This document shows positions 1 through 64,000 of a DNA stretch of 64,000 nt, in pieces (the stretch's first letter is position 1; every line of letters starts with the position of its first letter). Position numbers and translations under genes: made by a program. A model generated the notes under the pieces. The model did not search any database and was not told the DNA's origin. It saw only the letters and a program-made list of their open reading frames with translations. Source of the DNA: Stylophora pistillata (taxonomy: Eukaryota); NCBI RefSeq assembly GCF_002571385.2, contig NW_019217810.1:35052-99051 (forward strand), read 5' to 3'.

Positions 1-53
1 TTATTGTTATTGTTATTGTTATTATTATTATTATTATTACTACTACTACTACT
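1..53. repeat. (TTG/TTA/CTA)n microsatellite in the last intron of RPL4
   Basis: Trinucleotide runs ttattg/tta/cta are directly visible. Confidence 0.9.
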
Positions 54-156
54 CATCTGGTTTAGGTCGATGTTATCTAGTGCCTTCCGGTTGAAAGGGC
101 GAGTTAAACTGAGGTATTGATCTTGATGCAAATAGTAATTAAAATTGATTTTGTAG

Positions 157-328
157 ACCCAGAAAGACCCGCCGAGCAATCCGCAAGAAGAATCCGCTCA
201 AGAATTTGAACGTGCTGATGAAGCTGAACCCTCACGCTAAGAGTGTCAAACGGGCTGAAATGCTGACTGTAGAGCGGAGAAGGGCTGCTAAAGAGGCAGT
301 ACTGAGCAAGAAGAGAGAAGGAAAATGA
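157..328 (+). CDS. RPL4: 60S ribosomal protein L4 (uL4), last coding exon; absent from the ORF track
   Basis: Acceptor ttttgtag ends at 156. The frame from 158 reads PRKTRRAIRKKNPLKNLNVLMKLNPHAKSVKRAEMLTVERRRAAKEAVLSKKREGK*, matching the eukaryotic L4 C-terminal KKNPLKNL..MLKLNPYAK motif. AATAAA at 363-368. Confidence 0.93.
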
Positions 329-628
329 AATGCTCAACTGTTAACGCTGTAATGAAAGGACGAATAAAACAGCAGTGAATTCAGTGTAAAAATCGTTTGT
401 TGGTTTTAGGCTCATTTTATGACCCCAGCAGGTTTATTGACATGATAGATTTCCAGTATGCTCGTGCTGTCTATCAGGAGTTAAAAATGATAGCTTAACC
501 GCGGGATTCATCTAGCCCCTCCAGCTCGATAAAGAAAATAATCTATTTATAGTTATTAATGTTATGCTAACATACTGATATAACAGTTCACTATAATCAC
601 AAAGTACAGATTCCCTCGTAAGGATTGT

Positions 629-865
629 TTAGACTAGCCCATTCCAGTCTGTAGCCGTGAAAAAGTGCACTCCTAGGTCTTCAACGCTCGCTCCATGTGC
701 TTTTAGAGAATTCCTCCTCCTGCTTGCAGAAGAAAAATATTCAACAGCATACTCCAGCCAGTCCTCTGGCTTGTCTCGTAGAATTACCAGGACGAATCCT
801 TCAAGCAGCTCCACAAGTCCTGGAGGAATTGCACTTTTTCTCGAGTGGGATGCCATGTTATCCAT
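629..865 (-). CDS. Small PKA RIIa dimerization/docking (D/D) domain protein, copy 1 (78 aa)
   Basis: IPPGLVELLEGFVLVILRDKPEDWLEYAVEYF matches the RIIa D/D consensus IPPGLTELLQG(Y/F)[20 protein letters not shown]. Minus-strand AATAAA at 433-438. Paralog at 2792-3055. Confidence 0.82.
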   Translation of the reverse strand: MDNMASHSRKSAIPPGLVELLEGFVLVILRDKPEDWLEYAVEYFSSASRRRNSLKAHGASVEDLGVHFFTATDWNGLV

Positions 866-2791
866 AATGTAGTGGGCAGTTCTTCCGTCAATACAGTTGG
901 GAATTATGACGTTATCTGATTCGCGCGTGCAGCGTCGTCCTCAGAGAAAGCGCGGGGAGAGTGAACTTTGGGAACCCTCTGACCATCGCCGAAGCTCGTG
1001 GGCTCTATTTTTCTGGAACAGTACCGCTGGCCAAAAAAAACTGCAGCTTTGGAGACCAGGCGGAACCCTGTGCTAGATTAGCTGCGGAGAGCACAACGGT
1101 CAAAGGTCGTACATACCCAAGGAGATCAATTAATGGCAAGTTGCAGGACAATTTTAAAGGAAAACAACATCTATCGCACAAAACATTCGAAAGAACTGAA
1201 ACGCGCATATAAATCTGAAAATATAAGTAGAGGAAAGGAAAACTCGAGACTTTTCGACCATAGAGCTTGTTTAGTTACGGCTACCCTCTTCAGCTTTATC
1301 AAAAAGTTGATACAGATTTGAAACATGTGACTTATCAACAAGTGTAACTGTCTGTTTCTTCTTTTTCGCCATTAAGCCACCCCAAAGCTCGCTCATGTGT
1401 TTGATCGCTTAGTTACTTCGAAAAGGATGGCACGCTCAGGTCGATATTTATATTTAGTAGCTACACATTTTCGGTAATTCCACTGATCAAAATCGTTTTA
1501 TGATGTAGGGAGTGGTCTCGAAAAATATTTATAGACCTAGTGACTAAATTTATACAGTAAGGAAAAAGCGAAAAATAATTCAAAAATGCTAGATAACATC
1601 TGATCTGCGTTTGCCATGCGGTTGCCGTGCGGTTGCGGTGCGTTTGTCATACTGGGCGACCAGTGGTATCATAGTACTGAACTATGGTGGTATCCGACAT
1701 TAAAACTCAAACCCTTTTCTATGTCGTGTTACGAACGAGAGAGTTAATCGGTTAAGTCGACTGAAATAAAGTTAGGGGAAGTTAAAAGTACGTAAGGAAA
1801 CTCAACGAAATCAAAGGATTCATAGGCAAAAAAACAAAAACAAACAGAAAAAACTGTGAGGTGTAGAACGACAAAAAAGCTAAAACAAAAGCACGGTTGT
1901 GTGCGCACGCGTACAGGAAATTCATGGAAAATTCCGTGGTCAATGAAGTTATTTCCGGGCTTGTTTTTGTGTTTGTTTGTATTCAGGCGGAAGCGCTTGC
2001 TACCAGCGGGGATTCTATCGTGAGAGAGGGCGTGAAACACGCTATCAGCGAAAACCTAGAATTTATTCTTTATATTAGATGACCGGGGACATTCGAGTGA
2101 ATAGGTGACATTCGTTAACCTTGTATTCGGCGTAATTTGCCTTAGTAGTGTATTACAAAATTTGTCAGTGAACAAGCGGTCTCTTAGTAGGTGGCTAGCT
2201 GCTTTGGGCTGAGCTAATGGCTATAGAGAAAACTAACACCCAGACGGGCGTTCAGACAGTCCATTAGTCATTGACCGAATCTCGACCTGGTAGTGTCTTA
2301 GTTTACGTGCACTGAAATAATTCCTTTAAAATCCTAGCATGACTGTTGTCGCTTAAGATTTTATCGGATAATAAGTTATGTTTTAAGATTATAATCTCTT
2401 TCCTGAGTCAATTAAAGTGATTAAATGCCACGAGAGAGATAACTGTGGTTATTTTTTATCGTATATGGTTAACCAAACCGGGGAATAACAGGAGCTGCAT
2501 ATTTTTACGAGGAGTCCGTTCAATTCAAGAATATTGGTGGTTGCCCTGGACATATATTTTTAGATCTTTTAGCCAATTGTTCAGATATCCACCGTGACCG
2601 TGTTAAGAAGTTCGCGTGAGGGCTTCGCAGCTTTCCGTGATAAATACTCGGGGTGACATTTCGATCACCTTATTTAAACCTGTTGGATTTCATTGAAAGC
2701 GGCCATAAAATATTTTCGCAGCAAGTGGCTGGGAGCAAGGCGAACGGACATTTTATGAAAAGTTCGATTGCTTGCGACGGAAATTTGGAGA

Positions 2792-3055
2792 ATGCATCAG
2801 AAGATTACAGCAAAACATGGAAAGTTTTCGTCCCATTTGGTGAACCCGGTTTGTATTACAGAGGATCTTATTTGTCTTCTAGAAGGTTTCACCATAACAG
2901 CTATGAATGAAAAACCCCGAAATGAAGACTTAGTGGAATTTGCAGCCAGTTATTTCGAAGAAATACGAAACAAGAGAAACTTGCTGGCGGAGAGAGGGAT
3001 TGGTAACTTCAGAACTGGTTTATACCTCAGTAAAGAATGGAATGGACAAGTATGA
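2792..3055 (+). CDS. Small PKA RIIa D/D domain protein, copy 2 (87 aa from the first ATG)
   Basis: ITEDLICLLEGFTITAMNEKPRNEDLVEFAASYF fits the RIIa D/D pattern. It aligns with copy 1 through to the shared C-terminus WNG[LQ]V*. Confidence 0.78.
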   Translation: MHQKITAKHGKFSSHLVNPVCITEDLICLLEGFTITAMNEKPRNEDLVEFAASYFEEIRNKRNLLAERGIGNFRTGLYLSKEWNGQV

Positions 3056-5244
3056 CACTGCCATATCATTTTGGACTACAAAAGTTGTTGAACTAATATT
3101 TCGTAATTTGGAGACTTAAAACTGACTTGGCACACTGATGAAGGACGAAATTTGACGGGATTACTGTCAGCGGAGGAACGGAAGTGCCATCGAAGACAAT
3201 TTAAAGCGTTGTTTGGCTGCATTTTGAGTAGATGTAGGGAATCTATACCGTATTTTAAAGACAAGTTAAGCCAAAAAGTTTGAGGGGAGTACATGTACAA
3301 GTGCTATTACGAATTATGTAAATTAACGGAATATTTCACACTGGGCTGAAGAATCATGCGGACAAACAACAACCAGTCTCTAGTTTTAGAGGCATCATTA
3401 TATCGTATGTATTGCCAGTTCACCGTGCTTCCAGTTGAAGAAGAACACTATGATTGGACTCAATGTTTGAATCCATCAAGTGAAACGTGGAATCACGTAA
3501 TCAACTTGAAGCATGTTCAAGGTTTAAAAATGTTCTTCGGTTTTCAGCGTAGGCGAAGAAGTTGTTAAGTATCAAATTTCAGGGTTTATAGAAGAATTCG
3601 TCCGAACTAGCTAACTTTATCTTGTGGAAGTGAGTTATAATAACTTAATTCAACCGTGACTCCATTCATTAAAATGCTCCGCATATGTTCCCATTAGGTA
3701 TATTGTGTGTGGGATTCTAAGTTCAAAATCGTGGTCACGAAATAAATACAGATTGATGACTAACATATCCAGTATCGAGGTTTACGCAAAAGTTTGCCAA
3801 GGCCTTAAATAACATTTTAATCTTGTTAATTTGTTGACAGGAATCCAGAAGACTTTATTTTAGGCGGAGCAAGATGCGTCTTAGGCGATGTAGATGTTTT
3901 TGTTCGGGGGATAACAGTCTCAATTACAAAAGGAAAGGAAATGGCACATTACTAAGATATTCGTGATCACCAACGACATGCAATCAACAAAACAATAGGA
4001 CGCAATTTTTTCGAGAAGGCAACTTATCTATAGAAACTCACATCCTTTTATTTATACTCCGTGAGTGCGTAGGAGTGTTAAGAAATTTCGGGAAAACATC
4101 CGGAAAAACGTAACAGTACTTGAGCTTGTTCTTACTCTTAGAAGCCATGAAACACGTCCGCAACAGACAAGCCTTCAAACCACAACCCTCTTTCTGGAAA
4201 AATAACTACATTTTGGGGTTTTTTGCCGACTCATTACGGCAAAAGACCTTTTTAAAATCTCTTACAAAGCTCTCCACTGCAAGAGGCTTAAAATTTTCGG
4301 ACCTGTTACTTTTAGTTATTTGGCGGGGTGTGAATTCAAAACCGTTTCTTTTTTTTTTATCCTCATTTCAGAATTTTTCTTCATTCGTTTTTGAATTATA
4401 GGTTTACTGTGTTAATCTCAGTCAAAAGAAACCGTCAAAATTTCGTGCAAATAACAACAATGACTGATGTTCTAGCGCCACGCTTTCTCTGTCCTTCTTT
4501 TGTTCCTGAGATCTACGACTGAACACAGGTCAGTTGGAAGTTATTATTTGGTTAAATGGATCAAATTATTATGTAATGTAAGCCACTTATGGCGGACCGT
4601 CTGTAAAGCTATGAAGCGCCAAACATGCACGGAAGGAAGATGTCAAGATAAGAGTAAAGTAGTCTACAGATATACTCTACATGCATGGCCTTGGCTGCCG
4701 TCTCGTGACAATTTTCATCTTAAAGCCATACCAAAGAAATTCAATAAAATAGTGACACAATATGAAACGCCTACGCTGTTCCACCTTCGGAAGGGGCAGG
4801 ATGTAAATTACTGCCCGGGGGAGCCGGCGCTTTTACTAACGATTTCTTAAAAAAAAAAAAAAAAGAAAAAAGAGTTTCCCTATACGCCCAGTGTAAAGAT
4901 ATAAAATTTCTCCATAACTTGTTTCAGGTTTTTCTTTCCAGTAAGGTTTATAAATATTTGTGATTCCCGACTTGACTCAAAGCCAAAAACCTGTCAACTT
5001 ATTTTTTAATCCGTTGTTAATCTGCGTGTTTTTTGCTGATAGGAGTAAGCTCTACATCGATAGAAGTCTCTTGAAAAGGCACATGAATTGATAATAATTG
5101 AGCTAATTAGACTGGAGGACAATCATTACCTTGTAAAAAGTAATGATCAATGAACTGAACAAAATAAAAGACTACCCGCCCACCCACAATTTTTTTCGGC
5201 GTGTGTCCTCCGGAAGTTAAGGTCCAGTCGTCTTCATTTATCAC

Positions 5245-5670
5245 CTCATGTACCCGAGACAACCCTCCCCCCCCCCACGAGACAACTTTACAGAGCGTTT
5301 GTATGAAATTTGACATCTGCTAACCTCGTTCGGCTAGGCCAGGTTGCATATTCGACAAAGTGGTAGACGTAGGCGACAGGAAAAAAAAGCTGTAAAACGC
5401 ACGTGCACTGGTTATAGTGTGCGCACGCATTTCCTGTTCGGGTTTCGTCGTCTCGGATGGGCGAGACAAGGTGTTTACATGAGAAAAAGTTGTCCTGCCT
5501 GCCAAGGTTACCCAACCTGCCGAGGTGAGACAACTTCCACGCCCCCCCAGGTTTTCTTGCCTACCTGAGACCAGTTACAACCTCATTTAAACGGTCGGCT
5601 GGATTTTGTAAAGAAATGAGTGAGAAGTTAGCTCGCCCAGGGTAACTCGGAGGGAGGATTGTCTCGGTAA
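5245..5670. mobile_element. Degenerate non-autonomous DNA element with inverted repeats
   Basis: ccgagacaaccctcccc (~5254) and gggaggattgtctcgg (~5652) are inverted repeats; internal repeated gagacaa motifs. Confidence 0.5.
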
Positions 5671-6349
5671 AGTAGTTGCGAACATCAGCAAATGTGGATT
5701 CGGGGTACGGTTGAAACAGTTACGTCATAGTCCTCCGAGTTTGTTTCCTCTTGGCCTAGCTACCTAGCTGGCGCGGTTTTATGTGCGTGAAACGAACAGC
5801 GAGGCTCCCTAGAGGTCTGGGACGCCACCCAATGCTCTAGCTCCAACACAAAACCGCCGGCTTCGAAGGCTAGCTTCTTTGTGTTAATACATTTTCTTGG
5901 GGAGAAGCTTTCAACAACTTGAATACCTTTTCCGAGGGCAGAAAGGCTACAAAGTCGCGAAGAGAACTGTCTTCCGATTTCTTTGAACTAAAATAGCTTT
6001 TCTCGAGCACTTATGGGAAGTTTGAGCGAAACTTTATAAATTTAAACTCAACTCAACGTTCATCGCTGTTTACGTTCTCTCGCCATAGGTTCATTTTTGG
6101 TAGAAATTTCGCTTTTTTTTTTTAAATCAGACGAATCTATACTTTTCTATGTTATTCGTGAAAAGGAAATAACAGTTGTTTTGACATGGTGCCGGAGGGC
6201 TTTGTTCACGGACATTTGTTCACGGGCATTTGTTCACGGACATTTGATAATAAATCACAATTCTTTCACTGCGAGCGTTTCTGTGTGAAGGCTCTTGAGA
6301 AACCACCAAAAACAATGCCTAAAGCAGTCTTTACGAAATAAGCGTCACT

Positions 6350-6362
6350 GTTGCTAGGCAAC
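6350..6362. promoter_or_regulatory. RFX X-box upstream of the LRRC74-like gene
   Basis: GTTGCTAGGCAAC, a near-perfect X-box palindrome, lies ~150 bp before a strong donor AAG|GTAAGA at 6511/6512 (putative non-coding exon 1). Confidence 0.75.
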
Positions 6363-7571
6363 AACTTAATTTAACTAATTACACTCAAGTGTATCGTGTT
6401 GGTCTTGAAAGCAAGCGATAAATTTAATGCCTTTTACGCACACGCAAAATCAAGGAATTTCATCCAGGAACTAAAGGGATTTAGCATAGGGAGCAAGAAG
6501 TCGCCTTGAAGGTAAGATATCTCGGCGGTTTGCATGTCTGAGTCCAACAAAAGTATTCAGGAGATATCACTTTCAGTGCTCATGTGGATATTTTACACTG
6601 ATTTTCAATATAGACACTTGTCTGTTGTGCATCGAACGTAGCGTTGTTTGTTTGTTTCTCTCTTGGCCTACTATGTTTGCTGGCGTATACCACAGACTTG
6701 TTTGTTTACAAAGCAATCATAAAGAAACGTCGCTATTTGATGACAAATTGTATTCTACTAGTTTAAACACGCCTGGACCATGATAAGTGAGTGATTTTCT
6801 TACAATAACAAAGTAGAAAAATCATAAGCGGCCGTGATTTTACAAAAGGCTACTTGGCAACTGCGCGTGAGTGAGCAATCGTTCGATTTCATCGTTGCAT
6901 CGGCGAACTGTCACTAACGGCATAAAGTCAATGTGTCAAATTCTCAGAGATGACGATTTTGAATTTTCTAACGCTAAAAGAACTAAAAAAAGCTGGACGC
7001 GGAAAAAACTTTGCGAATTTTTCTACTGTTGCACAAACTAAGGCAATTGTATTTAAAAGTTGTCTTGAGCAACATTAAAGTAAAAGCTTGTATTCTCGCA
7101 GAATGCAGCTGTGTTAGTTCGCGTAAAATTGTTCTATAATTAATCATAAATTATTCTTAAACTAATGCGATTGGCGCTAGTTTTTGTTCTCCGATCGTCG
7201 CAGTTTACAATCACATTTCTAGTTTACTCGGCGAAGTTGCTCCTAAGTTAACCAGATATCGGACATAATTTCATCAACATTTCGCCAATATGATATGAAA
7301 TTTAATATCAAACAATTGATTATCAAAATTATCATCAATATTGGGAGCATTTTACATAATTAACGAAACTTCACGCTGTTTGCGCAAAGCTTGTATCTGT
7401 TAATATTCATAACAGTAACATAGTGATCTTTTACATCACGAGATTTTGGCTTTTTTCTCAAAAGACGTTTGCCGCGTTGGAAGAGATTGCCAAACTACAG
7501 ATATTAGCCACAAAATTTAGAGAGTGCCTTTCATGCATGCAATCCGACTCCAGCCAAAACTTTAAATAAAT

Positions 7572-7604
<33 letters not shown>

Positions 7605-7626
7605 CACAGGATAATTTGTATTAATA

Positions 7627-7730
7627 TTCGCTCTGACGAAGGGCTAACGCTCGAATCTTAAGCTTTAGAGTCTCTCTATGGCGCCAATTTATATTATAAA
7701 CTCAGCGGGGTGATAAAACTAAATTTTCTG
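7627..7730 (+). mobile_element. Relic of a Penelope-associated terminal repeat with a degenerate hammerhead core
   Basis: ctctgacgaagggctaacgctcgaatc has a CTGACGA box and stem II, but the GAAA box is mutated to GAAT. Confidence 0.5.
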
Positions 7731-8263
7731 GTTTGGCCAAAACAGGCAAAGACGCAACGACACAAAACAAAAAAGGCAGAACCAAGATAGTTTGAATGAA
7801 AAAAAAATTGAAATATTATCGAGGTCGAAATTGAAATCCTTTGCTTTCTTCTATGAAACGAGTGAGTGTGTTTCTTTTCGCATCTGGTTTCTGCAATAAA
7901 TTTGTTTTATGTCAAAGGAAATTAACGGCCGAGAGATTTGCGCCACTTGAAATGCATTATACCTCTCAATAATCTTTTGGAGAATGGAAAAACACTTTTA
8001 AAAGTGTTAAAATAAATATTCTGCTAAAATAATGGACACTTCGAGATTAAAACCTTCCGGTCTGTTCTGAGCCGAGCCGGATAAAGAGAAATATCTGGCA
8101 TAAGTTTTCCCTCAAAAGCAAAGTTAACACTGTCCCTGTCACTGTTTATTACAAGTTACGCTTGTCATTTTTTTTTTAACAGGGATCCGCCTGATAGACT
8201 GCGAGGTCATATGTGAGAATCTAGGGTCTTCAACTCAGAATCAATCTTAAAACGAAACTGAAT

Positions 8264-11200
8264 ATGTCCGCCACAAGTAACGATAACATAAATGTAGGTC
8301 CGCATAACGTACCGACTCTCAGTGTACAAGAAGTGGTAGATTCCAATCAGAATGTAACAGCTTTTAGCTCGACTAGAGGCAGCGCACAGATCGAATGCAA
8401 GTCAGGAATTATCACTGAGGGAGAATCCAAAAGTCGACAAAGAAGCGGGCGAAGCCAGCAATCGAGTGGTGAGTCACAATTGAAATTGATTCTAGCATGA
8501 GTCGACGAAATTCGAATCACGATCAGTACTGCGTATTCAGTTGAAAATGGAGGAATTGAATAAATCGGTTTCCGTCGAAAAAGCTTCATTCAACTATTAT
8601 TACGAAGGGAGTTCGCTGATCACAGCTATTCAAACCATGGGAGATGGGTGCTTTCGAGCTGCTTAATAAGTATATCAGCCGATAAGATGCTTCAACAATC
8701 TCATTATCTAATCAGGAAATTTGGTTTTAATTTTTTGATTATCACTCTTCCAGGGAAAGGCTAATTTTTTAAAATTTCATGCTCACCTTTTTTTTTCTGA
8801 AACTTCATTCGATAACTCTATAAGATATGGCGAAGTTAAAAAGACTTCAAAACTTTAGATAATCTATAGTTTAATGAAGTTTATTGTTTTCTTCTTGCAA
8901 AGAGAGAGCAAGAAGCAACAACGAGCTTTTACTTCTTTACTTTCAACAGCTAAATCTAAAAGGGCAGGTACAGGCAAAAGCAAGCTGATCCCAGTCCCCA
9001 CTCCAGCTAAGGACACTTCCAAAGAACAGATTGGCTCAGATGCGGAAGCTGGGGAGAACAGTGATTATGATACAGATCTGGAATTCGAAGAACCTCGTCT
9101 AGAATACGACCCAACAGGTAAAATAAATAGCATATTAGACTCCTTTGTATATTGGCACACAATTTTTATTCACCGGATAGGAACTCTATAGTAATTCCTT
9201 TGTGTCAATGAGCATTTTTGTGGTCATCGTTTCTTTGAAACCTAGAATAGTTACATTATATTATTATTATATATTATATATTATTACCTATCATATATTA
9301 TTATAATATACATATATTTAACAATTATTCACCTAAGGTTCGGTGAATATCGTCAAATAATCCCCAAGACGAAGTCGAGGGGATTATTCGAAAATTTTCA
9401 CCGAACCTGAGGCGAATAATTGTTTTAGTGTAATTTCAGAGCTGAAAGATGAACGATAGACCGAGTAAATTCATCGTGTCTTTAAATTTGACAACAAATG
9501 AACAGAAAACCAAGACGTTAAGTGACAGTTATATTTCGGTATAAATTATACCATCATCAGACTGAAAATATATACAAAATTAGGATCTTAAATAGTTACA
9601 AAAGGTATACTCAAGAGAACAGGCAAAGTTCTCTGCTGGATTTTAATCCATTGTTAAGTGGTGGTGAATGGCGCTTAATGTGGAAGGCCTCTTTGTATAA
9701 TAACAGGTTCCAATTATCGTCATAATCTAACACTGTGGTGTTATTCTGAACTACATTGATTGTGTATTCATTATTGCCGAAAACAGTTGGTGAGATGATG
9801 TTATTTAAAGTATCCGGTAAATTAAATAAATTATGGATAAAGGTTCAATGTTCGCAAGTGCGTAGATGTTTGTAAATCGCACTCTCTTTATCAGTTAAAG
9901 CATGTTCACGTGTTCTGATGAGAAAGGTTCTATCAGTTTTACCAAGTAGGATGACTGACAGCCAGGACAACTGAATTTGTAAGCATAGTTCTGTGGTTTT
10001 CTCGCGAGTTCTAATCTGGGTGTTAGGGTTTTTTTAAGTGTCTTCGCAGCTTTCGTTTGAAGGAACGTAAAAGTTGTGATGTTTTCTTGCCAATGTAGGG
10101 AATAGAAAGCCAAATGGTGACGGGCTCATCTTTATCTGTTCTCTTGAGTATACCTTTTGTAACTATTTAAGCTCCTAATTTTTTAGGTATTTTCAGTCTG
10201 GTGATGGTATAGTTTATACCAAAATATAGCTGTCACTTAACATCTTTGGTTTTCTGTTCATAGACCACTTTCATAATTGGCTTCCGGATTAATATTCTTT
10301 TGTCTAAATTTTAAATTAGCCCTTCTGACCTCGTTCTCCAGTAAAAAATTCAAAAGAAACATTATCTCAAGCGAGGCCAGAAGGGCTAATCTAATTTTAA
10401 ACAAAAAAATATTAATCCAGCAGCCATTTATGAAAGTGGTCTATTTGTTGTCAAATTTAAATACACGACGAATTTACTCGGTCTATCGTTCATCTTTTAT
10501 GTTCTCAAATTATCATCTGGTTCTGGCTTTCAGAGCCAAACAACAGAGCAATTTCTAAAATCATAACATTTTAGTAAGTTAAACATTTATTAACATTTTA
10601 TTTTAACATTTTATATAAACCGCGTGGAGCGGTTTATATAGCGTTATATAAGGAACCGCTTGACCAATCAGATTGCTAGAAACTCTTTGCTCAGCTCTGA
10701 AATTATACTAAAAACAATAATTCACCCTAGTATCAGTGTCCACTTCAGTTAATAGTTAACTATCCGTTCTTGCTTGGGTTTCAAATTCTTAACACCTGTA
10801 CGCTTAACAATCTATTGATATTATAAGGAGAAATCAGTTCCTAATCAAAGGCGAGAATTGTACTAAAATTCCCAATTAACGCTGAGACTGGGACCTTTGA
10901 TGCCCGCCCAATTTGAAAAAATTCTCCGCATTAATTATAGTTTATTCTTTTTTTGGAGTGAAATTCCTGGCGCTTATTCAAGCCGAAGGGTGCCAGAGAG
11001 AACAGCTGTGCGCTCCAATATGCTTCTTTGGTAATTAGAAGTTTCTCGATGTTACCTGAATTGTTTACTGTTGCCTGCACTTGATCAATGCATTGGAATG
11101 AGAAATCGCTTAAATCATGCGGTGTTTTGTTAAAATGTACCTCTACTTCACAGGTCTTTTTCTTAGTGACCATAGCAGACTTGTGGTTGCGAAATCTAAC

Positions 11201-14200
11201 CAGCGAAAATGTAACCAGCGAAATCTAACCAACTGTTCTCCCTGGCACCCTTCGGCTTGAATAAGCGCCAGGAATTTAAATGTTTAAATGTTATTCTGTA
11301 ATCCCTTAGTGGTTGCATAATAACAGACATGTCAACTTATTTAAGAAATTTATAGTTTTAATTCTCTCTCGACTACTAGGTCGAAAGGCATACCGGGATG
11401 CTTGTTCTCAACTCGGTATCATCCCAGTCTCCTTTGTCATCGAGCACATCACAAGAGAGGAAATTAACATTAAACACCACGGCCTGGGTCCAACTGGAGC
11501 CCAAGCCATCGCAGCTGCACTCATGCGAAACACGAAAACGATGAAACTAAATCTAAGAGACTGCGCAATAGGTGAGATTTTTCTTTCCTTTCAGGCATGC
11601 CCTTAAGTTCTTGATAAAATATTAATTCTCAGAAGTAGATCTAAATCATATCAATGCATTTTTAACTCTAATATCTTTTGCTTCTTTTCCACCTTCCATC
11701 CAGAACCAGAAGGCAGTATACACATCGCCAGATTACTACGAGAAAATTTTTACATCACTGAGCTGGACCTTGCTGAGAACAAAATCAAAAGCCCTGGCGC
11801 GAAAGCTATAGCTGAAGTGCTTAATGATAACAACACCATAAAAACCCTGAACTTATCTTGGAGCGAGTTCAAAGACAAAGACGCCGCTTGTCTGGCAGAA
11901 GGAATTCGAGTAAACCAAACTCTGGTGTGGCTCGATTTGAGTCATAACAACTTTTGTGAAGAAGCCGGAGTGTTACTCGGTAAGAAATACCAATCTTTGA
12001 TCGAGTAGAGTAGTCGTCAAGGTGAGGTACGCAGCCAGAAAAGGTCTCTAATCTCTTGTCGGTAACAGTGACTGACGCCTACTTCGACAAACTAAGCACA
12101 GCAGTCATCATTAGAGTCAAACGAAGCGCTATTTGCAAGTCGTATTTCATATTTGAAAGTCTGGTTCCTTGAAAATGGACAATTTTGCTGTCATTTTGAT
12201 TAATCTGAGGACTCACCAACTACACTTTTACAATAGTTGTTCAAGTGATTCGGGGATGCGCGCGCACCCTGATTGGTCGACTTATTATTATAATCACCTA
12301 AGGCAAGGTGGTTATAATACCAACGAGATTGCCAACTGGCATTCCCTTCGAACTCATCTCCAGGATTGTCAGTCGAAAAGGCTCTTCAGCTTTAGAGAAT
12401 AATTGTTCAACAACTTTCGACATACAGCTTGACACTGATAGTGACTTTCACCCAGGTCGACGAAACAAGAGATTATAAACAGTGTATAATATCTTGCGAG
12501 GATTCAATCTATTGCGATCACCGACAATAACCTTTTAAGGCCCACTCACTGGCAGAGCTTGAGATCGCTCTCTACAAAAGCATTTAATGAGGACTACTCA
12601 AGATTTTCCACGCAGCAGTAAGGAGGAGTCAAAATAAGTCGAGACTGAATCATCCGTACAGGTTTTCCCTGAGAGGACAGTTTTTCTCAGGACAGTTATT
12701 TAAAGACAGTTACTTTAAGCCATCTGATATTACAAAAAATGATGTACGCAGGTGTTTCGTAATTATTTTTATGTTTTAACAGATGTAAGAAGTAAACTAA
12801 CAAGCTTGGAACTAACAGTTAAATCAGAGGAGGATTTTCTCTCTGAGTGTAAACTACACTCATTTTAATTCATTAAATAATTTTTAACAAACTTGGGTTG
12901 CAATTTGACCCGAATTGATACCAGATTTTGCATGCAATTTACCCAGCTGTACTCTTTTAATTGTGCTTTCACAATAACAATTTTACAATATTTCCTCTAG
13001 GACCCGCCATTGATGCGAATGGTGGATTAGAATATCTCAACCTTAGCTGGAATCATCTACGAGGAAAGGGTGGCATTGCTATCGGCAGAGGACTCCGCGC
13101 CAACTGCAGCCTGAAGACACTCAACCTGTCTTGGAACGGGTTTGCCGATGAAGGTGCAGCCGCAGTTGGAGAATCACTAAAAGCAAATAACACACTGACT
13201 GACTTAGATCTGACTAACAACCGGATTTCCACTCAAGGTGCTCTGGCACTCAGTAAAGGAATTCAAGTCAACAACACTTTGAAGATATTAAGGTTTGTAA
13301 AAACTTATACTTTACATAGATGCACGACATACACTGGTGAGATGACGACGGATGACGTAAAAAATCCTCTTTGAATGCTTTGATGAAAGCAGTGAACGAG
13401 ATATTCATGACTAAAGACAATTTTAGTGACAGTACTTCTCTCCAGCCAAATTTACAATAGCAGACTCAGAAAAAAAAATAAAAAGGACAGAAAGGCCTCG
13501 AGTAACAGGCCAGCGGGTGGGTTTAGAGGGGCCAGCGGGTGGGTTTAGAGGGGCCAGAGGGGCCAGAGGGACCATCCTTTTCGCGGTGCTATGGAAGAAG
13601 GCCGAAAGTTACCAGGAACCTCAGTTTTAAAGTGTTGATGAAGAATTTCAGTTATTCCTAAAGGGTGAGAAATATTACAAATTTTTCCGAAGTGAAGACA
13701 TGATCCTCCTAGATGAGCTACAATTTTAAGTAAATACAGAAAAGAATATTGAGGCTTCGACGAGATTCGAACCTGTGCTTCGCAGATACTGGTTGGGTGA
13801 TGCTACCAACTGAATTAAGAAGCCACATGTTGGGGGCGAGGCACTTCACCTGCGAGGATCATTTCTTCATTTGTTTTAATCCGCAGACCAAATTAGGATT
13901 TATCGCATTAATACTGCGTTAATTTTTTCTCTAATACATAGCATGGAAAGTAGGTATTAAAGATAATCTTCTCGCATAACTTTATTGCAGAATTGGAATG
14001 AATCCCTTACAAAATGCTGGTGCTTTAGGCCTCCTCACAGCCATGAAGAACAACCTCGATACAGCGTTAGAAAAAATTTTGCTCAACAGTGTTGTGGTTA
14101 CCTTAGAGACCCAGGCCCTCGTAGAGCTCCTTTTGGGTCAACATCCGGGACTCACTATTACCTGCACTTTTAGTAAACGCTCTGGAAACCTATCGGAGGA

Positions 14201-14477
14201 ACTTGACAGTCTTTACGGAAAAAACAAGAAGAACGACTTGATCTATATTCTCAAGCGATACGTCGAAGAGAAGAATTATAGGTTGGTGGACTTGTTCAAC
14301 CAGTTTGACAAGGACAATAGCTTATCGGTGACCAGAGAGGAATTTCGGCAGGGGCTAAAAGGCATAGGTGTGCCCATGACCGATGATCAGCTGACCGCAT
14401 TGATTGACATGTTGGATGACGACGGGGACGGTGAAATTGATTACGGTGAATTCACGTGGATAAATGAAGTAGAATAA
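8264..14477 (+). CDS. LRRC74: LRRC74-like leucine-rich repeat protein with C-terminal EF-hand pair, 539 aa; join(8264..8468,8950..9117,11380..11571,11704..11979,13001..13292,13991..14477)
   Basis: All introns are GT-AG with matching phases (1,1,1,1,2) and the joined CDS is 1620 nt and open. It contains YDTDLE..YDPTGRKAYRDAC..LGIIPVS..HHGLGPTG, RI-like LRRs (LxLSWN) and EF loops DKDNSLSVTREE and DDDGDGEIDYGE. 5'UTR acceptor at 8182; AATAAA at 14894. Confidence 0.88.
9526..9564 (-). ncRNA. Minimal type I hammerhead ribozyme motif
   Basis: Minus strand reads CAGU-CUGAUGA-U-GGUAUA(AUU)UAUACC-GAAA-UAUA-ACUG: both conserved boxes, stem I, stem II and a palindromic mini stem III, about 50 nt after the Penelope endonuclease stop. 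Confidence 0.8.
10262..10442. mobile_element. MITE with long TIRs and AT target-site duplication
   Basis: agaccactttcataa...ttatgaaagtggtct is flanked by AT (10260-61 and 10443-44). The empty site is visible in the other pseudo-LTR copy. Confidence 0.88.
10931..11277 (-). mobile_element. Second Penelope-like GIY-YIG 3' fragment with short inverted duplication
   Basis: VRFRNHKSAMVT..VHFN..H..KEAYWSAQLFSLAPFGLN is typical of the PLE endonuclease C-terminus. 11233-11277 is an inverted copy of 10961-11005 (44/45). Confidence 0.8.
13507..13571. repeat. Short G-rich tandem repeat (21-bp unit x2 plus 10-bp units)
   Basis: ggccagcgggtgggtttagagg repeated, followed by ggccagaggg units. Confidence 0.8.
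13690..13880 (-). mobile_element. tRNA-derived SINE relic
   Basis: Reverse strand shows A-box-like tcagttggtagca and B-box ggttcgaatc; similar to the copy at 15047-15200. Confidence 0.65.
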
Positions 14478-14608
14478 ATGACCTGCTAGTTAAATATGCT
14501 CACGGAAGCGTGTCTCGAGTAAGATTCTCAGAATGGAAAGAAATGATGAATGTACGAAGAAGTTATTTTGAAATTGTAAGTGCAGATCACGGAACGGTAA
14601 GGCGAGAA

Positions 14609-14714
14609 CATCCTCAGAGACCCAGGGGCTGTGAGTCGATTTCAAGTAAAGGGCAGAAGAGCTCTTCTGCCCTTAACTTGAAATCGACTCACAGCCCCTG
14701 GGTCTCCAAGGATG
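14609..14714. mobile_element. Palindromic MITE with 9-bp TSD in the LRRC74-like 3'UTR
   Basis: Near-perfect 106-bp palindrome centred on gagctc, flanked by aggcgagaa at 14600-14608 and 14715-14723. Confidence 0.9.
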
Positions 14715-15046
14715 AGGCGAGAAGTGAACATCTACATAATTTCCTGATTTGATACACGATACTAGTACGGGACGCTTTCTTCTAGAAACAAAAACAGTTT
14801 TTTAAAAAAAGCATTGCTCGATAAAGAATTTGAATAATCATAGTTTGCATTAATTTATTATCAGTTGCTCTCAATCGATTGAAAATTATATTAAATAAAA
14901 TATTAAAGTGTGCATGTGGTTATAAGAAGGATCGACAAAAGGGAATGTTTGTTGCTAATTAAAGCACTGCATATGATCATAAAATTATCAACCGCAGAAA
15001 TGAAAGTTTCCGAACGAGTCTTTTGAAACTGTCATTGCATGTAAGA

Positions 15047-15200
15047 AAGCGTTCCTCGCAGTGATGAACCCTACTTATGTAGTTCTGGAAATGAGGCCTG
15101 AAAAAAACTCAGGCCCGTGAGGCATTTGAACCCATGACCTCCGCGATACCGGTGCAGTGCTCTACGAACTGAGCTAACAAGTCAACTGGGAACTGGTCGG
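15047..15200 (-). mobile_element. tRNA-derived SINE relic
   Basis: Reverse strand reads tagctcagttcgtagagcactgcaccggtatcgcggaggtcatgggttcaaatg (A and B boxes), followed by a non-tRNA body; no acceptor stem. Confidence 0.75.
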
Positions 15201-16814
15201 CATTATATGTGTTGGTCTGTATTAACCCCGTTTAATACGGGCGCATTTGCATCACTCCTCCCATCCAAGTTTGCTCTGAGGAGGTGCGATGGGTTTAATT
15301 GCTCTTTCGTGTTCTGTCCAAAATTTTTGATAGCAGGAGTACTGCCTGCGGGGCGAAAAACATGTCATGTTATGTTGCACAACACGTGTTTACAACATTC
15401 GAATGGTTACGTAAGGTGCCGTGTAACTTCTTTTCAACTGACAAAGTGCACGCACAGTCTTGAAAATTCTTAATTGAGGTAACCCTGAATGAATGAGGGA
15501 ATACAACTAACTGGGGTCTAACTTTGAAAGCATCTTTGATCCCTCTTTTCCAGTTCTTTCACCAAGTGGTACGCAGCTCCATCTGCTGTGCTTACCTCGC
15601 ATGTGTGAACATTAATACCTTAAGCCCGATCAAGCTCAAATCCGGCCAGTTTACGTCAAAGATTTAATGAATTTGCATGTATGCTCAATCACCATTAAGT
15701 CGATCTCTACCGTGATTATATAAGTGCAATCAGCTCACGAACGTGTCAAATTTATGTAACTTAGTTTCTTTGAGTCCAACTCAGCTGTTAACTTAACAAA
15801 AGTGTTGCGTAATGACGTGTCTACTAAAAATTTCTTGTTTTGAACTGAAAGTCGTTGTTTTAGGATTATGCCAGGACATAGAGAACAAAGGAACCTCTCA
15901 TGACAAAAGACGTTTTGTTGAGGGCGGAGATATCCGGGATTCAGCTGAGCTGTGCTCCTCCTTATTCCAAAGTAATTGCCGGCCGGTGAAATGATACCAT
16001 TGACTGGTTATTATTAGCTTCATAAATTCTTACGCGCTGGCTTTTTTTTTTTTTTTTTTTCAATAAATGACATAATTTTCAATTGTTGCAGCGGCTACTT
16101 GCAACGGACGCAAAGCCAGTTTGCTACGGCAATTCATTTTTTGCACGCACACTACAAACGAAGCCAAACACTAGAAGGTTGTAGACATTCAGTTGTAATG
16201 CCAACCAGGAAAGTGAAACCCGTAGGTGTTTTTGCTGCATCGATGCAGATCCCATTTCGTTGGAAGTGCTGTTTACATCGATCGTGGTAACGACAACAAA
16301 GAATGGTGGAATTAAATCATCTAAGGCTTCATGAGATTTTTCGAAATACTTTCACTGATTAACATGATTACATTTCTGTGAATGAAATACTAGGTATGAT
16401 AACTGTGGTTAGAAGTTTTGTGGACGTGACTGCGGGTACACACTGACATTCAAACAATAACAGAGAATCCTTTTTGTTCACTAAGTTGTACGTGCTCCCG
16501 GCCAAGGTTATTTCAAGAAGGTTCATCCGTTTACTGGGATATTTTACTGATTTGTTTTTTACCCTAACGATACCGCTTTATTTCCATGACAATTACAAAC
16601 GGTCTGGTATTGTTTTTGGGACCAATATGACTACAATTGCTGCCTTCTTCTCTTTTGTAGTGCACATGATATGATATTAAAGGAATCGCCTGATTCATGG
16701 GAACCTGTTTGATGGATTAACGTAAGGAATGAGCTATTGTTACCTTGCCCTGTTATTCATTGAGGAATGTTAAGTACTTTTCACAAACTAACAAGAGACT
16801 TTGTGCTGGAATTA

Positions 16815-17108
16815 AAAAACTCAGTTTCTTTAGCTCGCGAGAGACAAAACAACCCAATGGAAATTGCATAACAGGTGAGACCGGAGCGACATTTCCCCAC
16901 TAAATTACAACTCTTATTTTTGAGAAATTGGGTAAAAGATGTCAATTCTATATGTAAGAAATCAAAACCTCAGTTTCTTTAGTTCGCCAGAGACAAAACA
17001 ACCCCATGGAAATTGCATAACAAGGGAGACCGGAGAGACATTTCCCCACTAAATTACAACTCTTATCTCTGAGAATTTGGGGAAAAATGTCAATTCTATA
17101 TGTAAGAA
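16815..17108. repeat. Tandem duplication of about 147 bp
   Basis: 16815-16960 and 16964-17108 are close copies (ctcagtttctttag...gtcaattctatatgtaagaa). Confidence 0.9.
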
Positions 17109-17886
17109 TGAACTAATGGTCTGTCAAAGAATCAGCTCGATGCATCTACATTGCATTACTAGCACCGCACTCAGCTTAGCTCTAGTCAACTTTTTCTTGT
17201 GCGGAAATGATCGTAACGGAGCTCAAAAACAGACCTGTCTTGGACTAAACAACAGGGCTCACTTTGTCCTAATTGACTATGTGAAATCACATCGCATTAC
17301 GTGGATGTCTCAGACTTTTCTTACATGTAAACTGTACATATTTTTGTTTTTGTTGACCAACTTTGACAAGTATGGCCCAGAGAAGGCTTTGGTTCGTTGT
17401 ATTTGCATCCAGCTTGACATCTCACGATCATTTCGTGTCAACGCAGTATTTTGGCTAAGAGACAAAGGAAAGCAATCACAACGAAAAGCTTGGACAGCCC
17501 CAAAACGGAAGTCAAACAATATTTTAACCACATTAACTGAAAGCTTTTGTTGTTTTTACATTATCACGTATCTTGCAAAGTTGATGCGAGATACTAAAAC
17601 ACTCGGTTGCATAAGAGCTAACTGGACATCTGTCCACCACTACTGGTTAAAATGTGAATGCCATGGGAAAAAGTCCATCAGTTCATTTGCAAATCATTAT
17701 TTTAATTAGTCCTGTTGAAGCTTTGTCTAAATTGTGGCGATTAACATACCAGGCATTTATTTTCTTGTTTATGTTTCCCAACAGATCTCATTTATCAGAG
17801 TTTTAAAAAGAGTGAAGCAGATTTCATCGGAATTCTAAACGAGTAGTCAGCATTGTGGTACAACGTGAATGGTTTGAGCTGTGTAA

Positions 17887-19491
17887 ATGGTTCTCGAGAT
17901 GTCTGTTGAGAGGGTGGGTTCACCAAGAGAAGGATTGACACTCAGAGTAGAAGATTCACGATCCAGATTTCGCAAAGAGGAACTAGACATCGAAAAGCTA
18001 CGTACATTTTCAAGATCTTTGGATGATATCACTTCAGAAACACTATACAGCAAGTGGAAAAGAGCGCGGGGGGAAGGAACCAAGTCACCCTCACGCAGAG
18101 GTCGAAGCATATCTCTGATTACACCGCCAAACATCTTGCGCCAGGAAAACCAAAAGCAAAGTAAACCAGCTAGGAAGAACAGCTTCCATGTTTTGCAAGA
18201 GAATGTTTTCAGACCACGGGGTTGGACTATAGCAGCAAGTCCCATGGAGGTCATCAATGAGCATTTTGCATCGCAAACACTAGATGTCAATAACAACAAC
18301 GATACGCCAGCCCTAGATGGACAAGATGCAAAGCGTCTGTGGGGAGAAAGAAGAAGAAATAGGAAACAATTCAAGGTAACATTGCAGATTCCTCAAAAGC
18401 AACACAGACCACCAACATATACAGGAGCCGAAATTACGACGGTGACTCAAGGAAAAAAGTATCATGTTGATCGCAAACGAGTGATCGAAACCGCTTCGGA
18501 AGTTTTCATCAAACCCTCTCAAGTACCACGATTTGTTCCCGAATCTTCACGAGAGGACGAAAACCCTCCGATAGTGGCGCACCTTGTGGGTGAAGTAGAT
18601 GATGCTTCCATAACAATGGAGGACTCATTTGCTGAGAAACCTTTTGACAATTTGTCAGCCGAAACAGTAAAAATCGAGCTCCCACAGCAGTCTGTTAGCA
18701 TGCCTGCATCGCCAAACTTCCCATTAAGAAAGGTTCTTGAACATGCGTGGGAGGAAGTCACAAAAGACTCTTTTGGGGGTCTAAGTAAAGATATTATTGT
18801 CCAAGACGCCTCTGAGATGACAGCAAGCAGTGAAAGGTCAAAAGCATCAAAGAATACTTTCTCACTTGGCTGCACTTATGCAGTGGTCAGCCAACCAACG
18901 CGAGCGAATAAAAACACTGTCAAACCAACTGCACAAATGAACAGCACTATAATTACCAAAGAACAACGTGCCGAACTAGAAGAAGAATTCCAAAAGTTGA
19001 AGAAAGTTTCGCTCGAGTTGGATAGAGCTGAGTCTGAAGAGAAAAGATGCAACAGCCCAAATGGTTCTTCTGGAGTTAATTCAAAGGATATTTTGGAGCC
19101 ACAGCCGTTCAGACGATTCTCAGAACTTAACAATCCAACTGTATGGAACTCATCGAGTCAGTCAACGGCCAGAGCTATTCTGCAGAATATTACAGACGTC
19201 GCGCATAAAACTGAAAAAGAGAGAATTCAGGATATCGAGTGGGCTTTCGAGTGGATTAGAAAAGAACTGGCTGAGCTACGAGCTCAAGATAAAGATATAA
19301 TGCGGACATTTACAAAGATTCAAGCCGGGATAAGGAAAATCAAACTTCAACGCGCATTGAGCGGCGCCTTAGACGAGCCATACGAATGTGACATTGTGCA
19401 CCATTCGGTAAATTTAAGCGCTAGCTTTTCATATGTTCCGCTAGTTAAAGAACTACACAACACGTTTCCGAGAAGAGCTAGTGCTATATGA
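17887..19491 (+). CDS. FAM167-like (DUF3259) coiled-coil domain protein with long disordered N-terminus, 534 aa
   Basis: Long open ORF with a 5'UTR acceptor at 17784. IEWAFEWIRKELAELRAQDKDIMRTFTKIQAGIRKIKL resembles FAM167 (IDEAIEWLRKELxEMRxQDxxLARQLMRLRxDIxKLK). The terminal RRASAI parallels the FAM167 terminus RRFSLC. Confidence 0.82.
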   Translation: MVLEMSVERVGSPREGLTLRVEDSRSRFRKEELDIEKLRTFSRSLDDITSETLYSKWKRARGEGTKSPSRRGRSISLITPPNILRQENQKQSKPARKNSFHVLQENVFRPRGWTIAASPMEVINEHFASQTLDVNNNNDTPALDGQDAKRLWGERRRNRKQFKVTLQIPQKQHRPPTYTGAEITTVTQGKKYHVDRKRVIETASEVFIKPSQVPRFVPESSREDENPPIVAHLVGEVDDASITMEDSFAEKPFDNLSAETVKIELPQQSVSMPASPNFPLRKVLEHAWEEVTKDSFGGLSKDIIVQDASEMTASSERSKASKNTFSLGCTYAVVSQPTRANKNTVKPTAQMNSTIITKEQRAELEEEFQKLKKVSLELDRAESEEKRCNSPNGSSGVNSKDILEPQPFRRFSELNNPTVWNSSSQSTARAILQNITDVAHKTEKERIQDIEWAFEWIRKELAELRAQDKDIMRTFTKIQAGIRKIKLQRALSGALDEPYECDIVHHSVNLSASFSYVPLVKELHNTFPRRASAI

Positions 19492-20559
19492 ACTTTCAAA
19501 GCTATCTAATCAACGGTCAAAAGTAAATAATTAATTGGTTCGAAATAGACACATGTCTAGGCCCGTCCGCGCTTTATAATTATTGACTCAAATTAATGGC
19601 TTTAATCTCTGTTACTGTAAGAAATACTCGGCCAAGTGTGTTGTTGCCGAGCGCGATTATTGAGTTTGAAGATCAATGCAGTAGAAAATACAACTCTTCG
19701 AAGAAAGGTACTTTCGGTAGTAATTGATAATAAAAGAAGCGTGTTTCACAGCTTGTTGAATATAAGCTAAGACAATTTATTGTGTTGTGATGTCTTATCT
19801 TTAAAAGTTTGAGATGCAGAAGAAGAAGACTTCGACCAACTGCTGAAGTCATATTCCTGCTGTGAGGTTAACGAAATGTCAAGAAAATGGTATAACAAAT
19901 ACGGGAATTCAAATTACTCCCTTTGGGGTCAATTTTTCAACAACAAATTACGATGGTCAAGTATGATACAGAAAGCTATCATTTCGTGCTCCAATTCCCA
20001 GAGCGTCGATCTCTTTCACAATTCTATTGTTTGACAGAATTCGAGTGTGTTAAGGTATTTATTCTCTGCTTTACTCAGGGGAAATAACTGAGGCCTGAAC
20101 ACGCCTCAGAGGTTAATAATAGTTTAGATTTACACTTAGAATCACGGCGGTGCAACAAAGTAATGCTTGCGTTTATTCATAGCAATAGATATGAGTAGAG
20201 TGCTTGGAAAATGCGAATAATGATGTTGTTGATAAAAGGTAAAAAGTACAATAGTGGTGTAAATGAAATGAAATCTGTTAATTACTCCCATGATCCGAGT
20301 TGTTTCCGGTACACGTGAGTTCTTTTCAGTTCAATCATGCAAGGTGAATGATTTTGAAAGGGCTTGAAAGAGTGGGCAAAATGTTTTAGCGCGTTGTCAT
20401 AACGCAAAGTCAGCCTTTGAAATCTCTAGGCAACCAAAAAGAGCGTGAGGCTATCATAATTGTCATGTCTTTTGAAGAGATTTAGAAGCGTAGGTGTGGT
20501 AACTAAGAGCAGAGTGTGGTTTACAATTGGCTGTGAAATGTTTATTGTACTATAGCACA

Positions 20560-22330
20560 ATGGTCTTGTATAATATATCATTACGGGTTTATTAAACAAC
20601 AATAATGTGCACGAAAATTTGCAGCCCTTAAACGTGACCTATAGTCTCATTGCGCTTGATATAATGACGAAAATTGTTTTTAGAGATGTCCGGGGGTGAG
20701 GAAGGGTGGAGTACGTAAGAAGCCCTGATATACAGACTGCAGATGACAAGAACCATTTTTTCCTCTACCTTTCCAGCGTTTTGTTCAGTAATATATGTGA
20801 AAATATATTGACATCCTCGGTGAACAGGAAATATTTCTATATTATCATCCTGGATCTTTCAGGAGGATAAGAAAGCAAGGGAGACTAATTAATCTCGGGC
20901 AAATTTTGGCATTCCCATTTTGTTTTAAACTTGGTACACATTACCTGACATTAGATCTAAGGTTTGAACAACCCCCCTCCCCCGGGGGATTTATACTCTC
21001 CTACTGAGGAGGATAGGGTGGCAACTTTTAAGGCGCTCTTTTTTTCCCTCCTTAACCTGCGAACTGATAGCTTAAGAATGAATTTTCCATCAATTAAAGA
21101 CCTCGAAAACAATTTGGGGTTAACATATTTTATAATACTTAATAAGATCTACGGGATAAAAAATTCTCGGAATTGTGACAAACTCACCGCAATGACTTGA
21201 GAGTGTTTCATGATCACAACATTCAAACAGAACATGGTAAATTGGTTTCAAATCCAAAATGCGTCAACTTTCTTTGGGATAATTTCTTTCTTTTTTTCTA
21301 CACCCACTTTTCAGATCAGGCAAGTTTACGCAACTATGGGTCACGGTACAGACACAGCTATTGCTCAGCTAACCTCGTTCCCAGGGTCTCTCATCTTCCC
21401 GCCTCCTGGAGAGACCTTGGGAACGAGGTTGTTACTCAGCTAAGATTTCACTTATCATTATTGGATTATCAAACAACAATAATGTCCAGGAAAATTTACC
21501 GCCCTCAAACGTGACTTATATTGATTCGATAAAACCTAAGGGATGAATACTGCAAATATTCTCTGAATTTTAACCTCTTCGTATCATCGCATTGACAAGA
21601 TAATGTTTCATGGTCACAAAATCCAAACTGAACTTGAAAAAGGGGTAAAGAAAAAAGGAAGAAATTACCCTAAAGAAAGTTGACGCATTTTGTGTTTGAA
21701 ACCAATTTACCGTCAAGCAAGATTACGAAACTATGGGTCACGGCACAGACACAGCCATTGTTCAGCTAGGATTGCATTTATCAGTGTGGGATCATCAACT
21801 GAACAATAATGTCCAGAAACTATACAACCCTTCAACGTGGCTCATAGCTGTCGCATTTTGTAATTGAAACCAATTTAACTGTAGGCAGGCTTACGAAACT
21901 ATGGGTCGCGACACAGACAGAGCTATCGTTCAGCTAAGATTGTATTTATTACCATGGAATTATCAAACAACGATAATGCCCAGGAAAATTTGCCGCCTTA
22001 ACGTGGCTCATAGTCTCATTCATGGTACGGGATGAGATGTCGGGGTGAAGAAGGAGGGGGGGGGGAGAGAGAGAACCAATGACAAATACAAATGACAAGA
22101 ACCTTTTCTTCTCGCCCTTTGTAGCGTTCTATAAAACAAGGTGAAAACATATCTACATTTTCGATGAACCGGAAATATCTCCCTATTATTTTAATAGATC
22201 TATTGAGGATAAGAAGACAAGGGAGTGCAATCACGGGTAAATTTTGCCATATGAATTTGCCGCAAACGTTGAACGCTTTAGATCTGTGTGTTGAATTAAT
22301 TCCCTCCCTCCCCTCCGGCTTTATACTTTA
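20560..22330. repeat. Diverged local duplications: a ~180-bp unit in three clear copies plus one partial, and a shared downstream block
   Basis: ctatgggtc.cg..acagac..agc.at.g.tcagcta...aataatgtcc...aacgtg.ct.ata recurs at ~21320, 21715 and 21885. 20740-20880 resembles 22090-22225. Confidence 0.8.
21371..21431. mobile_element. Mini-MITE with ~10-bp TSD
   Basis: aacctcgttcccagggtctctc...gagagaccttgggaacgaggtt is flanked by ttgctcagct / ttactcagct and is absent from the sister repeat units. Confidence 0.85.
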
Positions 22331-22467
22331 CTACTTGGGGGTATAGAAAGGGGTCGAGGGAGCCTTTGCTTCATAGAAGTGTCAAACTCTAAGGTTTTTC
22401 TCTTTTTCCTTTCTCAACCTTCGAAAAATATTTTAAAAGTAAATCTACCAGCTATTAACAGCCACAA

Positions 22468-22643
22468 GAGCTTGAGTGTCAGGTCTTCCTAAGGGGCTGG
22501 GGGATAGGAGATTGGGGGTAGGGGGAGGGGGAAGGGGAGAGGAGAAAGGAAGGGCGTTTCTTCCTTTCGCTCTCTCCCTTTCTCGCTTCTCTTTTACTCC
22601 TTTCCCCCAGAAAGGCTCCCAGAAACGCCTTATACTCAGGCTA
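22468..22643. mobile_element. MITE with 9-bp TSD
   Basis: Imperfect TIRs agcttgagtgtcagg / ccttatactcaggct, with cagccacaa on both sides. Confidence 0.7.
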
Positions 22644-23764
22644 CAGCCACAAAATAATTTGAATGTAAAGAGGCCCTTTATGCGCTAAGTTGGCCTTGTC
22701 CGTCTGCCTGTTTGCTTTTGTGTTTGTTGGGACAAATAGAAGTTTTCAGTGAACTCAACATTTTATTTCAGTTTGAATTCGTTTGATTTCTACTAAAACG
22801 TCATTGATTAATTTCGTTAATTCAGTTCAGTTTTTCACAGTAATGCAGAATAATCAAAATTTTACTAGTTATAGGAACTAAAGAGTAGAACAAAGAAACA
22901 TACTGTCTTTTGGTGACACTGAATATAATGGTTTTACGAGCGCCAAATATTTCAGACTGGGCTAAATAATTTATATTAATCATTCCATCAATCATCAGCT
23001 TTCATATACGACACAAGCAATTTTGGTATGGATTGTATATAGTTATATAATAGATACATTACTTTTTGGTTAATAGTTTACGTCTTCGTTCTTTTTTCTT
23101 ACGATGAGGTGGAGAATTCTGCGTCATCGTTAACTAGTTCTAACTTCTAAACTTATAGAAGACCAACTTCTGCTCAATTCAGGAGCGACAAATCGGGTTT
23201 CAGTGAAGACGAAATTGTATGTTAACATACGCCTTTGTTCTTTTGAAAACTGGATCCTTTCTTTCTTGAGTGTTTTGCCCCTATTCATGCTTAAACGACT
23301 TATTTGTTTTCAGACTCCACGAGCTCTGGCACAACTAAGAGAAGTTGTTCTTGCAAAACCCCGCTGCCTGGTATTTTTTTTAGTGTCAAACCAGAATTTA
23401 CACTTCACTTACTCAGAACGTCTGCCTATTCCACAATGGTGCGTGCGCAAGTGAGAACACGCACCGGCTTACAGAAACAATATAGTCAGTCTGCCAGAAA
23501 CTGCTCTGTTCCCAAAGATGACATTCACGGAAAGGACGATCTGACCCGTCAGGGCTGAGGAATGGAAAGCAGCCTAAGTCTAACTATAACTTTAACATGA
23601 CCAGCTTTTTAACTGTAACCTCTCTCTACATTCTCATATCGCAAAGATACTTTAAAAAAAATGAACAGCGAGCGAAAAGGGGGCCAAAGACTCACTTCTA
23701 CCAAAATCCTCGTTGATTTTCGCTCGTCCGCTCTTTCCTTCGTCTCCTATGATCGAGAGCCTGA

Positions 23765-23890
23765 AACAGCCCGGCTTATTTAACAGCCCGGCTTATTTAA
23801 CAGCTCGGCTTATTTAACAGCCCGGCTTATTTAACAGCCCGGCTTATTTAACAGCCCGGCTTATTTAACAGCCCGGCTTATTTAACAGCC
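23765..23890. repeat. Minisatellite, 17-bp unit aacagcccggcttattt x7.4
   Basis: Seven contiguous units with a single substitution and no spacers. Confidence 0.95.
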
Positions 23891-24468
23891 AGGTAAGAAG
23901 ATCCAAGGATCTTATTGTCATTTTCTCTCGTAATTTTCGAGGGATTTTGGCCTAATGTAAAATATAGAACAAACTTGCTTCATAAACTTATCTCACCTAT
24001 TTTTCTGTAAAATACTTCTTTGTTTTACTTGAAGGCTACAACGCTTTCTTCTCAAAACGAACAACCTTTAGACCTCGTCGTCTTCCTCTTTCAATAAGTT
24101 TTTTCATGTCGTTTTGTCTTTATTTTTGTTTATTTGTGTTTATGTTTGTTTCCTTTTCTTTTCAGACTTAACTCTTGGCGACAGGTGTGAAAAATTTTCC
24201 GACATCAAAGAAGTATTCCACGTGATAAAGTCTGGTCGACCACATCTTGCTGTCGTGCATGTCTAAAAGAAAAACAAAAAAAATGAAAAACAGAAAATGA
24301 GAAAATGAAAAACAAAACAGGATGAGGACTTGATATTTCCACATTCACTCGAGAATAAAAGGAAGTTATCTTGTTGATACAAAGAATATCCTTTCGTAGA
24401 GAAGATCTGGAACTTAAAATGTCTAGGTAAGGTGTGCGGAGGTGTTTGAGATTCCAGCATTTTTTCGA

Positions 24469-24635
24469 TTAACCCTTTAATTCCGAAGGGCGCTTTGCAT
24501 CTAATTTCTCCTTGCAACAACACCCCCGAATCACAGATTAAAGTCCCGAGAATTAAGGAAATGATCTCCAACTAGAAAAGCTCTTGATTTTTAAACAAAT
24601 TCATCTTGTCAGCACCTTAGGGATTCTATGGAGAC
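24469..24635. mobile_element. TTAA-CCC (piggyBac-type) MITE fragment
   Basis: Starts ttaaccctttaa; body resembles the copies at 36235 and 62414. Confidence 0.65.
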
Positions 24636-25151
24636 TCAGCAGTAATGCACCCACCATGTAGGCCGCGAAAAATGATAAGCGCCTGGCCTCGAATAAACGC
24701 CCCCATACCTCCGATTTAACCTCAGTCACTAGGGGACTGAAACTGACTTAGCGCTACTGAGAGGCTTCCCCAAAAAGAAACTTTTCCTAATAGTATTTTA
24801 AAGGAACTTTCAATTAACAGTGAAAATTCTGCTTCGGTACAATTTCACGTTTTTACTGTTTCGTCGAAGAGAAAATAAAGATGAAATGAATGGAAGGAAG
24901 ATAGTAATCTCGAAAGGACTCCGGGCGCGTTCACTAAAACTCTATTGATAGTACACCATTTTAACGGAGTGTACAACTGAGAAAAAGATTTTTGTACCTC
25001 ATTGGAATTACTTCTCTCATTGTTTATGTCCTGTAGTTCTACTTTATTAGCATGGATCCGACATGGGTTTATGGCAATTGTCGCTTAAGATAAGCAGCTG
25101 CGGTAATTTCATGGGCAATGCTTTTGAGGTCACCGTGAAAATTGCAATTAA

Positions 25152-25283
25152 GGCCCTGATTACACGAGCCGAGCTGGCTCGGTTAGCCGTGCTGATTTAT
25201 TTTGTTTTCACGCTTTGGCGAACACCAAAACAAAAGAAATCAGCCCGGCTATCAGGGCCAGCCCGGCTCCTGTAATCAGGCCC
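25152..25283. mobile_element. PIF/Harbinger-type MITE
   Basis: TIRs ggccctgattaca / tgtaatcaggccc flanked by TAA on both sides. Confidence 0.8.
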
Positions 25284-28200
25284 TAACTTTGCACAGCTGT
25301 ACAGATTCGGTGATCCTTGTACGTGACAATTTTTAGCAACCGCTCTTATGCTGCTAACTACAAGAACCCCCGGACGAGATTTGCAGGAAAGAGAATAATA
25401 AAACGAAATTGGTGAGAAAAAAAACAACCTTGTTAACATAGAACCCACAATTTCCATTTCCTACGTGACGGCAAGATAATCGTGGTTCAACGAGCCTGCA
25501 CTTCACTTCCGTTGTTTACTTCACGTTTACACTTTAACAAGCTTTACAATCTCAATTACAATTCACTTTGAAAACAAATATCTTGGTGTTTAGAAAATTA
25601 TGTCACTTATTTTGAATCCCCTTAGGCAGTTTGCATGTTGTTTTCTTAGTATCGGATAAACTCGATCGGATCTGTTACCCCTCAATGCTGAGAAACTTCG
25701 AAATATTGTTTGTAGCTATTGTGCAGCGATTACAAAATCATTTAGCGTATTAAAGTTTGATTGCGACCACTTATGATCACACAGGTACAACGAATTGTTT
25801 GAAGTTTATCATATACGAGAAAACAGTTAGTTAAGCTTTCAGGAAACTTTTCACACCGATGTTGGAAGCAGTAATTAATTACAGCTAACGAGTAAATGCC
25901 TTGCCGAGTTATTTTAAGAGATATGTCTCTTTTTACATCCTGTGTTATTCCATTCTCTTAAACCAAACCATGGACCCAACAATTCATCTTTCAAAACAAT
26001 CGAGTCGCTTTCTTTTCACGTCCTTGATGCAGATTTGTGACGTAAAAAAGGTTAAAACGAGCCCGTGGAAAATTTTAATGTGTCACGTTTTGGAGAAGAA
26101 AGGACAACGCGACTCGAGGACTGGAGACATGGGTGTAGATAAATTCAAGTCTGTCGCAACAGCTTGTGAAAAGGAGCGTCAAACACTTTTAAGTGCGACC
26201 ATGTAAAATAAAACACAAAATTTTCCATTTTAGTGACATTTCAAAAAATCCATTTTGAAGTCTCCTGTGGAAAACTAACTCATTGATGATTCTTTATTGC
26301 ATTCTTTCACGTAATCAGTGTGCAAAAATAGTAAGGGAGTATCTAACATGTGGGAAGACAGTGACTCAATATCTTTAATTCGTTTTTTTAAGCCTAGCTG
26401 TACAAGCGTAAGCCGAAAAAAGCCAACACGCTTAAGTATTAAGAAGGGAAATCCTGTGTACATACCTCGAAATTTTTGCAAGAAAATTAGCATGCAAACA
26501 GAAGCACTTACTACCCATTTATCGGATTTACCATCCCCTGGATTAAACATCATTTTGCGAGGAGAAACCAAAATAGCTCCCACTAAAAGAAATTCAGGGT
26601 TTGTCATTGTTTTAGATGTCTAGGAATCTTCTTAATTAACGACCTATTATGATGCAAGCTTCATATTGCAGCACAACAACGATTAAAAGGCGCCTGAAGT
26701 CTGACACTTGTCCAGAGCGGTGTAAAAGTGCACTATCAGAAATGTCTGTATGTAATACTTTGAGGTTCCATTTTGTTTGATCGATAAACAGTAAAGGAAA
26801 ACATTTGAAGCTCAGCTTGCACAAGTGGTCGACCCCACTGGTATCGTTCCGTCAGATAAGTTTTTCGAAGAGCTTTGCGTAATGAAACACTCGTAATATT
26901 TTGGTTTCGTATCGTGCAAAACGTGACTACTTCAAGACACAAAATATATTGAGAATAACATCCTCTTAGTTATACTACAAAGGCGGTTGAGCTGCCTTTA
27001 TGTTTATTTTGGGAGCACTTGTGATCGATGAATTATCTTTTCGGATCAGCCAACCTCACTGCTGACAGAAACAAAGGTGCCTTTTGATGTTAACGTTCGA
27101 AGTTGGTGAAGTGTTTCATAAATAAACAGTTGTGCGGACATCGTAGGCAAAGGAATTCAAAATTTAATCACACAATAATGGTGCAAATAAGGAAATAAAG
27201 ACTTCCAGAGAGAATTTGTTAATTTTTGATGGGTATGATTTCGCTGGTCAATTCTCCTATAAGACGATAGAATGTAAAGTCTTAAACCCCAAACCCAGCA
27301 ACAATGAGAAACATTATGAGTTGGTGCATCCGCTTGAACATATTTTGAGAAACAGTCGGGTTTTGATCGAGGTAATCGGGGTCTGAAAAGTGCATAAGTG
27401 CTGATTCAGGCGGCCCAGCTCCAGGCTTTTGGTAGATAAAAGGCATTCTTTCACAGGACCATGGAAAAACTATAAACGCAGTGTTTTTTAATCAAATTTG
27501 AACTGACAGATGTAAGGCCGAGGAAGCTTCTCAACCGGATTAGGCAGAAAATCATGCATTGATGATCACAGAATAAGAGAGACCTGAGTTCCAGTCGGCG
27601 CAACCTTTGTGAAAAATTGTTTTAAAGTCTTTAAAGAGTTTAATTATCTGTATAAAAGAAAACTCTGAGTTTAAATGAAGAAACATGAAATAACACACTG
27701 CTTCTATGAAAAAGAGAAAACGGAAGCAGAAAATTCGTACAACTTTCAAAGTGCCAAGGGTAATATGAGTGGCTATGGCAACCGCTTTAAGTACATTAGA
27801 TTTTCCAAAGCAAGGCCCCTATCTACGTGATGTTTTGACTAATCCAAGAAGAAGGAACTTCCTAGAAATGTGAACACAAGGAAGCTGATACGAACCTTCC
27901 GTTTCACGTTGCAACTTCCTTTCAAAATTCCCTCATAACACTTGAGTCAAACCTTCCGCTATGCTATGCATTTGTTGATCGGCTTGACACCTTTTACGGG
28001 TCATTTAGTCACGTTTTCGTTGCAACGCATCTGGAACCAGTGAAGATTTTGATTGAGATATTTTTTATTTACTTAGAACATTTTTGAAATTGAAAGAATT
28101 TTTGCGTATCTCAAACTGAAAATGAAACTTTTTATTCACGGTGCAAATATTAAATGAACGCCTCCTTTTCAAGTTTCTCCACTAACACTAATATATCTGG

Positions 28201-29205
28201 GCACAGGTTATACCAAACATTTGATTACCGAATGAAATGCTTTGATGTGCTTGCACCAAAACAAACTTGAAAATTTATAATTGATTTGACGTTGTGGTCA
28301 AATGTTTGCATTGCGTTTCTTTTGATGAAGGATTACTGCAGTTTCACCTCGTGACCTGCAAGGCGTAATATTGCTTTTCGAGAATTATTCCTCTTTCAAA
28401 AACACGCAAAGTCAATTCAAAAATCGACACTAATCTATCAACATTTCCTAAACGTCTTTGTTCTTCAAGTTCAATACCGTCTCAAGCGTTAAAAAGATCT
28501 GAATAAGCTTTCATGATCTATTCTTAGTTTGTTTGCGATCAAATGATGGCCAGATTGATTGTTCATCGGAAGTCAACGAACATCTTGAAGTATCTATTTG
28601 CTTTCGTTATCCTCTAGTGGGGTACTGTTTTCTTTCAAAACATTTTTCGTATATGATTACTACACTTGTTTTCCTAAATCCGAAGTGTTTACCTCGAATC
28701 CTGAGGCTTTTAGGGAGTTCCAAGGTAATTTGCAACACAAAAGGCTTTCTTTGTTAGAAAGAAAAACAATAAAAGCTGTTTGGACTTTGAAAAAAATTGA
28801 TCAATCGGTTTACATCGACTGTTGCGCTAGAGTGCTTTTTCCCACGAAAACATTTTTCAGAGGACAATGAAATCGATCATAACAAGTTAGAGTGCGAGGA
28901 CAAGAAAACGCACCATAAAGTTGCTAAATATGTTTCACTTCTGATTCATGCTACCAAAGAACTTTCATGTACATATACAGACTTCTTTAATTTCGAGGTG
29001 CGATACAAAACAATGCCGGCCAAAACAATTTGATACCTGTAGCGCGCGGCTGAGCTAGAACATTGAATGTAAACCAGCACGCCAAGTTTAAAGTACCGAA
29101 ACAATGTACAAGTCATGGGAGTGTGTCCGAAAAATACATATAATAAGAAAAAAAAAAACAAGTTTCTCAACAGCTTACTTACCGACAATAAAAAATATTT
29201 TCCTT

Positions 29206-30744
29206 TCAACACCAGCTGAATCGTCTCGAGTGAGAGTGTGTCAACCTGTCCTCAGTTAGCAGAAGTGGTTGGACTCGCGGGGTGCTGTCCACTTCATTGC
29301 GGTCAATGCAGGTGGCATCAAATTCTTCCGCCTTCAGTTCACTTTTCAAGTTCACTATTTTCGCTCGTAAACTGATAAATAAACTGACGAGGTCCCTGTC
29401 TGGTGTTTTTATACGCTTAAGTTCCTCAAGGATCCACTTTAGCGCTCTACTTAATTCGTCCAGCCTTTCTTTCTTACTTTTATACTTTCCCTCTTGCTGC
29501 AGCCTGCTGAGGAGCTGTCGAGCTTGTTCCAGTGCACTCTGCGTGCTGTAACCGGACAGTTTAGCTGTAGCGGCAGAATCATTAAACGAGCGTGCTGGAT
29601 TTAAAGTAGCGACTGAATATCTACGCGCGGGATGGTTTCCACTTGCGGGGTACGAATCCAACGATTGCACCGAGGAAAATCGTCGGATAGGCCTTGCGGT
29701 GTTCAAACTTGTGTGGCTGTCGTCCTTGAAAGGAGCCAAATCGCCGGATATCGGCTTAGCTATCAACGTGCCATCGACGGTACTATCGCTGTCAGACGAA
29801 GAGTGATACGAACTGTTCGATGAAAAAGATGCCTCACTGCTTATGTCGCTAAACACGTCCTCCATAGAGCGATCAACGTTTCCTTTAAAATCCTCCACCT
29901 GTAATCCTGGTCTTACTTTGCTGACTCCGTTGACTTTAGGTCCTTTAAAACCTTGCGCTTGTGCAACCAATTTCTTCCACTGGTCGTCGTCTTCGTTTCT
30001 GCTACAATCAGCACTTTCTGTATCCTTTACATCGCTATGACATCCTTTGTCAACATCACACCCTCCAGATTCTTCATTCGTACTATTTCGCGGCCTCGGC
30101 AACACAATGTTAACCTTCTTGAAACCTGAATACCCTGCGACGCTGTGAAAGTAACCATCAGAAAACCGGCGACGATTCAGAGAGGAGGCCCTGCTGATGG
30201 AATTATTTGCGGTAACTGAATTGGCCTTCGTGCTGTCGTCATCCGCGCAGTGTTCTTCCGAGACAGCGCTAAATATTGGAGCGCTTGTTTTCTCAGAGAA
30301 TCTAAGAAAACCGTCCGAGGCGCGTCTTCCATTGCGAGGCTTTGACCATTGTGATAGAAACGTTACATTAGAAGCGGGAGTGACACGTCGGGTCGGCTGC
30401 TCGTTAGTAATTTGAAATTGGGGTCGCACCACTGCCTGCGTATCCGTTTTCACTTCCCTATTTGTTGCGCTGTTCCTCGACAGTTCTCTTCTCTCGCTGT
30501 TGTAGAACCGATCTGGGTTTTCAATCCCTTCGACTCTTCTTGCGGTCGGAAAACCCTCCATTCGAACATCTCCAAGGGAGATAGAATGCCTGATCTTCAC
30601 TTGATTCCATCCGTTGTGTCGTTCTTGGTCGTGTGTCCCACTTACTTCCCACGTTTTGTACATCCCGTCGCTATCCGCAGTACTGTTCTGCCACAGCGTG
30701 TTTTTATACCTGGTCTCCTTCATGCTTGCCACTCCGCACAGCAT
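29206..30744 (-). CDS. Second FAM167-like (DUF3259) protein, 512 aa from the first ATG
   Basis: Long Ser-rich ORF containing LDELSRALKWILEELKRIKTPDRDLVSLFISLRAKIVNLK and the terminus SRRFSWC* (FAM167 ends SRRFSLC). The ORF-track start at 30783 is TTG; the first ATG is at 30744. Confidence 0.82.
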   Translation of the reverse strand: MLCGVASMKETRYKNTLWQNSTADSDGMYKTWEVSGTHDQERHNGWNQVKIRHSISLGDVRMEGFPTARRVEGIENPDRFYNSERRELSRNSATNREVKTDTQAVVRPQFQITNEQPTRRVTPASNVTFLSQWSKPRNGRRASDGFLRFSEKTSAPIFSAVSEEHCADDDSTKANSVTANNSISRASSLNRRRFSDGYFHSVAGYSGFKKVNIVLPRPRNSTNEESGGCDVDKGCHSDVKDTESADCSRNEDDDQWKKLVAQAQGFKGPKVNGVSKVRPGLQVEDFKGNVDRSMEDVFSDISSEASFSSNSSYHSSSDSDSTVDGTLIAKPISGDLAPFKDDSHTSLNTARPIRRFSSVQSLDSYPASGNHPARRYSVATLNPARSFNDSAATAKLSGYSTQSALEQARQLLSRLQQEGKYKSKKERLDELSRALKWILEELKRIKTPDRDLVSLFISLRAKIVNLKSELKAEEFDATCIDRNEVDSTPRVQPLLLTEDRLTHSHSRRFSWC

Positions 30745-33129
30745 TCTTTGAAAATCTGGCGCTTCACACACAAGTGAGAGCAAACACTTTGTGACGTGGT
30801 GTACTTCATAAAAAAGAGCATGTGATTATTCAAACGATACTAATTTCCTCCGCGTTGTTTTTTTAGTTATATTGAGCAACTGACCGCAAATTAGTCTAAT
30901 GTCTAGATTGTTCGCCTGTCGATCTCTTCATAGAGGAACATTCCACACGTACTGCAGCTTGGTAAATGCAATGATAAAGAGAATACTTCTGGCTGTTAGA
31001 TTTTGACAGCTTGAAAGTCATCCGCCTATTGTGAGTTAATAACTTTTGTATTTAGTAATAGGAGCAGCACGTAGTTCATGACCCTTGCGGAAACTCAGTT
31101 ACCCCCCTCCCCCAGGGAGACAAAATAGAAACAAAGAAACTTCGTTTTAAGATAATCACAATCACTGCGGGGTTTTTTTGACGCACCTGCAATACTGGTT
31201 ACTCGTCTTGAAGGCTGCAATATGCAAATAATCGAACAGTTTGTGTTTCATTCTGGACCAATATAGTTTTCATTTTCAGTGATAACCAAGTTGTCTCTAT
31301 CGGTTTGGGGTCAAATTGGTCGGTTTCTTTTATAACTAGTCAGCTTAGATACTGTGAAAATCATTTGACTCACAGGTCAAGATGTTTCTTTTAGCAATAA
31401 ATTGCAATCAATCACCAGAACAACTAAAAGACAATCTGTATTTAACTGGGCTCTTGAGCAATGGTCATAAACCAAAATTTCAAATATTTCAACCCAATAG
31501 GAAATAAAAAAATTTCGAATAAAACAGCTAAATAAATTCGAAATTGCTGAAATTCTTACGAAATCGCTAATCCGACAACAAATATGTTTGTCACCAGGAT
31601 CAGCACCACGAAAGATTCAAACACTGAGCGATTTTTAATTAAGTTTGCCTCTTTTGTTTTCGAAATATTGTAAATACAGAATAAAACTTTGCGAGGCATA
31701 ATTCGAATAATTTCCCCCAAAAAGCATTGGTTGAAAAGTCAGCATTTCTGACTTCCAGTTTCAAAGAATTTAAATACCAATTTTGAGTCATTCAAAATAA
31801 ACTAAGATAACTCGCCTGGCTTTACATACTTTTTCCAATTAAGTAATTATGAAGCCACATGGCATTAAGAAAATTAACAGTTCAAAAAAATTAACCCTTG
31901 TAGTTATTAATGTCATTTGACGTCAAATCGTTCGGCTCAGGGTTTCTCTATCGGGTGGAAAAGAATAGCATACTAAATGCTTCGATTCAAAAGCGGATAT
32001 CCGCCACTGCAAGTTTTGTATAGTGCACGCCTTTCTCAACAACAGACGGACCGTTTCGACAAAGGAATCTAAAACGTACGTCGTAATTTCAAAGAACATA
32101 AATAGAAGGCGTAATTAATTTAAACGACTTATTCAAAGAATTTTAAGAAATTCATAAATATCATGTATTTTTAAGTGTCCTAAGTCGATAAGTATGTTCT
32201 AATTTCAAAGCGATTTGTAGCTAATGAAGTCCTATTGCACAAGTTATCAAGAGTACTTGTCTGACGGGGGAATAGGGTGAAGAGAGGGTAAACTGGTACT
32301 TTTTCTGAGGGGAGGGGATGGAAGGATAAGTTTATATTCACAGAATTCCCATCGCTGCCACTATTCAATCAATCCGAACGAGGTGACAAACAAAAATGTT
32401 TGAACAGCCTCATTGCCAAAAACGGCTTTATCATAAAGTTCAAACTTATGGCTTGGAATGACTTCAAGAGCAAATAAATATTTGAGTACAAATCAAGACT
32501 GACCCGAAAGAATCGACGGACTTTTCGTGCAAAAGCGAGATATTAACTCTTAATTCGTTTTCAAAAACTTAAATATCGTGGATGAAGGAAATTGTGTCAC
32601 AATTGAGCAATGCTCTGCTTAGCACTTTATATTTGGGCTCTAGTTCGTCGTATAGAAGTCGAGACTGATGTAATATAAAGATCTTTGGCGTCACCGTTCC
32701 CATGTCGTGAGCCTCTTGAGGTCTCTGAATAGGACTGAATGATGATTCACTTAAACACTACTTTTCAAAAGCCTTAAAAAAATAGTTTTAGTCCAATACG
32801 AAACCGGTCAGTTACGTGCCAAAGGTCTTTGTTTCCTTCCATGATTGGACAATATACGAAAATCTAGTATCTTATGGTTGGCTTGTATCGAGGGTAGGAA
32901 TTACGCCGGCAATGGAATGGATCACAATGGTGAAACAAAAGATTTAATATAATAACTAGAACAATAGCTCTGCTCGAGCAGTTAAAAGCTTAAACATTGC
33001 ATAGTCGCCCTAGACGAAATATCAATGTAAAATCACAAACGTTTTTGTGTTCTGGGAATAGGAAACCCCGACGAATTATCCTTCGTTTTTCAGTTTAAAG
33101 TTTAACGCAGCGTCATGGTGTGATGAAGC

Positions 33130-33197
33130 TGAGGTCTGGGATCTTGAGAGAGGTCTGGGATCTTGAGGTCTGGGATCTTGAGGTCTGGGATCTTGAG
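33130..33197. repeat. 15-bp tandem repeat gaggtctgggatctt x4
   Basis: Directly visible. Confidence 0.9.
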
Positions 33198-35013
33198 AGA
33201 AAAAATAAATCCATTTATTTTATTGAAATTTTCTTCGGAGTTGCTCTCCCGATTGCTTATGTTCCCTTGTGCATCAAACAACCTATTATAAGAGTATACG
33301 GAACGAAAAATGTCTTCCAATGTTAAAAGTTAAACGGTATAGGGGGACTGACTATGCGTGGTTTAACTTACGTTTTACATGTTTGACATTCAATTATTTT
33401 ACAAGAGGAATATTTTAGTGAGTTTTAAAAGTTTGACTTGAAATCTTCAGCTATTTCATCATCAGCATGTTCATTCAGTTCTGGTGAGAGTCCTTTCAAC
33501 TCCACTAGTTTCACTTAAAGAACACTTAACTAAGCCGAAAGTCAACATCTTTGTGATATTTGTAAGTTTTCCTAAAACAATTCTCTTTTGTGATCAACTG
33601 CGATCAATTATATGGGCCTTGGTAAAGGCACATTTTCGCATGAAAGACTGAATAAAATTAGGGACAGCCAGGAATAGTCCATTTTCTATACACTGCTCCG
33701 AAAACGCATGGATATTTATCCTCTGTCGCCTCTAGTGAAGTTATTACAGGATCAAGTGAAACGATTCAAAACTTCCAAAGTTATTAAACAGTAAACCTTT
33801 ATCTTTATTCTTTAAGACTGATCGGTATACAATATCTTCCATAAATATTACATCATACCTATATTCTATTGTATTATTATCGTTTCACTATATTCGAATT
33901 GATTTAAGTCGATCGTCAATCTGAAAACTGCGGACGATTTCGGCCTAATAGTTTAATCGCTGTATTTCAGACTAACTACATTTAGACGGTCTAAGAAATT
34001 GTTATTATAGTGCCCTGAATATTCATGATCAGATGTGAGTGAAACAAAACCATCGACAATGCAACGTTTTACACAGTCTTGCAATTGCACCACAAAACGA
34101 AAAAAAAAAGAAAAAAAAAAAAAACCTAACAAGTTTTGGCTGAAGCTTCATTGCCAACACTTTGGTCCGTTCGTGCGCATTATAATTTTGAGGGTTAGTT
34201 GCACATGGTAACTTAATTGTTTACCAGGGGCATAGAGATTTGGAATTATACTAAACACGGTAGGTGGTAAGTTTATTTACAAGCAGTTTGGAGATCATTG
34301 CTAGTCTCTGGACCCGGAAACTTTCCGACTGGGCACTTTGGGGTTGAATCCTAAACGATATTATGAAGTAATTAATATCTCCGTACGCCTTTTTATATTC
34401 GTTTAAAATACAAAAACCTCGCTAACAGTTGCTTTATGTCTTGGAGCAATATTTTAGATTTCGACGATATTTCAAGATCTGACCAGTTTTGGTGTTAATG
34501 ATCGCATGGGTTCATTTACACATTGTTATTTAACAAATAAATATAAAACACACTGTGTTAAAAACTATTTACGTCATAAAAACGTGTAGAGAGCAGATAT
34601 GGCTTTCAGGGACTTAACGTACGGATGATGAAGCAATATATCTTTTTTCTTCTCGGTGTTTTGTGAATTGCTTGTAAAAAGATGACTCACAAACGACAGA
34701 ACATCGTTTTTTAGGCAAATTAACGTACTAAGCTTTAACCCCAAAAAATTATAGTAACTGAAATTGGTTAAGAGAGAATCACTACTATTTTAGAGCTTTT
34801 ACTTTGGGAGACAAGATAGCGAAAATGAAGGGTGGAAGGGGAGAGGGGAGCGAGGAGGATAGAGGGGTGGGGGACTATCGGAAAGGAGTAAAGGGAGTAC
34901 ATTACTAAAGAAACTGTGGTGCTACACGGAGGGGGGGGGGCATTACTTAAGGTTAGGGTTGCAGTTGATCGTTTACTAAGCGGCACCGTATAAGCGGTCA
35001 CCCGCCAAAGTCG

Positions 35014-35685
35014 NNNNNNNNNNNNNNNNNNNNNNNNNNNNNNNNNNNNNNNNNNNNNNNNNNNNNNNNNNNNNNNNNNNNNNNNNNNNNNNNNNNNNNN
35101 NNNNNNNNNNNNNNNNNNNNNNNNNNNNNNNNNNNNNNNNNNNNNNNNNNNNNNNNNNGGGAGAAGGAGAATGAGCGAGAGAATGGGAAAAAGAAGGAGC
35201 AGGAGAAGGAGAAGGAGAAGCAGAAGGATAAGCAGAGGGAGAAGGAGAATGAGAGAGAGAATAGGNNNNNNNNNNNNNNNNNNNNNNNNNNNNNNNNNNN
35301 NNNNNNNNNNNNNNNNNNNNNNNNNNNNNNNNNNNNNNNNNNNNNNNNNNNNNNNNNNNNNNNNNNNNNNNNNNNNNNNNNNNNNNNNNNNNNNNNNNNN
35401 NNNNNNNNNNNNNNNNNNNNNNNNNNNNNNCAGAGGGAGAAGGAGAATGAGAGAGAGAATAAGAGAANNNNNNNNNNNNNNNNNNNNNNNNNNNNNNNNN
35501 NNNNNNNNNNNNNNNNNNNNNNNNNNNNNNNNNNNNNNNNNNNNNNNNNNNNNNNNNNNNNNNNNNNNNNNNNNNNNNNNNNNNNNNNNNNNNNNNNNNN
35601 NNNNNNNNNNNNGAGAATTAGAGGGAGAAGGAGAAGCAGAAGGAAAGAGAGAAGCAGAAAAGGAGAAGCAGAAGGACAAGGAAAA
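35014..35685. repeat. GA-rich low-complexity tract with assembly gaps (N at 35014-35158, 35266-35430, 35468-35612)
   Basis: ggagaa/gcagaa hexamer-like repeats interrupted by N runs. Confidence 0.95.
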
Positions 35686-35856
35686 CAGATTTGTTTCGTC
35701 GACAGCCTCGGCCAAATTTCATTAGAATCGTCGCTTTTGACAAAATTTCCACAGACTGACAAATTTCGTCATATCCGTTAAAATCGTGACCAAATTTTCG
35801 TTATTACTGCATTTCAGGAACGTATGGTATGGCCCGGAACAGTACGGAGAATACGC

Positions 35857-35902
<46 letters not shown>

Positions 35903-35955
35903 AGCATTTGTAGTGCGCAAATTCCATGTGGATATGCTCAAATGTGCATTACAAC
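35857..35955 (-). repeat. (TAA)n microsatellite, probably the 3' tail of a retroposon
   Basis: About 15 TAA units abutting a short unique segment; a similar arrangement occurs at 38961-39070. Confidence 0.7.
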
Positions 35956-36234
35956 ATATCACTATTTAAATAGTTTAAAACTAAGAGAACAATAATAAAT
36001 AGGTTAGGATCACAATATATAGAATAATTAACATATAATATAAAATAAAGTAATTAATATTAGGCAGATTAATATTAATATTAATCTTAGGATGTAAAGG
36101 ATTACTTTAAGTTTGCAGTTATCGCACTAAACCGGCGGAGCTCTTCACTGCTCGTGTTATATTCCTGATATCTTAATTTCTTGTTGAATGAACTTTTTTT
36201 TATCCAGCGTTATTTTCTCCCTATATGTATTTGT

Positions 36235-36438
36235 TAACCCTTGCACTCCCAACAGTGACCAAGAAAAAATTTCTCCTCACAACATCAGTACAATATCAAG
36301 CAAACAAGTGATGAGAATAAAGAAATTAATCAAAAGGGGTTATTTGGTTGATCCAATACCAAATTCTCCAAACTTACTGGTGACAATTGTATGGCAGACA
36401 GTAACGAGAATTCCTAAGAGGATCTTGGAAGTGAAAAG
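36235..36438. mobile_element. TTAA-CCC (piggyBac-type) MITE
   Basis: ttaacccttgcactccc...ggaagtgaaaag; resembles the 24469 and 62414 copies. Confidence 0.7.
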
Positions 36439-37760
36439 CCTTTTACCCTACATGACAAAGCCTTTTACCTTACATGACAGAAATTTGGGACGTGCCAATT
36501 AATGTTTATTTTTTCTTTTAATTTTTTTTACAATGAAATGCATACTTTCAATATGTCGCGTTACTTAAAAAGTACATACTAAAATGCCTCCCTATAAGCT
36601 TTATTTTGATTGGGATAAAATAAACAATAAATTACAAGATCAAACATTCAAACAGACAAAAGCACTTGATTTGTCGTCTGCGGTCACAGAGCAGGTGCAT
36701 CAGATAAAGAAAGGCCGTCGAACAAATAAAAGATCTTTTTCATTTTATTTACAATTCATTTATGATTAAGTTTTGCCGCAACAAAGCGAAAAAACAATTC
36801 GAATAATTAGACCTGATGGCTGGATAGACACCTCAATCTTATTATCAATTTAATCTCTTTAAGATTAAAAAGGCTTTTCAGTTTAAGCAACATTATAATG
36901 TCTGGATTTTCTTCTCTGTCGAGCGGCGCTAAGTATTTAGCACGCTACAAAAGGTAAATTAAAGTTTAAATTCAAAAAGAAAAAAAAATGAAAGTTTGAA
37001 AAGTAAAAAAGATAATTACTATCTCGTTAATTAACAACTGTTTCCTTATTATCGCGTCAAATTGAAATAAAAATTGTGCTATTTCTTTGCTTGAGTATTA
37101 CCGATAGCAGCTTTTTCGTATTAAATGAAATATGCTTTAAAATTGATCTGGTTTAAATCGCTTATATAAACTAGAACTCACCGACGATGCAGGCGATTTG
37201 CACATTCTACATATTATCAATATCGCATAGTGGCGATAGGATCCTGTGGGATCCTATAAAACTTGCACCAACGAACACAGGCAAAACTATGAGACAACCC
37301 GTTTAATTACGTGAAATCATTGGTTCAGATCTAGACGTTTCAGCGACAAATCTTATTATCGTATTAAATTAAACTTTTTTGCAGTATCACTATTTATAGT
37401 TTAAACAGACACAACCATACACCTTTATTTTATCAAAAACATTAGTTGTTTTGAATATCCTGTTTAATCATGGTGAAACTCCCATAGTTTTCTATGTACT
37501 TTGAAAGAGCTGTTACGATATCGAAGCAAGCCAAGTAGGTTGAAAAATTCTCTAGAATTCGACCAACGCACTTTTCTATTTTAAAAGCGTTAGACAGTCA
37601 TCATTGTTAGCATACCCCTGTTAGGGGATAAGACGAGTGGAATATTAATTAAATCCATTTGAATAAACTCTTCTGTCTTTGATTAAAACACAGCGCTTAC
37701 AACAACAAACAAAGTAAATATATAGTTCGCTTTAAGCGATCAGCTTGCTCTCGTCTCAAA

Positions 37761-38924
37761 ATGACGCTAGAAACAGCCTCCATCGTCGAGGCAGCCGTGC
37801 TTATTTTCATCTGCGCAACTTCTATTCTGGGCAATATTAGTTTGTTTTTTGTCTTCACCAGACGAAAAAATCTTCGCACCATCTCCAATGGTTTTCTTCT
37901 GAACCTCGCATTTGCTGATCTACTCGTGTCCGTGTTAAACATGCCAATAACTGTGGTCACTATCATCAAAGAACGTTGGATTTTTGGAGACACTGCCTGC
38001 GTTTTCTTTGGATTTATCACGATGCTTTCGTTTGTTTCATCGGTGATGTCGCTTGCTATGATAGCTATCAACAGATATTATTACGTAGTGCAGTGGAAGA
38101 CATACTCCATCACCTTCACACCGAAAAGGTCGGCTTTGTTTGCCGCAGTCGTGTGGTTAATATCTGTTTTATTATCCGTCCCACCGTTGTTTGGCTGGGC
38201 GGTATATCGTTATATTCCTGGGAAATCTTACTGTTTCGTTTTCTGGCCTTCTGATGTTTATTATATGTATTTTATGTTAACGATATGTTTCTTCGGTCCC
38301 TTAATTGCCATGTGTGTATCTTATTTTAAAATTTTAAACTTCACAAGGGAAGCAAAACGAAGGGTTAACCACTGGCAAAAAAATGTAATACAGCAACCTC
38401 AGGAAATAGAAGAAAATGGCATTGCTTCTCATGAAAAGCGTAGAAATTTCTTCAAAATGACTCAAGAAGAAGTGAAAATCACAAACACTTTGCTAATAGT
38501 GGTTGCCTGTTTCATGGCTTGTTGGGCGCCATTTGCTATCACAATGTTCATTGATGTTTATCATCCTCGTCCATTGCCAAGAGCAATTGACATCGGAACA
38601 CTGTTGCTTGGTTACGCGAACAGTATGTGCAACCCTGTTGTGTATGGAATAAGGAATCAAGCTTTCAAAAGAGAAATTATTAAGCTTGTCACAGGCTGTA
38701 ATTGTGCCCGTTTTCGTGCAACTAAAGTGGTTAACGTGAACACTTTTCAAGTCAATTCCCTGATGGCTTGCCAGATGAACAAGGTTCAAGCGCCAGTGAT
38801 GCTGGAAGTATCAAAACTGTTCATTGAAAGAGTGAGCGAAGAATCGAACTCACTAAGCTTTTTATCTTCGCCTAAGAACGTAGAGAATTTGACAGACAGC
38901 ACTCATATTGATCAAGATAAATAG
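37761..38924 (+). CDS. Class A (rhodopsin-like) GPCR, copy 1, NRY type, 387 aa
   Basis: Seven hydrophobic segments with GN (TM1), NLAFAD (TM2), WIFG..C, INRY (TM3), CWAP (TM6) and NSMCNPVVY (TM7). Single coding exon. Confidence 0.95.
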   Translation: MTLETASIVEAAVLIFICATSILGNISLFFVFTRRKNLRTISNGFLLNLAFADLLVSVLNMPITVVTIIKERWIFGDTACVFFGFITMLSFVSSVMSLAMIAINRYYYVVQWKTYSITFTPKRSALFAAVVWLISVLLSVPPLFGWAVYRYIPGKSYCFVFWPSDVYYMYFMLTICFFGPLIAMCVSYFKILNFTREAKRRVNHWQKNVIQQPQEIEENGIASHEKRRNFFKMTQEEVKITNTLLIVVACFMACWAPFAITMFIDVYHPRPLPRAIDIGTLLLGYANSMCNPVVYGIRNQAFKREIIKLVTGCNCARFRATKVVNVNTFQVNSLMACQMNKVQAPVMLEVSKLFIERVSEESNSLSFLSSPKNVENLTDSTHIDQDK

Positions 38925-39084
38925 GATCAGCTGAATCTTCTTACTTTTCTCATCTCAAAGTTAATAATAATAGTAATAATAATAATAATAATGATAATAA
39001 TAATAATAATAATAACGGTTTATTCACAGTATATCCACATAAAAGGTGTGGCTCTTCATCTGTGAAGGCCTACGATACTAATAT

Positions 39085-39400
39085 ATATAATTTATCAACC
39101 AAGTGCGAGGGCCGTACTGGGAGAATAACGGCCCGAGGTCTTGACAGTACGGACCGAGCGCAGCGAGGTCCGTACATATAAGACCGAGGGCCGATATTCT
39201 TCCAGTATGGTCCCGAGCAAGCTTGGTTAATAAGAGATTTATTATACGACTGAAGTTCAAAGGGACACAAGTGCGGTATCATTCGGGACCATTCGGGACT
39301 GTGCCCGGTCCAATATTGAGAGAATATTGACCGGCAATAGAGCATCTTGATTGGTTGATTTTAGTTATTGGCCCTCTGACTGCCCGAGTCGTGTAATAAT
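39085..39400. mobile_element. Hairpin-ended non-autonomous element (possibly Crypton-like)
   Basis: Long hairpin 39090-39235 centred on ggacc-ga-gc-gca-gc-ga-ggtcc. Inverted repeat ttattatacgact / agtcgtgtaataa; tgattgg box. Confidence 0.7.
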
Positions 39401-40657
39401 TAATATTAAAACTAAATTATAATGACTAACTAAATTGTAATAAATACTATACATGAAAGTAAATATGTTATGTTAGGACTGGAATTTCGAGTGGCTGTTG
39501 TGATATAAAAAAAAATATACCCTACATATCATGCATGACATTTTATCAAGAAGATTTCTTTTTCGTTAGAGTAGAAAAACACCAAAGAGGTAAGGATTGC
39601 CTAGGCGGGAATAACGATTGTTGAAGATAAAGAGGATTTAACTGGTTAGGGGGTAAAAGCGGCGTTATTGGCTTCCCATAAAATAGCAATTATTTCCATC
39701 CTTTAGACAAGTGCTATACTTTACGGAGTAAAAGTTTTTAATTGAACTAATGTGATAAATTTATACGCCCTCCCCATTAGGAAAAAATGGATAATAAGCT
39801 GTTGCAGTATTGAGCAAAAAAGAACAACATATCTTTCATATAATGACCTGCGTCAGGTTATTGCTGAAACATGTAATACCGGCTCCTATATGCTTACGAG
39901 CTCGTCATTGTTTTCGGAAAAGTGTATTTTTACAGTTGACAACTATGTGAAAGTAAGCTGTTATACTAAGTAAAAACAAATTAATCATTAGACATTTACA
40001 ATTGGTGTCAGGTTGACCGAATAGCTGGGCTTATGCGAGAAAATTCATGGCTTGGCTTGACTGTATTTTGTTGACAAATGATTAACTAAAGGAAAATGAT
40101 AATAAAGTGTCGCGACTTCCTTCCGATGTGGTCACCTGACATGCAGAAAGAGAATTCAATCTCGTCTCTAACGATCTGTAAGTTAAATCTATCGAAGAAA
40201 ACAAAGTGAGCTGCATTGTGAGGCCACGTGTCACTGATACATATAGGCTCAACGAAGCTTTTAGAAAATTATAAACTTTTTGATGATGATTGTGAAATAT
40301 GTTCTCCACTTTCTCTACCTCCCTTGTGAGTTTGTTGTCACACACAACTGTTATATAGAAGCGAGAAACCAAATCACATAGAGCTATGAGAGCTTGCTTT
40401 GCAACAGCACGGAAGCCGCTCGTCATACAGAGACCTGTCCGCCAAAAGGTTACGGAGAAAGATATTCAGTTGATAAATAGTCGGTCCTCTAATAAGTGTA
40501 GTATGGTAACGCTGAGTGGAAAAGCTGAGCAAGCCACCAACGTTTTTGCAGAAAGCACACTGAGTCTGCATCTTTCTTTTTGATTTTTCTTTATTCTCTG
40601 TGGTATCTATGATCAATGAATCACTACTGCCATATCATCTACTACTGCTTTCTAACC

Positions 40658-40910
40658 TTCTCGGACAAGGACGACAAAACCGTAGGCCACCGTCTTCTGC
40701 ATCTTCTCTGTACTGGTTAGCAGGGGACGTTAAAGAACCCACGCAGTTATCGCAAAGAGTAGGGAACGTAGCTCCCGGTGTTGTGGTCTGGCCTGTTTAC
40801 TGAAATTGGCCCAGTAGGGGATAGGGAAAGGTAATTTACCTAATAGGGGACAACCCTGTCCTCGTGCAAATTTACCTGCCTTTGGCTAATTGTTGAATAC
40901 AAATACAAAT
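40658..40910 (+). mobile_element. SINE 3' part resembling the Deu/Nin conserved central domain
   Basis: tcggacaaggacgacaaaaccgtaggcc..ggacgttaaagaaccca..aagagtaggg..ctcccggtg..tggcc parallels the Deu-domain consensus (from memory). Ends in an aatacaaatacaaat tail. Confidence 0.6.
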
Positions 40911-42722
40911 ATATTAGTGTTTACCACACAAACGAATAGCGAGAAGCGGCTTTTCGCGCGCGCTGATTGGCTAATTCAGAAGTGAATAACAACTACTATT
41001 CACCTCCGAGCAGCCGATGAGACGAAATCGCGCTTCAAGAGTTTCATTTCCGACCATTTCTTGTGCCGGTGAAAGTGGTGGCCTATCAGTTTGCAACAAC
41101 ACACTCTAATGATCAACACTTGCAACTTTTTTGATTGTTTAAACTGTGTTTTCTAACTATTTTTTGTCGATGTAGCTAAGAGTTATCTAATCACCTACTG
41201 AACTTCACAGATCAATTCAAACTCCTTTTCTCCATCCTTTTACCACCTCGTCGCTAATTTCTACATTGAAAATCACCTACACTCAACGCAACTATTAAAA
41301 TGGTAATAGCCCCTTCAAAAGAACCAAATAATTTTACAAATAATGATATGATAGAAATCAAGTAAGCTACGAAATTTTTTTTAATCTTGTGTTTTTTTTG
41401 TTTCAAACCAAGCGATGATGACCAAGAGACTTGGAATGCAAATCAGGCAGAAGGTTGATCCTCTGTTTATTTTTTTTTCCTCCAACATAGATTGGAATCG
41501 TAGCCTAACTGCTACGAAAAAACTGTTGTTGTTTCATGTTCATTTTCTAAAAACTTCGGCCGTGCATGTATCCAGCAAACTCTCTAAAAAACATTTCATC
41601 ATTTGAGTAACATTTCCAATCATTGTTTTAACAGATCGTTAACAGATGGGAAAAAAAGAAGAGTGCAACTTTATCAAGGCTGCTAAGCGATATTCAAATT
41701 GGCAGGGCATTTATCTAAATGATTAGCACATTTGAGGACAATTTTTGTATTTGAAAGGTTTGTCATCGAGAGAGTACAAAACACATATATTCAGTGTCAT
41801 AACTTCATATATACTTCATAACTATGGAGATAATGTAAAGAAAAGATAACTTGGCTTTTAAATATAAAGTGGTTACCTAACGTGGTGGTTACCTAAAAAA
41901 AACATTTCATCATACGCCAACTAAACATGATAGATCCTTTTAATGAGGGAGCATTTAATTTAGAAATGTATACATCTGAGGAAAAATTAAAACTCGCCAC
42001 CAGCAATACAGTGATTGGCTACTGAGTTATTATTCTGTGTCTTTGCAAGGCAGTGTCATCAATGTTTCTTAATCTGAATCGATCCCTCCCTCTATCTAAT
42101 TTCAATGTTTCACATTACCATATTGTTGTCTGTTTACCTTCAGCTTTAAATTTATTAAAGGGAGTTGATATCATTGATATAATTCGAAGTGACCAGTCTA
42201 AAGCAGTTTATACATGTTTCATGATTTCTTTTCGCTTCTTTGCCTTTTCGCCTCAGAATAAGAGTTTAAAACACAAATAGTATGAAAGCATAACTTGTTT
42301 GCGACCATCTATTCTAAGTGACGTATTCAGGAAAAACGTGGAAACAAATGAATGAGATAGATAATTACCGAACTAGTGGTAATTATGTCAACAATATGCA
42401 AGTGGACACGTTTTATTATTTTTTTTTTTATTTTTTATTTCTGTACGTAACGAAAAACAAATTTATACGATAGGAAGATATTGAAAAAAACTGACATAAT
42501 TCCAGGTGCTGACCAGGTGGGAAGTGAAATGAATTCGCCATTGTCGAGGCCTCATTTTGTTCCATAGAAAGCTTAACTTAGGGCCTGGTAGGAGGTAAGC
42601 ACCGTAATATACGCCTCATAAATGTTAATTAGCTCGATAGAAATCCATGTACGAAACACGTCTATAAACAAACAGCCTAAATGGTGTAACTCTGACATAT
42701 TGTGACACTTTTAGTATCCAAA

Positions 42723-43802
42723 ATGACGCCCAAAACAAGTGCGATCATCGAAGCCTCCATTCTAGCTGTTATATGTGCATTGTCTGTTTTTGGAAATATC
42801 ACTTTGTTTGTAATACTCTTGAGAAGACGAACCCTTCGCACCATCTCCAATGGTTTTCTTCTCAACCTCGCATTCGCTGATTTACTCGTGACCCTGTCAA
42901 ACATGCCCATAGCTGTGGTCACCATTATTAGCGAAAATTGGGTTTTTGGAGATGCTGCCTGCGTTTTCTTTGGATTCATCGCGATGGTTTCGTTTGTTTC
43001 ATCGGTGATGTCGCTGGCTATGATAGCTATCAATAGATATTATTACGTGGTGCATTGGAAAAACTACTTATCTATTTTTACGCCGAGAAAGTCCCTCCTG
43101 TTTGCGGGAGTCGTGTGGTTGATATCTGTGTTATTATCAATCCCACCGCTGTTTGGCTGGGCAAAATATAGTTATATTCCCGGGAAATCTCTCTGTTTCG
43201 TATTCTGGCCTTCTGATGTTTATTATATGTATTTTATGCTTATCATATGCTTCTTCGGCCCTCTAACTGTTATATGCATAACATACATCAAAATTCTAAA
43301 ATTTACCAGGCAAGCTAAGCAGCAGATGAATCGACATGGGGAAAAAAACGGATCACAAGAGGATACGAGCCAAAAAATGGAGGGAAAGAGAAGACGTACA
43401 AGAACTTCTCAAGAGGAAGCCAAAATCACAAACACTTTAGTGATCGTTGTTGCTTGTTTCGTAGCTTGTTGGGCGCCTTTCGCCGTCACCATGTTTATAG
43501 ATGTCTATTTAACATCTTCGCGCATGCCCAGATCAATTGATATCAGCACATTGTTGCTTGGTTATGCCAACAGCATGTGCAACCCCTTTGTGTATGGGAT
43601 AAGGAATCAAACGTTCAGACGGGAACTTATTCAATTAATTACGATCTGCCGGAGACCTAACAGAGTTTTTGTAAGGAAAGTAACTCGCTCATCTCAAAGG
43701 AGAGCTTCAACTGAGATCAGGAATGCTAAAGAAATGAGAGTGCCTGGTCTACCGTGCCTCAACGCATCAGCCAAAGAGACTGCTTCGTCTTCTTTATCTT
43801 GA
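42723..43802 (+). CDS. Class A GPCR, copy 2, 359 aa
   Basis: Same motifs as copy 1. The ATG at 42723 (MTPKTSAIIEA) aligns with the starts of copies 1 and 3. Confidence 0.95.
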   Translation: MTPKTSAIIEASILAVICALSVFGNITLFVILLRRRTLRTISNGFLLNLAFADLLVTLSNMPIAVVTIISENWVFGDAACVFFGFIAMVSFVSSVMSLAMIAINRYYYVVHWKNYLSIFTPRKSLLFAGVVWLISVLLSIPPLFGWAKYSYIPGKSLCFVFWPSDVYYMYFMLIICFFGPLTVICITYIKILKFTRQAKQQMNRHGEKNGSQEDTSQKMEGKRRRTRTSQEEAKITNTLVIVVACFVACWAPFAVTMFIDVYLTSSRMPRSIDISTLLLGYANSMCNPFVYGIRNQTFRRELIQLITICRRPNRVFVRKVTRSSQRRASTEIRNAKEMRVPGLPCLNASAKETASSSLS

Positions 43803-45174
43803 CATTTGATTTTCTCGCCGAAGGAAGGACCCAGGACTCGCGGACAGAAGCAGCAGATCAATTTCACTCATGCAGGAAAGCATGAATTTTGTATCCGAAT
43901 TTCGATTAATTATTTCACTATTGATATCAGTAAACTATACATGTTTTGTTTTAGTGTAGACGATATTTTTATGTGGATGAGATCCAACTTGGTGCAAATG
44001 TATTTTGTTTGAATTGGTGTCATTCAACAAAATCTTACTAATTGAAGCTGTTCGATATCATAATTACGGGGAGCACCTGCTCTGCAACCACAAGATAATA
44101 GTGTCTAATCTGTTTGGTTTTCGTAGCGAAAAAGAATTATCGAACGCCGATAGATGAACTTATTTTCGCTTTCAGTTCTATAACCATGGGCTATTGGAAT
44201 AGAGACTTCTTATTAGGACGAGTTTATTTTGACCCCCAAAGGGACTATGGAAAGAAAAAATGACTCAAGGCGCAAGCACCTTGCAAGCTTGCCACCCACG
44301 TTTTGCAATGTTGTCTGCTGCGTCTCGGGTTTGCGTAACTTTGTATAGAGCTCACAGCCCCCTTTATTTTTAGATGAGGCTATGTAAACACAGAAAAAGT
44401 TCCCTATTGATTTGTTCAAATATGGATTTGAGCCACTGGAAAACTTCATGTGCTCTAAACTTGTTTTCTCGAGATGAGTGTACGCGCGCATATTTTGTTT
44501 TCGTTTTTGTATCCTTTACAGTCTTTAGAAGTTTTCTGCCTTTGCTGGTGTTATAGAAAGTAAAAAATTATCGTTACAGACTAAAAAGAATGACATAAAA
44601 AAAAATAAAGTTAGAAAAGGTTTAAACTTTCTCTTAAAGCCTAAATCTGGAAAACTCAATTAAATTTTTGAAGGACACAACCCGAGCGACTGAAGCTGTC
44701 TGAAGACTGTCAGTATAATCTTTAATCTAAATCTCAAATTGGAGGCAACAATCCTGCATGTGGAACAAAACTTTTAGCCGATTGGTCAAATATTCTATTT
44801 TTTATTTTCTTCCAAAAGAAAAAAACATAATATGGCGTATTCATTTTCCAGTAAGGTCTTATATGAAATAGGTCACACAAAATATATTTTTGAAATTGCC
44901 GGGGTTTTGTCGTTTGATTACAAAGTCGATTCGATTCAAGTAGATCTGATACTAACTGCAATTCCTTCGATACAAGTAGAAAGTCCAATTACTGTTTCAC
45001 TAGTATGTATCAAAATGACTGAATTTGTATCGAAACGACTTTGTTCATGTATTGAATGGATTTCAGGGTGTATGAAATCGACTTGTATCGAAATTACCGT
45101 GAACAAAATTACCTTACTTTGGCGAGGAGATCTTCAAATCCTTAGTAAGGATAGCGACTTGAAGAATAAATATA

Positions 45175-45198
45175 TTTTATTAGATGTTTTGTTGTCAG

Positions 45199-45239
<41 letters not shown>

Positions 45240-46190
45240 TCGCCCTACGGGCTCGTCAAATACAAATAACGAGTAAAAATACTCAGCGATGCGACACAAA
45301 AAAACCTATAATAAGTTATATATTCTTCAACACGCCAAACTGTTTTTTCAGTGCGGGCGAATTTCGCGGATATTTATTTATGGGAGTGCGTGACAGAAGT
45401 ACGCGAAGCGGAACGGAATTAGCGCGTTGTCGTGTTACTGTTTCTATTTTCTTCACTAACTCATGAAATTTCATGGTCGTCTAACTGCTTTACTTCGTTA
45501 GATTTATCTAATAAACTTTGATCAATATTTACCAGCCATTCCGGCTCTTCGTCGTCTGAAAAGTGATTCAAATTGTCCGTAATTTTTTTTTCGCAACTTC
45601 AATCCAATTCTTCGCTTGCGGGATGCGAGAAAACCTGTCTAACCGGTTCTCTGGAGTACAATTACCGCGTGATATTTGTACTTGTCTATGGAGTTATTTG
45701 TACTCTACGGAGTGTAGTTGGATAATAGAAGGTATAGATGACGGCTTAAAGCGCCAGCGGATCACAGTTGCTCGCCAACTATCATTCTATCGTTTTGCTA
45801 CGTGGATCCGGCGGGAATTTCGGCCGATGTTCAACGATGGATAATTTTGGCTTTCGTCTTCGCTCTGAGGGACTTCCTTCTTCCTTTGTGGCTCTTTTGT
45901 TTTCTTCTCTTAGCCAAAACTATATGGTAAAATTAAATTTCTTTCCAGATGTAAGTGGAGACTTTCCGACCTACGAGTTAGTTCTTAGAGCTCATCAGTG
46001 TATTCTGTATTGTCAGTACTAGATTACGGAAGCAGTGATTCGCGTGTTACGTGCAAAGACACCTCAGACACCAAATAATTGGCACAAGGCTTGAAGTGTT
46101 TGTGATCTGCACATAAATCCATTAAAAAAATGATATGTGTTGAAGAGGCATCGTATTTTTTCATTTCATATTGTGTTGAAGAGGCATCGA
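45175..46190. mobile_element. Hairpin-ended non-autonomous element (possibly Crypton-like)
   Basis: Hairpin 45177-45314 centred on tgac-tc-gccc-tac-gggc-tc-gtca. Inverted repeat tcttcaacac (45324) versus gtgttgaaga (~46137 and 46173). Confidence 0.6.
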
Positions 46191-46748
46191 GAATCTTTTA
46201 TTTATGAGCTATAAATAAATTTTTGCACCTGCATGTTGAATGATATAAGTAAAAGCTTTCGAATTGAAAGAGACCTAGACCTGAAACGATTTTAAAATTA
46301 ATCCTTTTTTTAAAAGTCTGTATTTGGTAGCCGGTTCTTTTGCTTGGTCTTTTAGTCGTGAATCAACACACCGAACGTGCATTATCAACAATACTGACAA
46401 ATTTCAATCATCCTCCGCCGAAAGACACCGCCTCGCCCTACCTTATCTGCCTTTATATTGGAAGCCACAGAAATACCCTATTATGACTAACTCTTTCCGG
46501 CGCCTAACAACACCATTCAAAAATTGTACTTTTTATTAGACAAAAGCTTAATGGCGAAGAAGGGAGGATAAAAAAAGGAATATACAGTAAAGAATTGGGA
46601 ATCAAATTTAGGATTCCACCTGTACAAACCGTCAGTGTTTTCTTACGGCGCTCATTTTCATATTGCCTGGATAATTGGCGTCAACTGGCGACTTTCATAA
46701 AGAAGATTTGTCTTTAGACATTAACGCTTTGGGGTAAATGAAGGCAAA

Positions 46749-47773
46749 ATGACGCAAAAGTTGAGCACGATCATCGAGGCCATAGTTCTCATTCTCGTCT
46801 GTGGAGTTTCCTCTTTGGGAAATGCAACTTTATTTTTTGTCTTCACTCGAAAGAAACATCTTCGCACCATCTCCAATGGTTTTCTACTCAACCTCGCATT
46901 CGCTGATTTACTCGTGTCCCTGTTAAACATGCCAATAACTGTGGTCACTATCATCAAAGAACGTTGGATTTTTGGAGATACTGCCTGCGTTTGTTTTGGA
47001 TTCATTACGATGCTTTCGTTTGTATCATCGGTGATGTCGCTTGCTATGATAGCTATTAACAGGTATTATTACGTACGTACGTAGTACAGTGGAAAAATTA
47101 CGCAAACATTTTTACAACAAGAAAGGCGTTCCTGTTTGCGGGAATCCTCTGGTTAATAACTGTGTTATTATCTGCCCCACCGTTGCTTGGCTGGGCAGAA
47201 TATCGTTATATTCCCGGAAAATCTTACTGTTTTGTAGCTTGGCCTTCTAATGTTTATTACATGTATTTCATGATAGTAATATGTTTTTGTGGTCCTCTTC
47301 TCGCCATGTCTTTCTCTTACTTTAAAATTTTAAAGTTAACTAGGGAGGCCGCACGACGGCTAAATCAACAAAGAGATAACATTCGGGAAAACGAAGAATT
47401 GGGCTCCAAAAGAGAACATGCGGCTGTAAACACTTGGCATCGTGAAAGAAATAAAACGTCCTTTAAGATGTCGCAAGAAGAAATTAAGCTCACCAATACT
47501 TTATTAATTGTTGTTGCCTGTTTTATGGCTTGTTGGGCGCCGTTTGTAATAACAATGTTTTTGGACGTTTACTCTTTTCACCCACTTCCAAGAGCTGTGG
47601 ACGTTGGTACATTATTGTTAGGTTACGCGAACAGTATGTGCAACCCCATGGTATATGGAATAAGGAATCCAGTTTTTAGAAGAGAACTAGCAAGCTTGTT
47701 TTCGTCATGTACTGAAAACAGGAAAGTTCATGCAAGTCACCCAGTAGTTGCATTTACTGAGAACAAGAAGTGA
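46749..47773 (+). pseudogene. Class A GPCR, copy 3, frameshifted by an 8-bp ACGT duplication
   Basis: tattattACGTACGTacgtagtacagtgg versus tattattacgtagtgcagtgg in copy 1. Removing 8 nt at 47071-47078 joins ORFs 46749-47084 and 47162-47773 into a full 7TM receptor. Confidence 0.85.
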
Positions 47774-60500: not shown

Positions 60501-62413
60501 CTCATCCAATCTGACTTGTCAGGAAGTCGGTATACCAACCTTCTTTCCGTCTTTATGTTCCCGTGTTGTACGACACACTAGGTTGGACCTAACTGAGTCA
60601 GACAACTAGGTGAGTGTGATGAGTGCCAACAAATTACTAAAATCAAAACGTTGGCTTTTCTTTCATTCGTATTTTGTGAAATCGGAAAGTACCTTTAAGT
60701 GTTACATTCAAATTTCCGTCAGATTTTCAGTTAGATTTGAACAAATTTACAGCTGTGTGGCAGTTTTCAAACGACCGTATACCGATAAAAGAAGGCCTCA
60801 ATCTAAATCCTCCGTGCTGAAAAGTCTTTGAATTTCAAAATGTTACTTTTTTCTCCCCAAAACGTCCAATTCTGTTGAAAGGTCCTTTATTTCAAATTCT
60901 TCTGGGCAGAACTTTCATTTTCCACATCCGAAAAATTGCTTGTTATCACGAAACCCGCGTGTCTGTACTAAAATGGGACTGAAGCTCTGCGTGACGTCAC
61001 GCTAGTTTGCTGACGAGATTGACGGCAGATAAAAATAATAACTGCTAATGTGGAATAAATTGGCCACAATAGTGACGCTTTTATTTCAACCGACATCAAG
61101 AACATTGATATAATAAACATCACGCAATCTCTTAAGCAAAGGTGGGTTAAATATCGGCAAAGAGCCAAATACATATAAAAAGGCAACGAAAGCCTGAAGA
61201 GGAGGCCGGAGCATGGGGAGAGGGCTTGAAAATTCTTCTATAGTACCAAAAATCTGTGTTCGGATGTTAACACGAAGGAAATGAATGCGAAAAGACCAGG
61301 AGAGAAACTAACGCTGCCTATAACCTTGGTGCTATTTGATCTGACCTCATTTGATTGGCTTAAGATCTGTGATTGATAACGCTCCTTGCCCTATGCAAAG
61401 GCACACCTTAATACTTAACTATACTGACGGGCCTCGAGATAAAATCACATTACGCTTATGTCATAATGTTGGCCTTTTCGTGGCCGCACTGGTATTTGAA
61501 ACCCTCTTTGGATGTCATTCCGACAACTTTATAGTAGTAGGTAAAACTGATTTGAACTTAAAAGATGACGGATTCTTTTTCAACTCAATAGGTGCCTGTT
61601 CTGCTGTCCAAAGTTACCAGACTCATTTTCACTCGTGTCCACAGTTTTAAAAAGCTCCCTTTTGGTGACCAAAAAGGTCATTTTTGTTCCCTCAGCGGTC
61701 AAAATACCAAAAGTCGGCAATGATGAAAGACAAAATAAACCTTCTTCCCAACTGAATATCGTTTCAAGCCGAAAAACAGTAGAAATATTTATGAAAAAGT
61801 CCTCACCTTTTAATAAGGGTTCTTTGGCTCTTTCCGTGTAACTTGTCGTGAAGTACTCTGAAGAACTTCCCACAAGCTACGCCGAATTTATAACATTAGC
61901 GATTACTGCTCCATTAGAATTTCTTTATTTTTATGTCATTACCAAATGCACCAGGAGCGCAATTTTCTTCAATAATTAATTCAGGGTCCCTTAAAAAAAA
62001 AAAGGAACGGCCACCTGCGCTCACTGAAAAATTCCAAACATTCTTGCGCATCACGGTAAAACATAAGCAAACTTTTATCCAGTTTATAGTAAATGAAATG
62101 AGCATCCTTTTTGTACAGGAACCCGACAATTTACAATGAAAGAAAATCTTCTTTCTCGTTTGCAATTGATATTTCAGACAAGAGAAATTAAACATTAACA
62201 AGTAATGATTGTCCTTTATTAGTTTGCGAACATAAATAACTAAATGTAGTTAACTTGAGGAAAAAGGAATTCAATTAGTCAAAACATTTTGTATAATAAT
62301 AAATTGAATGCCTTAAAACTCTGCCGACAGTTGGCGTTTCATGATCAATAACGATATAAACTAAGGTATTACCCGCAGTAAAGGTGCGATGCAAGATTTG
62401 AAACTGAAATTAA

Positions 62414-62616
62414 CCCTCCAACTTTCAATATTTGATTGTTAATTCTCCTTTCTAGTTGCTACACTGTCCTTGTAAATAAGTTACGAGAATTTGGGGTTGG
62501 ATCACGATAACAATTTCCGCTTAATAAGTTTGAGTATTCCCATTACCCATTCGTTGGATAATGTATAGATATTATAAGGAGAGGTTACCTGTCAATCTTT
62601 TCTTAGAGTTAAAGGG
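62414..62616. mobile_element. piggyBac-type MITE, full length
   Basis: TTAA-ccct...aaaggg-TTAA (62410-13 and 62617-20). Confidence 0.8.
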
Positions 62617-62668
62617 TTAATAACATCCAAGCTGAGATAGTCGGCATGGACTAAAAGACTTAAAATCA

Positions 62669-62762
62669 GGAACACCGGAAAACGCTGGAACACTGAAAAA
62701 CGCTGGAACACCGGAAACCGCTGGATCACCGGAACACCGGAACACGCCGGAACGCCAGAACA
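62669..62762. repeat. Degenerate ggaacacc tandem repeat
   Basis: Repeated 8-10-bp units ggaacacc / ggaaaacgct. Confidence 0.75.
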
Positions 62763-64000
62763 AGTTGGAGCGCAACGGGATATTCCCATGTCTGAAACGC
62801 TATCTGACTTACTGGCAAAAAGATTAACACCTATTTATAATACAAAAGACAGCAACATGACGGGGGATTGATGTGATTACCGCAGTTTAATATTTCGTGG
62901 TATTCCGGTGCTCAGAGTTTTCGTACTTGCCCAAATGAGCACCCACTGTTATAAATGATACCTGAAAACGGCTGGTTCAGTTCCATCGTGCTATTTTGAC
63001 CGAAATCCTGCGAAACAAGTTGCCACCAATATTTAAATATTTGATCGTGAAGTGCAACTGAACTGCCACTGAAGTGCCACTATTATGCACAGAGCGCCTA
63101 ATGATATCATTCACTACGAGGAAAAAACGACTAATTTCAGTTGGATGATTGCGGCATTTTTGAGGAGTATTGCAACTCAACGCACGAATTTCATTCTTTG
63201 TTCTCACGAGAATTCCTCAAAAATTATACCGTAAGTCCCTTGCGAAGATTCGAGGGATCCAATCGACTTTCCCGAGGACAATGGAGTGGTGCAAAACATT
63301 ATAACATGTCCAATTTTGTCGATCATTTTTTTAAGAGTAGATAGGGAGCCCTGAAAAATAGACCATCGGAGCATAAATTAATTCCAAGAAAAGATTGGTC
63401 ATGAAATCATTCCTTTCCCCCCTTCCTTTCAAAAATTGTTTTCTGTCAATTAAAAGGTCTAAATCTGGCTCATCCTCGGTGTAAGAACCGGTGAAGCTCA
63501 CAAGTGACGTAAAACAAAGACAATAAAACATTAGAAACAATAGAGTACAGCAAAACAATACCTCATGAAACAAAGAAAACCTCGTCAGGTTTTTACACCG
63601 AGGATGACCCCTAAATCTCGCTGGAGGGTGCCATCACGTTCTTTCTTTCTCCGCATAATTTCGATGCGATGAAAAAGTTTTCTTTTGTTAGATATTGTTC
63701 TCCTTCATTGGTCGTTGGCATCGTGTAGGACTCGTGCGTGCAACCGCGAAATTTCTGCAAATCCTTCAATACAATGCGACTTTGCGTTAAATGTATTTCT
63801 CCAGACCTAATGGGCTCCGGCCAGTTAAAGTAATTGTTCTCGCGCACAATTGCCTCAATATATTTCACCCTTGTCAAAAGCTAGTTTAAAGGAGAGACAA
63901 CCTGCATTAAAACCACCTGCTAGTAACGTTTTAGCAGCTTATTATTTTCTTGCTGGGGGGGGGGAGATTAACACAGGCTTTTCGGCGCCAAAGAAAAAGT

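What the first reader, a model, noticed from the sequence alone, without database searches (positions are those of the whole stretch)
629..3055. Divergent pair of RIIa-D/D-only microproteins with a PKA-site-like motif and a conserved WNGxV C-terminus
Seen: two 78-87 aa ORFs in head-to-head orientation, each with an RIIa docking domain followed by an aligned basic segment (SRRRNSL versus RNKRNLL) and a shared tail G..[FL]...WNG[LQ]V*, with little DNA similarity. Known: PKA RII is a D/D domain plus an RRxS inhibitor site plus cAMP-binding domains, and D/D domains bind AKAP helices; flagellar R2D2 proteins such as SPA17 and ROPN1 also use this domain. Inference: these could be cAMP-insensitive mini-R subunits or AKAP-blocking decoys, one phosphorylatable (RRNS) and one not (KRNL), possibly forming a heterodimer from a shared promoter. 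I do not recognise the WNGxV tail.
Basis: partly seen in the sequence, partly recalled or inferred. Interest (0 to 1): 0.8.

Follow-up and report, generated by a model that had tools for sequence, protein, structure and literature searches.

The report
Coral pair of tiny RIIa-docking proteins
Two small, intronless, head-to-head coral genes encode 78- and 87-residue proteins that are little more than the dimerisation/docking domain of protein kinase A's RII subunit plus a conserved, undescribed tail; they belong to a family I found only in corals and their relatives (Anthozoa), and its function is still untested.

Summary
ORF A (629-865, minus, 78 aa) and ORF B (2792-3055, plus, 87 aa) both match Pfam RIIa. 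They are 33% identical (E 7e-13) and share the WNGxV end.

Both are real genes, not exons or debris:
- Many orthologues, all stopping right after the same tail.
- dN/dS of 0.06-0.30.
- The order B, A, then RPL4 is conserved in other corals.
- B is an unspliced polyadenylated mRNA of about 1.3 kb in four RNA studies.

A gave no sense-strand reads. Only RPL4 read-through, antisense to A, covers it, so co-expression from a shared promoter is not supported.

A profile search of 1.8 billion proteins found the domain-plus-tail module in only about 18 proteins. These are scleractinian A and B types, a few distant small forms, and octocoral proteins of 80-901 aa in which the module ends an acidic protein (one is Xenia's 'titin homolog').

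The R-[KR]-x-S-L site is invariant in A orthologues, but the serine occurs only there. B has L/M/Q at that position and octocorals mostly A (KRRNAL).

Best reading: a new R2D2 subfamily of dimeric docking adaptors with a conserved C-terminal flank, and with A regulated by a basophilic kinase. The mini-R or decoy ideas remain untested.

The parts
629..865 (-). Gene A coding sequence (78 aa; the Met conserved in orthologues is codon 4). It holds an RII-type D/D domain (residues ~13-47), the RRRNSL motif (49-54) and the tail ...FFTATDWNGLV followed by the stop.
433..438 (-). Only AATAAA signal on the minus strand between A's stop and the RPL4 3' end. It is the likely polyadenylation signal of gene A (inferred, not seen in reads).
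   Evidence: TTTATT at 433 on the plus strand; RPL4 poly(A) at ~392 leaves no room for further A exons without overlapping RPL4
2792..3055 (+). Gene B coding sequence (87 aa). It has the conserved MHQK start, a D/D domain with a 2-residue loop insertion, the non-phosphorylatable motif NKRNLL, and the tail ...LYLSKEWNGQV followed by the stop.
2474..3835 (+). Unspliced polyadenylated mRNA of gene B (outermost contig ends). Plus-sense stranded reads cover ~2600-3800 with no joints.
   Evidence: contigs X7 2474-3462 and 3464-3835, X4 2526-3559 and 3601-3759, X3 2286-3361; X24 depth 6-40 with the first mate on the minus strand, the same orientation as the plus-strand RPL4 control
3741..3746 (+). 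AATAAA polyadenylation signal of gene B, close to where read depth falls.
2755..2910 (+). Out-of-frame upstream ATG (weak context, T at -3) that opens a 51-codon ORF overlapping B's start. B's own ATG has A at -3. The ORF is not conserved and may dampen translation (inference).
2251..2523 (.). The only conserved non-coding block between the two genes (~71% identity to two other coral loci). It lies 270-540 bp upstream of B's ATG, just ahead of where B's RNA begins, and is the likely promoter or regulatory region of B.

Best explanation
A and B are two intronless, protein-coding paralogues of a subfamily of R2D2 proteins (non-kinase proteins carrying the RII-type docking/dimerisation domain) that I found only in Anthozoa. 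Each protein is essentially one 'extended D/D domain'. It has an RII-like N-terminal strand and two helices that should pair into an X-type four-helix bundle dimer and present a groove for an amphipathic (AKAP-type) helix. Helix II then continues through a basic segment ([KR][KR]x-x-L). A conserved C-terminal flank follows, ending aromatic-x-x-x-W-x-G-x-[V/I/L]-COOH. I infer that the dimer docks on an AKAP-like helix of a scaffold. I also infer that the conserved flank either recruits a second partner through its free hydrophobic C-terminus or folds back to tune the docking groove, as reported for the flanks of SPA17. In the scleractinian A lineage the basic segment has become an optimal basophilic-kinase (PKA-type) site, R-[KR]-x-S-L, which would make A's behaviour switchable by phosphorylation; B is a constitutive, non-phosphorylatable version. 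B is expressed in adult colonies. A was not detected there and is probably restricted to a stage or cell type, such as gametes or larvae.

Shown: gene reality, fold, conservation, synteny, and B's unspliced mRNA. Inferred: dimerisation, docking on amphipathic helices, the role of the tail, phosphorylation, and where A is expressed.
For: Domain and fold:
- Pfam RIIa hits.
- Solved RIIalpha D/D chains match at E 1.6e-9 for A alone and 5e-11 with the family profile.
- The AlphaFold model (pLDDT 80) has helices 17-31 and 36-56 and superposes on RIIalpha D/D at 1.1 A over 39 residues, 49-51% identity.
- R2D2 hallmarks as defined in PMC8339350 are present in A: the IPPGL strand, Gly before helix I, a Pxx[L/V] loop (in orthologues) and the YF motif.

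Real genes:
- 12 A orthologues (67-97% identity) and 22 B orthologues (69-92%), with the start and the stop after the tail conserved.
- dN/dS is 0.10-0.30 for A and 0.06-0.14 for B, with dS 0.3-1.7.
- The Val codon varies (GTC/GTT/GTA/GTG) and the stop varies (TAA/TGA), yet the stop stays in place.
- DNA conservation is confined to the two coding sequences, the RPL4 exon and one upstream block.
- The order B, then A 1.2-1.5 kb away and divergent, then RPL4 convergent is kept in four other coral contigs.
- B orthologues have been called independently as 87-aa proteins in Pocillopora damicornis (RMX49146.1) and Acropora cervicornis (KAK2565389.1).

Transcript:
- B is covered by plus-sense stranded reads and by poly(A) RNA contigs from four studies, without any joint.

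The tail is part of the family:
- G76 is one of five invariant columns and W74 is nearly invariant across scleractinian A, B, distant small forms and octocoral long forms.
- Three clades are well supported (100/99 and 99/98).

Kinase site:
- In A orthologues R(-3), S(0) and L(+1) are (nearly) invariant, position -2 is K or R, and position -1 varies. This is the pattern a basophilic kinase reads.

Precedent:
- Conserved flanks of SPA17 occlude the AKAP groove, and R2D2 paralogues act as docking dimers in cilia (PMC8339350).
Against: - No binding, dimerisation or phosphorylation was tested.
- The tail is modelled with low confidence in monomer predictions (pLDDT 63 in A, 46-53 in B), and nothing in the PDB aligns with it, so its role is a guess.
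- AlphaFold places A's RRRNSL inside an extended helix II, whereas kinases bind extended peptides.
- RIIalpha's Ile3 equivalent is not conserved, and B lacks the PPG motif (TEDL instead), so docking specificity may differ from RII.
- A gave no sense-strand reads in the one stranded run and no coverage in two poly(A) RNA runs, so its expression is unproven.
- No RFX X-box was found between the genes, so there is no positive hint of a ciliary programme.
Confidence: 0.55

Rival explanations
1. Mini regulatory subunits. The basic segment sits in the active-site cleft of the PKA catalytic subunit, as a substrate (A, RRxSL) or as a pseudosubstrate (B and the octocoral forms). The dimer would then be a cAMP-insensitive, AKAP-anchored buffer or inhibitor of the catalytic subunit.
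For: A's motif R-[KR]-N-S-L and the octocoral K-R-R-N-A-L resemble the classical recognition sequences: RRxS in RII, RRGAI in RI and RRNAI in PKI (the last three from my own knowledge). The basic residues and the hydrophobic +1 residue are conserved across the whole family while the P0 residue changes (S, A, L, M, Q, V, E, N). The D/D part is closer to RII itself than to any other R2D2 protein.
Against: No cyclic-nucleotide-binding domain follows. The proteins end at 78/87 residues and B's mRNA is unspliced. In true R subunits those domains supply most of the affinity for the catalytic subunit (general knowledge). The motif starts only ~4 residues after the D/D core and is predicted to be helical. 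Bulky or charged P0 residues (L, M, Q, E, V) are not typical pseudosubstrates. RII itself has a basic stretch after YF, so a basic helix-II end may be a generic D/D feature. The genome already holds complete R subunits.
Confidence: 0.12
2. AKAP-blocking decoys. The dimers have no cargo and act only by competing with PKA RII (or with other R2D2 proteins) for anchoring helices, displacing them.
For: Very small size and an RII-like groove sequence in A (IPPGLVELLEGFVLVVLR against RIIalpha IPPGLTELLQGYTVEVLR). B is expressed at a modest level in adult tissue.
Against: A pure competitor would not need a C-terminal flank as conserved as the D/D core (G76 invariant, W74 nearly so). In octocorals the same module is tethered to long acidic proteins, i.e. 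it carries cargo.
Confidence: 0.13
3. Obligate A/B heterodimer made from one bidirectional promoter, by analogy with SPA17-ROPN1L and RSP7-RSP11.
For: The head-to-head arrangement is conserved in several corals. There is one conserved non-coding block between the genes. A orthologues are mostly acidic (pI 4.7-5.5) and B orthologues mostly basic (pI 7.8-9.3), a complementarity that PMC8339350 proposes for SPA17-ROPN1L.
Against: B is transcribed where A is not. In the stranded run, minus-sense depth over A is 0-0.9, no more than the library's 5-6% strand leakage, and two poly(A) runs have zero coverage from 401 to 2400. The conserved block lies next to B, 1.4 kb from A's ATG. pI complementarity is weak in this genome (5.5 against 6.8) and is broken by P0003 and P0011.
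Confidence: 0.1
4. The ORFs are first exons of longer spliced genes, or decaying copies of exon 1 of a PKA RII gene.
For: Both end at a GT (Val codon), and A's D/D is about 50% identical to RIIalpha.
Against: No joint in B's RNA at 11-40x stranded depth. The base at donor position +3 is C, T, A or G in different species while the stop is retained. RPL4's last exon lies 237 bp beyond A's stop on the other strand. dN/dS is 0.06-0.30. The proteins are conserved in length across three anthozoan clades.
Confidence: 0.03

Closest known systems
Docking/dimerisation (D/D) domain of PKA regulatory subunit RIIalpha/RIIbeta
   Same: This is the best sequence and structure match: E 1.6e-9 to 5e-11, 49-51% identity, 1.1 A over 39 residues. 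The IPPGL strand, the YF motif and a basic stretch after helix II are shared.
   Different: No linker and no cAMP-binding domains; the protein ends about 30 residues after the D/D with a tail absent from R subunits. Complete R subunits exist elsewhere in this genome.
SPA17 (R2D2 protein with an 'extended' D/D of ~75 residues; PDB 7my4)
   Same: RII-type D/D with conserved flanking sequence. The flanks are reported to occlude the AKAP groove and to favour heterodimers with a paralogue (PMC8339350). The size of the structured unit is about the same as the whole A or B protein.
   Different: Weaker match than RII (E 3.5e-4; Z 4.2, 4.7 A). The SPA17 chains in the PDB list run to 147-151 residues, against 78 and 87 here. 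The flanks are not alignable. From my own knowledge, SPA17 also has a C-terminal IQ motif, which is absent here.
ROPN1L / RSP11 and RSP7 (radial-spoke R2D2 proteins)
   Same: Non-kinase RIIa proteins that dock as dimers on the amphipathic helices of a structural AKAP (RSP3) in cilia.
   Different: Weak matches (E 4e-3 to 0.2). They are larger and carry other C-terminal domains. No evidence places A or B in cilia, and no X-box was found.
RIIAD1 and the 75-aa 'RIIa domain-containing protein' of PDB 9d5n
   Same: They show that proteins consisting of little more than an RIIa domain exist.
   Different: RIIAD1 is described with an N-terminal helix instead of the beta-strand (PMC8339350). The 9d5n chain matches only at E 0.03-0.8, with its domain at the C-terminus. 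Neither is known to carry the WxGx[VIL] tail; I could not compare RIIAD1 directly.
PKI and R-subunit inhibitor sites (RRNAI, RRGAI, RRxS)
   Same: The basic segment of A (RR[RK]NSL) and of the octocoral forms (KRRNAL) reads like these sites. The comparison sequences come from my own knowledge.
   Different: A resemblance of five residues only. P0 is L, M, Q, V, E or N in other family members, and the segment is predicted to be helical. The proteins also lack PKI's flanking affinity helix (my own knowledge).

Membership tests
Pfam RIIa (PF02197) domain | Score at or above the curated gathering cut-off (22.4 bits) | tested here: met
   A scores 25.7 bits. B scores 20.3 bits (below the cut-off, E 4e-4), but B-clade relatives pass (P0212 37.8, P0071 23.5) and B aligns to A at E 7e-13.
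R2D2 clade of the PKA-R D/D superfamily (as defined in PMC8339350) | Loop between helices I and II reads Pxx[L/I/V], not PxxP | tested here: met
   A orthologues have PEDL or PENV (the window's own A has PEDW). B-type P0212 has PADL; scleractinian B has a 2-residue insertion (PRNEDL).
R2D2 clade of the PKA-R D/D superfamily (as defined in PMC8339350) | N-terminal beta-strand (RII Ile3/Ile5 region), Gly at the start of helix I, YF motif in helix II | tested here: inconclusive
   A has I-P-P-G-L identical to RIIalpha, plus G16 and Y43-F44. The Ile5 equivalent is conserved, the Ile3 equivalent is not. B has I-T-E-D-L (no Gly) and YF. The monomer AlphaFold models show no strand, which would form only in the dimer.
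PKA regulatory subunit (RI/RII) | Two cyclic-nucleotide-binding domains after the inhibitor site | tested here: not met
   The proteins end at 78 and 87 residues. The stop is conserved and B's mRNA is unspliced. A true R subunit in this genome shows RIIa plus cNMP_binding.
PKA regulatory subunit (RI/RII) | Inhibitor sequence R-R-x-[S/A/G]-hydrophobic | tested here: met
   By sequence only. A has R-[KR]-x-S-L, invariant in its orthologues. The octocoral forms have K-R-R-N-A-L. B has K-[KR]-[ND]-[LMQ]-L, which is not a standard P0 residue.
SPA17 | Closest D/D match is SPA17, and the protein runs to ~150 residues with a calmodulin-binding IQ region at the C-terminus | tested here: not met
   SPA17 matches at E 3.5e-4, against 1.6e-9 for RII. 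The proteins end after the WNGxV tail, and no Pfam family other than RIIa is hit. That SPA17 has an IQ region is from my own knowledge.
RIIAD1 | Orthology to RIIAD1 (N-terminal helix preceding the D/D) | not tested
   No tool supplied an RIIAD1 sequence and I did not type one from memory. Indirectly, A has the RII-type strand motif rather than a helix, and every full-length relative whose source could be traced is from a coral or an octocoral.
AKAP-binding D/D dimer (functional class) | Forms a dimer and binds an amphipathic helix | not testable with these tools
   Only monomer prediction is available. This needs multimer modelling or biochemistry.

The most novel reading that the evidence does not exclude
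The family is an anthozoan invention that separates anchoring and catalytic-subunit capture from cAMP sensing. AKAP-docked D/D dimers would present a substrate-type site (scleractinian A, RRxSL), an Ala-type pseudosubstrate (octocoral KRRNAL) or a blocked site (B) to the PKA catalytic subunit. This would parallel the RII/RI split in miniature, with the WxGx[VIL] tail as a new C-terminal recognition motif.
Probability: 0.1. Interest if true: 0.75.

Novelty: new variant of a known kind. Interest (0 to 1): 0.42.

Why it matters
D/D domains are the universal plug of cAMP signalling scaffolds and of ciliary radial spokes. A published census of the superfamily lists 18 families (PMC8339350), and I could not place this one in any of those I was able to compare. 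This family shows a D/D domain closer to RII than to any other R2D2 protein, fused to a conserved basic segment and an unknown C-terminal motif. It occurs as stand-alone microproteins in stony corals and as the C-terminal anchor of long acidic proteins in octocorals. The A gene appeared in none of the protein clusters with an NCBI or UniRef source that I examined. B occurs only as a 'hypothetical protein'. The pair is therefore also an example of conserved microproteins that annotation pipelines miss. If the tail proves to be a new peptide-recognition motif, or the basic segment proves to bind the catalytic subunit, the family would give a simple natural tool for studying anchored PKA signalling in cnidarians. 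As it stands, it is a well-supported new subfamily without a tested function.

Tried and rejected
Synteny was taken instead from 11 metagenome contigs.
- The protein-atlas search could not take the window protein or P0125.
- Fold searches with Foldseek (PDB) and VIA-align wide returned only D/D domains; nothing covers residues 60-78.
- A profile search of PDB sequences aligned nothing past profile position 66 of 85.
- A search for an RFX X-box (GTNRCC N0-3 RGYAAC, one mismatch allowed) between the genes, here and in two orthologous loci, found nothing in the window. This gives no support for a ciliary promoter.
- A search for a third paralogue or an octocoral-type long form in this genome found only A and B. 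A weak hit on C85 is a low-complexity DWTGLV repeat with stops.
- The literature search 'RIIa' plus 'coral' returned only irrelevant Fc-receptor papers. The scan's own notes hold nothing on RIIa.
- The 'splice at the Val GT' reading and the 'pseudogenised RII exon' reading were rejected.
- Two B relatives that seem to read through the stop (P0049, P0066) continue with W exactly at the TGA. I take this as gene calling under a TGA=Trp code, not as loss of the stop.
- No contig was taken for human, and no spliced model had to be searched.
Full report
1. THE OBSERVATION

The window is G000:C27:35052-99051 of a 398-Mb assembly in 5,513 contigs. The sequencing runs that hold it are labelled coral.

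ORF A lies at 629-865 on the minus strand (78 aa). ORF B runs to 3055 on the plus strand and is 87 aa when started at the ATG at 2792. The two are head to head, with their ATGs 1.9 kb apart.

Evidence that both carry an RIIa domain:
- Both hit Pfam RIIa. A scores 25.7 bits, above the 22.4 cut-off. B scores 20.3 bits, just under it.
- They align to each other at 33% identity, E 7e-13, from the D/D domain through the basic segment to the common WNG[LQ]V end.
- Nucleotide identity is only 48% on the codon alignment.
- A's domain matches solved RIIalpha D/D chains at E 1.6e-9, ahead of SPA17 (3.5e-4) and ropporin-1-like (4e-3).
- An AlphaFold model of A (pLDDT 80; helices 17-31, 36-56 and 67-70) superposes on RIIalpha D/D at 1.1 A over 39 residues, with 49-51% identity.

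2. ARE THEY GENES, AND ARE THEY COMPLETE?

Four lines of evidence say yes.

(a) Orthologues. The word search found 12 relatives of A (67-97% identity, 74-87 aa). All end in WNG[LM]V followed by a stop. It found 22 relatives of B (69-92%). The MHQK start is nearly invariant, and the WNGQ[VL] end is followed by a stop in 19 of them. Two apparent read-throughs continue with W exactly where the window has TGA, as expected from gene calling under a TGA=Trp code.

(b) Selection. I took coding DNA from eleven metagenome contigs. Pairwise Nei-Gojobori dN/dS is 0.10-0.30 for A and 0.06-0.14 for B, at dS 0.3-1.7. The terminal Val codon is GTC, GTT, GTA or GTG, and the stop is TAA or TGA, in different species. 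That is the pattern of a coding end. A splice donor would prefer A or G at position +3 (my own knowledge).

(c) Context. blastn against those contigs finds conservation only in four places: the two coding sequences, the last exon of RPL4, and one non-coding block at 2251-2523. The order B (divergent, 1.2-1.5 kb away), then A, then RPL4 (convergent) is kept in L012, L014, L017 and L018. The RPL4 exon (window 157-392) is confirmed by Pfam Ribos_L4_asso_C at E 5e-11 and by very deep read coverage. Its poly(A) site is near 392. Only 237 bp therefore separate A's stop from the RPL4 3' end, and they hold one minus-strand AATAAA at 433-438. That leaves no room for further A exons unless they overlap RPL4.

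(d) RNA. In the stranded raw-read run X24, RPL4 serves as the orientation control for plus-strand genes (first mate on minus). Gene B shows the same orientation at depth 6-40 from about 2600 to 3800. No joint is reported between 400 and 5200 in any of the four runs. Poly(A) RNA contigs from three other studies span 2474-3835 collinearly with the genome. An AATAAA lies at 3741. B is thus an unspliced mRNA of about 1.3 kb whose only conserved part is the 87-codon ORF.

Gene A is different. Positions 400-2400 are covered at about 1% of RPL4's depth, in the RPL4 orientation. This is RPL4 read-through, antisense to A, and it stops at the conserved block ahead of B. Minus-sense depth over A is 0-0.9, which is within the 5-6% strand leakage seen on RPL4 itself. 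Two poly(A) runs have no coverage there at all. A's expression is therefore not shown, and its reality rests on the evolutionary evidence.

3. HOW WIDE IS THE FAMILY?

I searched a profile of A and B types against 1.84 billion representative proteins. It returned 367 hits at E<1e-3. Nearly all of the 150 listed match the D/D part only, for example RII first exons and large D/D-containing proteins.

About 18 proteins match through the tail:
- The scleractinian A and B types.
- Distant small forms: P0212 (B-like, ends NWDGLI), P0071 (ends DFTGHI) and P0077 (A-like, ends NWSGAI).
- A third group of 80-901 aa in which the module is the C-terminus of an acidic protein, e.g. ...KRRNALRKYSIEVSDQALFSDMDWCGNI.

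One member of the third group is XP_046858827.1, annotated 'titin homolog' in the octocoral Xenia. A second profile search added more of these long forms, and none from outside this set.

A tree separates the octocoral-type clade (support 100/99) and the B clade including P0212 and P0071 (99/98) from the A types. The A/B duplication is therefore older than the scleractinian radiation sampled here.

Across all three groups the invariant columns are E22, P33, A40, F44 and G76. L20, G23, F24, Y43, L54 and W74 are nearly invariant. The tail is as constrained as the D/D core.

This genome holds no third member. It does hold ordinary RIIa proteins: an intronless complete R subunit, another RII-like first exon, and ropporin-like and SPA17-like exons.

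On annotation: none of the A-type clusters I examined has an NCBI or UniRef member. B has two, both 87 aa. They are Pocillopora damicornis RMX49146.1 (UniProt auto-name 'RIIa domain-containing protein') and Acropora cervicornis KAK2565389.1 ('hypothetical protein'). The window's B sits in the same 90% cluster as the Pocillopora protein, so the genome is probably a pocilloporid coral (inference).

4. THE BASIC MOTIF

In A orthologues the pattern is R(-3), K/R(-2), variable (-1), S(0), L(+1). R, S and L are (nearly) invariant while the neighbouring positions change. These are exactly the positions a PKA-type basophilic kinase reads (general knowledge), so a conserved phosphosite is a fair inference.

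The serine, however, is confined to scleractinian A. The residue at that position elsewhere is:
- L, M or Q in scleractinian B.
- L in P0212.
- V in P0071.
- N in P0077.
- A, E or V in the octocoral forms. These often have a second R-K-x-S-I a few residues later.

What the family shares is the basic pair and the following Leu. Both monomer models predict this segment as part of a long helix II. RII itself has a basic stretch after the YF motif (alignment). So the 'inhibitor-site' reading is possible but not required.

5. MECHANISM

The best-supported account is that these proteins are 'extended D/D domains', like SPA17(1-75). They would form dimers that dock on an amphipathic helix of a scaffold, with conserved flanks adding a second function.

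PMC8339350 reports three relevant points:
- R2D2 proteins are defined by an N-terminal strand and a Pxx[L/I/V] loop.
- SPA17's flanks form a sheet that occludes the AKAP groove.
- Paralogue heterodimers (SPA17-ROPN1L, RSP7-RSP11) bind AKAP helices better.

A fits the R2D2 definition in its orthologues. B fits it in part.

Two observations argue against a pure competitor and for a docking module that carries something. The free hydrophobic C-terminus preceded by invariant W-x-G points to a recognition element or a fold-back flank. And in octocorals the module anchors long acidic proteins. In the A lineage the basic segment would add phospho-regulation. All of this beyond the fold is inference.

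The rival readings are scored separately in the report sections: mini-R subunit or PKA buffer, decoy, obligate A/B heterodimer, and exon or pseudogene. On the heterodimer idea, A types are mostly acidic and B types mostly basic, which gives weak support. The expression data show that B works without detectable A.

6. COMPARISON AND NOVELTY

The proteins are members of the RIIa/R2D2 superfamily. They are not PKA regulatory subunits, because they lack cNMP domains. They are not SPA17 or ropporin by best match or architecture. RIIAD1 could not be compared directly.

I found no description of the D/D-plus-WxGx[VIL] module in the papers searched. Nothing in the PDB covers the tail.

I class the family as a new variant of a known kind. 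It is a solid subfamily, apparently lineage-restricted and largely unannotated, with an intriguing PKA-like motif but no functional test. Interest is moderate.

7. LIMITS

- Read laying was limited to one call.
- The taxonomic range rests on protein collections without names for most entries.

Noticed in passing
window 157-392 (+), read-through to ~2400: This is the last exon of ribosomal protein L4 (Pfam Ribos_L4_asso_C, E 5e-11). The splice acceptor is at 156/157 (1,296 reads with a loose end there) and poly(A) is near 392. About 1% of transcripts read through for 2 kb, antisense across gene A, and stop at the conserved block ahead of gene B.
   Followed up: partly
G000:C147:458149-459291 (locus L005:1459-2601): An intronless, complete PKA regulatory subunit (372 aa open frame; RIIa plus two cNMP_binding domains). 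It combines an RII-type D/D (SIPPGL) with an Ala-type pseudosubstrate, RGRRRAVAAE. That is an RI-like inhibitor site on an RII-like protein, and the gene may be a retrogene.
   Followed up: partly
window ~1150-1300: An interspersed repeat lies between the two genes, with at least 26 other copies at 69-91% identity on other contigs. It helps explain why the A-B spacer is 1.9 kb here and 1.2-1.5 kb in other corals.
   Followed up: no
window 5517-5636: RNA contigs of two studies match only this 120-bp stretch and run on into unlike sequence on both sides (255-letter loose ends). It is probably an internal exon of a spliced gene downstream of B.
   Followed up: no
P0118 = XP_046858827.1 (Xenia sp.), residues 836-900: The RefSeq name 'titin homolog' seems to reflect only the acidic repeats. 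The C-terminal 65 residues are the D/D-plus-WNGNI module of this family, which Pfam RIIa barely detects (13 bits).
   Followed up: partly
window 833 (and probably 832): All RNA reads and one contig carry A>T at 833, which changes Ser11 of protein A to Arg. This matches the 97%-identical protein P0001 (RKRP instead of RKSA). It is an allelic difference in the unconserved N-terminus.
   Followed up: partly
window 1611-1645: A short run of direct GCGGTTGC(C/G)GT repeats lies in the spacer. It superficially resembles RFX half-sites but is not a palindromic X-box.
   Followed up: partly
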